This document shows positions 1 through 64,000 of a DNA stretch of 64,000 nucleotides, in pieces. The stretch's first letter is position 1, and every line of letters starts with the position of its first letter. Position numbers and translations under genes: made by a program. Source of the stretch: Flavobacteriales bacterium (GTDB lineage: Bacteria > Bacteroidota > Bacteroidia > Flavobacteriales_F > PHOS-HE28); assembly GCA_026129465.1 (NCBI GenBank), contig JAHCIA010000001.1:2885503-2949502 (forward strand), read 5' to 3'. The notes under the pieces were generated by a model. The model searched no databases and was not told the origin of the DNA. It saw only the letters and a program-made list of their open reading frames with translations.

Positions 1-1713
1 GACATGAGCGATGCCAACTATGACCGCATCGACCTGCACCGCCCCTTCGTGGATGACATCGTTCTGGTATCAGCCTCTGGCAAACCCATGAAGCGTGAGT
101 CCGACCTCATCGACGTGTGGTTCGACAGCGGCGCCATGCCATACGCGCAGTGGCACTATCCCTTCGAGAACGAGGCTGCTTTCAAAGCCGCTTTCCCGGC
201 GGCCTTCATCGCAGAGGGCGTGGACCAGACCCGCGGCTGGTTCTACACGCTGCACGCCATCGCCACACTCACGCAAGACAGTGTCGCCTATAAGACCGTG
301 GTGAGCAACGGCCTGGTGCTGGACAAGCACGGCCAGAAGATGAGCAAGCGGCTGGGCAACGCGGTGGACCCCTTCGTGATGCTGGACAAGTACGGCGCCG
401 ATGCCGTGCGCTGGTACATGATCGCCAATGCGCCGCCCTGGGACAACCTGAAGTTCGACGAGGAAGGGATCAAGGAAGTGCAGCGCAAATTCTTCCGCGC
501 GCTCTTCAGCACCTACAACTTCTTCGCGCTCTACGCCAACATCGATGGCTTTGATCCGGTCGCGCCGCAGGTGCCCATGGAGCAGCGCAGCGAGATGGAC
601 CGCTGGATCCTGTCGCGCCTCAACACGCTCATGTTCCTGGCCGACTCCGACATGCGTGTCTATGAACCCACCTCCGTGGCGCGCGCCATCCAGGATTTCG
701 TGGTGGACGACCTCAGCAACTGGTACGTGCGCTTGAACCGGCGTCGTTTCTGGAAGGGAGAGCAGGGTGCCGACAAGCTCGCCGCCTTCCAAACGCTGTA
801 TCGTTGTCTGGAGGTGGTGGCCATGCTCAGTGCGCCCATGGCGCCCTTCTTCAGCGATCGCTTGTACCGTGCCCTGACAGGCAGGAGCGTGCACCTCAGC
901 GATTGGCCTCAAGCGGACAAGTCGATCATCGACCACGAGCTGGAACACCGCACATCGCTCGCACAATGGCTGACCTCGCTGGCTTTGAGCATCCGCAAGA
1001 AGGAGGGGCACCGTGTGCGCCAGCCATTGGCGAAAATGCTGGTGCCGGTCACCAGCGCCCCGATGCGTGCGCGGTTGGAGGCCATTCGTGACCTATTGCT
1101 CAGCGAAGTGAACGTGAAGGAGCTGGTGATCCTCGACGCCAGCGCGAGCAAGCTCACCAAGAGGATCAAGCCGGATTTCAAGAAGCTCGGCGCTCGAATG
1201 GGTAAACTCATGAAGAGCGTCGCTGCTGAGGTGAACGCTTTCACCCAAGCGCGGATCGCGGAGCTGGAAGCGAAAGGCTCCGTGAAGCTGACGGTGGAAG
1301 GACAGGAGGTGGAGGTGCTGCGCGACGATGTGGAGATCACCGCCGAGAATGTGCCCGGCCTGAGCGTGGCCAGTGATGGACCACTCACGGTGGCGCTGGA
1401 CATCACCCTCACCGACGAACTGGTGCGCGAAGGCATCGCCCGCGAGCTGGTGAGCCGCATCCAGGCCCTGCGCAAGGAGAGCGGTTTCGAAGTGACCGAC
1501 CGCGTGGATCTGCGCATCCAGGCCAATGGCGACCAGCGTGTGACCGGGGCCGTCCGCGAGCACGCGTCCTGGATCCTTGCCGAAACACTTGCCGTAACCC
1601 CTGAGGACCAGGTGCTTGTGGAAGATCTGGCCAGAGGCGGTGAAGGGGTCCACGAGGTGGAGATCGACGAAGGCCTGCGTTGCGTGCTGCGCCTGGTGCG
1701 GACCGGCCGCTGA
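1..1713 (+). CDS. ileS: isoleucine--tRNA ligase, C-terminal ~570 aa (5' end outside window)
   Basis: Frame open to window edge. Class-I KMSKS loop present as KMSKRLGN. WFDSGAMPYAQ and GVDQTRGWFYTL motifs, followed by an anticodon-binding region. Confidence 0.95.
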   Translation, partial: DMSDANYDRIDLHRPFVDDIVLVSASGKPMKRESDLIDVWFDSGAMPYAQWHYPFENEAAFKAAFPAAFIAEGVDQTRGWFYTLHAIATLTQDSVAYKTVVSNGLVLDKHGQKMSKRLGNAVDPFVMLDKYGADAVRWYMIANAPPWDNLKFDEEGIKEVQRKFFRALFSTYNFFALYANIDGFDPVAPQVPMEQRSEMDRWILSRLNTLMFLADSDMRVYEPTSVARAIQDFVVDDLSNWYVRLNRRRFWKGEQGADKLAAFQTLYRCLEVVAMLSAPMAPFFSDRLYRALTGRSVHLSDWPQADKSIIDHELEHRTSLAQWLTSLALSIRKKEGHRVRQPLAKMLVPVTSAPMRARLEAIRDLLLSEVNVKELVILDASASKLTKRIKPDFKKLGARMGKLMKSVAAEVNAFTQARIAELEAKGSVKLTVEGQEVEVLRDDVEITAENVPGLSVASDGPLTVALDITLTDELVREGIARELVSRIQALRKESGFEVTDRVDLRIQANGDQRVTGAVREHASWILAETLAVTPEDQVLVEDLARGGEGVHEVEIDEGLRCVLRLVRTGR

Positions 1714-1727
1714 GCCCGCGATCCGGC

Positions 1728-1735
1728 TATATTTG
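1728..1735 (+). promoter_or_regulatory. candidate Bacteroidota sigma-A -7 box (TATATTTG)
   Basis: Exact match to TAnnTTTG, 27 nt upstream of the ATG at 1763 in the 49-nt ileS-dksA spacer. Confidence 0.35.
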
Positions 1736-1762
1736 CGGATCTTTCACGAAACCGGGACCGCC

Positions 1763-2716
1763 ATGGCCAAGAAACCCGCACCCAAGAAGGCATCCAAGCC
1801 GGTCAAGAAGACCGCCAAGCCGGCCCCGAAAAAGGCCGCGGCCAAGAAACCGGCCAAGGCGAAACCCGCGGCGAAGAAGCCCGCTCCGAAGAAACCGGCC
1901 GCCAAGAAGCCGGCGCCCAATAAGCCCGTGGTGAAGAAGCCCGCTCCGAAGAAAGCCGCTGCCAAACCGGTGAAGAAGGTCGTGGCGAAGAAGGCCGCGC
2001 CGAAAAAGCCCGTAGTGAAAAAAGCGGCACCCAAGAAGCCCGTGGCGAAGAAGGCGGTCGTGGTGGCCAAGCCGAAGAAAGCCGCTCCCGCCAAGCCGGC
2101 CCCGAAGCCCGCACCCGTGAAACAGGCGGCACCGCCGAAGCCGGCACCCGCTCCGAAGAAAGTACCAGCACCGGCCCCGAAGGCCGTTACCCCCAAACCC
2201 GCAGTGACGAAGGAATCGAAGAAGGCGGCGGCCAAAGAACCCAAGGCCCCGAGCAAACCACTGGTCACCCAGCGCGTGGCGCCCACGCGCCCCATGGCCG
2301 CACCCGTGGTGAAGAAGCAGGTCTCCACCCTGGAGAAATCCGATCGCATCCGCTACAGCGACGAGGAGCTTAACGAGTTCAAGGAACTCATCCTGAAGAA
2401 GCTCGAAGAAGCACGCCGCGACTATGATCTGTTGAAGCAGACCCTGGCCAACACGGACAACAACGGCACCGACGACACCAGCCCATCCTTCAAGATGATC
2501 GAGGACGGCAGTGAGACGCTGAGCCGTGAGGAGACCGCGCAATTGGCCGCGCGCCAGGAGAAGTTCATCAAGCACCTGGAGGACGCGCTGCTGCGCATCC
2601 GCAACAAGACTTACGGCATCTGCCGCGTCACCGGCCGATTGATCAGCAAGGAGCGCCTGCGCCTTGTGCCCCATGCCACGCTGAGCATCGAGGCCAAGCA
2701 GCAGATGAGCAACTGA
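1763..2716 (+). CDS. DksA/TraR-family regulator with a long Lys/Ala/Pro-rich (histone H1-like) N-terminal extension
   Basis: The C-terminal 140 aa match the Bacteroidota TraR/DksA type (RYSDEELNEFKELILKKLEEA ... NKTYGICRVTGRLISKERLRLVPHATLSIEAK). First ATG of the ORF downstream of ileS is at 1763. An internal ATG at 2294 would give the canonical-size protein. Confidence 0.8.
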   Translation: MAKKPAPKKASKPVKKTAKPAPKKAAAKKPAKAKPAAKKPAPKKPAAKKPAPNKPVVKKPAPKKAAAKPVKKVVAKKAAPKKPVVKKAAPKKPVAKKAVVVAKPKKAAPAKPAPKPAPVKQAAPPKPAPAPKKVPAPAPKAVTPKPAVTKESKKAAAKEPKAPSKPLVTQRVAPTRPMAAPVVKKQVSTLEKSDRIRYSDEELNEFKELILKKLEEARRDYDLLKQTLANTDNNGTDDTSPSFKMIEDGSETLSREETAQLAARQEKFIKHLEDALLRIRNKTYGICRVTGRLISKERLRLVPHATLSIEAKQQMSN

Positions 2717-2745
2717 CCGGCGCCGGGACCACGCATCCACAGGCC

Positions 2746-3417
2746 TTGAAGCGCGCCCTCCTCGTCATCCTGCTCGTCCTCGTGGCCGACCAGGCCCTGA
2801 AGGTGTGGGTGAAGCTGAACTTCTACTACGATGGCGCGGTGCCGCTCTTCGGCGATTGGGCCTACCTGCACTTCATCGAGAACCGGGGCATGGCCTTCGG
2901 CATGGAGTTCGGCGGCCGCTGGGGCAAGTTGCTGCTCACGCTCTTCCGCATCGCGGCGGTGGTCGCCATCGCCGTGGCGCTGCGCCGCATGGTGCGCGCG
3001 GGTGCGGGCACGGCCCTGGTCATCAGCGTGGCCATGATCCTCGCCGGCGCGCTGGGCAACATCATCGACAGTACGTTCTATGGGCTGATCTTCAGCCAGA
3101 GCACGCCCTTCCAGAAGGCGGTGCTCTTCCCGCCCGAGGGTGGCTATGCGCCGCTCTTCCACGGCGCCGTGGTGGACATGTTCTACTTCCCCATCTGGGA
3201 AGGGCGGCTGCCGCAATGGCTGCCGATCTGGGGAAGTGAGCATTTCATCTTCTTCCGGCCGGTGTTCAACATCGCCGATGCCGCCATCACCGTGGGCATC
3301 GGTTTGTTCATCGTGATGCAGCGGAAGGAGCGGAAGGAAGCGCTCGACCAGGCCACTGGAAGAGAAGTGGATGGGCCGGCCCCGAAACCACCAACCACAC
3401 CTCACGGTTCCGAATAG
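2746..3417 (+). CDS. lspA: lipoprotein signal peptidase (signal peptidase II)
   Basis: DQALKVWV, ENRGMAFG and FNIADAAITVG motifs with 4 TM segments. Apparent TTG start. The last 9 codons lie inside direct-repeat copy 1. Confidence 0.9.
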   Translation: MKRALLVILLVLVADQALKVWVKLNFYYDGAVPLFGDWAYLHFIENRGMAFGMEFGGRWGKLLLTLFRIAAVVAIAVALRRMVRAGAGTALVISVAMILAGALGNIIDSTFYGLIFSQSTPFQKAVLFPPEGGYAPLFHGAVVDMFYFPIWEGRLPQWLPIWGSEHFIFFRPVFNIADAAITVGIGLFIVMQRKERKEALDQATGREVDGPAPKPPTTPHGSE

Positions 3418-3498
3418 AGCCGGACGCGAAGCCCCAGCATCTGCTGGGATCCGAAACTGATACTGGAGCCGAGGTCGCCGCCGAAGCGTGTGATCGTC
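3391..3498. repeat. 108-bp direct repeat, copy 1
   Basis: 105/108 identical to 4369-4476. Mismatches at 3399, 3405 and 3429. Confidence 0.95.
3402..3498 (-). pseudogene. duplicated 3'-terminal fragment (last ~31 codons plus stop) of the OMP gene at 4380-5276
   Basis: Encodes ...ITRFGGDLGSSISFGSQQMLGLRVRLYSEP*, identical to the C-terminus of the 4380-5276 product. No upstream OMP coding sequence. Confidence 0.7.
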
Positions 3499-3516
3499 CG
3501 GATGCCCGTGGACGCA

Positions 3517-4176
3517 TCAACCTCTGTCCACCACGCAATAACAAGCGATCCCGCCGGTGCAGCACGCGTAATAGCCCGAACTGCAATTGACGCTGCAAGA
3601 GTTCCCACCGCTTTGGCTGCTGCACGCGGAAGAACCAGGTCCTCCACTGCCACATGCTTTGGGCATGCCCTCTTGTTCATTGACCGCAGTTGCGGACAGC
3701 AGTGCCCAAGCGGTCTCGTGATCGGTGGAAGCACTCTCCAAGTTCCAGCCGCCATCCAAAGACAAAATGGAAATGCCTATGACGCCAAATGTGGACGTTG
3801 TGCTGTCATCCTGCCCATCCACTGTGAACACTGTTACTTGACCACGTTCGCTAATGCACCTGACCTTGCGGCCTTCATCCACGACCTCCACGTGCCGGAA
3901 CACACCCGGTATCCCATGTGATGGAAATATTCCCTCACTGCCCTTGTCCAATACGATGGCGCGCAAAGCCAAGGCATTGTTGCCGGGGGTTGTTTCAAAT
4001 AACACGACCTGGCCAGCATGTCCCAATGGATGCGATCTCCATGGTGTGGCCATAGTCACTTCGTCCGGTGTGCGCGAAGAGGTCGCGTTTGGATCCTTGG
4101 AACATGAAGTCACAAGGGCCATGGTAGCTGACACCGACATCGCTATTTGCATCGATCTGAAAGCATTCGGCATGGC
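3517..4176 (-). CDS. hypothetical lipoprotein-like protein with a Cys/Gly/Ser-rich C-terminal tail
   Basis: Longest ORF in the cassette. ATG at 4176 gives MPNAFRSMQIAMSVSATMALVTSC|SKD (signal peptide plus lipobox-like Cys). The tail has 8 Cys in its last 45 aa. Start choice and coding status are unverified. Confidence 0.45.
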   Translation of the reverse strand, partial: AMPNAFRSMQIAMSVSATMALVTSCSKDPNATSSRTPDEVTMATPWRSHPLGHAGQVVLFETTPGNNALALRAIVLDKGSEGIFPSHGIPGVFRHVEVVDEGRKVRCISERGQVTVFTVDGQDDSTTSTFGVIGISILSLDGGWNLESASTDHETAWALLSATAVNEQEGMPKACGSGGPGSSACSSQSGGNSCSVNCSSGYYACCTGGIACYCVVDRG

Positions 4177-4275
4177 TCTGATTCTTTGATGTTGGATCAA
4201 CCATATGGATGTTCCTAGCTCAAGGCCAAACCGACTTGTATCGACAATTGCATTGGAATGGCGATGATCAAATTC

Positions 4276-4285
4276 GGGGGGGGGG
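4276..4285. repeat. G10 homopolymer (C10 on the minus strand)
   Basis: Read directly. It is the longest homopolymer I saw in the window. It lies ~100 nt upstream of the cassette ORF start. Confidence 0.95.
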
Positions 4286-4368
4286 TGATTATCAGCGTGT
4301 TGCACCATAGCCAACTTGCATGGCCAATTCTTTCGATCCGACCTGGGCAGGTCAGATCCATAGCTGCA

Positions 4369-4476
4369 CCAACCACGCCTCAAGGTTCCGAATAGAGCCG
4401 GACGCGCAGCCCCAGCATCTGCTGGGATCCGAAACTGATACTGGAGCCGAGGTCGCCGCCGAAGCGTGTGATCGTC
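4369..4476. repeat. 108-bp direct repeat, copy 2
   Basis: See copy 1. Contains the true 3' end of the OMP gene. Confidence 0.95.
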
Positions 4477-5276
4477 TGGGGCCGAAGCTCGAAGCACAGG
4501 TCCATGCGCCGCAGGAAGTCGCCCTGCCGCGCCAGGCGGAAGGCGAACCCCAGCACGGTCTGCACCGTCACCCAGCCGCCGCCCTGGTTGCGGTAGCGTT
4601 GCTCGCGCTCTTCATGCGTGTGGCGCGATGCGGAGCCGTAAGGGTAGCTCACATCGGTGGTCACCGTATGGCGCACGGTGGTCCGGGCATTGAGCACCGC
4701 ACCCGCGCCCACACCACCGCCGCCGAAGAGCGACCAGCGCGATGGGCCGGAGGTGCGGAAGACGATCGCCGCCTCCACCCCCAAGCGTTCCGCCTGGTGA
4801 CGATACTGGTACTCCTCGGAGCGTGTGCTGTCCACCACGAAGTATTGGCCACCCGTGGAATAGAGCGTATCCACCGGCACGCGATCCGTGCGTGACCAAC
4901 CCAACGTGCCGGCGGTGCCACTGGCATGGTGGATCCCTGCGCGCAACTCGGGACCGGGCTTCTCGCCGTTGTGGAAGGGGTGCAGGCCCAGCGCGATCAG
5001 AAAGGCCGGGGCGGCATCGAAGAACCACTCGCCGCGCCGCATGCCGTAGCCGCTCAGTTCCTCCGGCACCAGCGTGCTGCCAGGGGTCAACTGTCGGAAG
5101 TCCTCGGGGAAGAGATCGTACCGCTCCAAGGTGGAGCCACCGGAAAGCAGTTGCACCGATCCGAGCATGCCGGGCGGCCAGGGACCATGGGCGGAATAGT
5201 CTTGTGCCTGTATGGCTCCTGCGGCCATGGTGGCGGCCAGGACCCATGCGCAACGCCGGTGGCGAAAGCGGCTCAT
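4380..5276 (-). CDS. hypothetical outer-membrane beta-barrel protein
   Basis: Signal peptide MSRFRHRRCAWVLAATMAAGAIQAQ, then Gly/aromatic-rich alternating strands. The start ATG overlaps the asd stop (ATGA). Confidence 0.65.
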   Translation of the reverse strand: MSRFRHRRCAWVLAATMAAGAIQAQDYSAHGPWPPGMLGSVQLLSGGSTLERYDLFPEDFRQLTPGSTLVPEELSGYGMRRGEWFFDAAPAFLIALGLHPFHNGEKPGPELRAGIHHASGTAGTLGWSRTDRVPVDTLYSTGGQYFVVDSTRSEEYQYRHQAERLGVEAAIVFRTSGPSRWSLFGGGGVGAGAVLNARTTVRHTVTTDVSYPYGSASRHTHEEREQRYRNQGGGWVTVQTVLGFAFRLARQGDFLRRMDLCFELRPQTITRFGGDLGSSISFGSQQMLGLRVRLYSEP

Positions 5277-6286
5277 GCCTGGGCTGCGGCCGGGGATCCC
5301 TTCAGAAAGCCGTGCGTATGCAAGTGCTCCGCGATGCGCACCGCGTTGGTGGCGGCACCCACGCGCAGGTTGTCGGCCACCACCCACAGATTCAGCGTAT
5401 TCGGCTGGCTCTCATCCATGCGCAGCCGGCCCACGAACACCTCATCGCGGCCATCGGCCAGCAGGGGCATGGGGTATTCGTCCTTCGCGGGATCGTCGAG
5501 GAGCTCCAGACCGGGGGCTTCGCGCAGCAGGCACCGCACTTCATCCAAGGTGAAGGGTCTTTCGAATTCCACGTTCACCGCCTCGCTGTGGCCGCCGGTC
5601 ACGGGCACGCGCACCGCCGTGCAGGTCACGCGGATCGCGGGGTCCAGGATCTTGTGCGTCTCGTGCACCACCTTCATCTCCTCCTTGGTGTAGCCGTTGT
5701 CGAGGAACGCGTCGCAACGCGGGATCACGTTGCGGTCGATGCGGTGCGGGTAGGCCTTCTCGCCTTCGATGCCGGCGCGTTCGTCCTCCATCTGCCGCAC
5801 CGCCTTCGCGCCGGTGCCGGTGACGCTCTGGTAGGTGCTCACCACCACGCGCTTCGCGGTGAAGGCCCGGTGCAGTGGCGCCAGCGCGAGCACGAGTTGG
5901 ATGGTGCTGCAGTTCGGGTTGGCGATGATCCTGTCCTCTGCGGCGAGCAGGTGGCCGTTGATCTCCGGCACGATCAGCTTCTTGTCCGGTAACATGCGCC
6001 AGGCGCTGCTGTTGTCGATCACCGTGCAGCCCGCTTCCGCGAAACGCGGCGCCCATTCCAGGGAGGTGGCGCCACCGGCGGAGAAGAGCGCCAGGTCTGG
6101 CTTGCGTGCCACGGCTTCCTCCATGCCGATCACGGGCACTTCGCGGCCGCCGAAGCGCACCTTGCCGCCCACGCTGCGTTCGCTGGCCACGGCCAGCAGT
6201 TCATCCACGGGGAAGCGGCGCTCCTGGAGCACCTTCAGCATGACCCCACCGACCAGGCCGGTGGCACCTACGACCGCTACTTTCAT
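5273..6286 (-). CDS. asd: aspartate-semialdehyde dehydrogenase
   Basis: MKVAVVGATGLVGG Rossmann N-terminus, NPNCSTIQ active-site Cys motif, 337 aa. Confidence 0.95.
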   Translation of the reverse strand: MKVAVVGATGLVGGVMLKVLQERRFPVDELLAVASERSVGGKVRFGGREVPVIGMEEAVARKPDLALFSAGGATSLEWAPRFAEAGCTVIDNSSAWRMLPDKKLIVPEINGHLLAAEDRIIANPNCSTIQLVLALAPLHRAFTAKRVVVSTYQSVTGTGAKAVRQMEDERAGIEGEKAYPHRIDRNVIPRCDAFLDNGYTKEEMKVVHETHKILDPAIRVTCTAVRVPVTGGHSEAVNVEFERPFTLDEVRCLLREAPGLELLDDPAKDEYPMPLLADGRDEVFVGRLRMDESQPNTLNLWVVADNLRVGAATNAVRIAEHLHTHGFLKGSPAAAQA

Positions 6287-6346
6287 GATGTTCGGGAAAC
6301 GTGCGCCGGGGGCCGAAAGTACTACCTTTCACACCCCTCCAAAGGC

Positions 6347-9300
6347 ATGCTCCGCACCACGCTCATCGCACTTTTCGCCGCCTGCATCGCACTGCCGGTC
6401 CGCGCCCAGTTCACCGACGGTTTCGACGACGGTGACTTCACGAACGATCCCACCTGGAGCGGTGACGCGGGCCTGTTCACCATCGTGCAGGAGGCCGGCA
6501 GCAACATGCTGCGCAGCAACAGCCCCGGCGCGGCCACCTACCACTTGAGCACACCCAGCCTACAGGCCGCCAATGCGCAGTGGGAGTTCTTCCTCAACCT
6601 GAAGTTCGCCACCAGTGGCACCAACTACGTGGACGTCTATCTGATGAGTCCGCAGGCCGATCTGATCCCACGGCCCGAAGGCTACTTCGTGCGCATCGGC
6701 GATACGCCGGACCACATCGTGCTGTACCGGCGTGTGGGCACCACCAACACCGCGCTGGCGGAAAGTCCGAACGGCACGGTGGGCAGCAGCAGCAACAACC
6801 CCTTCCGCATCAGGGTGACGCGTGACGCGGATGACCTGTGGACCCTGGCCTACCAGCCGGGTGGCACGGGCAACTTCACCCTGGCGGGCACGGCCACCGA
6901 CGCCACCTTCAACAGCTGCACGCACTTCGGCGTCCTCATCGTACAGAGCGCCGCCGCCGGGCCGATCAACAACCACTTCTTCGATGACTTCATCGTCGGC
7001 AACATCCCCGTGGATGGGACGCCGCCCACGATCGTCGGCGTGGATGTGGTGGACGCGACGCAGGTGGACGTGCGCTTCGATGAACCTGTGACGCTCCCAT
7101 CCGCCAACATCGCGGCCAACTATGCCCTGGCACCCGCGATCGCGATCAACTCGGCACAACAGGATGGCGTCGATCCCACCAAGGTGCGGCTGGTGTTGGC
7201 GCAGGCCATGCAGAACGGCACCACCTATACCCTCACGGTGAATGGTGTGGAAGATGCCGCTGGCAATGCCACGGTGGGCGCCACGGGTCAGTTCCTCTAT
7301 TTCGTCCCCGATGTGCCCGCCTACCGGGAGGTGGTGATCAACGAATTGATGCCGGACCCCAACCCACCGGTGGGACTGCCGGACGCGGAGTACATCGAAC
7401 TATTCAACGCCACCACGGACAAGTACTTCGACCTGGCGGGCTGGCGCATCACCACCCTCAGCACGAGCGCCACACTGCCCGCGCATCCGCTCGGCCCCGG
7501 CGATCACGTGGTGTTCGTGAACAACGCCCAGCTGCCCAACTTCTCCGCCTTTCCGAACGTGCGGGGATACAGCTTGAGCAACACGGCGCTGCTCAACGCA
7601 GGTACCACTGTGACACTCGAGGCGCCCGGCAACGTGGCGATCGATGTGGTGGCCTACACCTCGGATTGGTATCAGGATCCGGACAAAGTGAATGGGGGCT
7701 GGAGCCTGGAACAGGTGGATCCCTATGCGCCGTGCTCGGGCGCCCAGAACTGGCGGGCTTCGGTGGCGTCGCTCGGCGGTACACCGGGATCGCCCAATTC
7801 GGTGTTGCAGACCACACCCGATGACACGCCACCGGCCCTTGTGCAGGCGCAGGTGCTGTCCGCCAACGCGCTTCAACTCGTCTTCAGCGAAGGACTGGAC
7901 GGTGCGAGCATCCCGGGCGCCACCTACACCATCACGCCCTTCGTGCCGGTGACGTCGGTCCTCCCACAGCCGCCGATCAACCAGCTGGTGCAGGTGCTGC
8001 TCGGCGCTCCCCTGGAGGAGGGGGTGATGCACACGATCACGGTGACCGGCGTGGCGGACTGCTCGGGCAATACGATCGCCACGGCCAACAGTGCGCAATT
8101 CCTCTTCTTCACGCCCGCCGCGCCCGCCTTCCGCGATGTGGTGATCAATGAGCTGATGGTGGATCCCACGCCCACGGTAGGTCTGCCCGATGCGGAGTAC
8201 ATCGAGCTCTTCAACACCACCACGGACAAGTTCTTCGATCTGGCGGGTTGGCGCATCACCACGCTCACCACAAGCGCCACACTGCCGTCGTACGCCCTGC
8301 TGCCCGGGGAACATGTGGTCTTCGTGAACAATGCGCAAGTGCCGAACTTCTCCGCCATACCCAACGTGGCGGGATACGGTTTGAGCACCACGGCCCTGCT
8401 GAACGACGGCACCACCCTGACACTTGAAGGACCTGGCGGCGCGCCTGTGGATGTGGTGGCATACACCTCCGCCTGGTACCGCGACCCCGCCAAGAGCGAT
8501 GGGGGCTGGAGTCTGGAGCAGATCGACCCCTATCTGCCCTGTTCCGGCGCGTTCAACTGGCGCGCCTCCACAGGGATCGCGGGCGGCACGCCGGGTGAGG
8601 CCAACGCGGTGCTGCAAGTGGCGCCCGATACGGCACCGCCGGTCCTGGAGAAGATCTTGCCCCTGTCGGAAACGCTCTTGGAGCTGGTCTTCAATGAAGG
8701 GCTGGGCGGAGAGAGCGTGCTCGACGCCACGTATACCATCACGCCTTTCCTTCCCGTGAATGGCATCATATCCCTGCCACCGATCAACCAACGTGTGCAG
8801 TTGATCCTCGGTGCGGCCATGGAGATCGGCACGATCTACACGCTGGTGGTGGAAGGTGTGGACGATTGCTCCGGCAATGCGATCACTGGGGCCAACAGCG
8901 CGCAGTTCGCGCTGCCCGAAGCGCCGGAGGCGGGCGATGTGGTGGTGAACGAGGTACTGCCCAACCCGATCACCACCGGCGGTGAGTATGTGGAAGTATA
9001 CAACCGCAGCACCAAGGTGTTGAGCCTGCAGGGCTGGAAGATGGCCAACGAGAGCGGTGGGGCGGTGGCCAACCCGCGCGTCATCAGCAACGAGCCGCTG
9101 CTGCTCTTCCCGGGTGAGTACATGCTCTTCACGCGCAACCCCTTCGTCACCGCGCAGCAATTCCCTTTGGGCCGCAGCGGGCGTTTCGTCACCGTGAACC
9201 TGCCGAGCTACACGAACACCAGCGGCGTGGTGGTGGTGCTGAGCGACCAGGACGATGTGATCGACCTGTTCCGCTACGATGACAAGCTGCACTTCCCCCT

Positions 9301-9769
9301 GCTGCGCAACGTGAAGGGCGTGTCCCTGGAACGTCAGGACCCCGACCGCCCCACCGACGACCGCACCAACTGGCACAGTGCCTCGGAGTATGTGGGTTTC
9401 GGCACACCGGGCTACGAGAATTCGCAGTATGCGCCCGCCCCCCGGCCCACCGGCGAGATGACGATCGAGCCGGCCATCTTCAGCCCCGACAACGATGGCT
9501 ACCAGGACGTGCTCACCATCGCGTTCCGCTTCGACCAGCCGGGCTTCGTGGGCACCATGCGCGTGTATGACATCGCCGGGCGCGAAGTGCGCAGGTTGAT
9601 GGACAGCCAGTTGCTCGGTACGCTCGGCGCCGTGTCATGGGACGGCATCCAGGACAACGGCAGCAAGGCGCGCATGGGCCCATACATCGTCCACTTCGAG
9701 GTGTACGACCTGGCCGGCAACGTGGAGACCTTCCGCAAGACCGTCACCCTCGCCCACCGGCTCGACTGA
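6347..9769 (+). CDS. secreted multi-domain protein with three lamin-tail-like (LTD) domains, Ig-like spacers and a C-terminal FlgD-Ig/CHU_C-like beta-sandwich
   Basis: Signal peptide. Three repeats of VVINE(L/V)xPxP...EY(I/V)ExxN...GW. C-terminus reads FSPDNDGYQD...VYDIAGREV...WDG. Confidence 0.8.
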   Translation: MLRTTLIALFAACIALPVRAQFTDGFDDGDFTNDPTWSGDAGLFTIVQEAGSNMLRSNSPGAATYHLSTPSLQAANAQWEFFLNLKFATSGTNYVDVYLMSPQADLIPRPEGYFVRIGDTPDHIVLYRRVGTTNTALAESPNGTVGSSSNNPFRIRVTRDADDLWTLAYQPGGTGNFTLAGTATDATFNSCTHFGVLIVQSAAAGPINNHFFDDFIVGNIPVDGTPPTIVGVDVVDATQVDVRFDEPVTLPSANIAANYALAPAIAINSAQQDGVDPTKVRLVLAQAMQNGTTYTLTVNGVEDAAGNATVGATGQFLYFVPDVPAYREVVINELMPDPNPPVGLPDAEYIELFNATTDKYFDLAGWRITTLSTSATLPAHPLGPGDHVVFVNNAQLPNFSAFPNVRGYSLSNTALLNAGTTVTLEAPGNVAIDVVAYTSDWYQDPDKVNGGWSLEQVDPYAPCSGAQNWRASVASLGGTPGSPNSVLQTTPDDTPPALVQAQVLSANALQLVFSEGLDGASIPGATYTITPFVPVTSVLPQPPINQLVQVLLGAPLEEGVMHTITVTGVADCSGNTIATANSAQFLFFTPAAPAFRDVVINELMVDPTPTVGLPDAEYIELFNTTTDKFFDLAGWRITTLTTSATLPSYALLPGEHVVFVNNAQVPNFSAIPNVAGYGLSTTALLNDGTTLTLEGPGGAPVDVVAYTSAWYRDPAKSDGGWSLEQIDPYLPCSGAFNWRASTGIAGGTPGEANAVLQVAPDTAPPVLEKILPLSETLLELVFNEGLGGESVLDATYTITPFLPVNGIISLPPINQRVQLILGAAMEIGTIYTLVVEGVDDCSGNAITGANSAQFALPEAPEAGDVVVNEVLPNPITTGGEYVEVYNRSTKVLSLQGWKMANESGGAVANPRVISNEPLLLFPGEYMLFTRNPFVTAQQFPLGRSGRFVTVNLPSYTNTSGVVVVLSDQDDVIDLFRYDDKLHFPLLRNVKGVSLERQDPDRPTDDRTNWHSASEYVGFGTPGYENSQYAPAPRPTGEMTIEPAIFSPDNDGYQDVLTIAFRFDQPGFVGTMRVYDIAGREVRRLMDSQLLGTLGAVSWDGIQDNGSKARMGPYIVHFEVYDLAGNVETFRKTVTLAHRLD
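7313..8926 (+). repeat. in-frame tandem duplication, 2 x 807 bp (2 x 269 aa)
   Basis: Units 7313-8119 and 8120-8926 align codon for codon (~70 % aa identity by eye). Each holds one LTD and one Ig-like module. Confidence 0.85.
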
Positions 9770-9779
9770 GGCGTATCCT

Positions 9780-9926
9780 TCAGTCCAAGGCGTTGCGCGT
9801 GACCCAATAGCGCCAGGCAAGCAGCAGCTTGTGGTGGCCGCCAAGCCGCATCATGCGTTCAGGGCGGACCTTCGGAAGCAGCAGCTTGTTCAGCCTTGCC
9901 AAGGTCAGGAAGAAGGCCCTGCGCAT
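9780..9926 (-). CDS. candidate 48-aa basic small protein immediately downstream of the OmpA-family gene
   Basis: ATG lies 4 nt after the ompA-like stop. About 85 % GC at third codon positions by hand count. No recognisable family. Below the ORF-track length cutoff. Confidence 0.25.
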   Translation of the reverse strand: MRRAFFLTLARLNKLLLPKVRPERMMRLGGHHKLLLAWRYWVTRNALD

Positions 9927-9930
9927 GCCC

Positions 9931-10752
9931 TCATGGTTCGCCCACCAGCTGGAAGAGTTCCTTCAGGTCGGGCGTGAGGATGATCTCCGTACGGCGGTTG
10001 CGCGCCCGGCCATCGGCCTCGCGGTTGCTGGCCACGGGGATCCACTCGCCGCGGCCCGCCGAGGTTACCCGCTTGGGGTCGAGCTTGTGGTCCGTGGTGA
10101 GGATGCGCACGATGCTCGTGGCCCGTGCGGTGCTCAGTTCCCAGTTGTCCTTGAACCGCCCGCTGGCGATGGGGATCGTGTCGGTATGGCCCTCCACCAT
10201 CACGCCGATGTCCGCGTTGGCGTTGAGCACCTGGGCCAGCTGTCCGATGGCCTCCTTGCCCTTGGGGTCCACGTCCGCGCTGCCGCTCTTGAACAGCAGC
10301 TTCTCGCTGAGCGACACGTACACCTTGCCGTCCTTCATCGTTACGGTGAGTTCGTCGCTCTTGAAGTTCACCAGCGCGTCGGCCACCTTGCGGCGCAGGC
10401 TGTTCAGCGCGTTGGTCTGCGCGTCCAGCTTGCGGTTGAGTTCGTCCATGCGGCGCACTTTGTCCAGCAGTTCGGCGTCCTTCTTCGACAGCATGGCCTC
10501 GCTGTTGGTCAGTGATTTCTGCAACAGCTCCAATTCGCCCTCCAGCACCTTGGACTTGCCTTGTATGGCGGCCAGATCGCTCTGCGTGGACTTCAAGCCA
10601 CCTTCCAATTGGGCGATACGCGCCACCTGGCGGGTGCTGTCGGCCTGCAGCCGCGACACATGGTCCGTGGCGGAGACGTACTTCTTCTTGGCCACGCAGG
10701 AGGGCAATACGAGAACGAGAACCAGGGCGGGATAGAGGATACGTGTGATCAT
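9931..10752 (-). CDS. OmpA/MotB-family lipoprotein with an N-terminal coiled coil
   Basis: Lipobox LVLPSC. C-terminal OmpA-like domain (VEGHTDTIPI...NWELSTARATSIVRIL...RNRRTEIILTP). Confidence 0.9.
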   Translation of the reverse strand: MITRILYPALVLVLVLPSCVAKKKYVSATDHVSRLQADSTRQVARIAQLEGGLKSTQSDLAAIQGKSKVLEGELELLQKSLTNSEAMLSKKDAELLDKVRRMDELNRKLDAQTNALNSLRRKVADALVNFKSDELTVTMKDGKVYVSLSEKLLFKSGSADVDPKGKEAIGQLAQVLNANADIGVMVEGHTDTIPIASGRFKDNWELSTARATSIVRILTTDHKLDPKRVTSAGRGEWIPVASNREADGRARNRRTEIILTPDLKELFQLVGEP

Positions 10753-10784
10753 GAGGACAGGGTGTTGGTCGAGGGAAAATTAGT

Positions 10785-11687
10785 TCATCGGTGCAGATGG
10801 TCCACATGCTCGCCTGGCCATTGCAGTTCGATGGTGGCATGATGCACGCCGAGTTCATGGAGGGCATGGCGGGCGAGTTCCTTGATGGCATGGGATTCCT
10901 CCAAGGAGCCGGTCGCCACCTCCAGGTGCACGCTGGCCACCACGTATTCGCCATCGAGGCTCCAGGTATGCGCATCGGTCAGGGCGCGCACACCGGGAAT
11001 GGCCAGGAGCGCGGCCTCCACGCTGGCGGCCGCCACGCCATGGGGCTGCGCCTGCATGAGAATGGCGGTGCCTTTGCGCAGCGTGCCCATGGCGTTCACC
11101 AGGATGTAGGCGCTGATGCCCATGGCCAGGAGTGGATCCACCACGGCCCAGCCCGTGAAGTGGATGACGATGGCGCCGACGAGGACGGCCGCCCAGCCGA
11201 GCACATCCTCCAGCAGGTGCAGGTAGGCGCCGCGTTCGTTCAGCGTGCGTCCACCGTGCAGGCGCCATGCGGCCAGGCCGTTCATCAGCAGGCCGAAGAC
11301 CGCGATCGCCATCATGCCGGTGGAGTGCGGTTCCACGGGCGCGAAGAGGCGCGGGATGGAGACGGTGAACATGAACACCGCGCCCACGATGAGGATCACC
11401 GAGGCGAGCCAGCCGCCAAGCATGCTGTAGCGCGCATAGCCATAGCTGTAGCGGATATCCCGGCCGCGCGTGGCCACGCCCTGCAGGTACCACGCCGCGC
11501 CCAGCACCAGGCAGTCGCCCAGGTCATGCACCGCATCGGTGAGTACGGCGATGCTGTTGGTGAGCCACCCGCCGATGGCTTCCACCACGGTGAAGGCGAG
11601 GTTCAGGAAGAACGCGGTGCGCAACGCGACGACCGAAGGCGGCGGAGGGGGAGTGGTGCCGTGCGCGTGCTGGTGGTGGCCGCCCAT
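10785..11687 (-). CDS. cation diffusion facilitator family transporter (CzcD/ZitB-like)
   Basis: His-rich N-terminus MGGHHQHAHG, six TM segments, HLLEDVLGW motif, C-terminal cytoplasmic domain. Confidence 0.9.
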   Translation of the reverse strand: MGGHHQHAHGTTPPPPPSVVALRTAFFLNLAFTVVEAIGGWLTNSIAVLTDAVHDLGDCLVLGAAWYLQGVATRGRDIRYSYGYARYSMLGGWLASVILIVGAVFMFTVSIPRLFAPVEPHSTGMMAIAVFGLLMNGLAAWRLHGGRTLNERGAYLHLLEDVLGWAAVLVGAIVIHFTGWAVVDPLLAMGISAYILVNAMGTLRKGTAILMQAQPHGVAAASVEAALLAIPGVRALTDAHTWSLDGEYVVASVHLEVATGSLEESHAIKELARHALHELGVHHATIELQWPGEHVDHLHR

Positions 11688-11720
11688 GCCGCCAAGTTAG
11701 ACGGGAGGCGCATGAAGCGA

Positions 11721-13667
11721 TCAGCCCACCACTACGCGGCCGGTCTTGCGTGCCAGCTTGGTCTTCACCTGGATCAGCCGGTTCTTTTCCGCCAGCACCA
11801 GGAGTTGCTCCTCATAGGGGACATCGCCGAGCTTGTCGTCCAGGTCGCGCAGCAGCCGGTCCACACGACGTTCCTTGAGGATGTCCACGGCCTCCTCCAA
11901 CGCGTCGTAGAGCTCATGGCTCTCGTGCCGCACATGGATCTTGTGCCGTGCCTGCCAGTTGGGACTGAGCAGGTGCCGCTCCGTGAGGAGGTCGATGGCC
12001 GTGCGGCGCCATTGTTCCTCGTCATGCCCCACGTAGCGCGTATTGTCCACGTTCTGGCCCAGGTTCAGCGAGTGCCGGTAGTCGAGATAGATGGCGAGGA
12101 GGAGCGGATCGTCGAAGAGGATGTCGTCCAAGGCCAGCAATTCGAACATCACTTCGGCGAGTGAGCTCTCATCCACGGTCGTGGCGCCGTTCTCATCCTG
12201 CACGGGCACCATGATGCGTTGGTGGCCGTAGTTCAGCAGGATGCGCAACAGGTCCCGTTCCTGCGGCGTGGTGCCAACATCCTCCAGGGTCTCCTGCGAT
12301 GGCGCGGACAGTGTGGCGATCGGTTCATCGGCCATCGCGGCATCCTCATGCCTGCGCTTGTGCCTGCGCCGAAGCGCCTTGTTCATCTCGCTGATGAGGG
12401 CCTGTTCGGAGACCTCCAGCATGCGCGCGCATTCCCTCAAATAGAGCGCGCGCAGGATCTGGTCGGGCACCAGCGCGATGCTGTCCACGATCTCGTGGAT
12501 GGCCTGTGACCTCTTCACGGGGTCCTGCCCCACATCGGCCATGAGCAGCGCCGCCTTGAAGACCAGGAAATCCTTCGCCTGTTCCTCGAGGTACGTGCGC
12601 ACTTCGCTGCTGCCGCGCGCCTTGGCGAAGCTGTCAGGGTCCTCGCCCTCGGGGAAGGTCACCACCTTCACGTTGAGGCCCTCCTGCAGCACCAGGTCGA
12701 TGCCGCGCAAGCTGGCCTTCATCCCGGCGGCGTCACCGTCGTAGAGGATGCATACCGTGGGGGCGTAGCGCTTGATCAGGCGAACCTGGTCCTCGGTGAG
12801 GCTGGTGCCGCTGCTGGCCACGGTGTTGACGATGCCGGCCTGGTGCAGCGCGATCACGTCGGTGTAGCCCTCCACCAGGTAGCAGAGTTCCTGCTCGGCA
12901 ATGGCCTTCTTGGCGTGGTGGATGCCGTAGAGCGACCGGCTCTTCACATAGAGGGCGCTCTCGGGGCTGTTGAAATACTTCGCCAGTTTCTTGTCGTTGC
13001 GCAGGGTGCGCGCACCGAAGGCGATGGGCTGGCCACTGAGCCCGAGGATGGGGAATATGACGCGCCCTGCGAAGAAGTCCCAGGCGGTGCCGTCCTCGCG
13101 CCGCTTGATCCAGCCGGCCTTCTCCAGCAATTCCGGATCGAAGCCATGTGCCAATGCCGCGGTGGCGAAGGCGTTGCCCTGTTCGGGCACATAGCCCAGC
13201 TGGAAGGACCGGATGGTGGCTTCGCTGAACCCGCGCTCCACGAAGTAGGAGAGGCCGATGCGACGCCCTTCGTCGGTGTTCCACAGGTGCTCCACGCTCC
13301 ACTCCAACGCCCAGCGCTGGATCACGGCCAGCGCCTCACGCTCGTTCTGCTCTTCCTGCTGCTCGGGTGTCGCCTCCTCTTCCGGCAGATCGATGTTGTA
13401 GCGCTTCGCCAGCCAGCGGATCGCCTCCACGTAGCTCAGGTGCTCGTGCTTGCGCAGAAAGCCGATCGCATCGCCGGACTCGCCGCAGCCGAAGCATTTG
13501 TAGATGCCGAGGTTGGGCGTGACGTTGAAGGAGGGCGTCTTCTCGTTGTGGAACGGGCAGAGGCCCAGCCAGCGCGCGCCCTTGCGCTTGAGGGCCACGA
13601 ATTCGCCCACGACCTCCTCCACGCGCATGGCGTCCTTCACCTGTTGGATGGCGTGGGGCTGGATCAT
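11721..13667 (-). CDS. dnaG: DNA primase
   Basis: Zn-ribbon CPFHNEKTPSFNVTPNLGIYKCFGCGESGD. TOPRIM region EGYTDVIALHQAG...YDGDAAG. Confidence 0.95.
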   Translation of the reverse strand: MIQPHAIQQVKDAMRVEEVVGEFVALKRKGARWLGLCPFHNEKTPSFNVTPNLGIYKCFGCGESGDAIGFLRKHEHLSYVEAIRWLAKRYNIDLPEEEATPEQQEEQNEREALAVIQRWALEWSVEHLWNTDEGRRIGLSYFVERGFSEATIRSFQLGYVPEQGNAFATAALAHGFDPELLEKAGWIKRREDGTAWDFFAGRVIFPILGLSGQPIAFGARTLRNDKKLAKYFNSPESALYVKSRSLYGIHHAKKAIAEQELCYLVEGYTDVIALHQAGIVNTVASSGTSLTEDQVRLIKRYAPTVCILYDGDAAGMKASLRGIDLVLQEGLNVKVVTFPEGEDPDSFAKARGSSEVRTYLEEQAKDFLVFKAALLMADVGQDPVKRSQAIHEIVDSIALVPDQILRALYLRECARMLEVSEQALISEMNKALRRRHKRRHEDAAMADEPIATLSAPSQETLEDVGTTPQERDLLRILLNYGHQRIMVPVQDENGATTVDESSLAEVMFELLALDDILFDDPLLLAIYLDYRHSLNLGQNVDNTRYVGHDEEQWRRTAIDLLTERHLLSPNWQARHKIHVRHESHELYDALEEAVDILKERRVDRLLRDLDDKLGDVPYEEQLLVLAEKNRLIQVKTKLARKTGRVVVG

Positions 13668-13725
13668 GGAAAGGCGGTGCGGCGGGGCGGTGAATTTACG
13701 CCCGGCGATGGGTGCCGGACGGCGC

Positions 13726-14178
13726 TCAGCGCTGTTCCAGGATATGGCCGAGCGTGTCGTAAAGAACGGTCTTCAGGTGCGTGCCGTCCGCGCTGTAGAA
13801 GTTCCACTCGCCCGTGGGGTTCCCTCGGTGGTATTGGCCGGTGTAGTAGGGCAGCCCGCTTTCATGGTAGACCTCCGTGGAGCCGTGCTGGATCCCCTGT
13901 TCGAACTGTCCCCGGCTGCGGATCATGCCGTTGGGGAAGAAGGACGTCCAAGTGCCATGGCGCAGACCATCCATCTTGGGGCCGCGCATGCGCAGGGTGC
14001 CATCGTTGGCGCGGATCTCCTCCATGCCATCGCTGGTCCGGACGGTTCCTGCGGTGTCCGCGACACCGTCAACGGGCTTGTCCGCCGACCGCTGCGGTGC
14101 GCCCGCGGGTCGGTCGCAGGAGCACAGGATGGACAAGGCGATGGCGATGGCGGAAGGGCGGAGGAGCATGGCGTTCAT
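13726..14178 (-). CDS. MORN-repeat (YwqK-like) lipoprotein
   Basis: Lipobox ILCSC. Repeated G-x-W / G-x-H-G MORN-variant units. Start overlaps the upstream stop (ATGA). Confidence 0.7.
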   Translation of the reverse strand: MNAMLLRPSAIAIALSILCSCDRPAGAPQRSADKPVDGVADTAGTVRTSDGMEEIRANDGTLRMRGPKMDGLRHGTWTSFFPNGMIRSRGQFEQGIQHGSTEVYHESGLPYYTGQYHRGNPTGEWNFYSADGTHLKTVLYDTLGHILEQR

Positions 14179-15149
14179 TTCGTTCTTTCCACGGTGAAGC
14201 GCACCAGTCCTTCCAGCGCGTCACGTGCTTCCGTACGCGGAAAATGGTGGAGTTCGGCCAAGGCCAGATCGCGGTAGTGGACCATGCGTTGGTTCGCGTG
14301 CGCGATGCCGCCGGCCTCCTTCACCAGTTCCACCACGCGCGCCACGGCCCGCCCGTCCTGGTTTCGGTTCTTCACGGTGTCCACGATGCGGCGCCGCTCG
14401 GCCCGGTCCACCTGGCGCAGCGCATGGATCAGCGGCAGGGTGAGCTTCTTCTCCTTGATGTCGAGGCCGGTGGGTTTGCCCGTGTCCTGGCCCGCGCCAT
14501 AATCGAAGAGGTCGTCCTTGATCTGGAAGGCGATGCCGGTGAATTCGCCGAAAAGCCGCATGCGCTCCACCTCCTCCTGCGGCCGTCCGGCGGCACTGGC
14601 CCCGCAGGCGCAGCACGCGGCGATGAGACTGGCGGTCTTCTGGCGGATGATCTCGAAGTAGGTCTCCTCGCCTAGATCCAGGTCGCGGCTCTTTTCCAAT
14701 TGCAGCAGCTCGCCCTCGCTCATCTCGCGCACGGCCCGGCTCACGATGCGCAGCAACTCGAACTCGCCCTTGTCCACCGCCAGCAGCAGGCCCCGGCTCA
14801 GCAGGTAGTCGCCCACGAGCACGGCGATCTTGTTCTTCCACAGGGCGTTGATGCTGAAGAAGCCCCGGCGCATGGCGCTGCCGTCCACCACGTCATCATG
14901 CACCAGGGTGGCGGTGTGCAGCAGTTCGATGAGGCTGGCGGCGGTGAAGGCGCTCTCGTTGACCGGCCCGAACTGTCGGGCGCTGAGCAGGGTGAACATG
15001 GGCCGCATCTGCTTGCCCTTGCGCTTCACGATGTAGTGCATGATGCGGTCCAGGAGGGCCGTCTTGCTGCGCATGGCCTCGCGGAAGTGTGGCTCGAAGG
15101 CCTTCATTTCCGCCGCGATGGGCCGTTGGATCTCCTCGAAGCCGCGCAT
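14175..15149 (-). CDS. polyprenyl diphosphate synthase (IspB-like)
   Basis: First DDxxD motif seen as LVHDDVVD. A second Asp-rich region (KDDLFD). 324 aa. Confidence 0.9.
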   Translation of the reverse strand: MRGFEEIQRPIAAEMKAFEPHFREAMRSKTALLDRIMHYIVKRKGKQMRPMFTLLSARQFGPVNESAFTAASLIELLHTATLVHDDVVDGSAMRRGFFSINALWKNKIAVLVGDYLLSRGLLLAVDKGEFELLRIVSRAVREMSEGELLQLEKSRDLDLGEETYFEIIRQKTASLIAACCACGASAAGRPQEEVERMRLFGEFTGIAFQIKDDLFDYGAGQDTGKPTGLDIKEKKLTLPLIHALRQVDRAERRRIVDTVKNRNQDGRAVARVVELVKEAGGIAHANQRMVHYRDLALAELHHFPRTEARDALEGLVRFTVERTK

Positions 15150-15250
15150 GGTGCGGGGCCAAAGATCGTGATCATGGGCGCGCGCCGGCCGCCGATCCGG
15201 GGACCGGCGCGCCGGAAAGCATGGTGTGCCATCGCATAACTTCGCTGTGG

Positions 15251-15973
15251 ATGCGGATACCCTCCCTGATGACGCGATCGGCCTGCGCTGCGGCCCTTGG
15301 CTTGGCGGCCCTGCTGGCCCATGGCCAGTCCAAGGACGCCAGGGCCCGCGTGCTGCTGCGCAAGGAGCGGATGGCGGCGCAATTCGACACGGTGAACGTG
15401 GTGAAGAACGTGGTGAAGGCCAACCCCTTGCTCTTCCTGCGCGGCGAGATACCGCTCTACTACGAGCGTGCGCTCACCTACAGGCTGAGCATGGAAGTGG
15501 GGGTGGGCGTCACCCTGCGCAACTACATGGCCATGACCTTCATGGGCGATGATGCCGATGACTTCGGGGCCGGCACGGAGATCATTCCCAACCTCAGCTA
15601 CCGGATCGCCGCGCGTTTCTATTTGGAGGACGACCTGGAACCCCAGGGCTGGTATGTGCAGCCGGAGTTCGGCCATCTGGTCTACGCCAAGGACATCCGC
15701 GAGGTGGGCCCGAACGGTGTTTTCACGGAGGTTCGCTACCGGGACCAACGCACCTTCAATGATGTGCGTGCCCTGCTGGGCTACCAGATGTTGTCGAGTT
15801 CCAGCAATTGGCTGATCGACGTGTATGGCGGTGTCGCCTTCCGGGACCGCAACCTGCGCAAGGTGCAGGAGAACCTCGATCCCGCCACACGGCTCTATAC
15901 CTACAAGGTGGTCGAGTCGAACGACATCATCCCGGCCTTTTTCCTGGGGGTGAAGGTGGGGGTCGGCTTTTGA
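15251..15973 (+). CDS. hypothetical outer-membrane beta-barrel protein
   Basis: Signal peptide ...ALLAHGQS. Alternating beta-strand pattern. C-terminal ...VKVGVGF (terminal Phe). Confidence 0.6.
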   Translation: MRIPSLMTRSACAAALGLAALLAHGQSKDARARVLLRKERMAAQFDTVNVVKNVVKANPLLFLRGEIPLYYERALTYRLSMEVGVGVTLRNYMAMTFMGDDADDFGAGTEIIPNLSYRIAARFYLEDDLEPQGWYVQPEFGHLVYAKDIREVGPNGVFTEVRYRDQRTFNDVRALLGYQMLSSSSNWLIDVYGGVAFRDRNLRKVQENLDPATRLYTYKVVESNDIIPAFFLGVKVGVGF

Positions 15974-15993
15974 CCGGGAGCTTTGGCTTCCCT

Positions 15994-17067
15994 CTACTTC
16001 AGCACCCGTTCTCCGTCCTTCAGCGCCGGCTCGTTCTTGTTGGCGAGTTGACCGCAGGCCGCGTCGATGTCGCGACCCCGGCTGCGGCGGATGCGCGCGA
16101 TGATGCCCTTGCGGTCCAGGTACTGCTGGAAGGCCTCCGCATCCCGGCTGTCCGTTCGGCCGAACTCGCCGCCATCGATGGGGTTGTACTCGATCAGGTT
16201 CACCTTGGCGTGTACGTCGCTGGCGTAGCGGACCAGTTCCTGCGCGTCCTGCAGCGAGTCGTTGAAGCCGCGCAACAGGATGTACTCGAAGGTGACGGGC
16301 AGCCTGGTGGTGCGCGTGTAGTAGCGCAGGGCGTCCTTCAGTTCCGCGAGCGAGTTCTGCTCGTTGATCGGCATGATGCGGTCACGTTTGGCATCGTTGG
16401 CGGCGTGCAGGCTGAGGGCGAGGTTGAAACGTGCGCCGTCATCGGCCAGCTTGCGGATCATCTTGGCGATGCCGGCCGTGCTCACCGTGATCCGTTTGGC
16501 GCCCATGCCCAGCCCGTCAGGCGCCGTGATGCGTTCGGCGCTGCGCAGCGTCTCGGCATAGTTGAGCAGCGGCTCGCCCATGCCCATGTACACGATGTTC
16601 GTGAGACCCTGCTGGTAGTACTTCCGCGCCAGCCGGTCGATCAGCACCACCTGGTCCACGATCTCGCCGGCGCTGAGATTGCGGATGCGCTTGAGCTTGC
16701 CCGTGGCGCAGAAGCTGCACGTGAGACTGCACCCGATCTGGCTGCTGATGCAGGCCGTCAGCCTTGTGGGGGTGGGGATGAGCACGCCTTCCACGATGTG
16801 TCCGTCCCACGTTCGGAAGGCGCACTTCACCGTGCCGTCCTGGCTGCGCTGCTCCTCGGCGAGCACCAGCGGTCGCAGCACCGTGCGCTCCGCGAGTTGT
16901 GCGCGGAAGGCCTTGGGCAGATCGCTCATGTCATCGAAGGCGTGGGCCTGCTTTTTCCAGAGCCACTCCCATAGTTGCTTGGCGCGGTAGGGCTTTTCAC
17001 CGATCTCCGCGACGAGCGTTTTGGTCTCGTCGAACGTGAGCGCGCGGATGTCGGTGCTACGATCCAT
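15994..17067 (-). CDS. rlmN: 23S rRNA (adenine2503-C2)-methyltransferase, radical SAM
   Basis: CSLTCSFCATG radical-SAM cluster motif and GMGEPLLN. 357 aa. Confidence 0.95.
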   Translation of the reverse strand: MDRSTDIRALTFDETKTLVAEIGEKPYRAKQLWEWLWKKQAHAFDDMSDLPKAFRAQLAERTVLRPLVLAEEQRSQDGTVKCAFRTWDGHIVEGVLIPTPTRLTACISSQIGCSLTCSFCATGKLKRIRNLSAGEIVDQVVLIDRLARKYYQQGLTNIVYMGMGEPLLNYAETLRSAERITAPDGLGMGAKRITVSTAGIAKMIRKLADDGARFNLALSLHAANDAKRDRIMPINEQNSLAELKDALRYYTRTTRLPVTFEYILLRGFNDSLQDAQELVRYASDVHAKVNLIEYNPIDGGEFGRTDSRDAEAFQQYLDRKGIIARIRRSRGRDIDAACGQLANKNEPALKDGERVLK

Positions 17068-17749
17068 GACCTGAAGCTACATTTGCTTGGCCCAACGCGA
17101 GTTCCGCAAGGCGCATGTCCATCGCCGTGGTCACCTTCAGGTTGTTCTCCTCGCCCTCCACCAGCGCCACCTGCATGCCGATCCGCTCCACCAGCGTGGC
17201 CTCATCGGTGAAGGTGGGATCGTAGGGGAGCTCGAAGGCTTTGCGCAACAGACCCGTGTGGAAGCACTGTGGTGTTTGCACGGCCAGCAACCTGGAGCGG
17301 TCCAATGCGCGCGAGCCATCGGCCGTGGTCTCGCGGATGCTGGGCACCACGGGTACCACGGGGATCGCGGCGGCATGCCGGTCCGCGGCGGCGAAGCAGC
17401 GTGCGATCAGATCCACACTGACCAGGGGCCGCACACCATCGTGCACCGCCACCAGGCCATCGCCCCGCACGTGCGCAAGACCCGCCTTCACGCTGTGCCA
17501 GCGTTGCTCTCCGCCGGCGACCACCTCATGCTCGACGAAGAAGCGATGGCCCATGCACAGCGCCTTCCAGATGTCGAAGTGCTCCTTGGGCAGCACCACG
17601 ATCAGCGGCATTTCCGGATCGAAGCGGTGGAGGGCTTCGATGGTCCACATCAGCAGGGGCTTGCCCTGGACCGTTTGGAATTGCTTGGGCACGGGCCCGC
17701 CCAAGCGTGTGCCACTTCCTCCGGCGACGATGATGGTGGAACGATCCAT
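17057..17749 (-). CDS. ispD: 2-C-methyl-D-erythritol 4-phosphate cytidylyltransferase
   Basis: IIVAGGSGTRLGGPVPKQF N-terminal motif. VHDGVRP. 230 aa. 11-nt overlap with rlmN. Confidence 0.9.
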   Translation of the reverse strand: MDRSTIIVAGGSGTRLGGPVPKQFQTVQGKPLLMWTIEALHRFDPEMPLIVVLPKEHFDIWKALCMGHRFFVEHEVVAGGEQRWHSVKAGLAHVRGDGLVAVHDGVRPLVSVDLIARCFAAADRHAAAIPVVPVVPSIRETTADGSRALDRSRLLAVQTPQCFHTGLLRKAFELPYDPTFTDEATLVERIGMQVALVEGEENNLKVTTAMDMRLAELALGQANVASGHGS

Positions 17750-17859
17750 GGATCCTCACCGCTAAGGCGCGGTGGCGCAAAGGAACGCAGAGGTGAAAAA
17801 AGCCGGGATCCGCTTTTCCAGCGGCCCTCCGCGCCCTGGCGTCTCTGCGGTGGGACCGA

Positions 17860-18909
17860 TCAGATGATCAACATCGCGTCCCCGTAGCTGAAGAAGCGGT
17901 ACTTGTCCTTGATGGCCACCTTGTAGGCGTTCCACACATGCTCGTAGCCACCGAAGGCCGCCACCTGCATCAGCAGGGTGCTTTCGGGCATGTGGAAGTT
18001 GGTGACCATGCTGTCGGCGATGCTGAAGTCATAGGGCGGGAAGATGAACTTGTTCGTCCACCCGTTCATGGGCTTCATGTGGTTCTCGGTGCTCACGCTG
18101 CTTTCGATGGCGCGCATGGTGGTGGTGCCCACGCAGCACACCCGCTTGCGGGCATCCTTGGCCCGGTTCACCACGTCACAGGCCTCGCGGGTGATGATCA
18201 CCTGTTCGCTGTCCATCTTGTGCTTGGTGAGGTCCTCCACCTCCACGGGGCGGAAGCTGCCCAGGCCCACGTGCAGGGTCACTTCGGCGAAGTGGATGCC
18301 CTTGAGTTCCATGCGCTTCATCAGTTCGCGGCTGAAGTGCAGGCCGGCGGTGGGGGCCGCCACGGCGCCTTCCTCCTTGGCGTAGATGGTCTGGTAGCGC
18401 TCGGCGTCGCTCGGCTCGGTCTCGCGGCGGATGTAGCGCGGCAGCGGCGTTTCGCCCATCTCGGTGATGGCGTTCTTGAACTCGTCGTAGGTGCCGTCGA
18501 ACAGGAAGCGCAGCGTGCGGCCCCGGCTGGTGGTGTTGTCGATCACTTCCGCCACCAGCTCATCGTCCTTGCCGAAATAGAGCTTGTTGCCGATGCGGAT
18601 CTTGCGCGCCGGGTCCACGATCACATCCCACAGCAGACTGTCGCGGTTCAGTTCGCGCAGCATGAACACCTCGATCTTGGCGCCCGTCTTCTCCTTGTTG
18701 CCCCACATGCGGGCGGGGAAGACCTTGGTGTTGTTCAGCAGGAAGGTGTCGCCCTCGTCGAAGTAGTCCAGGATGTTCTTGAACTTCTTGTGTTCGATCT
18801 TGCCATCCTTGCGGTGCAGCACCATCAGCTTGCTGCCATCGCGGTCCTTGGTGGGGTAGAGGGCTATCTGCTCCTTGGGGAGGTCGAACTTGAAGGCGGT
18901 AAGTTTCAT
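17860..18909 (-). CDS. queA: S-adenosylmethionine:tRNA ribosyltransferase-isomerase
   Basis: [19 protein letters not shown] canonical N-terminus, so ATG 18909 is preferred over the ORF start at 19014. ...GDAMLI C-terminus. Confidence 0.95.
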
Positions 18910-19083
18910 GGAAGATGTGGGGCTTACGGGCCCTGCCGGTTTTTGCGAGGGGGGCGAAGATAATGCCGTGGTGAAGCGAACGTCAACGCGATGTGCGGCT
19001 TGCGTCGCGGGCATGTTCCATCGGCACGGAATGCCGGTTCTGACGGGCGTTTCAGCGCTTACGTCGATCGCCCGATCCTGCGC

Positions 19084-19836
19084 TCAACGAACCGGTCCAC
19101 GCTCCTTGGGCGGATGGTGTGGGGCGATCCGTTCCGACCAGGCCGCAGGTGCCAGGGCATCCTCTACCCGGTAGGGGCCTATGCGGGTGCGCCGCAAAGC
19201 GCTCAAGTAGGCCCCGCTGCCCAGCGCCTGGCCGATGTCGTGCGCCAGTGAACGTATGTAGGTGCCCTTGCTCACCTCCACTTCGAAGTCCACCTCGGCG
19301 CCGCGGATGGATGTGATCTCCAGCCGGGGGATCTGGACGATCACTTCGGCCATTTCCACCAAGTGGGCGCGCTCTTCGTCGCGGGCCAGGAAGTAGGCGC
19401 GCTCGCCTTGGAATCGCTTGGCACTGTGGGCCGGTGGGCGTTGCCGCACTTCGCCTTGGAAGCGCGCGAAAGCGGCATGGATCGCGGCATGGTCCAGGTG
19501 TTCCCATGGCCCGTGCGGCACCGGCTCGGTCTCGCGGTCGTAGCTGGGGGTCACCTGCCCCAGCGTGATCGTGCCCGCGTAGGTCTTCGGCAGCCCGATC
19601 ATTCCGGTCAACATCTTGGTCATGGGCCCGTACGCCAGTATCAGCAGGCCGCTGGCCAGGGGATCCAGGGTGCCGGCGTGGCCCACTTTGATCTTGCGCC
19701 CGGCGGCGATGCGCATGGCTCCGCGCAATTTGCCCACCACATCGAAGCTGGTCCAGGTGAGCGGTTTGTCCACCAGAAGGAGGCCGCCGGCCTCGGGGTC
19801 GAATGCGAACGCTTGGGGATCCCGGCCCTGTTCCAT
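19084..19836 (-). CDS. truB: tRNA pseudouridine(55) synthase
   Basis: LLLVDKPLTWTSFDVV and GHAGTLDPLASG catalytic-Asp motif. The ATG overlaps the uppP stop by 1 nt. Confidence 0.9.
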   Translation of the reverse strand: MEQGRDPQAFAFDPEAGGLLLVDKPLTWTSFDVVGKLRGAMRIAAGRKIKVGHAGTLDPLASGLLILAYGPMTKMLTGMIGLPKTYAGTITLGQVTPSYDRETEPVPHGPWEHLDHAAIHAAFARFQGEVRQRPPAHSAKRFQGERAYFLARDEERAHLVEMAEVIVQIPRLEITSIRGAEVDFEVEVSKGTYIRSLAHDIGQALGSGAYLSALRRTRIGPYRVEDALAPAAWSERIAPHHPPKERGPVR

Positions 19837-20630
19837 CACACCATGCGCATGGGCACGTCCAGCAGGTACATCAGCACAATGGCGCCACCCACCACGATGC
19901 GGTACCAGCCGAAAGCCCGGAAACCGTGGTCGCTGAGGAAGGCGATGAAGCCCTTGATGGCGAGGACGGCCACGATGAAGGCCACCACATTGCCCACGGC
20001 GAAAAGGCCGAGGTGCCCGTTGTCCAGCGCGCCACCATCCTGCACATAATCAAACAGGCTCTTCACCGTGGCGCCCAGCATGGTGGGCACGGCCAGGAAG
20101 AAGCTGAACTCGGCGGCGTCCTTGCGGGTGAGGCCCTGGGTGAGACCGCCGATGATGGTGGCCGCCGAACGCGACACGCCGGGCACCATGGCCAGGCATT
20201 GGAACACGCCGATGAGGAAGGCGCGCCGGTAGGTGATGGGCCGAGACGCACCATGCTGTCCACCAGGCACCCACCGGTCTATGAATAGGAAGACCACACC
20301 GCCCACCAGCAGCGCCACGCCCACCACCAGCACATTTTCCAGCAACAGGTCGATCTGCTTCTTGAGAAGGAAGCCCGCGAACACGGCCGGAATGATGGCC
20401 ACGGCGAGCTTCATGTACAGGTCCGGACCCTGGAAGAATCGCTGCCAATAGAGCACGATCACCGACAGGATGGCGCCAAGTTGGATGGCCACGGTGAAGA
20501 GCTTGACGAAATCGTCCTGCTCGATGCCCATGATGGTGGAGCCGATGATCATATGTCCCGTGCTGCTCACGGGCAGGAATTCGGTAAGGCCCTCGATGAT
20601 CGCGAGGATGATCGCCTCCAGGAAGGTCAT
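19836..20630 (-). CDS. uppP: undecaprenyl-diphosphate phosphatase
   Basis: [16 protein letters not shown] and [10 protein letters not shown] motifs. 8 TM segments. Confidence 0.95.
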
Positions 20631-20884
20631 TGGGCGGCCTCGTCGTCGCGGGTGCGCTTCAGGATGGCGTAAACGATGAAGAGGTAGCCGGCCAGCGTGA
20701 CGATCGGCGCCACGGTGATCCTCCGAGGATGGAAGATGGTGCTCTCATCGAAGACCTCCGGGTCGCCGCTGCCGCCGCCGCTCATGAGGATGAACCCGAC
20801 CGCCACCACCGCCAGGCCGATGAGCAGCAGCCTGTAGTTCGTGGCCGTGAAAGGCATGTCGTTCCAATTCGTGTTGCGGGCCAT
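20627..20884 (-). CDS. small membrane protein (DUF3098-like)
   Basis: 85 aa with two TM segments. Conserved position between ftsX and uppP in Bacteroidota. ATGA overlap with uppP. Confidence 0.65.
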
Positions 20885-20895
20885 GGGCGCGGGCT

Positions 20896-21771
20896 TCAGC
20901 TCCAGTGTATGTCGTTGTGGTCCATGCGAAGGTAGCGGCCCACGGCGAACCAGGTGCTCGCCAGGGCGATGAGCAGGCCGGTGGCCAGCACCGTGGCGAA
21001 GAGCAGCGCCAGGGTCGGCATGTCGGTGAAGGCCAGCACGTCGGGCACGTAACGCTTCAGCAATTGCAGCAGCCCGGCCAGCAGGCCCAGCGCCAGCAAG
21101 GCGCCGAAGACGCCCTGCCAGAAACTCTGCCCCAGGAAGGGCCGCTTGATGAACCATTGCGTGGCGCCCACCAGGTGCATGGTGCGGATCAGGAAGCGCT
21201 TGCTGTAGATGGCCAGCCGGATGGTGTTGTTGATCAACGCCACGGCGATCACCAGCAGCAGGGCCGTGAAGCCCAGCACCACCAGGCCCAGCCGCCGCAT
21301 GTTCGCGTCGATGTTCTCCACCACGGCCGCGTTGTAGGCCACCTCCTGCACGCGCGTGTCGTTCTTCAGTTGCTCCACGATCCAGCGCAGGCTGTCCGGC
21401 GCCGCATGGCTCGCCTTCAGGCGCAGTTCCACCGAGGGCAGCAGCGGGTTGCTGCCGAGCACGCCCAGGAAATCCTCGCCCAGGTCCTCCTTCAGGCGTT
21501 CCGCGGCCTCGTCAGCGGTCACGTAGCGCGTCTCCCGTGTGAAGAGTTCGGTGTCCAGTTCCTTGCGGAAGCGCATCACGTCGGCCTCCTTCAGGTCGCG
21601 TTTCAGGAAAAGTTCCACGCGCACGTTCTCCTTGAAGTAGTGCTCCAGGGCCTGCGCGTTCAGCACCAGGAAACCCAGTACGCCCAGCATGGTGAGGACC
21701 AGTCCGATGCCGATGACGCTGCTTACGCCGGCGGTGCGGACGCGTGCACGGTAATGCCTGTCGATGCCCAT
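20896..21771 (-). CDS. ftsX: cell-division protein FtsX-like permease
   Basis: N-terminal TM, periplasmic loop and three C-terminal TM segments. 291 aa. Conserved neighbourhood. Confidence 0.85.
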   Translation of the reverse strand: MGIDRHYRARVRTAGVSSVIGIGLVLTMLGVLGFLVLNAQALEHYFKENVRVELFLKRDLKEADVMRFRKELDTELFTRETRYVTADEAAERLKEDLGEDFLGVLGSNPLLPSVELRLKASHAAPDSLRWIVEQLKNDTRVQEVAYNAAVVENIDANMRRLGLVVLGFTALLLVIAVALINNTIRLAIYSKRFLIRTMHLVGATQWFIKRPFLGQSFWQGVFGALLALGLLAGLLQLLKRYVPDVLAFTDMPTLALLFATVLATGLLIALASTWFAVGRYLRMDHNDIHWS

Positions 21772-21781
21772 GGAACGGCGC

Positions 21782-21789
21782 CAAAGGTA
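21782..21789 (-). promoter_or_regulatory. candidate -7 box TACCTTTG for ftsX
   Basis: Exact TAnnTTTG match on the minus strand, 10 nt upstream of the ftsX ATG. Confidence 0.35.
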
Positions 21790-21808
21790 GGCGGCCCGGC
21801 GCGCCCTC

Positions 21809-21816
21809 TACATTTG
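21809..21816 (+). promoter_or_regulatory. candidate -7 box TACATTTG for leuS
   Basis: Exact TAnnTTTG match, 20 nt upstream of the leuS ATG. Confidence 0.35.
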
Positions 21817-21836
21817 CGCGCGGCAGCCGGAACAAC

Positions 21837-24758
21837 ATGGCCTACGAGCACAAGAGGATAGAGGAAAAGTGGCAGGACGAATGGCGGAAGCGCGGCACCT
21901 ACCGGGTGAGCGAGGATCCGCTGTCGGGCGGACCCAAGTATTACGTGCTGGACATGTTCCCCTACCCCAGCGGCGCCGGCCTGCATGTGGGGCACCCGCT
22001 TGGCTACATCGCCAGCGACATCGTGGCGCGCTACAAGCGGCACACCGGCCACAATGTGCTGCACCCCATGGGCTACGACAGCTTCGGCCTGCCCGCCGAA
22101 CAGTATGCCATCCAGACCGGCCAGCATCCTGCGAAGACCACGGCGGAGAACATCGCCCGCTACCGCGACCAACTGGACCGCATCGGCTTCAGTTTCGACT
22201 GGAGCCGCGAGGTGCGCACCAGCGACCCGGCCTATTACAAGTGGACGCAGTGGATCTTCCTGCAACTCTTCGACAGCTGGTACGACCACGGACAGCAGAA
22301 GGCGCGGCCCCTCGTCGAGCTGGTGGAGCGATTCGCACGGCAGGGGTGGGACGCTTCCGATACCTGCGTGCTTACCGGAGACATAGAAGAGGACCTTGAA
22401 GCATTCAGTGCCGCGGATTGGAACGCCTTCGAGGAGCGCACCCAACAGCGCATCCTGCAGCACTTCCGGCTGGCCTACCTGAGTGAGGCCTGGGTGAACT
22501 GGTGCCCCGCGCTGGGCACCGTGCTGGCCAACGATGAGGTGAAGGACGGCGTGAGCGAGCGCGGCGGCCATCCCGTGGAGCGCAAGCGCATGCCGCAGTG
22601 GAGCATGCGCATCACCGCCTACGCGCAGCGCCTGCTCGATGGATTGGACGGGTTGGACTGGAGCGATAGCATCAAGGAGGCGCAGCGCAACTGGATCGGC
22701 AGGAGCGAGGGTGCGCTCGTTCGCTTCAAGCTGAAGGATGCCATCGGTGATATCGAAGTATTCACCACCAGGCCCGACACCCTCTTCGGTGTCACCTTCG
22801 TCACCCTCGCCCCCGAGCACGAGTTGGTGGAGGTGATCACCCCCGCCGATCGCCGCGACGAGGTGATGGCCTACGTGAACACCGCGAAGAACCGCAGCGA
22901 GCGCGATCGCATGGCCGATGTGAAGAAGGTGAGCGGCGTGTTCACCGGGGCCTACGTTTCGCACCCGTTCACCGGCCAGGACATCCCCATTTGGGTGGGC
23001 GACTATGTGCTGGCCGGCTATGGCACCGGCGCGGTGATGGCCGTGCCCGGCGGCGACCAGCGCGACTGGAATTTCGCCACGCACTTCGGGCTGTCCATCG
23101 TGGCGGTGACCGAGGGTGCCGACATCACCCAGGGCGCCGACGAGAGCAAGGAAGGCACCATCTGCTCCGAGGGCTTTTTGAAGGGCACGCCCGTGAAGGA
23201 GGCCATCCCGCGCGCCATTGCGGAACTGGTGAAGCTGGGTGCCGGCGAGCGCCGCATCAATTTCCGTTTGCGCGATGCCGCCTTCGGCCGCCAGCGCTAT
23301 TGGGGCGAGCCCATCCCCATCTACTACAAGGACGGTGTGCCCTGTGCGATGCCGGAAAGCGCACTGCCGCTGGAATTGCCCGAGGTGGACAAGTTCCTGC
23401 CCACAGCCGAAGGCGAACCACCGCTCGCGCGAGCCGCGAACTGGACCTACGAAGGCCATCCGCTGGAGACCACCACCATGCCCGGCTGGGCCGGCAGCAG
23501 CTGGTACTTCCTGCGCTACATGGACCCGAAGAACGAGGGCCGCTTCGCATCACCGGAGGCAATCGACTATTGGCAGCAAGTGGACCTGTACATGGGCGGC
23601 AGTGAGCACGCCACCGGCCACCTGCTCTACTTCCGCTTCTGGACCAAATTCCTGTACGACCGCGGCTGGATCCCCTTCGATGAGCCCGCCAAGAAGCTGG
23701 TGAACCAGGGGATGATCCAAGGGGTGTCGGCGAAGGCAACAGTGATCCTTGCGATTGATTGGAACCCGCGTGTGAACGCTGGTGAGGAAATACTCACTAG
23801 GAACGATCGGGGATTGCGCCCGATGATTTCGGAATCAATTGCTCGGGAACTCGACCAAACGGGTCATGCTGATGAACTGAGCACCCAATGGGGTAGCTAT
23901 ACAGGACAAACCCGAAGCTTCGCTTGGAACAAGGGCTCAGTCTATGTTCCCATTGACTACGTGGGAGAAAAGGACACTGTGGATGTCCAGAAGCTCACCC
24001 AAGACCCTTCGTTTTCAGAGTTTGAAGTGGTTACTGGGCCGGAGAGCGTCTTCATAGTTCGAAGAGAAGTCGAGAAAATGTCCAAGTCGAAGTTCAACGT
24101 GGTGAACCCCGACGACATCATTTCGAAGTACGGCGCCGACACCCTGCGGCTGTACGAGATGTTCCTGGGCCCCTTGGAGCAGAGCAAACCCTGGGACACC
24201 AACGGCATCGAGGGCACCTTCCGGTTCCTGAAGAAATTCTGGAACCTGTTCCACGGCGCCGATGATGCATTCACCGTTTCGGACGACGCCCCCACCAAAC
24301 CCGAACTCAAGACCCTCCACGCCACCTTGAAGAAGGTGACCGAGGACATCGAGCGGATGAGCTTCAACACCAGCGTGGCGCAGTTCATGATCGCCGCCAA
24401 TGAGCTGGTCGCGCTGAAGTGCAACAAGCGCGCGGTGCTGGAGCCGCTGGTGGTCGCCCTGGCGCCCTTCGCGCCGCACATCGCCGAGGAATTGTGGGAG
24501 CGGCTGGGACATACCACCAGCGTCACCGTGGCCGTTTGGCCCCAGTGGGACGCCCAATACCTGGTGGAGGACAACTTCAGCTACCCGATCAGCTTCAATG
24601 GCAAGACACGGCTGCAGCTGGAGTTCCCCGTCGCCCTGAGCCAGCAGGAGGTGGAGACCGCCGTGCTGGCCAACCCCGAGGTGCAGGCCCGCCTGGAGGG
24701 CAAGGCACCGAAGAAGGTGATCGTGGTGCCGAAGCGGATCGTGAACATTGTGGTATAG
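21837..24758 (+). CDS. leuS: leucine--tRNA ligase
   Basis: MAYEHKRIEEKWQ canonical N-terminus, PYPSGAGLHVGH (HIGH), KMSKSKFN (KMSKS). 973 aa, with a lineage-type insertion before KMSKS. Confidence 0.95.
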   Translation: MAYEHKRIEEKWQDEWRKRGTYRVSEDPLSGGPKYYVLDMFPYPSGAGLHVGHPLGYIASDIVARYKRHTGHNVLHPMGYDSFGLPAEQYAIQTGQHPAKTTAENIARYRDQLDRIGFSFDWSREVRTSDPAYYKWTQWIFLQLFDSWYDHGQQKARPLVELVERFARQGWDASDTCVLTGDIEEDLEAFSAADWNAFEERTQQRILQHFRLAYLSEAWVNWCPALGTVLANDEVKDGVSERGGHPVERKRMPQWSMRITAYAQRLLDGLDGLDWSDSIKEAQRNWIGRSEGALVRFKLKDAIGDIEVFTTRPDTLFGVTFVTLAPEHELVEVITPADRRDEVMAYVNTAKNRSERDRMADVKKVSGVFTGAYVSHPFTGQDIPIWVGDYVLAGYGTGAVMAVPGGDQRDWNFATHFGLSIVAVTEGADITQGADESKEGTICSEGFLKGTPVKEAIPRAIAELVKLGAGERRINFRLRDAAFGRQRYWGEPIPIYYKDGVPCAMPESALPLELPEVDKFLPTAEGEPPLARAANWTYEGHPLETTTMPGWAGSSWYFLRYMDPKNEGRFASPEAIDYWQQVDLYMGGSEHATGHLLYFRFWTKFLYDRGWIPFDEPAKKLVNQGMIQGVSAKATVILAIDWNPRVNAGEEILTRNDRGLRPMISESIARELDQTGHADELSTQWGSYTGQTRSFAWNKGSVYVPIDYVGEKDTVDVQKLTQDPSFSEFEVVTGPESVFIVRREVEKMSKSKFNVVNPDDIISKYGADTLRLYEMFLGPLEQSKPWDTNGIEGTFRFLKKFWNLFHGADDAFTVSDDAPTKPELKTLHATLKKVTEDIERMSFNTSVAQFMIAANELVALKCNKRAVLEPLVVALAPFAPHIAEELWERLGHTTSVTVAVWPQWDAQYLVEDNFSYPISFNGKTRLQLEFPVALSQQEVETAVLANPEVQARLEGKAPKKVIVVPKRIVNIVV

Positions 24759-24817
24759 GCATGTTGGAGGTTGATGGTCGGAGGTGGGATCGGCACAGCC
24801 CTTGCCCATGGGGGGTC

Positions 24818-25657
24818 ATGGCACGCACTTCCACCCTGATCCTGTGCGGGCTCGGCTTGTGTACGCTGGGCTTCACGCAAGTTGGTGGCCCTGCGGTCGC
24901 GGGCAACGCCCCTCCGGCCGAAAGCCCTGCCAAGGAGACACTGCCGCTGCGCAGCATACGCCACGATGCCTTCCGCCCCGGCGAGAAGCTCACCTACGTG
25001 GTCCACTACGGGTTCATCAATGCCGGTGAGGCCGTGGTGGAACTGCGCGACATGCCGCGCACGATCAACGGCCGCAAGGTGTGGCAGGCCGTGGGCACGG
25101 GCCGCAGCCTGGGCGCCTTCAACACCTTCTACAAGGTGGACGACCACTACAGCAGCGTATTCGACGCCGAGGGGGTCTTCCCTTGGGTCTTCAGCCGCAG
25201 CGTGAGCGAGGGCGGCTACGAGTTCAAGCAGGACTACGTGTACCACCAGCACAAACGGCAGGTGACCACCCAGCGCGAACGCACGCATGATGTGCCGCCC
25301 AGCGTGCAGGACATGCTCAGCGCCTTCTACTACGCCCGCACGATCGACTTCAGCCGCGCCACGCCCGGTGACATCTACGTGATCGACTGTTTCCTGGACG
25401 ATGAGTTGTGGCCATTGCGCATGAAGTACATCGGCCGGGAGACCATCAAGCTGCGCAATGGCACGTACAAGTGCCTGAAGTTCCAGCCGGTGGTGCAGGA
25501 GGGCCGCATCTTCAAGGGCAACAACGACCTGAATGTGTGGGTGACCGACGACGGCAACCGCATCCCGGTGCTGGTGCAGGCCAAGGTGCTCGTGGGCTCC
25601 ATCAAGATGCAGCTCACCGGCTACGAGGGGCTGGCACACCCCATCGCGAAGAACTGA
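24818..25657 (+). CDS. secreted DUF3108-like protein
   Basis: Signal peptide. GEKLTYVVHYGFINAGEAVVEL pattern typical of the family as I recall it. Confidence 0.65.
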   Translation: MARTSTLILCGLGLCTLGFTQVGGPAVAGNAPPAESPAKETLPLRSIRHDAFRPGEKLTYVVHYGFINAGEAVVELRDMPRTINGRKVWQAVGTGRSLGAFNTFYKVDDHYSSVFDAEGVFPWVFSRSVSEGGYEFKQDYVYHQHKRQVTTQRERTHDVPPSVQDMLSAFYYARTIDFSRATPGDIYVIDCFLDDELWPLRMKYIGRETIKLRNGTYKCLKFQPVVQEGRIFKGNNDLNVWVTDDGNRIPVLVQAKVLVGSIKMQLTGYEGLAHPIAKN

Positions 25658-25697
25658 TCGCGCACGTTTTCACGCCCCCGGCGTGGAAATGATCCCC

Positions 25698-25725
25698 ATC
25701 GCCCCGGCGTTGCGCCCGGGGCGAT
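25698..25725 (+). terminator. GC-rich hairpin (10-bp stem ATCGCCCCGG/CCGGGGCGAT, 8-nt loop) followed by GTGCTTTCTT
   Basis: Read directly. Lies 41 nt downstream of the 24818-25657 stop. Confidence 0.4.
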
Positions 25726-25743
25726 GTGCTTTCTTGCCCACCG

Positions 25744-27015
25744 ATGCGCAAGAAGGGGTGGATGTTGACCGGTGCGGTGCTGCTGCTGCCCGTGGCCTAC
25801 CTGCTGGTGGGCGTGGATGTGCGGCCCAAGGAGGAGTACGTGGAACCGCCGATGCCCGAAACCGTGGACAGCGTCCCACTGCCACCGAGTGCCTACGGCA
25901 TCCCCATGTCGGGCTTCGTCCTGGAGCAAGGTGTACTGCGCGCAGGCGCCAACTTAGGCGGCTTGCTGGGCGAGCACGGCGTGCCGATGACCACCGTGCA
26001 CGAGCTCGTGGAACTGGCCAAGCCGCACTTCGATGTGCGCCGCATGCGCAGCGGCCAGCCCTACGCCTTCATCTTCAGCGATGACAACGACCATGTGCCC
26101 AACCACTTCGTGTACGAGTCCGACGCGGTGGAGTACGTCGTCTTCGACCTGCAGGACAGCCTGAACGTGCGGGTGGGCCGGCGGCCGGTACGCACGGTCG
26201 AAGGCAGCGTTTCCGTGGCCGTGACCGGCGCATTGTACAACGATCTGTCGCGGGCCGGTGCCGATCCCATGCTGGCGCTGCAATTGGCCGACGTGTTCGC
26301 CTGGACGGTGGACTTCCACAAGATCCAGAAGGAAGACGTTTTCACCGTGGTCTATGGCCAGCAGGAGGTGGATGGACGCCGGCATGGCATGCCCCGCGTG
26401 ACGGCCGCGCGTTACACCAGTGGCGGCCGCGTGCTGCAGGCGTTCCTGCATGAGCAGGAGGATGGCGCGCAATACTTCGATGAGGAGGGGAACAGTCTGC
26501 GCAAGGCGTTCCTGAAGGCGCCACTGAAGTTCAGCCGCATCTCCTCGGGCTTCAGTGGCCGGCGGCTGCACCCGGTGCAGAAGGTGATGAAGGCGCACCT
26601 GGGCACCGACTACGCCGCGCCCTACGGCACGCCCATCCTCAGCGTGGGCGATGGCGTGGTGGAGACCACGGGCCACACCGGCGGCAACGGCAACTTCGTG
26701 AAGATCCGGCACAACAGCGTGTACAGCACGCAATACCTGCACATGCGCAAGATCCTGGTGCGGCAGGGGCAGCGGGTGCAACAGGGCGATGTGATCGGTG
26801 AGGTGGGCAGCACGGGCCTGGCCACAGGACCGCACGTGTGTTTCCGCTTCTGGAAGAACGGCAGGCAGGTGGACCACCGCAAGGAGGAGTTCCCCAGTGC
26901 CGAACCCATAGCCGAAGCGCAACGGCCAGCCTTCGAGCGGATGCGCGACGGCTATGTCACGCGGCTCGACCGCCTGGAGGCGAAGGGTACTCAGGAGCGC
27001 TTGGTGAGCTTCTGA
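25744..27015 (+). CDS. M23-family metallopeptidase
   Basis: HLGTDYAAPYGTPI, GNFVKIRH and GSTGLATGPHVCF motifs (HxxxD / HxH zinc ligands). N-terminal TM anchor. Confidence 0.85.
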   Translation: MRKKGWMLTGAVLLLPVAYLLVGVDVRPKEEYVEPPMPETVDSVPLPPSAYGIPMSGFVLEQGVLRAGANLGGLLGEHGVPMTTVHELVELAKPHFDVRRMRSGQPYAFIFSDDNDHVPNHFVYESDAVEYVVFDLQDSLNVRVGRRPVRTVEGSVSVAVTGALYNDLSRAGADPMLALQLADVFAWTVDFHKIQKEDVFTVVYGQQEVDGRRHGMPRVTAARYTSGGRVLQAFLHEQEDGAQYFDEEGNSLRKAFLKAPLKFSRISSGFSGRRLHPVQKVMKAHLGTDYAAPYGTPILSVGDGVVETTGHTGGNGNFVKIRHNSVYSTQYLHMRKILVRQGQRVQQGDVIGEVGSTGLATGPHVCFRFWKNGRQVDHRKEEFPSAEPIAEAQRPAFERMRDGYVTRLDRLEAKGTQERLVSF

Positions 27016-27656
27016 TCCCCGGCCAGCGCGAGGATCTCCTGGTAGGTGTGCGTGCCACCCTGGTCCAGATGTGTGGCATTCAACAGGGCTTGGGCCAGCA
27101 CATCATGCGGCATGGGCTTGTAACGAGCGGGAAGCAGGGGCGCGAAGAGCCGGCCCAGCGCGATGCCGATGCGCTCACCGGCCCGGTGTTCCTGTCGCGG
27201 GCCGGTGAGGATGGAAGGCTGGAACAAGTGCAACGCAGGGAGCTCCAGCGCCTTCAACTCCGCTTCCATTTCACCCTTTACCCGGTTGTAGAAGACGCGC
27301 GACCGTGGATCGGCGCCGATCGCACTGACAACACCTAACACGGGAATTCCTTGCGACTTCGCCCAGCGCCCGAGGCCCACCACCAGATCCTTGTCCACGT
27401 GGACGAACTTCGCCTTGTCGCCACCCACCTTGCGGATGGTGGTGCCCAGGCAGCAGACCACCGCGTCCAACCGCTCGGGACGGAGCGCTTGCAGGAGTTC
27501 CTCATGGCGCCATTCCTCCAGCTTGGGATGATGCGTTCCCAACGGCCTCCGTGTGAGGGCGATCACCCTGCTGAAGCGATCATCAACCAGGGCGAGCTTG
27601 AGGACCGTGGAACCGATCAGACCGGTGGGGCCTGCGACAAGCAGGGAGCGTGACAT
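26991..27656 (-). CDS. NAD(P)H-binding oxidoreductase (atypical SDR)
   Basis: LLVAGPTGLIGS Rossmann motif. 221 aa. 25-nt convergent overlap with the M23 gene. Confidence 0.7.
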   Translation of the reverse strand: MSRSLLVAGPTGLIGSTVLKLALVDDRFSRVIALTRRPLGTHHPKLEEWRHEELLQALRPERLDAVVCCLGTTIRKVGGDKAKFVHVDKDLVVGLGRWAKSQGIPVLGVVSAIGADPRSRVFYNRVKGEMEAELKALELPALHLFQPSILTGPRQEHRAGERIGIALGRLFAPLLPARYKPMPHDVLAQALLNATHLDQGGTHTYQEILALAGDQKLTKRS

Positions 27657-27701
27657 GCCACGAATTTCGGTGCGTATTGTAGTTTGTAATATAAACAAGT
27701 C

Positions 27702-27709
27702 TATATTTG
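27702..27709 (+). promoter_or_regulatory. candidate -7 box TATATTTG in an AT-rich divergent spacer
   Basis: Exact TAnnTTTG match, 21 nt upstream of ATG 27731. A TTTG at 27683-27686 is a possible -33 element with shorter-than-usual spacing. Confidence 0.3.
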
Positions 27710-27730
27710 TCCCATCCAACACCAACAACC

Positions 27731-28318
27731 ATGGACAACACCCTCACCCCCGAACAGAGTCTTCGGCTGATCGAGAGCATGATCGGCCAGGCCAAGAAGA
27801 GCTTTTCCCGCGTGAGCTTCTACTTCCTGCTCTGGGGGGTGCTGCTCACTTTGGCCATGCTGGCCACCTATCTGCTTCGCGACCTGCCCAATGCCGTGGG
27901 CCAGGGCGCTCCCTGGGGCGTGGCCGGCATCGGAGGCGGCATCATCAGCGGTATCCATGGCGCCCGGCAGGGAAAGCGGGAGCCGGTGAACAATCCCATG
28001 GATGGCCTCATCGGGTGGCTCTGGTCATCCTTCGTCATCACCATGTTCATCACCATCGTCATGAGCGTGATGGACCAACGTGACCCGGCCGCGATGATCA
28101 CGTTGCTCACGGGTATTCCCACGTTCATGACAGGACAGATCATGCGCTTCAGGCCGCTGATCATCGGCGGGGTCATTTTCTGGCTGGCCGCGATCGCCAT
28201 GCACATCACGCAGGATCCGCTTGTGCTCACCTTGCTGTACTGCGGGGCCATGCTGCTCGGCTATATCGTCCCCGGTATCATGCTCAAGCGCCAGGAAGAT
28301 GGCCTTCGCACCGCTTGA
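27731..28318 (+). CDS. hypothetical polytopic membrane protein
   Basis: Amphipathic N-terminus followed by ~4-5 TM segments. No family recognised. Confidence 0.6.
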   Translation: MDNTLTPEQSLRLIESMIGQAKKSFSRVSFYFLLWGVLLTLAMLATYLLRDLPNAVGQGAPWGVAGIGGGIISGIHGARQGKREPVNNPMDGLIGWLWSSFVITMFITIVMSVMDQRDPAAMITLLTGIPTFMTGQIMRFRPLIIGGVIFWLAAIAMHITQDPLVLTLLYCGAMLLGYIVPGIMLKRQEDGLRTA

Positions 28319-28586
28319 TCCCATCCTGCACAACCAGTTGCGGCTCGCCATCATGAGCCTGCTGGTGGCCGTGGAGGAAGGCGACTTCAACTTTCTGTTG
28401 GAGAAGACCGGCGCCACGCGCGGCAATCTCAGTGTGCAGATCGGCAAGCTGAAGGAGGCGGGCTACATCACGGTGGTGAAGGGCTACAAGGACAACTATC
28501 CGCACACGCGCTGCAGCATCACGGCCCAGGGGATCAAGGCCTTTGAGAAATATGTGGCGGCGTTGAAGGACTATCTTGGCGAATGA
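28299..28586 (+). CDS. small winged-helix transcriptional regulator (HTH_34/MarR-like)
   Basis: LDPILHNQLRLAIMSLL...FNFLLEKTGATRGNLSVQIGKLKEAGYI. 95 aa. 20-nt overlap with the upstream membrane-protein gene. Confidence 0.75.
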   Translation: MAFAPLDPILHNQLRLAIMSLLVAVEEGDFNFLLEKTGATRGNLSVQIGKLKEAGYITVVKGYKDNYPHTRCSITAQGIKAFEKYVAALKDYLGE

Positions 28587-28616
28587 GTCGCGCTTGCCAG
28601 CGGCTGGTGTATATCC

Positions 28617-29261
28617 ATGCTCCGGAAAGCGTCCTACCTCTTTCTCGCTGCCACGCTGCTGCTGGCCGCCTGTGCCAAGGACCCGCCCCAGCCGCCCAAC
28701 AACCCGGCGCCACCGCCCCCGCCGCCGGACGACCCAACGTTCGAGTTGTCGCTCGATGGTCCGATCGGTTTCCAGATGACCGCCGGTGGGAGCACCACCA
28801 CGTGGGTTGAAGGCGGTGAGTTCGTGGCGCTGTTCGGCATGGATGGGGAGACCGGCACGCCCAGCACACGCATCTACACGGCCGGACTGGAAGCGGATGA
28901 CGCACGCTTCATCGCATTCCGGGTGGGCACGCTCACCTACGATGGCCCGGTGGTGACGCCGGAGGAATTCCATGGCTTTCTATCGCCCGGTGCACGGCCC
29001 CTGGCACCCTTGATGCCCTTGCCTGGCGGAGTGGTCATCGACCATCGCGATGCGTCCGGCGCGTTCTGGTCCACCGTCTGTGGCTCGGCGGCGCAGGGGG
29101 GCGGCTTCTTCACCATCACCGATATGGCCACCGGAAGTGATGAACTGGGCATGTGGGTGCGCGTGGTGGCGGAGTTCCAAGGCACGCTGTACAACTGCGC
29201 CACCGGGGCCTCCATGCAGATGACCGATGGTGGCGCGGTGCTGGAGTTCTGGGAGTTCTGA
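28617..29261 (+). CDS. hypothetical lipoprotein with a poly-Pro linker
   Basis: Lipobox LLLAAC, followed by PPQPPNNPAPPPPPPDDP. Confidence 0.6.
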   Translation: MLRKASYLFLAATLLLAACAKDPPQPPNNPAPPPPPPDDPTFELSLDGPIGFQMTAGGSTTTWVEGGEFVALFGMDGETGTPSTRIYTAGLEADDARFIAFRVGTLTYDGPVVTPEEFHGFLSPGARPLAPLMPLPGGVVIDHRDASGAFWSTVCGSAAQGGGFFTITDMATGSDELGMWVRVVAEFQGTLYNCATGASMQMTDGGAVLEFWEF

Positions 29262-29273
29262 GCAGAGGAGTGC

Positions 29274-31223
<1,950 letters not shown>

Positions 31224-31276
31224 GGCCGGTATCGAGGCGCGAAGATACCCGGGAACAAGCCGGGCCCCGGCTTGGT

Positions 31277-31891
31277 TCAGCCCTTCAGACGGGTGCGTCC
31301 ATCCTTGGGCGTGTAGCCCGCCTCCAGCGTCCAACCGGCGCTTTCCACGATGGCGCGCAATGCTTCGACCATGACGCCGCGCTGTTTGTCAGCCTCGTCG
31401 AACAAGCCGCTGGTGGGCACCTTGTCCAGCACCTGCTGCCGCGCCTTCGTGTTGAGTGCGGTAAGTTCCTGCGGGGAGAAGCGGTTGAATATCCCGTTGC
31501 TGATGTCGTAGTAGTCCACCTCATGTTCGATGGACAGCACCTGCGGTTCGGGAGGCGCCAGCAGGGTGACGGTGCGTGTGGCCTCGTCGGTGGTGATGCG
31601 CATCCCGTCCAGGTCGTAGCCCACGCTCACCCGCGCCTTCACGCGCAGAATGGCCTGCTTCTCGGTGAAGCCTGGCACGCTGTAGCGCCAGTTCCAGCTG
31701 TCCTTGTGGTGGTAGAGTTCGTTGAATTCGCCCTCCACGGTCACCAATTTGAGCACCGGCCGCATGCGCTCAATGAGCACGCTGGCGGACACCCGCTCAC
31801 TGCCCTGGCCCGGGCGGTACACCTCACGTGTGATGAAGAATGCGAGTAGCGCGGTGGCGATGATGGCGAGGAGGAGGGTGATGCGTCGCAT
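31277..31891 (-). CDS. membrane-anchored DUF4230-like protein
   Basis: N-terminal TM. LKLVTVEGEFNE pattern. Confidence 0.65.
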   Translation of the reverse strand: MRRITLLLAIIATALLAFFITREVYRPGQGSERVSASVLIERMRPVLKLVTVEGEFNELYHHKDSWNWRYSVPGFTEKQAILRVKARVSVGYDLDGMRITTDEATRTVTLLAPPEPQVLSIEHEVDYYDISNGIFNRFSPQELTALNTKARQQVLDKVPTSGLFDEADKQRGVMVEALRAIVESAGWTLEAGYTPKDGRTRLKG

Positions 31892-31905
31892 GGCAGGTGA
31901 CGCGA

Positions 31906-32811
31906 TCAGTGCGACAATGGTGCCACACCCGCCATGCGCCGGGCTTCGCGCTTGGCGAACCAGCCATTGGTGAAGAGGCAGGCGAGGATCAGCGCGAAAC
32001 CCGCGTAGCTGCCCAGGTGCAGTTTCTCATCATCGCCCCAGATGACCAGTGCCAGCACGATGCTGTAGACCGGCTCGAGGTTCACGGTGAGGCTCACGGT
32101 GAAGGCGCTCAACTGGCGCATGACGGCGATGCCCGCCACGAAGGCGAAGCTGGTGCACAGCAGGCCAAGGACCAGATGCCACAGCACCTGGTCGCCGGCC
32201 AGCGACCACAAGGGCGGCGGCAACGTCCCTTCCACGGCCATCCACACGCCCACCACCACCGCCGCGCCGAACAACTCATACAGGCCGATGCGCCCGCTGT
32301 GGTCGCGCTTCACCAGTTGACCGTTCACCACGGTGAACCAGGCGGAGAGCAAGGCCGAGGTGGTGGCCACCAGCATGCCCATGCGCTGGCCGGTTTCCAG
32401 GCCGAAGATCATGACCAACGCGGCGATGACCAGAGAACCGAGTATCAGTTCATAGGGCCGCACACGGCGCTTGTTCCAGATCGGCTCCAGCAAGGCGGTG
32501 AAGATGGTGCTGGCGGCGAGGCAGGTGACGGCGATGGACACGCTGCTGATCTTGATGGCATGGAAGAAGGTCCACCAATGCCCGGCGATGATCACGCCCG
32601 TGAGCACATGGTGATGCCAGTCGCGCCGGTTGGGCAGCACGGGGAAGCCCATCCACCAGCCGGCGAGCAGCAACCCCAGCACACCGATCACGGTGCGCAT
32701 GTACACCACCTGTTCGGCGTCCTGGTCGATGAGCCTGCCCAGGATGCCGGTGAGGCCCCAGATGAGCACGGTGATGTGCAGGAGCAGCAGGGCATTGTGG
32801 CGGCTTCGCAT
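31906..32811 (-). CDS. DMT-superfamily (EamA-like) transporter
   Basis: Ten predicted TM segments in two EamA-like halves. ATG 32811 chosen (MRSRHNALLLLHITVLIWG). Confidence 0.8.
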   Translation of the reverse strand: MRSRHNALLLLHITVLIWGLTGILGRLIDQDAEQVVYMRTVIGVLGLLLAGWWMGFPVLPNRRDWHHHVLTGVIIAGHWWTFFHAIKISSVSIAVTCLAASTIFTALLEPIWNKRRVRPYELILGSLVIAALVMIFGLETGQRMGMLVATTSALLSAWFTVVNGQLVKRDHSGRIGLYELFGAAVVVGVWMAVEGTLPPPLWSLAGDQVLWHLVLGLLCTSFAFVAGIAVMRQLSAFTVSLTVNLEPVYSIVLALVIWGDDEKLHLGSYAGFALILACLFTNGWFAKREARRMAGVAPLSH

Positions 32812-32824
32812 GCTGCTGGTGTGA

Positions 32825-33697
32825 TCAGTGGATGGCTTCGCGTGCTTCACGAAGCTCTTCCGTACGCGCGCGCTGCCGCTCGATCTCCTGCCGTTTCGCG
32901 GCTTGTGCTTCGGCATTGCGGCGCAGTCCATCCTTCAATCCGGCATCACGCTTTCGGGCCTGTTCCATCGCGCGCTGCGCGGCGGCATGCCGCGATGTCA
33001 ACTTGTCATGGTGCTTTTCCCGCGCCTTCAGTTCCTTGACGCCTTCCTCGGTGTGCGCCTCGCGCAGCGCTGCCCGCCGTTCCTCGGCATGCGTCCTGGC
33101 CACTTCGATCTCCTGTGCCAGCCGTGCCTGGTCCGCCACGGAGGTGCTGTCGCGCTGCCGGGCCTTGGAGCGCTGCATCTCCATGCGCCCCTGCTCGCGC
33201 TCCAGCATCGCCAGTTCGCCGCGCATGCGGGACAATGTCCGATCGGCCTGCAGTACCGCTTCGTCCGCGAGCCGGATGCGCAGGGCCAGGGCTTCGCGCC
33301 GCACGAATTCGCGCGCGCCCCGGACCATGGCGCTGTCGCTTCCCGGCCCGAGCCAGCCCATCGTGGTGAGAAAGGCCACATGCAACGTGGTGCTGCCGCT
33401 GCCTCGCGGCTGGTCGCCTTTCACCAGCACGCGCATCGTATCGTGCGAGATCTCCGGGATCAACGCCGTCATGCCGATGATCTCCTTCTTGCCGCCCACC
33501 TTGTGGCTCACGCGCTTCAGCACGCCGCGCCAGTGGTCCTCGATGGTCCGCGTACCAGCACCGTGGAAGGTCACGGCGAAGGTGGGGTGGATGCCGTCGC
33601 TGAAGGCGAAGGAGCGCTTCTCCACGGTGGTGGCATCCTGTGCGGCGCACGCCAGGGAGAGGCCCATTCCGGCCACGATGCAGCAAGCGCGGATCAT
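32825..33697 (-). CDS. hypothetical secreted protein with an Arg/Glu/Ala-rich coiled-coil C-terminal half
   Basis: Signal peptide MIRACCIVAGMGLSLACAAQ. ATGA overlap with the upstream gene. Confidence 0.55.
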   Translation of the reverse strand: MIRACCIVAGMGLSLACAAQDATTVEKRSFAFSDGIHPTFAVTFHGAGTRTIEDHWRGVLKRVSHKVGGKKEIIGMTALIPEISHDTMRVLVKGDQPRGSGSTTLHVAFLTTMGWLGPGSDSAMVRGAREFVRREALALRIRLADEAVLQADRTLSRMRGELAMLEREQGRMEMQRSKARQRDSTSVADQARLAQEIEVARTHAEERRAALREAHTEEGVKELKAREKHHDKLTSRHAAAQRAMEQARKRDAGLKDGLRRNAEAQAAKRQEIERQRARTEELREAREAIH

Positions 33698-34272
33698 GCT
33701 TCGTCCACTTGGCTCACGCCTCCGCTCACCACGAACTTCATCACATCGGTGGCGTTGGCCGGGATGGGGGTGATGTTCGCCATCGGCACGATCACCAGGT
33801 TGCCGCTCCAGGCGAAGGCGTGGGGCAGGTACACGGCCACCTTGCCGCCGGCGATGCCCAGATGCGACAGGTCGTCCTGCGTGATGAAGCCCACGCGCTC
33901 CACATCCATCGCGGAGCCGAGCCTCACCAGCACCGGCCGGTCGAATTTCTTCTTGTTGCCCACGAGCGCCTCCACGATGTCCTTCAGCGCGCCGTACATG
34001 GTCTTCAGGAAGGGGATGCGCTGCAAGGCCTCCTCGATGAGGTCGGCGAAGGGTTGGAACAAAAGCGAACTCGCCAGCCACCCCGCGCCTGTGATGATCG
34101 CCAGCAGCAGAATGATGCCCAGCCCGGGGATGTCGGTCTCGATGAGGCCATCGAGGAAGGCCAGTGAGCGCCAGACGGCCCAGACCGTGAGGGTGGCGGG
34201 CACGAGCACGAGCAGGCCTCGGAAGAAGTAGCTGAGGAAGATCTTGCCGATACGGCGTGTGGTGAGGCTCAT
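33694..34272 (-). CDS. DUF502-like membrane protein
   Basis: Two N-terminal TM segments. Overall pattern as in the DUF502 family. Confidence 0.7.
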   Translation of the reverse strand: MSLTTRRIGKIFLSYFFRGLLVLVPATLTVWAVWRSLAFLDGLIETDIPGLGIILLLAIITGAGWLASSLLFQPFADLIEEALQRIPFLKTMYGALKDIVEALVGNKKKFDRPVLVRLGSAMDVERVGFITQDDLSHLGIAGGKVAVYLPHAFAWSGNLVIVPMANITPIPANATDVMKFVVSGGVSQVDEA

Positions 34273-34311
34273 GGCGGGGTGGATGGGCCCCGCAAAGCTA
34301 TCGGACCGTCC

Positions 34312-34668
34312 TCACGCGCCCTGCTCCAGTTCGCGGCGAGCACGGGCCGGCAGTGAAGCCCGCACCAGGTCGTAACTGTGGCGCGCCAGTTCAAGAAGCA
34401 AGGCCGCCGGTACGCTTCCATCGGTGGTCACCGTGTTCCAATGCGCCTTGTTCATGTGGTAGCCCGGGGTGATGCCACCAAAGCGCTCGCGCAGGTCGAT
34501 GGCGCGTTCCGGGTCGCACTTCAGGTTCACGCTTGTGAAGAGGTCCACATCCATCAAGGCGAAGATCTTGCCGCCCACGCGGAAGGCCAGGGTGCTCGCA
34601 TCGAAGGGCAGGTCCTCGGTGAAGCCCGGGAAGCGCGCGCAGTGGTCGCGGAATTCCGCCAAGGTCAT
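34312..34668 (-). CDS. MmcQ/YjbR-family protein
   Basis: FPGFTEDLPFDASTLAFRVGGKIFAL pattern. 118 aa. Confidence 0.75.
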   Translation of the reverse strand: MTLAEFRDHCARFPGFTEDLPFDASTLAFRVGGKIFALMDVDLFTSVNLKCDPERAIDLRERFGGITPGYHMNKAHWNTVTTDGSVPAALLLELARHSYDLVRASLPARARRELEQGA

Positions 34669-35429
34669 GGCAGCAAGGCGTAGAGCACAGGCCGGCTGGG
34701 GGCCGCGTCGTTCATGAAGTTCGCCACCTGCAATTCCAGCAGGTAGTCACCATCGCGCACTTCCCGGGGTATCCGCAGCAATTCGGAGATGGTGCGTTCC
34801 TGATCGGTGCTGTTGGGGAAATCCCAGAAGGCATGGTGCGCGGCCAGCACACCGCCATCCTCTTCGCGGTCAATGCTGGGCAGGTCCAGCAACAGGTGTT
34901 TCACGCCGATGCTGCGCAGCCAGGCGCATGCGGTGCTCTGCAGATAACAGGGGTTCGATCCGCTCCAATCGCGTGTGGTGGCGTCATCGCGGTGTGGCAG
35001 GGTGCGCACGATGATGGCTTCCGGGGGGCGTTCGCTCACCACGTTGCGCAGTTGTTCCAAGGTGATCACCTGGTCCTCCCTGGCATCGGGTGCGCGCCGT
35101 GTTTCGGGCAACAGGCTCACCAGTTGGGCGGTGAAGAAGTAGCGCTTCAGCAAGCCGCCCACCGGATGGATCTCGGGACTGATGTGGCCCACGCTCTCGG
35201 TGTGGGTGCCGTGGCCGTGTGGATTGAAATGGATGTCTCGGAAATTCACCGGGGCACCATCCTGCACGCTGAAGCGCGTGTCGCCCATGCGCACGGGCTC
35301 CATCGTCACCGGGCCCACGTACCATGCCTTGGTGCGGCCCTCGCCCGCGTGCAGCGGCAGACTCAGGTCGATGGGTTTCGACAGGTCCACGCGGAAGCTG
35401 CGGCCGTGGTGGGTGATCTCAGCGATCAT
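34665..35429 (-). CDS. cyclase-family protein (kynurenine-formamidase-like fold)
   Basis: HGHGTHTESVGH, resembling the HxGTHxDxPxH metal motif. Confidence 0.7.
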   Translation of the reverse strand: MIAEITHHGRSFRVDLSKPIDLSLPLHAGEGRTKAWYVGPVTMEPVRMGDTRFSVQDGAPVNFRDIHFNPHGHGTHTESVGHISPEIHPVGGLLKRYFFTAQLVSLLPETRRAPDAREDQVITLEQLRNVVSERPPEAIIVRTLPHRDDATTRDWSGSNPCYLQSTACAWLRSIGVKHLLLDLPSIDREEDGGVLAAHHAFWDFPNSTDQERTISELLRIPREVRDGDYLLELQVANFMNDAAPSRPVLYALLP

Positions 35430-36543
35430 CGTCGGTGACGAACAGGTCCGATGCGATGCGGTCGGCGTGGTGCCTGCCCGCCCTGGTCAAAGCTAAGCGG
35501 CCCCCTTCCAGGGTCAGGTTCCCTTGGTCGAGGTGTTTCCGCAGCAGGCCCTTGTTGACCCGCAGGGCGTCGATCTCCAACTGGTCGGTGCGCACGCCCG
35601 CGATCGTACGCAGGCCGGTCATCAAAAGTTCGTTGGTGCGTTTCGCCGGGGTCAGTTCCTCCTCGTCCCACCAGGGATCGCCGCGTTCAATGGCCTGTGC
35701 GTAACGCAGGTTGTGGGCCAGGTTCCAGCGACGACTTCGACCGTCGTAGCTGTGCGCCGATGGACCTGCCCCCAGGTAGGGCACACCCTCCCAATAGGCC
35801 GCATTGTGGCGGGATCGGTGGCCCGCCCGCCCGAAGTTGCTGATCTCGTATTGCTCCAGGCCGGCCTGCGCCATGCGGTCCATCAAGCGATCGAATTGGG
35901 CGCTCTGGTCCACATCGTCCGGCATGCGCAACAGGCCCAGGCGCACCTGGTGGTCCAGCGCGGTGCGTGCCTCCACGGTGAGGCAGTATGCGCTCAGGTG
36001 CGGCATGCCGTGGTCCAGGGCGATGGTGAGTTGCTCGTCCCATTCGGCAGTTGTCATGCCCGGCAGGCCGTAGATCAGGTCGATGGTCCAGGACGCGAAC
36101 CCTGCGCCGGCGATGAGCGCGATGCTGTCCATCGCTTGTCGCGCGTCATGCGCCCGCCCCATCCATTTCAAGCGCTCATCGCGGAAGCTTTGTGTGCCCA
36201 GGCTGATGCGCGTGATACCGAGTTCCTTCCACATCGCGAGACGGTCCGGCGTGATGTCGTCCGGATTGGTCTCCAGGGTGATCTCGGCACCGGGTTCCAC
36301 ACCTTGGCGTTCATGTATCACACGCATGAAGCCCGTGATCTCATCCTGCTCCAGCAAGCTTGGTGTGCCACCGCCGAAGTAGACCGTGCCGAAGGGCCCA
36401 TCCACCTCCCCCGAGCGAGCCTCCAATTCACGGTGCATGGCGGCCAGCACGCGTGACCGGGCGCCCATGCTGGTGCTGAAGTGGAAGTCGCAATAGTTGC
36501 AGGCCTTGCGACAGAAGGGGATATGCAGGTAGAGCCCCGCCAT
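35419..36543 (-). CDS. hemW: radical SAM heme chaperone HemW
   Basis: LYLHIPFCRKACNYCDF cluster motif. 374 aa. Confidence 0.9.
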   Translation of the reverse strand: MAGLYLHIPFCRKACNYCDFHFSTSMGARSRVLAAMHRELEARSGEVDGPFGTVYFGGGTPSLLEQDEITGFMRVIHERQGVEPGAEITLETNPDDITPDRLAMWKELGITRISLGTQSFRDERLKWMGRAHDARQAMDSIALIAGAGFASWTIDLIYGLPGMTTAEWDEQLTIALDHGMPHLSAYCLTVEARTALDHQVRLGLLRMPDDVDQSAQFDRLMDRMAQAGLEQYEISNFGRAGHRSRHNAAYWEGVPYLGAGPSAHSYDGRSRRWNLAHNLRYAQAIERGDPWWDEEELTPAKRTNELLMTGLRTIAGVRTDQLEIDALRVNKGLLRKHLDQGNLTLEGGRLALTRAGRHHADRIASDLFVTDDDR

Positions 36544-36546
36544 GGC

Positions 36547-38085
36547 TCAGGTGGGTTCGCTCACCAACGCCGAACCCAGTACACCGGCATTGAGCGTGAT
36601 CCGGAAGGTCGTGCCCTTGCCAGGCGCGCTGCGTTTCACCACGATGCGGCCCTTGTGGTATTCTTCGATGATGCGCTTGCTCAGCGAGAGGCCAAGCCCC
36701 CAGCCGCGCCGCTTGGTGGTGAAGCCGGGGCGGAACACGGTGGCGTGCTGCGACGAAGGGATGCCCTTGCCCGTGTCGGTGACGTCGATATGCACCACGC
36801 TCGCCTCGGGCACGATCTCGATCGTGATGGCGCCTTCCCCTTCCATGGCATCCACCGCGTTGCGGATGAGGTTCTCGATCACCCAACTGAAGAGCGCACG
36901 GTTCAGCGGCACCTGCGATTCCGTGTCGGACGGCTGCTGCACGTCGATCCTCACCCGGCCCGGCAGCCGCGGCCGCAAGTAGAGCACCGTGGCGCGCAAC
37001 GTATGGTAGATCCTCTCCGGGGTCAGTGCGGGCGCCGAGCCGATCTTGCTGAAGCGTTCGGTGATCACCTCCAGCCGGTCCACATCCTTGCGCATCTCGT
37101 TGATGGCCCCGGGGTCCACGCCCTGTGATCGGAGCAGTTCCATCCAGGCCATGAGCGAACTGAGCGGCGTGCCCAACTGGTGCGCCGTCTCCTTGGCCAT
37201 GCCCACCCACACCTGGTCCTGCTCCGCCTTGCGGAATACGCTGAACAGGGCGTAGGCCACCAGCAGGAAAAGGCAGATGATGGCCAGCTGCACGTAAGGG
37301 AAGTAGCGCAGCTGCGTGATCACCAGCGATTCCTCGTAGAAGATCCAGTGGCGCCCCTGTCCGGGCAGTTGGATGGCGATGGGCGCGTTGGCCTTCTCCA
37401 TGGCGGCTATGCGCGCCAGCATGGCCAGGCTGTCGGAGGCGATCTCCTCGTCGATGTTGGTGTGCTCTATGATCCGTGTGCGTGTGCTGTCGGTGTAGAT
37501 CACCGGCACGGCGGCGGTGCCCATCACTGTTTCGGAGATGAAGGAGCTGATGATGCCGTCCATCACTTCCTGCAATTCGGTGAACACGCGCGAGTCCTTG
37601 TAATAGAGGTATTGCTTGTCGCGCGCCACGTCGATCTCGATGGGCTCGCCACGCTGCGCCATCAGGGCCACCTCGGCTTTCAGCAGCGCCGGGTCCCTGG
37701 AGATGCGCTCCGGCAGATTGCGGTGGAAACGCGGTTCGCCCTTGCTGTCGGTGATGATCACCGGGATGGTGGTGTTGTCCGTCACCACCTTCAGCACGAA
37801 GGTGAGGTCCACATCGCGGCCGCTCACCAGCCGTTGCTGCGCCTCGCCGAGCAGTTCGGCCTTCTTGCGCTCCTCATCACGCAGCCGCTCGAACAGCCGT
37901 TCCGTGTAGTTGACCAGCTCGGCGCGGTTCTGCACCGCCTCCGCCCATAGGCGCACCTTGCGGCGCTCGCCCTCGCGCACATTCTCCACGATCTGGTTGC
38001 TGTACCAGAGCGATGCCGCCACCAAAGCGAAGGCCACGGCGGCGAGCACCAGTTTCCAGCGTTGCTTGCGCGAATAGAGGTCCAT
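36547..38085 (-). CDS. sensor histidine kinase (no adjacent response regulator)
   Basis: Two TM segments. H-box HQLGTPLSSLMAW. N, G1 and G2 boxes (NAVDAM, DTGKGI, GWGLGL). Confidence 0.85.
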   Translation of the reverse strand: MDLYSRKQRWKLVLAAVAFALVAASLWYSNQIVENVREGERRKVRLWAEAVQNRAELVNYTERLFERLRDEERKKAELLGEAQQRLVSGRDVDLTFVLKVVTDNTTIPVIITDSKGEPRFHRNLPERISRDPALLKAEVALMAQRGEPIEIDVARDKQYLYYKDSRVFTELQEVMDGIISSFISETVMGTAAVPVIYTDSTRTRIIEHTNIDEEIASDSLAMLARIAAMEKANAPIAIQLPGQGRHWIFYEESLVITQLRYFPYVQLAIICLFLLVAYALFSVFRKAEQDQVWVGMAKETAHQLGTPLSSLMAWMELLRSQGVDPGAINEMRKDVDRLEVITERFSKIGSAPALTPERIYHTLRATVLYLRPRLPGRVRIDVQQPSDTESQVPLNRALFSWVIENLIRNAVDAMEGEGAITIEIVPEASVVHIDVTDTGKGIPSSQHATVFRPGFTTKRRGWGLGLSLSKRIIEEYHKGRIVVKRSAPGKGTTFRITLNAGVLGSALVSEPT

Positions 38086-38129
38086 GCGTTCCGGCGGCCG
38101 TGAAGATCGCCAATGCGCGGCGGCCCGCT

Positions 38130-40814
38130 TCAATCCTCCACCTTGAACCGCTCCTTTTCCTCCGGCTCCTTGGCCTTGTCCAGCAGTTTGCCCAGCCCAC
38201 GCTTGGGTTTCTCCTCCTTCTTGGCATCTGTCTGACCGGGCGTCCGGCCATCATCCCACTCCACCTCGAAGCTCGGGGTGTTGGCGGGTGTCGCGGGCTT
38301 TTCGGCCTTGGTGTCGTCGCGCCCCTTGAAAAGCCCGAGTTCTTCGCGCAGGATGCTGCGCAGTTCGTCCTTCTCCTGCTGGAACTGGTCGCGCCGGCGC
38401 TGGCTGGCCATGGCGCGGTCATTGGCGAAGCGCGGGTCGTTGGCGGTGCCGTACATGTGCAGGAAGATGCGCATGCCGGTGCCATCGTCGATGATCGGGC
38501 CGAACTCGTCCTTCGCGGGTTTGCCCAGGCGGAAGAGGTCGCCAAGACGGAAGTCCAGGTGGTGATCGATGCGGTCGTCGAACCAATGGGTGCCACTGAG
38601 GCGGATGTCCAGCGTATTGCTGCGCACCTCCATGGCGGGGATGCGCACGGCGCCATCGCGGATCTCGATGCGGTTCTCCAGCCTGGCGAACCGAACATCG
38701 GCGAGCCGGTCGCGCAGCGCCTTGGTGTCCACGAAGGGGGATACGAGCTTGTTCTTGCGCAAGTGGTCGGCGATCTCCAGCAGGGGCTTGTGGTCCTTGA
38801 TACCACCGTCGTCCACGATGATGTCGATAGTGCAGACGAGGCGGTCCATGTCCAGCGCGAAGCTTGGTTTGAGGGGTGCGCGCATGGAAATGCGGGCCTG
38901 CGCCGTGCCGCTGAGGTGGCGATGGCCGATGAAGTCCTGGCCGAAGTCCTGGAATTCCCGGAAGAGGGCCTTGATGTCGATGGCCTGACAGGTGGCATCG
39001 ATGGCCAGGGGGAAGGAGGCGCCGCCACCGGGGCGCGCATCGAGTTCGAGGCTGCCGAGCACGGCGCCCCTGGCGGTGTTGAAGGTCACGGGCGCCACCC
39101 GCAGCATGCGGTCCTTCAGACGCATGCCGCCGTTGATGGCCGTGGCTTCGAAGTCCTCGAAGACCAGTTGGTCCACCTGGGCGCGCAGGTCCAGATCGAT
39201 GGTGGCGGGCAGGCTCAGCACATACGGATTGATGTTCGCCGTGCTATTCGCGGACCGCTCATCGGTCAGCAGGGCGGCGAGGTCGATGCGCGGGGAGGAG
39301 AACTCGGCCTGGATGGCGAGTTTCTGGTCGTTGAACAGGAGGTAGGGCACCAGGTCACGCAGATCGCCACGCAGGGCCATGGCGTTGCCTTGGATCACGG
39401 CTCTCGGGATGTCCACCCGGGCGTCGTTCCCCTGCAAGGCGAGGTCCGCATCGAGGTGCTCCACCCGGTGGCGGATGCCCTTCAATTTCAGCGTGGCATC
39501 GCGCAGGGATGCGTTGCCCGAGATCTTCAGGGCCTTCAGGTCGGCCACACGGAAGTCGGCCACATCGCGCAGGCGCCCCTCCACGCTGGCATCCGCCCGC
39601 ACACGCCCGCTCACCTGTTCCAAGGTGTCGATCCGTGCGATGCGGAGCAGGTCGGCCAGGGCCATGTCCGCCCGGAGGCTGGCCTTCAGCGGCGCGTTGG
39701 TCAGGCCCTTGCTGTCCCATTCCGCCGCGAAGGAGCCGCCGCCACTGCGCGCCTCCAATCCGCTGATCAGCAGCCGTTGAAGATCGCCCCGGGCATTGAG
39801 TTCGATGGCCACTTCGCCCCGGACATCCGTGAGTACCGCGCCACTTCGTTTCTCCTTCAACCTGCCGCCCGTGACCTTGGCTCCCACCGACAAGGCCGGG
39901 GCGTCCATGGGCCCGGCGTAGCGCAGGGCGATGTCGCCGGTGCCTTTCACCACGTAGTGGCCCAGTTGCGCATGCATCGCTTCCGGCAGCAACTCCAGCA
40001 CACGGTCCAGCGGCAGGCCGAGTCCATTGGCGCGCAGGTCCACGGTGCGTTCCCGTTCGGTGCCGGTAATGGCCAGGGCCACTTCCAGGGGCGCATCACC
40101 AAGGTCCACCGTGCCGTGTGGGATGCGGAATGCACCTTCCTCACCGCCGAATCCGAGGTCCAGTCGCAACTGGGCCTGCCGCTCGCCCACGTGCCGGGTC
40201 TCGCCCTGGTCCCAATGCCGCAGCGCCAGGTCGCCTTCCAGCCGCAGGGTGTTCAGGCCTTCGCCGAAACGTCCCGTGAGCGACATGTTGCGGCTGTGCG
40301 CCGCCACCTCCAGTTGCGAGCGGTCATCGCGGTAACGCAGGTCCAAGCGATCCATGCTTACGCGCCGCAGATCCACCGTGCCACCGCCGGTGGCGCTGCT
40401 GTCCTGCTTCCAGACGAGGTAGTTCTCACGCCCGTTCCCATCCAGCCCCGGTCGCAGGGTCACCCGATCGCCATGGATGCGTTCGATGGTGTGGTCCTTC
40501 CGGAAGAGCCCCCAAATGCTGAACTCCAGAAAGAGTTCACGGGCGAAGAGGAGGGTGTCCGCGGCCTGACCGTCGGAACGTTTCTCCATGGCCAGCACAT
40601 CGTGCAGGCGCAGGCCGGCCATGGGGAAGCGCGCGATGAGGGTGAGGTCCATGTCGCGCACGGACACCGGCGCATCGAGCTGATCGTTGATGGCGCCCAC
40701 AAGTGCGGCCTTCACCTCGGGTTCGTAGTGCTTGGCCAGGAACACCAAGGTGGTGAGGGCCACCACGAAAAGGACGGCGGCGAGGAGCAGGATCTTCCGG
40801 AGACGGCGGAACAT
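38130..40814 (-). CDS. AsmA-family outer-membrane biogenesis protein
   Basis: N-terminal TM anchor followed by a long beta-rich repetitive body. 894 aa. Confidence 0.8.
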   Translation of the reverse strand: MFRRLRKILLLAAVLFVVALTTLVFLAKHYEPEVKAALVGAINDQLDAPVSVRDMDLTLIARFPMAGLRLHDVLAMEKRSDGQAADTLLFARELFLEFSIWGLFRKDHTIERIHGDRVTLRPGLDGNGRENYLVWKQDSSATGGGTVDLRRVSMDRLDLRYRDDRSQLEVAAHSRNMSLTGRFGEGLNTLRLEGDLALRHWDQGETRHVGERQAQLRLDLGFGGEEGAFRIPHGTVDLGDAPLEVALAITGTERERTVDLRANGLGLPLDRVLELLPEAMHAQLGHYVVKGTGDIALRYAGPMDAPALSVGAKVTGGRLKEKRSGAVLTDVRGEVAIELNARGDLQRLLISGLEARSGGGSFAAEWDSKGLTNAPLKASLRADMALADLLRIARIDTLEQVSGRVRADASVEGRLRDVADFRVADLKALKISGNASLRDATLKLKGIRHRVEHLDADLALQGNDARVDIPRAVIQGNAMALRGDLRDLVPYLLFNDQKLAIQAEFSSPRIDLAALLTDERSANSTANINPYVLSLPATIDLDLRAQVDQLVFEDFEATAINGGMRLKDRMLRVAPVTFNTARGAVLGSLELDARPGGGASFPLAIDATCQAIDIKALFREFQDFGQDFIGHRHLSGTAQARISMRAPLKPSFALDMDRLVCTIDIIVDDGGIKDHKPLLEIADHLRKNKLVSPFVDTKALRDRLADVRFARLENRIEIRDGAVRIPAMEVRSNTLDIRLSGTHWFDDRIDHHLDFRLGDLFRLGKPAKDEFGPIIDDGTGMRIFLHMYGTANDPRFANDRAMASQRRRDQFQQEKDELRSILREELGLFKGRDDTKAEKPATPANTPSFEVEWDDGRTPGQTDAKKEEKPKRGLGKLLDKAKEPEEKERFKVED

Positions 40815-40900
40815 GGGAACGGCGCAAGGTATCCGCGTGCGCAGCGGGATAACGGCCGATCGCGTGCCGTTCGTTCACAGCGGCTTGTGGGCCGGTGGGA

Positions 40901-42109
40901 TCAGCGCCGTTTGCTGAGGAAGAGCACCTCCTTTTCCGTGAGGTGCCGCCACTTGCCCCGGGGCAGGTCCTTTTTGGTGAGGCCTGCGAAGACCACGCGG
41001 TCCAGCTTGACCACCTGGTAACCGAGGGACTCGAACATGCGGCGCACGATGCGGTTGCGGCCCATGTGCAGCTTCACGCCCACCTCGCGCTTGGTGGCGC
41101 CGGTCACGAAGTCCACCTCGTCCGCCTGGGCGGGTCCATCCTCCAATTGCACGCCCTGCACCAGCTGTTGCATGTGGGCCTTGGTCACGGCCTTGTCCAA
41201 CTCCACATGGTAGATCTTCTCCGCGCCGTGGCTCGGGTGGGTGAGCTTCTTGGCCAGGTCACCGTCGTTGGTCATCAGCAGCACGCCGGTGGTGTTGCGG
41301 TCCAGGCGGCCAACGGGGTAGATGCGTTCCGGACATGCCGCGGTCACAAGGGCCATCACGGTACGGCGGTCGCGCTCATCGTCGGTGGTGGTGATGAAGC
41401 CCTTGGGTTTGTTCAGCAACACGTAACGCTTGGTCTCCATGCTGATGCGCTGGCCGCCATAGTGGACCTTGTCGCCGGGCATCACTTTGGTACCCAGTTC
41501 GGTCACCACTTGGCCGTTCACCGTCACCACGCCGGCCTTGATCAGGTCGTCGGCTTCACGGCGGCTGCAGATGCCGCTTTGGGCCAGGTAGCGGTTGAGG
41601 CGGATGAGACCATCACTGGGTGCCGGGGCCTTGTGCCGGGCACCCTTGCCATGGATGTGCCCCCGACCCACCCCGGGTGGGCGTCCGGCGCGCTGTTCCC
41701 GTTTCTCGCGTTTGCGGTCGTCCCGCTCCTGCTTGTACTGCTCCTTCACGGATGGCCGTGCGGGCCTGTCCGCCCGGCTCCCCCGGTCCGCTTCGTCCCG
41801 AGGCCTTTCACCACGGCGGACCGCTCCGGACGGGCGTCCGGAGCGCTGTTTCCCGTTCTCGCGTTCGCGGTCTTCCCGCTCCTGCTTGTACCGATCCTTC
41901 ACGGATGGCCGCGCGGGCTTGTCCACCCGGTTCCCCCGGTCCACTTCGTCCCAAGACCTTTCACCACGGCGGACCGCGCCTGGGGGCCGGCGACCGGCGC
42001 GTTTGGAGCTGCCTTGGCCATCCGGCGGTCGCGAAGCGGGTCGCTGGGCACCATTACCGCGCCCAGTGCGGCCTTGGGGGTTCCTGCGGGACTTATCTCG
42101 GTCGGTCAT
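40901..42109 (-). CDS. rluB: pseudouridine synthase (RluB/RsuA family) with an Arg-rich repetitive N-terminal extension
   Basis: S4 domain IRLNRYLAQSGICSRREAD. Catalytic motif GRLDRNTTGVLL. Confidence 0.85.
   Translation of the reverse strand: MTDRDKSRRNPQGRTGRGNGAQRPASRPPDGQGSSKRAGRRPPGAVRRGERSWDEVDRGNRVDKPARPSVKDRYKQEREDRERENGKQRSGRPSGAVRRGERPRDEADRGSRADRPARPSVKEQYKQERDDRKREKREQRAGRPPGVGRGHIHGKGARHKAPAPSDGLIRLNRYLAQSGICSRREADDLIKAGVVTVNGQVVTELGTKVMPGDKVHYGGQRISMETKRYVLLNKPKGFITTTDDERDRRTVMALVTAACPERIYPVGRLDRNTTGVLLMTNDGDLAKKLTHPSHGAEKIYHVELDKAVTKAHMQQLVQGVQLEDGPAQADEVDFVTGATKREVGVKLHMGRNRIVRRMFESLGYQVVKLDRVVFAGLTKKDLPRGKWRHLTEKEVLFLSKRR
41679..41984. repeat. tandem duplication, 2 x 153 bp (2 x 51 aa), inside the rluB N-terminal extension
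   Basis: Units 41679-41831 and 41832-41984 are ~85 % identical by eye. Confidence 0.85.
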
Positions 42110-42473
42110 GTAGGGTGGGATAGAAGGCGTCAGTGATGTGGTGGATGTATGGTTTGCCACCGGGGTGCAGGATGATGCTGATGATATCGAACCGGAGGCC
42201 GAGTTGGCATCCGGTCGCTTCCACATAGGCATTGGCCGCCTTGAGGATCTTGCCGCGTTTGCCCTTCTTCACTGCTTCGGCGGGTTGCCCGTATTGGTCG
42301 CTGCTGCGGGTCTTCACCTCCACGATCACCAGTTCCATGCCCTGCCGTGCGATGATGTCCAGCTCGTGCCGGCCATGGCGCCAGTTGCGCTCAAGCACCT
42401 CCAGGCCATGCTCCTCCAGGAAGCGGCTGGCGATGGTCTCACCCCGGTCGCCGGTGACGTTATGCTCGGCCAT
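42093..42473 (-). CDS. YraN-family (UPF0102) endonuclease-like protein
   Basis: GETIASRFLEEHGLEVLERNWR...ELDIIA...VIVEVK motif pattern. Confidence 0.85.
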   Translation of the reverse strand: MAEHNVTGDRGETIASRFLEEHGLEVLERNWRHGRHELDIIARQGMELVIVEVKTRSSDQYGQPAEAVKKGKRGKILKAANAYVEATGCQLGLRFDIISIILHPGGKPYIHHITDAFYPTLHDRPR

Positions 42474-42569
42474 GCGTCGATAAGTCGCTTGCGTAACCCT
42501 GACCCAAGGGGTCCGTTGAAGGCCAAAATTGGGGAACTTTCCGCCTGATCCAAGGAACCCTGCGAACCC

Positions 42570-43214
42570 ATGCGAACCTTTCCTCGCCTCGCCTGCATTT
42601 CAGCCCTGTTGTCTTTGTCGCTGATGTCCCCGCTGATGGCCCAGGCCTTTGAGGGGATCATCGAATTCACCAAGACGACCGGCCCCGTGGTGACCAACTA
42701 CAAGTACCATGTCAAGGGCGATCGCATCCGCATCGAGGAGATCAGTGCCCGCGGCGAGGTGCAGGGCATCATGCTGGTGGACACGCGCGACAAGACCGTC
42801 ACGGCCATCAGCCCCGAGCGCAAGCTTTACATGGACGTGCCCAACATGCGCCTGCCCAAGGATGTGAAGACCGTGGTGCAGAAGACCACCGAGACGATGA
42901 CCTTCGCCGGCTACACCTGCGAGAAGTGGGTGGTGAAGAGTCAGGCCGAGGATCGTCAACTCACCTACTGGGTGGCGGCCGACCAGTTCAATTTCTTCAT
43001 CCCCTTGCTGGAGACCCTGAACCGCAAGGATGAGCAGGCCGTGTTCTTCCTGCAGGTGAAGGATTCGAAAGGTGTGTTCCCCATGCTCGGCATCGAGCAG
43101 AAGTTGGATGGCGCGGAGATCAGCCGCTTGGAGGTGACCAAGGTGACCAAAGGCGCCCAGAAGCCGGCCCTGTTCGAGATCCCCGGCGGGTACAACAAGT
43201 TCGAGCGGAATTAG
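42570..43214 (+). CDS. secreted DUF4412-like protein
   Basis: Signal peptide ...PLMAQA. FEGIIEFTKT start typical of the family as I recall it. Confidence 0.65.
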   Translation: MRTFPRLACISALLSLSLMSPLMAQAFEGIIEFTKTTGPVVTNYKYHVKGDRIRIEEISARGEVQGIMLVDTRDKTVTAISPERKLYMDVPNMRLPKDVKTVVQKTTETMTFAGYTCEKWVVKSQAEDRQLTYWVAADQFNFFIPLLETLNRKDEQAVFFLQVKDSKGVFPMLGIEQKLDGAEISRLEVTKVTKGAQKPALFEIPGGYNKFERN

Positions 43215-43224
43215 GCCGCAGTGG

Positions 43225-44172
43225 TCAAGCGTAGCTCAGCGTCGCGCCCATGGGGGTGACGCTGAGCTTCGCTTTTGCGCCCATTATGAGCGCCCGGTTG
43301 TCGGCGACATGCCCGGCCGGGAAGCCAAAGCACACTGGGTAGCCGTAAGGCGCCACCGCCTCGGCGATCATGGCCTCGGCTTCCATGCCGAAGGGGTCCT
43401 TGTCATCCTTGTCGCGCATGCCGCTCATGCCCCCCACGATCAAGCCTGCCAGCTCCTTGAACCAGCCGCCGTGCTTCAGGTTCTGCACCATGCGGTCCAC
43501 ATGGTACCGGAGTTCGTCCAGGTCTTCCAGGAAGAGGACCTTGCCCTTGGGGTCGATGTCGAAGGGCGTGCCGCGCAGGGCGTAGAGAATGGAGAGGTTG
43601 CCGCCCACAAGTACACCCTCGCACTGGCCAGCGCGCTGAGTATCGAGTGGTGAGTGGTGAGTGGCAGGTCTCGCCGAGTCCACTCGCCACTCACCACTCA
43701 CCACTCGATACTCCCCCCCGAACAACACCCTCCGCAAACTCTCCCTGCACTCCTCCGTTTTGATCCCGATCGCGAAGGGCATCTGGGCATGCAGGGAAGC
43801 TACACCCAGCCCATGCAACGCATTGTGCAACACGGTGATGTCACTGAATCCGATGACCCACTTGGGGTTCCGCTTCAAGGGTGACAGGTCCACCCGGTCC
43901 ATGATGCGGATGGTGCCGTATCCGCCACGGGCGCACCAGATGGCCCGCACCGCAGGATCCTCTATGGCGGCTTGGAGATCGGCGGCGCGTTCGGCGTCGA
44001 TGCCCGCCTGCTGGAAGTGTCGGCGGCCAATGCCCGCGCCCAGCTTCACGCGCAGGCCCCAGCTTTCCGCCAGGGCGATGCCGTCGCGCAATTCATCCCT
44101 GGAGATGGCACGGGCCGTGGGGATGATGGCGATGGTGTCGCCGGGCCGGAGGGAGGGAGGGATGATGACCAT
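43225..44172 (-). CDS. LD-carboxypeptidase (peptidase S66)
   Basis: GFSDITVLH nucleophile motif, GGNLSIL, ...FPAGH. Confidence 0.85.
   Translation of the reverse strand: MVIIPPSLRPGDTIAIIPTARAISRDELRDGIALAESWGLRVKLGAGIGRRHFQQAGIDAERAADLQAAIEDPAVRAIWCARGGYGTIRIMDRVDLSPLKRNPKWVIGFSDITVLHNALHGLGVASLHAQMPFAIGIKTEECRESLRRVLFGGEYRVVSGEWRVDSARPATHHSPLDTQRAGQCEGVLVGGNLSILYALRGTPFDIDPKGKVLFLEDLDELRYHVDRMVQNLKHGGWFKELAGLIVGGMSGMRDKDDKDPFGMEAEAMIAEAVAPYGYPVCFGFPAGHVADNRALIMGAKAKLSVTPMGATLSYA
43638..43713. repeat. perfect 28-bp inverted repeat (arms 43638-43665 and 43686-43713, 20-nt spacer) made of GAGTGGx / xCCACTC heptamers
   Basis: Read directly. The reverse complement of the left arm equals the right arm. 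Lies in frame inside the LD-carboxypeptidase CDS. Confidence 0.95.
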
Positions 44173-44218
44173 GGGGCGAAGAAAGGTGCTTCCCGCCCAC
44201 AAGGCCACCACGCGGTCG

Positions 44219-45703
44219 TCATCGTTCCACCACCAGTCTGTGTGTGACGGCATGCCCGCCATGCAGCACGTTGACCAGATACGCGCCTGGTGCCAGGGAT
44301 GTGAGGGGGATCTCCATCCGATCCTGCGCCGCACGCTGTTCCAACATCACCCTGCCTGTCACGTCCAGCATGCGCACCACGGCACCCACGGGAACGTCGC
44401 GAAGGCTTGCCACCTCGGAAGCCGGGTTGGGGAACACGCCGAAGATGAAAGGGGCCTCCTGCTCGCCCACGGATGCGCCTGTGGCATCACCATTCAAGCG
44501 GATGATGTATTGGTTGGTGGGGAAGCCGTCGCCCAGGGTCAAGCCCTGTCCCTGGTAGGAAGCGTTCTGCGTCACCACCAGGATCCTCCCATCTGCCTGC
44601 AGGGCGCAGTGATAGGCCAGCGGGGCGTTGCCGAAGCCATTGGCCGTGTCGAAGGTGCTGTCCAGCGTGCCATCCGCGTTGAGGCGCATCACACCGGATA
44701 TGGAAGTGACCCCATCGTATGCGTTCAGGAAGTAGCCCGTCACGATGATCTTGCCGTCGCTCTGGATGGCCACACCGGTGGGGTATACGCCGCTGATCTG
44801 CGAGTTGGTGGCCGCATGGAAGCTCACATCCGGCGTGAGGTCCGCGTTGTAACGCATGATCTTCACGATGCTGGAGGTCTGAAGCCCGGCCACCACGATC
44901 TTGCCATCGGGCTGGATGGCCGTGCGCGGGTGGACGTCGTCGAAAATATTGGAGCTGTGGATATAGCCGGTATGCACGAACGACTCGTCCCGCGAGCCGT
45001 CGGAGTTCAGCACGGCAAGGCCTCCGGGCCAGTTGTTGAAGCGGCCTGCCACCAGGATCTTCCCATTGGGCAGAACCTTGATATCCCTGATGTTCGTCGG
45101 TGCCTGACCGGCATTGAAGGTCCCATCCACCGCGCCATCCGGAAGCAGGCGGCTGATGCCCGTGCCATGGGTCCCGGTGCCGTAAGCCCCGGCGATCAGG
45201 ATCTTCCCGTCCGGCTGCAACGCGATGGCGTTGATCGTGGGGTTGTTCTCAAAGCCCGCGTTGAAGCTCATGTCCTGGCTGCCATCGTTGTTCAAACGGA
45301 TGATGCCGCGCTGGTTCACACCGTTGGAGAAGTCCGTGAACTGGCCACCGACCAGGTATTTGCCATCGGACAACTCCACGGCCGATCGGATACGCAGATA
45401 GTAGTCCTGGTCGAAGTCGGGCCCGTCGAAGGTGTTGTCCCAGGAACCATTGGCATTCAGGCGTACCACACCGCTCATGGTGGTATGGAGCGGGTCGTGC
45501 AACGAACCGAAGAAGAGGATCCTACCATCGGAAAGCGGCAGTACCCTGGTCAGCGGGAATTCGTTCGGGCTGAAGCTCAGCGCGCCAGCGCCGGACAGGT
45601 CCAGCACGAAACTTTCGTCGCGATGGGTGTTGGGGGTTTGAGCGTGGGAGAGCAGGGGTAGCGCGAGCAGGCTGCCAAGGAGCAGTGCGTTCTTCATGGT
45701 CAT
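44219..45703 (-). CDS. delta-60-repeat beta-propeller-like protein with a T9SS type-A C-terminal sorting domain
   Basis: Signal peptide. At least six DGK(I/Y)L(V/I)xG...RLNxDGSxDxSF units. C-terminus FPNPASEVASL...APGAYLVNV. Confidence 0.75.
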   Translation of the reverse strand: MTMKNALLLGSLLALPLLSHAQTPNTHRDESFVLDLSGAGALSFSPNEFPLTRVLPLSDGRILFFGSLHDPLHTTMSGVVRLNANGSWDNTFDGPDFDQDYYLRIRSAVELSDGKYLVGGQFTDFSNGVNQRGIIRLNNDGSQDMSFNAGFENNPTINAIALQPDGKILIAGAYGTGTHGTGISRLLPDGAVDGTFNAGQAPTNIRDIKVLPNGKILVAGRFNNWPGGLAVLNSDGSRDESFVHTGYIHSSNIFDDVHPRTAIQPDGKIVVAGLQTSSIVKIMRYNADLTPDVSFHAATNSQISGVYPTGVAIQSDGKIIVTGYFLNAYDGVTSISGVMRLNADGTLDSTFDTANGFGNAPLAYHCALQADGRILVVTQNASYQGQGLTLGDGFPTNQYIIRLNGDATGASVGEQEAPFIFGVFPNPASEVASLRDVPVGAVVRMLDVTGRVMLEQRAAQDRMEIPLTSLAPGAYLVNVLHGGHAVTHRLVVER

Positions 45704-45746
45704 GTTGTCCTCGGCAAAGGTCCCTGGAGGCCATGGGCGCAGCATA

Positions 45747-45780
45747 CGGTGATCGCCGTAGCGCGCTACGGCGATCACCG
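45747..45780. terminator. 34-bp perfect palindrome (CGGTGATCGCCGTAGCG|CGCTACGGCGATCACCG)
   Basis: Read directly. Lies 27 nt downstream of the 45807-46424 gene stop and 44 nt upstream of the 45703 start. No T-tract. Confidence 0.45.
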
Positions 45781-45806
45781 CCATTCACCCGCTCTTCCAA
45801 GCGTAC

Positions 45807-46424
45807 TCAGAAGCGTGCCACCAATCCACCCTGCACCACGCTCTTGGCACCGCCCACCTCGGCATAGACGCCTATGTTGCTGGCCAGGAAGTATCGCGCG
45901 CCCAGCGTGAACTCGAAGCCGAAGGGCATCAAGCTCTTCAGTTCCACGCCGCTGCCACCATGGGGCCCCGTGGAACTCAATTCCCAGTTGGCGTCGCGGT
46001 AGCCCAGCCCGAAACCGAAGTAGGGGTCGAAGCGATCGCTGTTGCCGAAGTGGTAGTTCAGGCGGGCCAGGGCACTCCAGGTGGAACGCTTGGTGGATTC
46101 ATGATAGTAGTTGATGTTGCTCTGCTCATCCGTCACATCGTAGCGGTATGACCATTCGTTGACGGCATAGGCCAGGTTGAGGCCCAGCCCGATGCGGTCG
46201 GTCACGGCGTATTCGTACTTCAGGTAGAGCGGCCCGACCCCCTTGTGGTCGAGGTCCAGGTAGTCGTCGAAGCTCCGATTCAGGTTGCCCAGGAAGGTCA
46301 CGGCGCCGTGGCCCACGGAGATGGCATGGCCGCCTTCCCGGAAGCCCTGGGCCTGCAGGGTGGTGTGGCCCATCATGCCGGCAAGGGCACCGAGGGCGAT
46401 GAAGGATCTGATGTTGGTTCGCAT
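45807..46424 (-). CDS. outer-membrane beta-barrel (porin-family/OmpW-like) protein
   Basis: Signal peptide MRTNIRSFIALGALAGMMGHTTLQAQG. C-terminal ...GGLVARF. Confidence 0.75.
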   Translation of the reverse strand: MRTNIRSFIALGALAGMMGHTTLQAQGFREGGHAISVGHGAVTFLGNLNRSFDDYLDLDHKGVGPLYLKYEYAVTDRIGLGLNLAYAVNEWSYRYDVTDEQSNINYYHESTKRSTWSALARLNYHFGNSDRFDPYFGFGLGYRDANWELSSTGPHGGSGVELKSLMPFGFEFTLGARYFLASNIGVYAEVGGAKSVVQGGLVARF

Positions 46425-46526
46425 GGTGTTGTGAGTTGTTCGAGGCTTGTGACGCCCGGGCCGTTCGCTTGTTACAGGCCCATGATCCGCCCAGCCGATA
46501 CCTTCGCCGACCGTTGGTCCCATCGC

Positions 46527-48611
46527 ATGAAACCGCCTACCCGCCACACCGTCACCGCCGCGCTGCCTTACGCCAACGGCCCGCTGCACATCGGCCACAT
46601 CGCGGGGGCCTACCTGCCGGCCGACATCTACGTGCGCAGCTTGCGCCAGCGGGGCAAGGAGGTGCTTTTCGTCTGTGGCAGCGATGAGCATGGCGCGGCC
46701 ATCACCATGCGGGCCATCAAGGAGGGCACCACCCCGCAGGCCATCGTGGACAAGTACCACGCGCTCATGGGCCGGGCCTTCACCGACTTCGGCATCCACT
46801 TCGACATCTACCACCGCACCAGCAGCGCTCTGCACAAGGAAACCTCGCAGGCGTTCTTCCTGCGATTGCACGAGCAGGGCGCCTTCACCGAACAGCGTGA
46901 GGAGCAGTACTACGATGAGGAGGCGAAGCAATTCCTGGCCGACCGTTACATCATGGGCACCTGCCCCAAATGCGCCAACCCCGATGCCTATGGCGACCAG
47001 TGCGAGAAGTGTGGGAGTGCGCTCAGTCCCAAGGACCTCATCGATCCGCGCAGCACGCTCAGCGGCGCCAAGCCCGTGCTGCGCCACACCAGCCACTGGT
47101 ACCTGCCCATGGAGCGCAGCCAGCAGTGGATGGAGGACTGGATCAACACCGGTAAGCTTGACGGCGACCAGCAGCACGATCCCACCGAGTGGAAACCGCA
47201 GGTGCTGGGCCAGTGCAACAGCTGGCTGAAGGACGGCCTGCGCCCGCGCGCCATGACACGCGATCTGGATTGGGGCGTGCCCGTGCCGCTGCCCAATGCG
47301 GACGGCAAGGTGCTGTACGTATGGCTGGATGCGCCCATCGGCTACATCAGCGCGACGAAGCAGTGGGCCCTGGAAAATGGCGAGGACTGGGAGAAGTGGT
47401 GGAAAGCGGATGATACCCGCCTGCTGCACTTCATCGGCAAGGACAACATCGTCTTCCACTGCATCATCTTCCCCATCCTGCTGAAGCTGCACGGTGGCTT
47501 CGTGCTGCCACAGAACGTGCCAGCCAATGAGTTCCTCAACCTCGAAGGGCGGAAGATCAGTACCAGCCGCAACTGGGCTGTGTGGCTGCATGAATACCTG
47601 GAGCGCTGGCCCGGCCGGCAGGACGAGTTGCGCTACGCGCTGGCCACCATCCTGCCCGAGTTCCGCGACAGCGAGTTCACTTGGAAGGACTTCCAGGACA
47701 AGAACAACAACGAACTGGTGGCCATCCTGGGGAACTTCGTGCAGCGCGTGTTCGTGCTGAGCCACAAGTACTACGGTGGCAAGGCGCCGGCCAGCGTGGG
47801 CAACATTGACCTGGATGTGGCGCTGTGGAGCGCGATCCACGCCCAGGTGGAGGAGGTGGCCGCGCAGGTGGACGCCTTCCGTTTCCGCGATGCGCTGCTG
47901 GCCGCGATGAACGTGGCGCGCGCCGGCAACAAGTACCTCAGCGACAACGAGCCTTGGAAGCTGGAAAAGACCGATCCGGACCGCACGCGTACCATCCTGC
48001 TCAACAGCCTGAATGTGGCGGCCGTGCTAAGCATCGTGTTGGAGCCCTTCCTGCCCCACACCACCGCCACGCTGCGTCGCATGCTGGGCATCGGCACACT
48101 GCCTTGGGGGGACGCCTTCCGTACGGACCTCATCGGCCCCGGCCAGGAGTTGGGCAAGCCCGAACACCTTTTCAAACCCATTACCGACGTGGAGATCCAG
48201 CCGGAGATCGATCGTCTACACGCCACCGCACCCTTGGAGCAACCTTCAACCTCTCAACCCTCAACGTCTCAACCTGCCAAGCCTCCGATCACCTTCGACG
48301 ACTTCACCAAGCTGGACCTGCGCGTGGGCACGATCGTGGCGGCGGAGAAGGTGCCGAAAGCCGACAAGCTGCTGAAACTTGCGATCGACATCGGTGAAGC
48401 GGAACCGCGCACGGTGGTCAGTGGCATCGCCATGCACTACGCGCCCGAGCAGTTGCCCGGCCAACAGGTGGTGCTGGTGGCCAATCTGGAGCCGCGCAAG
48501 ATGCGTGGGGTGGAAAGCCAGGGCATGGTGCTGATGGCCGAGGATGCCGATGGAAGGCTCGTGTTCGTAGAGCCCAAGGAGGTGGTGAAGCCAGGTGGGG
48601 AGGTCCGGTAG
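46527..48611 (+). CDS. metG: methionine--tRNA ligase with a C-terminal tRNA-binding (Trbp111/EMAP-like) domain
   Basis: ALPYANGPLHIGH (HIGH), Zn knuckle CPKCANPDAYGDQCEKCG, KISTSRN (KMSKS variant), C-terminal LDLRVGTIV...VVSGI. Confidence 0.95.
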   Translation: MKPPTRHTVTAALPYANGPLHIGHIAGAYLPADIYVRSLRQRGKEVLFVCGSDEHGAAITMRAIKEGTTPQAIVDKYHALMGRAFTDFGIHFDIYHRTSSALHKETSQAFFLRLHEQGAFTEQREEQYYDEEAKQFLADRYIMGTCPKCANPDAYGDQCEKCGSALSPKDLIDPRSTLSGAKPVLRHTSHWYLPMERSQQWMEDWINTGKLDGDQQHDPTEWKPQVLGQCNSWLKDGLRPRAMTRDLDWGVPVPLPNADGKVLYVWLDAPIGYISATKQWALENGEDWEKWWKADDTRLLHFIGKDNIVFHCIIFPILLKLHGGFVLPQNVPANEFLNLEGRKISTSRNWAVWLHEYLERWPGRQDELRYALATILPEFRDSEFTWKDFQDKNNNELVAILGNFVQRVFVLSHKYYGGKAPASVGNIDLDVALWSAIHAQVEEVAAQVDAFRFRDALLAAMNVARAGNKYLSDNEPWKLEKTDPDRTRTILLNSLNVAAVLSIVLEPFLPHTTATLRRMLGIGTLPWGDAFRTDLIGPGQELGKPEHLFKPITDVEIQPEIDRLHATAPLEQPSTSQPSTSQPAKPPITFDDFTKLDLRVGTIVAAEKVPKADKLLKLAIDIGEAEPRTVVSGIAMHYAPEQLPGQQVVLVANLEPRKMRGVESQGMVLMAEDADGRLVFVEPKEVVKPGGEVR

Positions 48612-48621
48612 GGCCGGGTTC

Positions 48622-48629
48622 TATCTTTG
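48622..48629 (+). promoter_or_regulatory. candidate -7 box TATCTTTG just upstream of the antitoxin ATG
   Basis: Exact TAnnTTTG match, only 4 nt before ATG 48634. That would imply a leaderless or near-leaderless transcript. Confidence 0.25.
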
Positions 48630-48633
48630 GTTC

Positions 48634-48906
48634 ATGGCGACCGACAAGACCAAGCTGGAGATCGTCAAGAAGGTGCTCGCCTTGACGGATGAGACGGCCT
48701 TGGAGAACCTGCATGCTTTCCTCACGGCGGAACCTGCGGCTCCATGGGGCGATCTGCCAACTGAAGTGCGAGCGTCACTTGAGCGCAGCATGCAGCAACT
48801 CGACCGGGGAGAAGGACGGTCGCACGAAGCGGTGATGGCCAACGCAAGATCATGGTCGAAAGCATCCGCTGGGCGCCGGAAGCAGAAGCGGGCTTCCTCC
48901 AAGTGA
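48634..48906 (+). CDS. putative antitoxin of the ParE/RelE pair
   Basis: Small acidic/helical protein directly upstream of the toxin. Overlaps the toxin start by 55 nt. Confidence 0.55.
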   Translation: MATDKTKLEIVKKVLALTDETALENLHAFLTAEPAAPWGDLPTEVRASLERSMQQLDRGEGRSHEAVMANARSWSKASAGRRKQKRASSK

Positions 48907-49151
48907 TCGCTTACCTGCGTGCTGAATGGTCCGAGCGCGAGGCGATGCGTTTCATCCAACGCACGGATACCATGGTGCGCATGCTGATGCGCTTTCCGGG
49001 CATGTCGCGCAAAGGCCGCAAGGGCACACGAGAAGTGCTTGTCACCAAGCACAACATCATGTGTTTCCGGGTGAAAGGGAGCGAATTGCAGATCGTGGGC
49101 TTCTGGGACACACGCCAACATCCACGGAGAAGGAGGATCACCCCGCCGTGA
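48852..49151 (+). CDS. type II toxin-antitoxin system RelE/ParE-family toxin
   Basis: Pattern I(R/I)W...A...F..I..YL...WSERE...F...LVTKHN..CFRVKG.ELQIVGFWDTRQHP, as in Bacteroidota ParE-like toxins. Confidence 0.75.
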   Translation: MVESIRWAPEAEAGFLQVIAYLRAEWSEREAMRFIQRTDTMVRMLMRFPGMSRKGRKGTREVLVTKHNIMCFRVKGSELQIVGFWDTRQHPRRRRITPP

Positions 49152-49157
49152 CCACCT

Positions 49158-50027
<870 letters not shown>

Positions 50028-50060
50028 GGGGGTGGTCGCTTGTGGTCCAGTAGGCGGTCG

Positions 50061-50630
50061 TCACGCGCGTTTCTCCGCGTACACGAAGTAGTAGCTCGGA
50101 TAGAGGAATCGCAGGAAGGGCCGGATGCCTAAAGCGAGCCGTGGTGGCGAGGCCCAGGGCTCCCTGCGCAGGATGGTCCAGCCGCTTTTCTCAAGCAGCC
50201 AGTCGAATTGACGGGGCTCGAACTCATGGTAGTGGCGGTCCCAAGGGTCGGTCTTGCTCCACCAGGCTTTGGCGAACCACACTTTCAGCGGCACGGAGCA
50301 GACCAGCTTGATGCAGCCCCCTGGAGGTGGCTGCACATGACGCAACAGGTTGAAAGGTGCCAGCAGGTGCTCGAACACCTCGAATGAAGTGATGCAGGTG
50401 ATGTCGCTGAGGTCGAGCCTGGCATGGTCCAGGTCCAGGTCTTCGCCTTGCGTGTTGCGCACAGCGAATCCCTTGTCCCGCATCATGCGCGAAAATGGAT
50501 TGGGTACGCCCAGGTCCATGATGCGTTCTTCTCGGCCGATGCAGCTTTCGAGAAAAGCCATCGTTCTGCGGTAGCGCCGATCGGGCACGCGCCCCGCGTA
50601 CATGCGTTCGCCTTCAGCTTCTGTGGACAT
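50061..50630 (-). CDS. small class-I SAM-dependent methyltransferase-like protein
   Basis: IMDLGVPNP (motif-I-like) and SFEVFEHL (motif-II-like). First ATG at 50630 (the ORF-track start is TTG). Confidence 0.55.
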   Translation of the reverse strand: MSTEAEGERMYAGRVPDRRYRRTMAFLESCIGREERIMDLGVPNPFSRMMRDKGFAVRNTQGEDLDLDHARLDLSDITCITSFEVFEHLLAPFNLLRHVQPPPGGCIKLVCSVPLKVWFAKAWWSKTDPWDRHYHEFEPRQFDWLLEKSGWTILRREPWASPPRLALGIRPFLRFLYPSYYFVYAEKRA

Positions 50631-50654
50631 GCGCGTGCTCAAAGGTACCGGCGC

Positions 50655-52562
50655 TCAATCCCTCGCGATGACGAGGGGTTGTGCGATGCTGTTCCCATTC
50701 ACCCGTATCAGCACCATGTACATTCCTGTTGCCAACCCCTCCAAGGCGATCGGCGTCCCCAGGTCGTGCGCGGCGAACGACCGCACGGGTCTTCCGTCCT
50801 GGTGCCTCAGTTCCACATCGGCACGCGGCAGCGGGCCTTCAATGCGGAAGTGGTCCGCGGCTGGGTTGGGCAGGATGCGCCAGGCATCGCGTTCCAGCGT
50901 TCCCACATCCACGGTGGCGAGGTCCAGCACATTGATATCGTCCAGAAATAGGTCGTTGCCGCCACCGCTGGTGAAGGCGAAGCGCACCACCACATTGTCC
51001 GTGCGGTAGGGCTGCGGAATGTTCACGATCAGCTCCTCGCGCCAGTTCTCGTAGGCGGGTATGAAGCCCTGTCCGCCCGTGGGTGGTGCGGTGGCCAGTT
51101 CCGCACCGATAAGCGTGCGGCGCACCAGCCAGGAGGTGCCACAATCCCGGCTGATGCTCACCACAAGTTTGTCGTTGTCGCTTGGCTGGCGCTGCGCATG
51201 CGCGATGCGGAAGCGGATCACCGGGTCGGGTACCTGCGAGAGATCGAGGCGAGGCGTGTGCAGCGTGTACAATTCGCCTGGCGCGACATTCACCACGCGC
51301 ACCGATCGGAAGCCGGAAGCGGCCGCCATGTCGGTGAGTTCCCAGCAGGGACCCGCATCGCATTGGTTGAACAGATCGCTCGCCTCCAGCGCGGGCATGC
51401 CTTCGAAGCCTTCGATATAGGGCAATGGAATGCCCGTGCTCTCCAACATGCGGAAGAAGCGCGGCCTGGTCACGGACATGTTGTTCGCGCCATCGCCCAC
51501 GTCCAGGGTCACATCGAAATGACCGCTGCCGTTGTAGGTGAAGACCGGATCGCGATCGGTGAGGACGGGTCCTTCGCCCGTGTTCCATGCCCAGCTGATG
51601 GGGTCGTGGTAGGAGGCGTCTTCCAGGCGAACGACATCCCCCGCACAGAAGAGACGACGCGGTGCCCGGAAGTCGGCTTTGCACAGGCCCTGGACGTCCG
51701 CGAGTCCCGTGAACGCGAGATTCTCCGGGGTCCACAGGTTGTCGCGCCCGGCCACAGGACTGTTCAGCGCGGCATGCACGCGTGCTTTCTGGCCTTCGGT
51801 GAACATGCGTGCGCAGTAGGCGTAGTCCATGAAGTTCTGCACGTTGTCCACCTGCCCGTCGCAACTGGTGGCGTTCAGATTGCACACGCTCCAGCCGATG
51901 GTGGCCGGGGTGTCGTCCACCTCATCGCCGATGTCGCAATTCTCCGCCAGGCCCACCGGTTGGTAGAAGAAGCCCGGCACATTGTTCCCGCCCCATACGT
52001 GGTAGAGATCCAGGTAGTGGCCGGCCTCGTGCGAGAGCACCACCGAACGAAGATCGTCGCTGGTGCCGATATTGCCGAAATAGCTGCCTTGGATCACGAT
52101 GCCATCCCAATGGGGCTCCTGTGCGGCCTGGGAAGGCATGAGCGCGTGGCCCGCCAGGCCCGCCGCGCCGCGCGTCACATAGATGTTCAGGTAGCGGTCG
52201 GGCGGCCATTGTGCCAGGCTCTTCACCTCGTGGTTGCCCGGCACGGTCAGTGGTGAACGGATCCGCTGTATGCCGCTGTGGCAGTTCCCCTGCGGATCGC
52301 GCCGTGCGAAGCCGAACTCCACCTCCATGTCCGCGGCGAGGGGTTTGAACATCGGTATGATGTCCACCGTGTCGGGATTCTGTTTGCGCCAGTTGCGCGT
52401 GAGGATCTCGATGCCATTGCGGATCTGCGCCTGCGAGATGTTCTCGGTCCCATCGTCATGGACCACATGCACCACCACGGGAATGCGATATGGCGATTGG
52501 GCCTGGAGCGGCTTGGCCAAAAGCAGCATGGCGGGGAGGGCGAGAATGGATGTGCGAAGCAT
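50655..52562 (-). CDS. M43 (pappalysin/ulilysin-like) zinc metalloprotease with a T9SS type-A C-terminal domain
   Basis: HEAGHYLDLYH zinc motif, NFMDY Met-turn region, C-terminus ILPNPAADHFRIEG...GMYMVLI. Confidence 0.8.
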   Translation of the reverse strand: MLRTSILALPAMLLLAKPLQAQSPYRIPVVVHVVHDDGTENISQAQIRNGIEILTRNWRKQNPDTVDIIPMFKPLAADMEVEFGFARRDPQGNCHSGIQRIRSPLTVPGNHEVKSLAQWPPDRYLNIYVTRGAAGLAGHALMPSQAAQEPHWDGIVIQGSYFGNIGTSDDLRSVVLSHEAGHYLDLYHVWGGNNVPGFFYQPVGLAENCDIGDEVDDTPATIGWSVCNLNATSCDGQVDNVQNFMDYAYCARMFTEGQKARVHAALNSPVAGRDNLWTPENLAFTGLADVQGLCKADFRAPRRLFCAGDVVRLEDASYHDPISWAWNTGEGPVLTDRDPVFTYNGSGHFDVTLDVGDGANNMSVTRPRFFRMLESTGIPLPYIEGFEGMPALEASDLFNQCDAGPCWELTDMAAASGFRSVRVVNVAPGELYTLHTPRLDLSQVPDPVIRFRIAHAQRQPSDNDKLVVSISRDCGTSWLVRRTLIGAELATAPPTGGQGFIPAYENWREELIVNIPQPYRTDNVVVRFAFTSGGGNDLFLDDINVLDLATVDVGTLERDAWRILPNPAADHFRIEGPLPRADVELRHQDGRPVRSFAAHDLGTPIALEGLATGMYMVLIRVNGNSIAQPLVIARD

Positions 52563-52591
52563 GCCGCAAAGTAGTCCGGGATACCGGAGAC

Positions 52592-53857
52592 TCAGCGCGT
52601 GAGCACCACCTTCACATGCCGTTGCCCCTCGTTGCTGTCCAGCACCACGTGCAGAAGCTGGGCGGCCAGATGTCCGAGGTCGGTGTTCCAGCGATGCTCC
52701 CCGGCGGTGGCGGATCCATCGAAGAAGCGGTGCACGATGCGGCCATCGGCGCCGAGCACATGCACCTTCAGCCAGGTGTCGCGTATCAGCCTGGCTTCCA
52801 CTTGGAGCATGCCGCCGGTGGGATTGGGTCGTACGCGCAATTCGTGCATTGGCGGTTCGATGGCGGCCGGCACGGAGGTGTTCACCGGTGTGCCGCGCCG
52901 GAAGACCTGGTTGCCGCTGATGAACGCCGTACTGTCATTGATCCACAGGAAGCGGTTGTGCTCGGTGCCAAGTACCGTCGCCCCCCAGCTTGCCCCGCCA
53001 TCGAGGCTCTCGAAAAGCAGGGAACCACCGCCGGTGTAAACATGGTCGTTGGTGAGTGCGCCGATGAGCTGGATGTAGCTGTAGAAGTCGGCCACGATGC
53101 CTTCGCTCCAGGTCAGGCCACCATCATCGGACCAGGCGTATCGCGTGTTGCCCAGCGCGGGATTGCCCACGATCGAAGCGTACCAGCGCTGCCCGTCGAT
53201 GGTGTGCAGTTTCCAGATGTACTCGCCGGTCTGGTTGGTCCGGTGGCGTTCGGTCCAGGTCTGTCCGCCGTCCGTGGTGCCGATGATCACCCCCCCGCCG
53301 TCGGCCTCGGGTGTTCTTCCGCAGGCCAGTCCGGTCATCGGATCGGTGAACCAGATGTCCACCAGGGCGCTGGCATGCGCGCTCATGTTCGCATGGCTCC
53401 AAGTGCTCCCGCCATCCTCGCTACGGATGATGAAGGCCGGACTGTTCCATATGCCACAACCAACTATCGTCAGCGGGTCCGGTGCGGTGAGTCCGCAGAT
53501 GCCGGGTATGGGCTGTGGCAGCAGCGGCGCGATGTTCACCCATTCGGCGCCGCCATCCAGCGTGCGCATCAACTTGCCGTTCAAGGTGCCTGCGAAGGCC
53601 TTCAGCGGATCGATCGCCAGCACGCTGCGCAGGTATCCCACCTGCGAGGCTTGCAGCTGCCAGCTGTCACCGCCGTCGGTGGTGTGGTGTATGGTGCCCG
53701 ATCCGTTCACCACCCAGCCGTGCAAGGGGTCCGCGAAATGGATGTCGTCATAGCGGCCCACGCCCATGGGCAGTGGCAGCATCTGCCATTGCGCGGCCAC
53801 TGGCGAAGCGAGAAGCGATCCGATGGCGATGAGGGAAGCGGGAATGGTAGGTGGCAT
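52592..53857 (-). CDS. BNR/Asp-box beta-propeller protein with a T9SS type-A C-terminal domain
   Basis: Five Asp-boxes (TTDGGDSW, SEDGGSTW, TTDGGQTW, SDDGGLTW, SLDGGASW). C-terminus VRPNPTGGMLQVEA. Confidence 0.75.
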   Translation of the reverse strand: MPPTIPASLIAIGSLLASPVAAQWQMLPLPMGVGRYDDIHFADPLHGWVVNGSGTIHHTTDGGDSWQLQASQVGYLRSVLAIDPLKAFAGTLNGKLMRTLDGGAEWVNIAPLLPQPIPGICGLTAPDPLTIVGCGIWNSPAFIIRSEDGGSTWSHANMSAHASALVDIWFTDPMTGLACGRTPEADGGGVIIGTTDGGQTWTERHRTNQTGEYIWKLHTIDGQRWYASIVGNPALGNTRYAWSDDGGLTWSEGIVADFYSYIQLIGALTNDHVYTGGGSLLFESLDGGASWGATVLGTEHNRFLWINDSTAFISGNQVFRRGTPVNTSVPAAIEPPMHELRVRPNPTGGMLQVEARLIRDTWLKVHVLGADGRIVHRFFDGSATAGEHRWNTDLGHLAAQLLHVVLDSNEGQRHVKVVLTR

Positions 53858-53903
53858 GTGTGGATCGTGATGGTCGGCGCAAGGTATCCGGCATGCGGGC
53901 TGG

Positions 53904-55151
53904 TCAACGCACCGTTGCCTGGACCACTTCGCCGTACAATTCCAGATAGCGCCGCGCCACGTTGCCCATCGCGAATTTTTCCTCGGCGCTACGGCGTGCG
54001 GCCCTCCTCAAGCCATCGCGGTCGGCATGGCCCAGGCACCATTGGATCGCTGCCGACAGTCCACCAGCATCCATCGCCTTGGCGAGTGCGCCGTTCACGT
54101 GGTGCTGCACCATGTCGGCGTTGCCACCGATATCGAAAGCGGCCACAGGCGTGCCGCAGGCGAGGCTTTCCACCACGGTGTTGCTCAGGTTCTCCTGCAG
54201 GGAGGGCAGCACGGTGACATCGGCGCAGTTGTAGAGCGCGCACAGGCTCGCATCATCGTGGAGATGGCCGAGGTAATGGGCGGGATGCCCCAGGTCCGGC
54301 GGGTCCATCGGGCGTTCGGCGCCGAAGACCACGAGTTCGGTGTCGCCTTCGGGCAGGGCGCGCAGCGCGGCGGCCAGTTGGATGAAGCCCTTGCGCAGGT
54401 CGCCCGTGGCGTTCACCGCGCCGAAGAGCACGAGCCGGCGGCCCTCGGGCAGACCCAGGGACCGGCGCGCGGCAAGGCGGTCCATGGGCTTGAAGATGTC
54501 CGTGTCGATCGGGTTGGGCAAGTGCACCACGCGCTTGTCGCGCAGCAACCGGCTCTTCGCCGCGCAGCGGGCCATCCAGCCGCTCAGGCCCACGATCGTG
54601 AGGTGCGGGAGTTGCTCGAAGGCGGCGAGTTTGCGTTCGAAGACCTCATGGCTCAGGTCATGCTCGCGCGGCGAGCCCAGAACCGGACAGGCTCCACAGT
54701 GGCTATCCCACTTGCCGCAGCCTTCATCGTAGTGGCAGCCACCGGTGAAGGCCCACATGTCGTGCAGCGACCACACCAACGGTTTGCGTATCGCGGCAAG
54801 GTCCTCCACGCGCAGCATGCCGCCGTTGATCCAGTGCAGATGCACCACGTCGGCGTCGCTGGCATTGATACGACGTACGACGCCCGACCAGGGCACATGG
54901 GCGGGGGAGAACATCACTTCGCGGCCACGTGGATAGCGCTTGATCGGCAGCATGTCCAGCGTGGGCCGCAGTCTTGCCCAGGCGTGGGCTGGACCTGGAG
55001 CGGGCCCCAGCACGTGCGGGTCGTCACTCTGCCGCTGCTGCACCAGCATGCGGGCGTCGGCGCCCTGGGAACGAAGTGCCAGCAACAGGCGCTGGGCGGC
55101 GCGCGCGGCGCCGCCTTTGATGTCCGTGGCGTTGACGAGCAATGGCCTCAT
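53904..55151 (-). CDS. GT4-family (GT-B) glycosyltransferase
   Basis: E-x7-E region PSLQENLSNTVVESLACGTPV. ATG 55151 overlaps the upstream stop (ATGA). Confidence 0.8.
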   Translation of the reverse strand: MRPLLVNATDIKGGAARAAQRLLLALRSQGADARMLVQQRQSDDPHVLGPAPGPAHAWARLRPTLDMLPIKRYPRGREVMFSPAHVPWSGVVRRINASDADVVHLHWINGGMLRVEDLAAIRKPLVWSLHDMWAFTGGCHYDEGCGKWDSHCGACPVLGSPREHDLSHEVFERKLAAFEQLPHLTIVGLSGWMARCAAKSRLLRDKRVVHLPNPIDTDIFKPMDRLAARRSLGLPEGRRLVLFGAVNATGDLRKGFIQLAAALRALPEGDTELVVFGAERPMDPPDLGHPAHYLGHLHDDASLCALYNCADVTVLPSLQENLSNTVVESLACGTPVAAFDIGGNADMVQHHVNGALAKAMDAGGLSAAIQWCLGHADRDGLRRAARRSAEEKFAMGNVARRYLELYGEVVQATVR

Positions 55152-56089
55152 GCACGTCGCAACAGGTTCGCGCTCCACCGATAGAGACGGTTCATGGCGC
55201 GGGTGCGGAAACTGTCGAGTACGAAGAAACGGCGGTCCAGCCAGGCTTCATAACCCCGGCCTTCCAGCGGGCCGCGAAGCGGGAAGACCATATCGCCACG
55301 CGGCAGGGCGGCATTGGGGTCATCCGGATTGGCCGTATGCGTGGCCTCCGCGCTGAAGCCGATGTTGGTGATCAGGTTCACGTGCGGGTAGAGGAAGTCC
55401 TGCCCGCGCCGCTGGCACATGAAGTTGAACTGGAAATCCCAGGTGTCTATCTCGCCCACCTGCACCGCGTCGAACACGGCCTTCAGGAAGCGCTTGGTGG
55501 CCTTGCTTTTCGCCGCGATGCGCGGCAGGACCTCGGGGTCGCCCGTCCAGTCCTTCATGTCCACATCATAGTGCCGCCATACACGACGCCAGCTGGCCCA
55601 ACCCCAGATCAGCGGATATCCGACGCGCCCGTATGTGTCCGCCGGATGCCTGCTGTGCACCGGCCGGTAGTCCCCGGTGATGCCCGCGATGTCCTCATCA
55701 TCCTTGTGCTTCTCCAGCAATTCGGCGCAGTAACGGAAGAAGCTCGGGCTGGGCAGGCAGTCGTCCTCGAGTATGATGCCGCGTTCCTCCTGCTCGAAGA
55801 ACCAGGTGATGGCACCGCTCACGGCACGTTTGCATCCGAGGTTCGCTTCGCGGAAGAGCGTGAGCGTTTCGCAGGGCCAGTCGATGCGTGTGAGGATCTC
55901 GCCGCGCAATGCACGCACCACATCGCCCTCGCCGTCGCGGTGCGCGCGTGGTCCGTCACTGGCGATGTAGAGTCGTGGCGGCCGTGCGGCACGGATGGCC
56001 TCGAACACACGCAGGGTGGTGTCCGGACGGTTGAAGATGAGGAACAGCACGGGTACGCCGCTGGGCGTTTCGGGAGCGCTCATGGTCAT
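55148..56089 (-). CDS. nucleotide-diphospho-sugar transferase-like protein (HlpA-like)
   Basis: VLFLIFNRPDTT...ASDGPR pattern recalled from GT-A-like HlpA-type proteins. Assignment is tentative. Confidence 0.5.
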   Translation of the reverse strand: MTMSAPETPSGVPVLFLIFNRPDTTLRVFEAIRAARPPRLYIASDGPRAHRDGEGDVVRALRGEILTRIDWPCETLTLFREANLGCKRAVSGAITWFFEQEERGIILEDDCLPSPSFFRYCAELLEKHKDDEDIAGITGDYRPVHSRHPADTYGRVGYPLIWGWASWRRVWRHYDVDMKDWTGDPEVLPRIAAKSKATKRFLKAVFDAVQVGEIDTWDFQFNFMCQRRGQDFLYPHVNLITNIGFSAEATHTANPDDPNAALPRGDMVFPLRGPLEGRGYEAWLDRRFFVLDSFRTRAMNRLYRWSANLLRRA

Positions 56090-56192
56090 TCTACGGCGCG
56101 AAGATGGCGCGCTGCTACGCGGCTTGGCGCCCGACCACCGTCGCGCGATGCACGAAGCGCTGTGGACGGCGGTCCGCAGCGGGCGAAGCATC

Positions 56193-56200
56193 TACTTTTG
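56193..56200 (+). promoter_or_regulatory. candidate -7 box TACTTTTG for tRNA-Arg
   Basis: Exact TAnnTTTG match, 11 nt upstream of tRNA position 1. Confidence 0.4.
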
Positions 56201-56211
56201 CCGCCGCAACA

Positions 56212-56283
56212 GGCCCCATAGTTCAACGGATAGAATAGGAGTTTCCTAAACTCTAGATCCAGGTTCGATTCCTGGTGGGGCTA
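56212..56283 (+). tRNA. tRNA-Arg (anticodon CCT)
   Basis: Hand-folded cloverleaf. Acceptor GGCCCCA/TGGGGCT, D-stem GTTC/GAAT, anticodon stem GGAGT/ACTCT with loop TTCCTAA, T-arm CCAGG-TTCGATT-CCTGG, discriminator A. No encoded CCA. Confidence 0.9.
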
Positions 56284-56295
56284 CAACCATGGACC

Positions 56296-57069
56296 ATGCT
56301 GCGCCGCGCGTTGCTCAATGACCGATTCATCCTGGCGGTGATCCTGCTGAACGCGGCGGTGATCTTCACCCAGGGTTTCACGCCACCGGCACCCTGGACC
56401 TTCCGCCTGGAGGCGGTGGACCACTTGTTGACCCTGGTGTTCCTGCTGGAGGCGGTGGTGAAGATGCGCACGTGGGGAACCCGGACCTACATGGCCAGCG
56501 CGTGGAACGTGTTCGACCTGTCGTTGGTGCTGCTGGCCCTGCCCGCCCTGCTGTTGTGGTTGATGCCGGTGGAAGGTCTCCGGCTGGACTTCCTGCTGGC
56601 CTTCCGCATCATGCGCGTGTTCAAGTTCTTCCGCTTCATCCGTTTCGTGCCGCGCATGGACCACATCATCGCCGGCGTGAAGCGTGCCGCACGGGCGTCG
56701 GTGCTGATCGTGTTCGCGTTCTTCATCTTCAATTTCATCGTGTCGTTGATCTCGTGCTTCCTGTTCCGTGAATTGTCTCCGGAACATTTCGCCGACCCGT
56801 TGATCAGCTGGTACTCCATCTTCAAGGTGTTCACGGTGGAAGGCTGGTTCGAGATCCCTGACGCCATCGCCGGGGAAGCTTCGCCCGTGGTGGCCTTTTT
56901 CACGCGTCTCTACTTCATCGTGATCCTGTTCTTCGGCGGCATCTTCGGCCTGTCGCTGGTGAATTCCATCTTCGTGGACACGATGATCAGCGACAGCAAC
57001 GATGGTCTGGAGCGGCGCATGGAGGCGCTGGAGGCCAAGATCGACCGGCTGCTGGAGGATCGGCGCTGA
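56296..57069 (+). CDS. voltage-gated cation channel, single-domain 6-TM BacNaV (NaChBac-like) type
   Basis: S4 FRIMRVFKFFRFIRFVPR (basic residue every third position). Pore FKVFTVEGWFEI (T-x-E-x-W). C-terminal coiled coil LERRMEALEAKIDRLLEDRR. Confidence 0.8.
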   Translation: MLRRALLNDRFILAVILLNAAVIFTQGFTPPAPWTFRLEAVDHLLTLVFLLEAVVKMRTWGTRTYMASAWNVFDLSLVLLALPALLLWLMPVEGLRLDFLLAFRIMRVFKFFRFIRFVPRMDHIIAGVKRAARASVLIVFAFFIFNFIVSLISCFLFRELSPEHFADPLISWYSIFKVFTVEGWFEIPDAIAGEASPVVAFFTRLYFIVILFFGGIFGLSLVNSIFVDTMISDSNDGLERRMEALEAKIDRLLEDRR

Positions 57070-57196
57070 TCGTGTTCCCCCCTCAACACGGCGCTGTGTG
57101 AAAATGCGCATGTCTCGCGACGAAGCGAGGTGAAGGCCCCGTCTACCTTCGGCGTGGCCGTGCGTGCGAACCGCACGCGCCGATCGTCGCCGACGC

Positions 57197-58189
57197 ATGC
57201 GATCCATACTTCCCGCGCCCATCCTGCTTTGCATGGCGACCGTGGCCATGGCCCAGCCGCCCAACAGCAGTTGCGACCAGGCCGCCCTGCTGTGCAATCA
57301 GCAGTCCCTGCCGGGCAACAACACGGGCGCGGTGGGCCTGCCGGGTTTCTGCGCCGGCACCACCAACCTGCTCTGGTACGTCTTCACCACCAACAGCCAG
57401 GGCGGTCCGGCCAATGTGAACATCACGGGCATCACCTGCCCCAACGTGCAGGGCATGTCCAACACACTCACGGCCGTGGTCCTCTCAGGCGATGGCTCCT
57501 GCCTGCCCGCATCCTTTTCCGCCGTCAGCGATTGCCAGTCGGGTAGCGGGGACTTCACGCTGGTGACACAGCCACTGCTGCCGGGCACGCAGTATTGGCT
57601 GGTGGTGGCGGGCAACGTGGGCGGCGGCTTTCCCATCGCCGCGCAATGCGGTTTCGACATCTGGCTGGACGGCGAAGGGGTGGACATCCCCGGTGTGGAT
57701 TTCGGCACCGGCGGGGATGTCACCATCGGCGTTGGGGAGAGCGCGCAGTTGAACGCCTTCGGCGGACCGCCCTACGACTGGTCGCCCACCACCGGGTTGA
57801 GCGGCAGCGATATTCCCGACCCGATCGCTTCGCCACAGGGCTCAACGGTCTATACGGTGACCACCGAGATCAACGGCTGCGTCTTCACCGGCACGGTCAA
57901 CGTCTGGGTGATCCGGCGCATCGATCCACCCAACACCTTCACACCCAACGGCGACGGCATCAACGATGTGTGGGAGGTGCCCGGCATCGCCGACTATCCC
58001 GGTGCGGAGGTGACCATCTTCGATCGTTGGGGCCAGCGGGTATTCCGCAGCATCGGCTACCGGGAGCCCTGGGATGGCACCAACAACGGCGCCAGGCTGC
58101 CCAGCGGCACCTACTACTACCATATCCAGTTGAACCAGCTCGAGGGGGTATCGCCGCCTTATACGGGCTTCATCTCCATTGTGCGATGA
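57197..58189 (+). CDS. secreted protein with a T9SS type-B (gliding-motility CHU_C) C-terminal domain
   Basis: Signal peptide. C-terminus NTFTPNGDGINDVWEV...TIFDRWGQRVF...WDGTNNG...GTYYYHI. Confidence 0.8.
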   Translation: MRSILPAPILLCMATVAMAQPPNSSCDQAALLCNQQSLPGNNTGAVGLPGFCAGTTNLLWYVFTTNSQGGPANVNITGITCPNVQGMSNTLTAVVLSGDGSCLPASFSAVSDCQSGSGDFTLVTQPLLPGTQYWLVVAGNVGGGFPIAAQCGFDIWLDGEGVDIPGVDFGTGGDVTIGVGESAQLNAFGGPPYDWSPTTGLSGSDIPDPIASPQGSTVYTVTTEINGCVFTGTVNVWVIRRIDPPNTFTPNGDGINDVWEVPGIADYPGAEVTIFDRWGQRVFRSIGYREPWDGTNNGARLPSGTYYYHIQLNQLEGVSPPYTGFISIVR

Positions 58190-59127
58190 GGGCGCCCATC
58201 CTGGCCGTGATGCTTCTCGCCATGGGCGCACCGGCGGCGGCGCAACAGCTGGCGCAATACTCGCAGTACGTCTTCAACCAGTTCAGCATCAATCCCGCGG
58301 TGGCCGGCAGCAAGGACTGCATCGATGTGCGCCTCGGCTACCGCAAGCAATGGTTGAACTTCCCGGGGCAGCCCACCACGGCATGGGCCAGCCTGAACGG
58401 TGCCATTCGTCCGAAAGGCAAGCCTTACATGGCCAACAAGCATGGGGTGGGCGCCTTCGTGGAATCGGACAACGCGGGCAATTGGGGCTACACCCGATTC
58501 GTGCTGGCCTATGCCTACCACATGCGCATGTCCCAGGAGACCTACCTCGCCTTCGGGGTTTTCGGCGGCGCGGAGCAGATCAAACTCAATGTGGGTGAAG
58601 TGACGCTCACCGACTATGACGACCCCGCCATCGATGGGCGGGCCAGCGTGGTGGTGGCGCCGGAGATCACGCCCGGCATCTTCCTCTATGGCAAGAAAGG
58701 CTGGGGTGGGCTGGCGATGCACCACGCGCTCGGCAACGAGATCGACGGCATCGGGCTGGAATCGCGGCTGGCCCGGCATTTCCTCATGAGCGGCGGCTAC
58801 CGGCATGTGCTCAGCAAGAAGACGAGCCTTTCGCCCAGCGCCATGATGAAGTTCGCCGGTGGTGCCCCGATGGCGTTGGACATCAATGCCATGATCGAAT
58901 GGAACCGCACCATCGGCCTTGGCGCCGGCTACCGGGGCGGCGATGCGCTGGTGCTGATGATGAAGCTCGCCTTCCTGAAGTACTTCCAGTTCGGATACAG
59001 CTACGATGTGACCACTTCCAAGCTGCGCATGGGAGGATCCAACACGCATGAGATCATGCTCGGCATCATCCCCTGTGGCAAGGACGATCTGAAGAAGAAG
59101 ATGATCAACTGCCCGGCCTTCGATTAG
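58186..59127 (+). CDS. PorP/SprF-family type IX secretion membrane protein
   Basis: QQLAQYSQYVFNQFSINPAVAG N-terminal signature and ...NTHEIMLG near the C-terminus. ATGA overlap with the upstream cargo gene. Confidence 0.9.
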   Translation: MRAPILAVMLLAMGAPAAAQQLAQYSQYVFNQFSINPAVAGSKDCIDVRLGYRKQWLNFPGQPTTAWASLNGAIRPKGKPYMANKHGVGAFVESDNAGNWGYTRFVLAYAYHMRMSQETYLAFGVFGGAEQIKLNVGEVTLTDYDDPAIDGRASVVVAPEITPGIFLYGKKGWGGLAMHHALGNEIDGIGLESRLARHFLMSGGYRHVLSKKTSLSPSAMMKFAGGAPMALDINAMIEWNRTIGLGAGYRGGDALVLMMKLAFLKYFQFGYSYDVTTSKLRMGGSNTHEIMLGIIPCGKDDLKKKMINCPAFD

Positions 59128-59130
59128 ACC

Positions 59131-62100
59131 ATGGAGCGAAGCACCCTGCGGGCCATCGCCCGGACGATCATCACGGCCTGCCTGTTGGCCGTAGCCATCT
59201 CCACCATGGCGCAGACGCCGCGCACCAAATACTGGACGGGTGGCAGCGGGGATTGGAGCGATGGCGCGCGCTGGTCCCTGACGCCTGATGGCCCGGGGGG
59301 TGCGGGCGTGCCCAGGGCCGATGAACATGTGATGATCGCGCCCGCGCGCGAGGCCGTGGTGCTGCTGCCGCGGAACGCGCAATGCCGCGACCTGCATGTT
59401 TCGGGGGAGAACGCACCGGTGACCATCGTCGGCCAGGTGCGCGATGTGCTGGAGATCTCCGGCCAGTGGAAGATGACTGGCGATGCGCGCTGGGACCATC
59501 GTGGGACCGTCCGGTTGAATGTGCGCCGGGAAGGCGTGGAGATCGACACGCGCGGCATACCCATTGGCAGCGAAGTGGTCTTCGATGGTGCCGGCGCATG
59601 GTCCTTGGCAAGCGACCTGGTCCTGCTCGATGACCGCGCCCTGGTGCTGAAGCAGGGCACGGTGATGGCCAACCGCGGCCTGGTGCGCGCAGCCGAATTG
59701 CGTTTCGACGGCAAGGCCGCGAAGTCCTTCCTCGCCGGAGACGCCATGCTGATGCTCGCGCAGCTGCCGGCCGGGCCCATGCTCAAGACCTACGTGCAGC
59801 CGGGCAATGCCACCTGGGTGGCCGGTGGCACCATGGTGAAACCGGACTTCGGGGTCGAGGTGGGCGCCGGCCCAATGGACATCAATGTATGTGGCACGGG
59901 CCCGGGGCAGACACCCTTTGTGGTGGACGCCCAGGTGGTGACCGATTACAATGGCTTTGGTGTGCGTTGCCGGGGCGAGTGCAACGCCACAGTGACGGTG
60001 ACCGTGACCGGCGGCGTGGGGGGCTTCACCTACCAATGGCTGAACGGCGGCCCGGCCACGCAGACCTGGACCACGGCCTGCGGCGGCCCACAGATCGTCA
60101 TCGTCACCGACATCGGCCAGGGCGTGTCCTGCCCGGTATCGGTCACGGTGTCCGAGCCCGCGCCCCTGGGGGTGATCTTCTTCGGGGGCGGTACGCCGCC
60201 CACCTGCCCCGATGTGTGCGACGGCTCGCGGCAGGCCCTGGGCATCGGCGGCGTGGCGCCCATCACCTACAACTGGAACAACGGCGCCGGCACCGGTTCA
60301 TCCTTCAACGGCCTTTGTCCCGGTGCCAACACCCTGGTGGTGACCGACGCGAACGGATGCCAGTTCGACACCACCTTCGTATACGACCTGCAGCCCATAC
60401 AGCCCAACCTGCTTTTCTCGGGCACCAGTTGCTTCGGGGCATGCGATGGTTCGGCGTCGGTGGCACCACAGGGAGGCACACCGCCGCACACGGTGCAGTG
60501 GTCCCCGCAACCACCCATAGGGCAGGGCACCAACAGCGTGAGCGGCTTGTGCGCTGGCAACTGGGAGGTCACGATCACGGACTTCAATGGTTGCGACACC
60601 ACGGTGCAGTTCATCATCGATGAACCGCCGCCGTTGGACATCGCCGTGATCCTGGACGATGCCAGTTGTTTCGGCGCCTGTGATGGCAGTGCCACGGTGA
60701 TCCCCTCCGGTTCGCCCGGGCCCTTCACCTTCCAATGGACGCCAGCGCCCGGCACGGGCCAGGGCACCGGTTCGGCAGCCGCGATGTGCGCCGGGGAGTA
60801 CAGTGTGCTTATCGTGGATCAGTCCACGGGCTGCGATACCACGCTGCAACTGACGATAGACTCCCCGCCCGCTTTCGAGGTGGATCCCACGGTGACCGAT
60901 GCGACCTGCTCGAACGCATGCGACGGGGTCATCTCCTGTCCGGTGATCTCCGGCGGATCGCCACCGCTGAACTTCATCTGGTCGCCGAACCCACCCCTGG
61001 GGCAGGGCACACCGACGGCCAGTGGATTGTGTCCGGGCCTTTGGTCGCTCACCATTACGGACGCGGCGGGTTGCGACACCACGCTGGTCTTCGATGTGGG
61101 CGCGCCACCGCCACTGGTGGTAGTTCCATCGCAAACGGACCTGACCTGCTACGACAGTTGCGACGGCACGGCCACCGCACCCACCAGCGGCGGCACACCG
61201 CCATACACCTTCGTGTGGTCGCCCACACCGCCATTCGGCCAGGGAACCGACTCCGCCAGTGAACTCTGCGCGGGTCTGTGGACGCTGACGATCACCGACT
61301 TCAATGGCTGCGACACCACGCTGCAGTTCTTCCTGCTGGAGCCACCTGTGCTGGAGCCGAATCTGGCCTTCACCAACGTCACTTGCGCGGGTGTGTGCGA
61401 CGGCACGGCCACGGTGGATCCCACGGGCGGCACGCCGGGCTACATCTACGAGTGGATCCCCAACCCACCACAAGGTCAGGGCACCTCTTCGGTATCTGGT
61501 CTTTGTCCGGGCGTCTGGATCGCTTCGGTCACCGATACCAATGGCTGCAAGGAGATCCGCCCCTTCACCATCGAAGATGCCACACCACTGGAAGTGGACC
61601 TGAGTGTGCAAGCGGCCACCTGTCCGGGCATATGCGATGGAAGCGCGGCGGCGAATGTCACCGGGGGTACGGAGCCTTACACGTATGTCTGGTCGCCGGA
61701 ACCGGGCGCTGGTCAAGGCACGCCAAGTGTGACCGGACTCTGCGGACAGAGCTACACGCTCACCGTGACCGACGCATTGGGCTGCGATACCACCATCGCC
61801 TTCACGGTGGATGTCCCCGATGCGATCGAGGCGAACGCGGTGATCACCACGATCCAATGCGCGGGTGACTGTGACGCGAGCATCACGCTCTCGCCCTCTG
61901 GAGGCACCGGCATCTACACGTACGACTGGTCGCCACCGCCGCCGAATGGCCAGGGCACTTCCACGGCCAGCGGGCTTTGCGCAGGCGACTGGACAGTGAC
62001 GATCGCATCGGGCGCGTGCGACACCACCATCACCTTCAACATCCCCGAACCGCCGCCGCTGGACGCGGGACTCACCACGCTCGATCCGAGTTGTGCCGGT

Positions 62101-64000
62101 GATTGCGATGGCAGCGCAACGGTCGATCCCGCCGGCGGCACACCGCCCTACACGATCATCTGGGATCCAGTGCCAACCAACGGGCAAGGCGGCACCACGG
62201 CCACCGGTCTTTGCCCCGGCAATCATGTGGTGACCGTGACCGATGACCTCGGCTGCGATGTAGTGCTGCCCTTCGAGATCCTGGGGCCGCAACCCATCCT
62301 GGTCAGCCTGGTGCTCACCGATGCCGGATGCGACAACGCCTGTCTGGGTACGGCCACGGCCACGGTGAATGGCGGACAGGAGCCCTACACCTACGATTGG
62401 CAGCCACCGCCACCCATCGGCCAGGGAACACCCAGTGTGTCCGGGCTCTGCCCGGGGCCCTACACACTCACCGTGTCTGATGCCGCTGGCTGCGACACCA
62501 CGGTCACGTTCATCATTCTGCAGCCCTCGGGCATCATGGCGGTTCCCACCGTCACCGACGCGAGCTGTTTCGACAACTGCGATGGGGCCATTGATGTGGC
62601 CACCATTGGCGGATCCCCACCCTACACGTTCACCTGGACGCCCGATCCTCCAGCGGGACAGGGCACGCCCAACGTGAGCGGATTGTGTCCCGGCGTCTGG
62701 ACGCTCTTCATCGCCGACGCGATCGCCTGCGACACCACGTTGCTGATCACGGTGGGCGCGCCAACGCCGATCATGCCGAATGAAAGCTCCACCAATGAAA
62801 GTTGCGCCGGACCGTGTGATGGTACCGCCACGGTGACGCCCACCGGTGGTGATGGTTCGTACATCTTCGTCTGGTCACCGCAACCGCCGAACGGGCAGGG
62901 CACATCTACCGCCAGTGGCTTGTGTCCCGGAAGTTGGGGCGTGACGATCACCGATGCTTCGGGATGTGATACCACGGTCACATTCCTGATCCTGGAACAG
63001 CAACCCATCGATGCCGGGCTGGTGACCACGGACGTGATCTGCCATGGCGATTGTGATGGCACGGCGAGCGTATCACCCACCGGCGGTGTGGCGCCATTCA
63101 CCGTCCTGTGGTCGCCGGAACCCGGCGCGGGCCAGGGCACGCAGAACGCCACGGGCCTCTGCCCCGGCGCATGGAGCGTGACGATCACCGACTTCGCGGG
63201 TTGCGACACCACGCTGCTCTTCAACATCAACGAACCACCGGCGATCACGCTTGACCTTGTCAACACGGCAGCGGATTGCTTCGATCCATGCAGCGGCACC
63301 GCCACGGTGGACGCTGCCGGTGGCACGGGCGTCCTGGTCATCCTGTGGCAACCCGATCCCGCCACGGGCCAGGGCACCGCCTTCGCCACGGGGCTGTGTG
63401 CGGGCACGCCCTACACAGTGACGATCACCGACGAGAACGGCTGCACCATCTCGCAGGGATTCACCATTGAACCGTTCGACGAGATCCAACCCAACAGCAG
63501 CAGCACACCGGCGAGCTGCCATGACGCCTGCGATGGCACCGCCACCGTGGGCCCCATCGGTGGACAGGAACCATACGCCTATGTGTGGTCGCCGGAGCCG
63601 GGTGCGGGTCAGGGCACGACGCAGGCCACAGGCCTCTGCCCGGGGGTGACGCAGGTGACCATCACGGACGCCAACGGTTGCGAAACCGTCGCTTCGATCC
63701 TGATCCTCGCGCCCGAGCCGCTTGATGTACAGGCGACGGTGACGGACCTGGATTGCGGTGGTGAATGCAACGGAAGCATCGTGCTGGATGCACAAGGCGG
63801 TACGCCACCCTACACCTACAGTTGGTCGCCGGTTCCACCCAACGGACAAGGCGACAACGTGGCATTCGACCTGTGCGCCGGTACTTGGAACGTGACCGTG
63901 ACCGACGCCAATGGCTGTGTGACCACAGCGGGCTTCGACATCAATGAACCTCCCGCACTGGTGGTGACCGTCGCCATCACGCCCAGCGAATGCCAGCTCT
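59131..64000 (+). CDS. giant SprB-repeat cell-surface (gliding-adhesin-like) protein, N-terminal 1623 codons (3' end outside window)
   Basis: I hand-translated frame 1 from ATG 59131 through about 61610 with no stop. The absence of any frame-1 + ORF in the track beyond that is consistent with the frame staying open to 64000. Signal peptide, WTGGSGDWSDGARW N-domain, then repeated C-x3-C-(D/N)-G...GG.PPYT..W.P.P..GQGT...GLC.G.W.VT.TD..GC.T units. Confidence 0.85.
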   Translation, partial: MERSTLRAIARTIITACLLAVAISTMAQTPRTKYWTGGSGDWSDGARWSLTPDGPGGAGVPRADEHVMIAPAREAVVLLPRNAQCRDLHVSGENAPVTIVGQVRDVLEISGQWKMTGDARWDHRGTVRLNVRREGVEIDTRGIPIGSEVVFDGAGAWSLASDLVLLDDRALVLKQGTVMANRGLVRAAELRFDGKAAKSFLAGDAMLMLAQLPAGPMLKTYVQPGNATWVAGGTMVKPDFGVEVGAGPMDINVCGTGPGQTPFVVDAQVVTDYNGFGVRCRGECNATVTVTVTGGVGGFTYQWLNGGPATQTWTTACGGPQIVIVTDIGQGVSCPVSVTVSEPAPLGVIFFGGGTPPTCPDVCDGSRQALGIGGVAPITYNWNNGAGTGSSFNGLCPGANTLVVTDANGCQFDTTFVYDLQPIQPNLLFSGTSCFGACDGSASVAPQGGTPPHTVQWSPQPPIGQGTNSVSGLCAGNWEVTITDFNGCDTTVQFIIDEPPPLDIAVILDDASCFGACDGSATVIPSGSPGPFTFQWTPAPGTGQGTGSAAAMCAGEYSVLIVDQSTGCDTTLQLTIDSPPAFEVDPTVTDATCSNACDGVISCPVISGGSPPLNFIWSPNPPLGQGTPTASGLCPGLWSLTITDAAGCDTTLVFDVGAPPPLVVVPSQTDLTCYDSCDGTATAPTSGGTPPYTFVWSPTPPFGQGTDSASELCAGLWTLTITDFNGCDTTLQFFLLEPPVLEPNLAFTNVTCAGVCDGTATVDPTGGTPGYIYEWIPNPPQGQGTSSVSGLCPGVWIASVTDTNGCKEIRPFTIEDATPLEVDLSVQAATCPGICDGSAAANVTGGTEPYTYVWSPEPGAGQGTPSVTGLCGQSYTLTVTDALGCDTTIAFTVDVPDAIEANAVITTIQCAGDCDASITLSPSGGTGIYTYDWSPPPPNGQGTSTASGLCAGDWTVTIASGACDTTITFNIPEPPPLDAGLTTLDPSCAGDCDGSATVDPAGGTPPYTIIWDPVPTNGQGGTTATGLCPGNHVVTVTDDLGCDVVLPFEILGPQPILVSLVLTDAGCDNACLGTATATVNGGQEPYTYDWQPPPPIGQGTPSVSGLCPGPYTLTVSDAAGCDTTVTFIILQPSGIMAVPTVTDASCFDNCDGAIDVATIGGSPPYTFTWTPDPPAGQGTPNVSGLCPGVWTLFIADAIACDTTLLITVGAPTPIMPNESSTNESCAGPCDGTATVTPTGGDGSYIFVWSPQPPNGQGTSTASGLCPGSWGVTITDASGCDTTVTFLILEQQPIDAGLVTTDVICHGDCDGTASVSPTGGVAPFTVLWSPEPGAGQGTQNATGLCPGAWSVTITDFAGCDTTLLFNINEPPAITLDLVNTAADCFDPCSGTATVDAAGGTGVLVILWQPDPATGQGTAFATGLCAGTPYTVTITDENGCTISQGFTIEPFDEIQPNSSSTPASCHDACDGTATVGPIGGQEPYAYVWSPEPGAGQGTTQATGLCPGVTQVTITDANGCETVASILILAPEPLDVQATVTDLDCGGECNGSIVLDAQGGTPPYTYSWSPVPPNGQGDNVAFDLCAGTWNVTVTDANGCVTTAGFDINEPPALVVTVAITPSECQL
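59950..64000 (+). repeat. array of ~17-18 divergent SprB repeats, period ~237-240 bp (79-80 aa)
   Basis: C-x3-C motifs recur near 59968, 60207, 60429, 60666, 60906, 61147, 61384, 61621, 61858, 62092, 62329, 62563, 62803, 63040, 63278, 63517, 63754 and 63990. Confidence 0.85.

Follow-up and report, generated by a model that had tools for sequence, protein, structure and literature searches.

A natural single-gene insertion flanked by a 110-bp duplication of the lspA gene end and a putative outer-membrane protein gene end in a Flavobacteriales bacterium

Introduction

The study of how bacteria gain single genes depends on recognising the traces that the different integration processes leave. 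In Campbell-type integration, an insert comes to lie between direct repeats of the segment that it shared with its target; both genes at the target can stay whole, no enzyme of the element is needed, and recombination between the repeats can reverse the event. When recircularised molecules integrated by a single crossover in E. coli conjugation experiments, the insert was flanked by duplications of 109-950 bp; such events outnumbered the true one-ended illegitimate ones, which, as published, mostly delete recipient DNA instead of duplicating it (PMC3240628). In homology-facilitated illegitimate recombination, foreign DNA arrives linked to part of a conserved neighbouring gene, and the products usually show a deletion of about 1 kb of recipient DNA and 3-10 bp of microhomology (PMC3240628); this process has been proposed to explain how 3' fragments came to be displaced in T6SS, Rhs and CDI arrays (PMC5361080). 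A different architecture is that of prophage e14 and phage 21, which insert into the 3' end of icd and bring a replacement for it: the gene is completed on one flank, and icdC, the displaced pseudo-end on the opposite flank, differs from the working end mostly by synonymous changes (PMC13626634). These prophages are at least 15 kb long, bring their own integrase and use a fixed att site. Transposons, insertion sequences and MITEs are likewise flanked by direct target duplications, which have a short, fixed length (2-15 bp) and are accompanied by terminal inverted repeats or other conserved ends.

Here we have explored a locus in a Flavobacteriales bacterium where lspA and a putative outer-membrane protein (OMP) gene are separated by a short insert between long direct repeats. 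It lies near the start of the window, by which we mean the whole 64-kb stretch of DNA that was analysed. The locus had first been pointed out in an original prediction made from the letters of the window alone, and we report below how its claims fared.

Results

Pairwise alignment of the window places the direct repeats at 3389-3498 (copy L) and 4367-4476 (copy R), offset by 978 bp and identical at 107 of 110 positions. Identity ends at 3388/4366 on the left and at 3499/4477 on the right, and the copies differ at 3399/4377 (A/G), 3405/4383 (C/A) and 3429/4407 (A/C). The original prediction, of 108-bp repeats matching at 105 positions and lying 978 bp apart, therefore holds with a slightly longer true extent, and its labelling of the three mismatches as synonymous or non-synonymous was correct. 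This pair is the only dispersed repeat of such kind in the 64-kb window, the remaining repeat families being all tandem or coding-domain repeats.

Both copies carry the last 9 codons and stop of lspA on the + strand (stops at 3415-3417 and 4393-4395) and the last 31 codons and stop of the OMP gene on the - strand (stops at 3402-3404 and 4380-4382), a claim that the ORF list and the translations confirmed. Copy L joins the functional 3' end of lspA to a non-functional copy of the OMP end, a displaced pseudo-fragment (3402-3498, - strand) that closes with ITRFGGDLGSSISFGSQQMLGLRVRLYSEP before its stop and lacks the rest of the gene. Copy R joins the functional OMP end to a non-functional lspA tail (4367-4395). 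Because the 110-bp junction flanks the insert twice, lspA ends in the left copy and OMP in the right and both are whole, each gene being completed by one repeat copy, as with the replacement 3' ends of integrase islands.

Both genes at the junction are intact. lspA, encoding signal peptidase II, occupies 2746-3417 on the + strand (ORF list; Pfam PF01252, E=3.4e-34). The OMP gene (4380-5276, - strand) encodes 298 aa, and its start overlaps the asd stop (ATGA). Its protein has no match in Pfam; the AF2 model (pLDDT 79) combines a predicted signal peptide with a beta-barrel of about 12 long strands, and the best PDB fold matches are all outer-membrane barrels, with E down to 1.8e-5 and low TM scores. 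The signal peptide and the closed antiparallel barrel of this model point to an outer-membrane beta-barrel, with orthologues at 89%, 67% and 42-45% identity. The asd gene (aspartate-semialdehyde dehydrogenase; 5273-6286, - strand; Pfam PF01118/PF02774) is the upstream gene in the asd-OMP(-cassette) direction of transcription. The neighbours over about 10 kb on the asd side (contig L001) are housekeeping genes, and so are the syntenic genes to either side in the relative L009.

A synteny comparison with related genomes revealed the empty site, that is, converging OMP and lspA genes with one copy of the junction in the same synteny, in five related lineages (L009-L013, L093, L094). The two genes overlap by 16 nt in L009-L013 and by 30 nt in L094, and lie 3 nt apart in L093; a search with the OMP protein among species-representative genomes gave no relatives. 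The 868-bp insert (3499-4366) is absent from all five lineages, and the lspA/OMP site is not reused there. The single-copy junction in these lineages indicates a true insertion with a 110-bp duplication, which bears out the predictions that lspA and OMP originally converged and overlapped and that their junction was duplicated upon the entry of about 870 bp of AT-shifted DNA. L009 is the closest sampled relative, mostly with 86-99% nucleotide identity per 150-bp segment over the compared region, and the gain of 868 bp is a real strain-level event that followed the split from it. We also compared the divergence of the flanking genes from L009 to seek a block of imported anchor beside the insert: OMP is 86-94% identical and asd/lspA 94-99%, a higher divergence that a surface protein would also show.

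When polarised by the empty-site relatives, the ancestral bases at the three mismatch sites are G, C and C, and the derived bases are A at 3399 and 3429 (copy L) and A at 4383 (copy R). The change at 3399 is synonymous in the functional lspA, that at 4383 is synonymous in the functional OMP, and that at 3429 falls within the non-functional OMP fragment. In addition, the left edge of the repeat, CCAACCAC, is lineage-specific and common to both copies, where L009 reads CCCCCAC. The synonymous mismatches had been read as a sign that the extra copy came from a functional OMP orthologue in a donor genome. In the window this reading is unsupported: each derived change is neutral in its own copy and the edge is shared, so drift following a duplication within the lineage would account for the three sites no less well. 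On these bases, a duplication in situ without donor homology would fit the window just as well.

The insert differs in composition from its surroundings. GC over 3499-4368 is 54.0%, against a mean of 64.0% (sd 2.0%) for all 870-bp segments in the 64 kb, and this is the lowest-GC segment of that size; 0.1% of the segments are equally low, all of them overlapping it. GC3 is 0.58 in the cassette gene and 0.81-0.88 in dksA, lspA, OMP, asd and LTD. An AT shift counted by hand in the original prediction is thus upheld and can be distinguished from the rest of the window, and the two shifts mark the insert as foreign DNA. The predicted contents were also found: one plausible gene (3517-4173, - strand), a G10 tract at 4276-4285, and no integrase or transposase, the ORF list and Pfam showing no recombinase in the 868 bp and no fragment of an integrase. 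The gene takes up 657 of the 868 bp. A small hairpin, GTGGAC-N12-GTCCAC (3508-3531, - strand), read off the sequence, lies across its stop codon and is separated from the junction with copy L by 9 nt, and the 193-bp region upstream of the gene (4174-4366, - strand; 49% GC) contains the G10/C10 homopolymer. A sigma-70-type scan of the cassette gave no convincing promoter upstream of the gene, Rfam and tRNA scans of the insert gave no match, and no terminal inverted repeats were found in it. Blastn of the cassette DNA against plasmids and phages gave no match, JGI metagenomes yielded neither close relatives of the cassette protein nor the repeat core as a DNA pattern, and protein patterns found no member of the family in IMG/VR.

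The cassette gene encodes a 218-aa lipoprotein-like protein that begins with MPNAFRSMQIAMSVSATMALVTS followed by a cysteine and carries a conserved C-terminal domain with eight cysteines (8-Cys), C.SGGPGS.SCS..NSCSV.C.SGYYACC...C.CV. Read by eye, the translation shows ATMALVTS followed by C at residues 16-24, which fits the lipobox pattern [LVI][ASTVI][GAS]C, and a cysteine at this position occurs in many Bacteroidota homologues as well. The product is probably a secreted or lipid-anchored cysteine-rich protein, lipoprotein-like by its lipobox. A word-based search returned 12 homologues, and at E<=1e-3 a profile matched 1,461 cluster representatives of the family over their full length (about 1,460 clusters, defined at 50% identity). 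All 19 invariant columns of the family motif, C.SGGPGS.SCS...CSV.C.SGYYACC...C.C, are kept in the cassette protein (alignment A2); the gene is an intact member of a real protein family. Neither the protein nor the antisense ORFs match Pfam, NCBIfam or PADLOC. The AF2 model is all-beta (pLDDT 65), and a PDB fold search with this mediocre model gave no match. Profile searches and structure prediction of the ORF describe an 8-Cys family, with no match in Pfam or NCBIfam, and an all-beta model.

The contigs that Logan assembled (k=31) from three runs, SRR12908352/3/4, match the window at 100% identity, with the exact lspA protein on contigs L002-L004 and the exact asd protein on contig L001. They end exactly at 3459 (= 3429+30) and begin exactly at 4447 (= 4477-30), and each flank bears its own copy-specific bases. 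The two copies share a 69-bp identical core, so a de Bruijn graph must branch at 3459/4447, and this is where the contigs break. An exact look-up of the cassette ORF in ten alternative starts and frames found none of them in a collection of 15 billion proteins where the flanking genes of the same strain are present; whether the Logan assemblies contain the cassette can therefore be judged solely from the contig break points.

We then asked how the family gene is placed elsewhere, on comparison loci that are mostly metagenome-assembled contigs. At 6 of 82 family loci (L014, L017, L029, L047, L057 and L059) direct repeats tightly bracket an interior that holds the family gene, and the other 76 have no tightly bracketing repeat; by a rough Fisher test, bracketing repeats are enriched around the family gene relative to other genes at the same loci (p=0.0015). 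We examined all of the bracketed loci except L059 in detail. The repeats of four are pieces of neighbouring host genes: a 302-bp repeat at L014 is a small ORF without Pfam match, that of L017 (a 241-bp blast hit, about 246 bp aligned) is a piece of asd, the 57 bp of L029 belong to an SDR gene, and the 154 bp of L057 to murA (by eye). L047 is an islet with a 132-bp repeat. These five are AT-shifted and L059, with an 80-bp repeat, is not; the interiors of L014 and L057 also contain one regulator gene. Repeat length thus varies over a five-fold range (57-302 bp), and the four targets just named are unrelated.

In the three closest cassettes, 10, 18 and 20 bp separate the stop codon from the downstream junction (18 bp in the window); overall the distance is 10-76 bp, and in several cassettes a hairpin stands just before the junction. 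The upstream boundary ranges between 193 and 974 bp; at L017 it falls about 114 bp beyond the asd stop. Among the six cassettes compared we found neither conserved termini nor inverted repeats, and no upstream or other non-coding DNA in common. The six other family cassettes, like that of the window, lack integrases. Some candidates were discarded in this survey. The contigs L082 and L084 looked like circular cassette forms by their exact 119- and 121-bp terminal overlaps, which are typical assembler k-mers, and ordinary chromosomal genes (cydB, an FtsX-like permease and an O-antigen-ligase-like gene) also rule them out. The repeat pairs of L037, L046, L070 and L086 are REP-like or paralogue repeats and were rejected as insertion brackets.

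The ileS-dksA-lspA-OMP-asd neighbourhood hosts two further family members (L017 and L079), and the cassette of L017, in a related genome, sits only about 1 kb from the site equivalent to that of the window. There, across 64 codons, the duplicated asd segment differs at 8 first, 0 second and 13 third positions. The reading frame of the displaced copy remains open up to a stop beside the OMP start, and asd acquires a new C-terminal tail. Under random decay, the probability that none of 21 differences falls at a second position is (2/3)^21, about 2e-4, and the pattern implies that the two asd copies diverged as working genes in different genomes. This is good evidence that at L017 a donor's gene end travelled with the cassette. 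The donor-orthologue idea is thus unsupported by the three neutral sites of the window and finds its support at L017.

Discussion

Based on our results, ordinary host recombination is the most likely explanation of this locus, and we favour it over a new mobile element. We would give an even chance to its specific form, a single-crossover or one-ended integration (insertion-duplication) carried out by host homologous recombination with no element-encoded enzyme. Circular or circularised DNA bearing the cassette and about 110 bp of junction homology would have entered the cell, and a single crossover of the Campbell type would have inserted the circle at the lspA/OMP overlap. A topologically equivalent alternative would combine one homologous end with one illegitimate end, and by either route the shared segment would be exactly duplicated. 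The cassette was probably retained for a useful product, and later recombination between the 110-bp repeats could remove it and restore the empty site. A cassette gene that is often transferred would recur elsewhere as small islets with such duplications, and the 8-Cys lipoprotein family behaves like an often-transferred accessory gene.

Several features agree with what is known of Campbell-type integration. The repeats are one contiguous native segment that is single-copy in relatives, where the site is uninterrupted, and their lengths, 110 bp here and 57-302 bp at the family loci, are enough for homologous recombination and compare with the 109-950 bp of the E. coli experiments (PMC3240628). 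As to whether the copies are donor/recipient chimeras, the three neutral differences and shared lineage bases of the window speak neither way, and the complete lack of second-position differences at L017 supports a donor origin there. The variable repeat length, the unrelated targets and the lack of shared junction or upstream sequence count against a dedicated transposase or an att site. The original prediction had called the cassette att-like or recombination-mediated and had not assigned it to a known element; the first part is disfavoured by the empty relatives and the varied targets, lengths and ends, and the second can be matched to a known process (PMC3240628). There are also differences. 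Unlike in the experiments, the event is a natural one, the cassette is a single chromosomal-type gene instead of a plasmid, and the homology in the window looks native. The L017 asd piece recalls homology-facilitated illegitimate recombination, which differs in that its products usually delete recipient DNA, duplicated here. Counting against the single-crossover reading, the source of the first circle carrying host sequence is left unaccounted for, and neither a donor nor a circular form nor an empty-site read turned up, the searches of plasmids, phages, IMG/VR and JGI metagenomes giving no match to the cassette. The regularity of the downstream junction would not be predicted by a random illegitimate joint and also counts against our proposal.

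This same regularity speaks for a dedicated non-autonomous mobile cassette, in which a trans-acting enzyme would insert a defined unit ending just behind the stop or terminator. Staggered breaks 57-300 bp apart would make the repeats unusually long target-site duplications, and one version has a reverse-transcribed transcript as intermediate. Flanking duplications around one protein family in six genomes besides the window, a downstream junction kept within 10-76 bp of the stop, often right after a hairpin or terminator, against a variable upstream boundary, and the presence of the L017 and L079 members in the same neighbourhood are what it would lead us to expect, as are identical lineage-specific bases in both window copies, which would follow from duplicating one molecule. 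We nevertheless find it rather unlikely, for the cassettes have no conserved termini, inverted repeats or common non-coding sequence, the five-fold range of duplication lengths is unlike any known transposase, the L017 codon pattern fits one copy from another genome and not a target duplication, most family loci (76 of 82) are without tight brackets, and no candidate enzyme has been identified. We know of no bacterial process that makes target duplications of 100-300 bp, and our literature search on such long duplications returned eukaryotic retroelements and casposons only. The broadest form of the idea seems to us decidedly unlikely: that the 8-Cys family marks unrecognised non-autonomous single-gene cassettes of Bacteroidota and neighbouring phyla, making variable 57-300-bp target duplications beside the 3' ends of conserved genes, with a downstream boundary fixed behind the stop or terminator and a trans-acting or transcript-derived mechanism unlike known bacterial transposition.

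The cassettes are not transposons, insertion sequences or MITEs either, which we rejected since the insert has one non-enzymatic ORF and no terminal inverted repeats, and the six cassettes share no ends; as the original prediction had stated, 110 bp is far longer than ordinary transposon target duplications. Like integron cassettes, each consists of one promoter-poor ORF whose boundary lies a few bases past the stop, measures 0.9-1.9 kb and has no enzyme inside. Unlike integron cassettes, they are solitary, each at a different locus, and the empty sites show the repeats beside them to be pieces of host genes and not attC. In the window, no attC-like structure, attI, integron integrase or array was seen, the 18 bp past the stop having a hairpin with a 6-bp stem.

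There is a slim chance that the insert is the remnant or satellite of an integrase island between attL and attR, the integrase and the rest of the island having been deleted, or the cassette being mobilised in trans, as in CIME-like elements. The arrangement, in which a working gene end and a displaced pseudo-end lie on opposite sides of the insert, is that of icd/e14/icdC (PMC13626634), with L017 as a close analogue. The insert itself is 0.87 kb with one gene filling most of it, and has no integrase or piece of one. The repeat of about 110 bp falls within the known range of such att regions and is compatible with this origin. No integrase is found among the neighbours, over about 10 kb on the asd side or among the syntenic genes on both sides in L009, and a distant trans-acting recombinase may lie beyond these annotated neighbours. 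The site is empty in five relatives and not reused, and six other cassettes at different targets without integrase would call for independent clean deletions each time.

Template switching we regard as similarly doubtful. The nascent strand would have left at 3498, copied about 0.87 kb of foreign DNA, re-entered 110 bp upstream and copied the junction again, by fork stalling and template switching or by microhomology-mediated break-induced replication. The classic product of template switching is an insertion with a flanking duplication of variable length and no element ends, and the structure here resembles it; both copies come from the same lineage, and two genes meet head-on at the site. 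The capture of foreign DNA in this way is poorly documented in bacteria, and both the donor-type divergence at L017 and the recurrence of one gene family would be left unexplained.

Finally, an assembly artefact or chimeric contig, with the cassette not truly between the two copies, would account for the absence of all ten candidate cassette ORFs from the protein collection but is very improbable, as the copies differ at three positions and so reflect no k-mer overlap artefact, the window's OMP protein is on record on a 3,862,203-bp contig, three independent Logan assemblies break precisely where a two-copy core predicts, the cassette gene is an intact member of a real family, and other genomes show the same architecture.

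In conclusion, our results describe a natural case, with its empty site, in which a single foreign gene was gained at a spot where any simple insertion would disrupt one or the other of two overlapping genes, a problem that duplication of the lspA/OMP junction solves. They also bring out a large family with no match to a Pfam or NCBIfam model, whose members begin with a signal or lipoprotein sequence and end in a domain with eight cysteines. If the mobile-cassette explanation were true, these loci would represent a new kind of mobile cassette. If host recombination is the true explanation, pieces of housekeeping genes would serve as "handles" that move an accessory gene between related genomes with no mobile-element machinery, and programs that look for islands or transposons would overlook this kind of gene flow.

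Results

The interval between lspA and the gene for a putative outer-membrane protein (OMP) is bracketed by direct repeats at 3389-3498 and 4367-4476, which are identical at 107 of 110 positions and offset by 978 bp. The mismatches fall at 3399/4377, 3405/4383 and 3429/4407, and similarity stops sharply on either side. The original prediction was right that the repeat is real and slightly short on its extent, as the true left edge lies 2 bases further left (3389, not 3391). The left copy holds the 3' end of lspA (2746-3417, + strand; Pfam Peptidase_A8, E=3.4e-34) together with a dead duplicate of the last 31 OMP codons; the right copy holds the 3' end of the OMP gene (4380-5276, - strand, 298 aa; its ATG overlaps the asd stop as ATGA) together with a dead duplicate of the last 9 lspA codons. 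The OMP gene had no match in Pfam. Its AlphaFold model (pLDDT 79) shows some twelve long strands plus a signal helix, and the best PDB fold matches are outer-membrane barrels throughout, at low TM scores; on this basis OMP is a fair name for the product. Within their identical core, both copies carry a 16-nt near-perfect palindrome, CCCAGCATCTGCTGGG (3433-3448 and 4411-4426), which falls within the coding end of OMP and shortly after the lspA stop. It is mostly kept in relatives and may act as a common terminator stem for both directions.

No second dispersed repeat of this kind was found in the 64-kb window, where the other repeat families are tandem or coding-domain repeats. A DksA/TraR-type zinc-finger protein (1757-2716, + strand) has a Lys/Ala/Pro-rich N-terminal extension of about 190 residues built from 15-bp periodic repeats, with a weak histone-H1-like HC2 match in Pfam and a length that varies among relatives (313-365 aa). 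The 1,140-aa LTD/Big_5 protein (6347-9769, + strand) contains three internal copies of a unit of about 805 bp, 70-79% identical, and its gene is shorter (about 870 aa) in the related contigs L017, L093 and L094. At 41668-41973 there is a 153-bp tandem duplication, 88% identical, without obvious cause, and 60400-63700 is a long array of Cys-containing coding repeats of about 237 bp (…CDGTATV…GGTPPYT..W…GQGT…GLC…), a pattern typical of a giant repetitive surface protein.

Contigs with OMP homologues 89%, 67%, 45% and 43% identical share the gene order of the window (dnaG, a cation-efflux gene, an OmpA-domain gene, an LTD-domain protein gene, asd, OMP, lspA, a dksA-like gene and ileS). On all of them (L009-L013, L093 and L094) OMP and lspA converge directly at a single-copy empty site, as had been anticipated for relatives; the overlap also proposed originally is seen in L009-L013 (16 nt) and L094 (30 nt), L093 having a 3-nt gap instead. 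These empty sites prove an insertion and, together with the closeness of L009 (mostly 86-99% identity per 150-bp window over the region compared), place the gain of the 978 extra bases at about the strain or species level. Against L009, OMP (4477-5330) is 86-94% identical per 150 bp and the flanking asd and lspA 94-99%, and 7 of 15 nt differ in the lspA tail immediately to the left of the repeat; this higher divergence could reflect fast surface-protein evolution or recombination import. The AT shift of the interior, initially estimated by hand, was borne out: at 54.0% GC it is the minimum for the window, where all stretches of this size average 64.0±2.0%, and the GC3 of its gene is 0.58 against 0.81-0.88 for the neighbours. 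The interior is foreign by composition.

The sole gene of the insert (3517-4173, - strand) is co-directional with asd and OMP. Its translation begins with a lipoprotein-type signal (…ATMALVTS before the C) and closes with a domain in which eight cysteines are invariant (C.SGGPGS.SCS..NSCSV.C.SGYYACC…C.CV). A recombinase, terminal inverted repeats, tRNA and Rfam families were looked for in the insert and none was found, which agrees with the earlier description of one Cys-rich lipoprotein-like gene without integrase or transposase. The 18 bp past the stop include a small hairpin. The 193-bp upstream region contains a G10/C10 tract (4276-4285; C10 on the coding strand), about 100 nt 5' of the gene start, perhaps a tract for slipped-strand phase variation, perhaps a spot prone to sequencing error. 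None of ten candidate ORFs (possible starts or frames) was present in a 15-billion-protein collection that holds the neighbouring genes of the same genome; the cassette gene was apparently not called as a gene there, possibly owing to a composition unlike that of the rest of the genome.

The cassette protein had no match in Pfam, NCBIfam, PADLOC or, by fold, the PDB, and the cassette DNA none among plasmid and phage records. By profile search its family numbers 1,461 cluster representatives with E<=1e-3, of which 751 reach E<=1e-10; most are 210-260 aa long and align over their full length. Among species-representative genomes its main hosts are Bacteroidota (Flavobacteriales, Chitinophagales, Cytophagales and Bacteroidales) and Acidobacteriota, with further members in Gemmatimonadota and a handful of other groups; viral contigs yielded no member. 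No donor is known, since the nearest relatives are only 30-36% identical over their full length. Among the variants, L079 (Flavobacterium urocaniciphilum) carries a type IX secretion C-terminal domain and lies directly 3' of ileS-dksA-lspA, in a GC trough. L084 is a short form of 104 aa with a leader that we take to resemble the NVEALA family (Pfam gave no confirmation). At L005 (3241-6672) a member sits in divergent orientation beside a radical-SAM/PqqD gene pair and two genes without Pfam match, a setting usual for peptide-modification clusters, which may hint at modification of the Cys-rich domain or be coincidental.

Self-comparison of 82 loci with family members (642 kb in all) revealed tight direct repeats bracketing an interior with the family gene in six, and the five examined in detail are AT-shifted. 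The repeats are 302 bp (85%) at L014, spanning a whole small ORF without Pfam match that is intact in both copies, with an XRE regulator also in the islet; 57 bp (86%) at L029, from the end of a convergent SDR gene, with an interior of 32% GC against 47% in the flanks; 132 bp (90%) at L047, where the family gene is now stop-interrupted; 154 bp (90%) at L057, where the copied stretch takes in intergenic DNA and the end of a gene that we read as murA, with a LytTR regulator also in the islet; and, as a less certain case, 80 bp (87.5%) at L059, whose interior is not AT-shifted. At L017 the 3' part of asd is repeated (241-bp blast hit, 87%; about 246 bp aligned). The remaining repeat pairs in the 642 kb were rejected as insertion brackets, being REP-like or paralogue repeats. 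In a rough Fisher test, six of 82 family genes compare with about 6 of 585 other genes (p=0.0015), and family genes are AT-shifted relative to their own flanks at 53 of 71 loci (median -3.4 GC points).

L017 comes from the genome of a related member of the Flavobacteriales (asd 84% identical, LTD, asd and OMP in the same order); its family gene separates asd from OMP and lies about 1 kb away from the insertion site of the window. The insertion lies within the asd end (L017 4410-5860): the last ~21 codons are replaced by an unrelated 25-residue tail, supplied by the upstream copy, and the displaced end keeps its frame up to a stop that immediately precedes the OMP start codon. In the 64 codons aligned without gaps, first positions account for 8 differences between the asd copies, second positions for none and third positions for 13; none of 21 differences at second positions has P ~2e-4 under random decay, so these copies evolved apart as functional asd genes in separate genomes. 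The pattern is good evidence that this cassette came joined to a piece of the donor's asd.

For the window itself, the original prediction had tentatively traced one repeat copy to a donor orthologue. Empty-site relatives give G, C and C as ancestral states. The derived bases are 3399A (left copy; synonymous in the working lspA), 3429A (left copy; within the dead OMP fragment) and 4383A (right copy; synonymous in the working OMP and His-to-Gln only in the dead lspA tail), all neutral in their own copy, and the left edge CCAACCAC is lineage-specific and common to both copies (L009 has CCCCCAC). Drift acting on a duplicate of native sequence would fit the mismatches equally well; the window offers no evidence that a foreign orthologue supplied one copy, and the donor argument finds support at L017 but not in the window.

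Discussion

We favour, at about even confidence, insertion-duplication by host recombination, in which one homologous crossover between the chromosome and a circular molecule would leave an insert flanked by a duplicate of the target stretch, and pieces of conserved neighbouring genes would serve as handles for the cassette. Gene-end handles would also account for the recurrence of family members next to the same housekeeping genes. Recircularised molecules in E. coli yielded 109-950-bp duplications, and these outnumbered true one-ended illegitimate events (PMC3240628); such single-crossover products show the same kind of flanking duplication as the window. One-ended homology-facilitated recombination is an explanation put forward for the displaced gene ends of toxin-immunity arrays (PMC5361080), and at icd/e14/icdC a gene end is replaced by a prophage (PMC13626634), the same gene-end replacement as in the cassette loci. 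Insertion-duplication has three weak points: no donor or circle was seen for the cassette, the window repeat appears native on both sides, and the downstream junction lies 10, 18 and 20 bp past the stop in the three closest cassettes, often directly behind a hairpin, a regularity that a random joint does not predict.

This regular junction, 10-20 bp past the stop, keeps alive the doubtful alternative of a dedicated cassette, mobilised in trans with very long target duplications. The repeats measure 57-302 bp, their targets are unrelated, and the junctions and non-coding parts of the cassettes have no common sequence, which argues against a fixed-stagger transposase and a site-specific att system; the att-like element first suggested finds no support. 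A stripped integrase-type island seems improbable to us, as does replicative template switching. An assembly artefact in the placement of the cassette is highly implausible, since the repeat copies are unlike at three positions, the OMP protein of the window is recorded on a 3,862,203-bp contig, and Logan k=31 assemblies of three sequencing runs gave contigs that match the window at 100% identity, those with lspA stopping exactly at 3459 (3429+30) and the one with asd/OMP beginning exactly at 4447 (4477-30), the graph branching expected if the 69-bp identical core occurs twice in different contexts. The cassette as such was not seen among the Logan contigs.

The case is a variant of a known process, acting on a protein family without Pfam or NCBIfam match, and the association of family islets with flanking duplications is recurrent and so far unreported.
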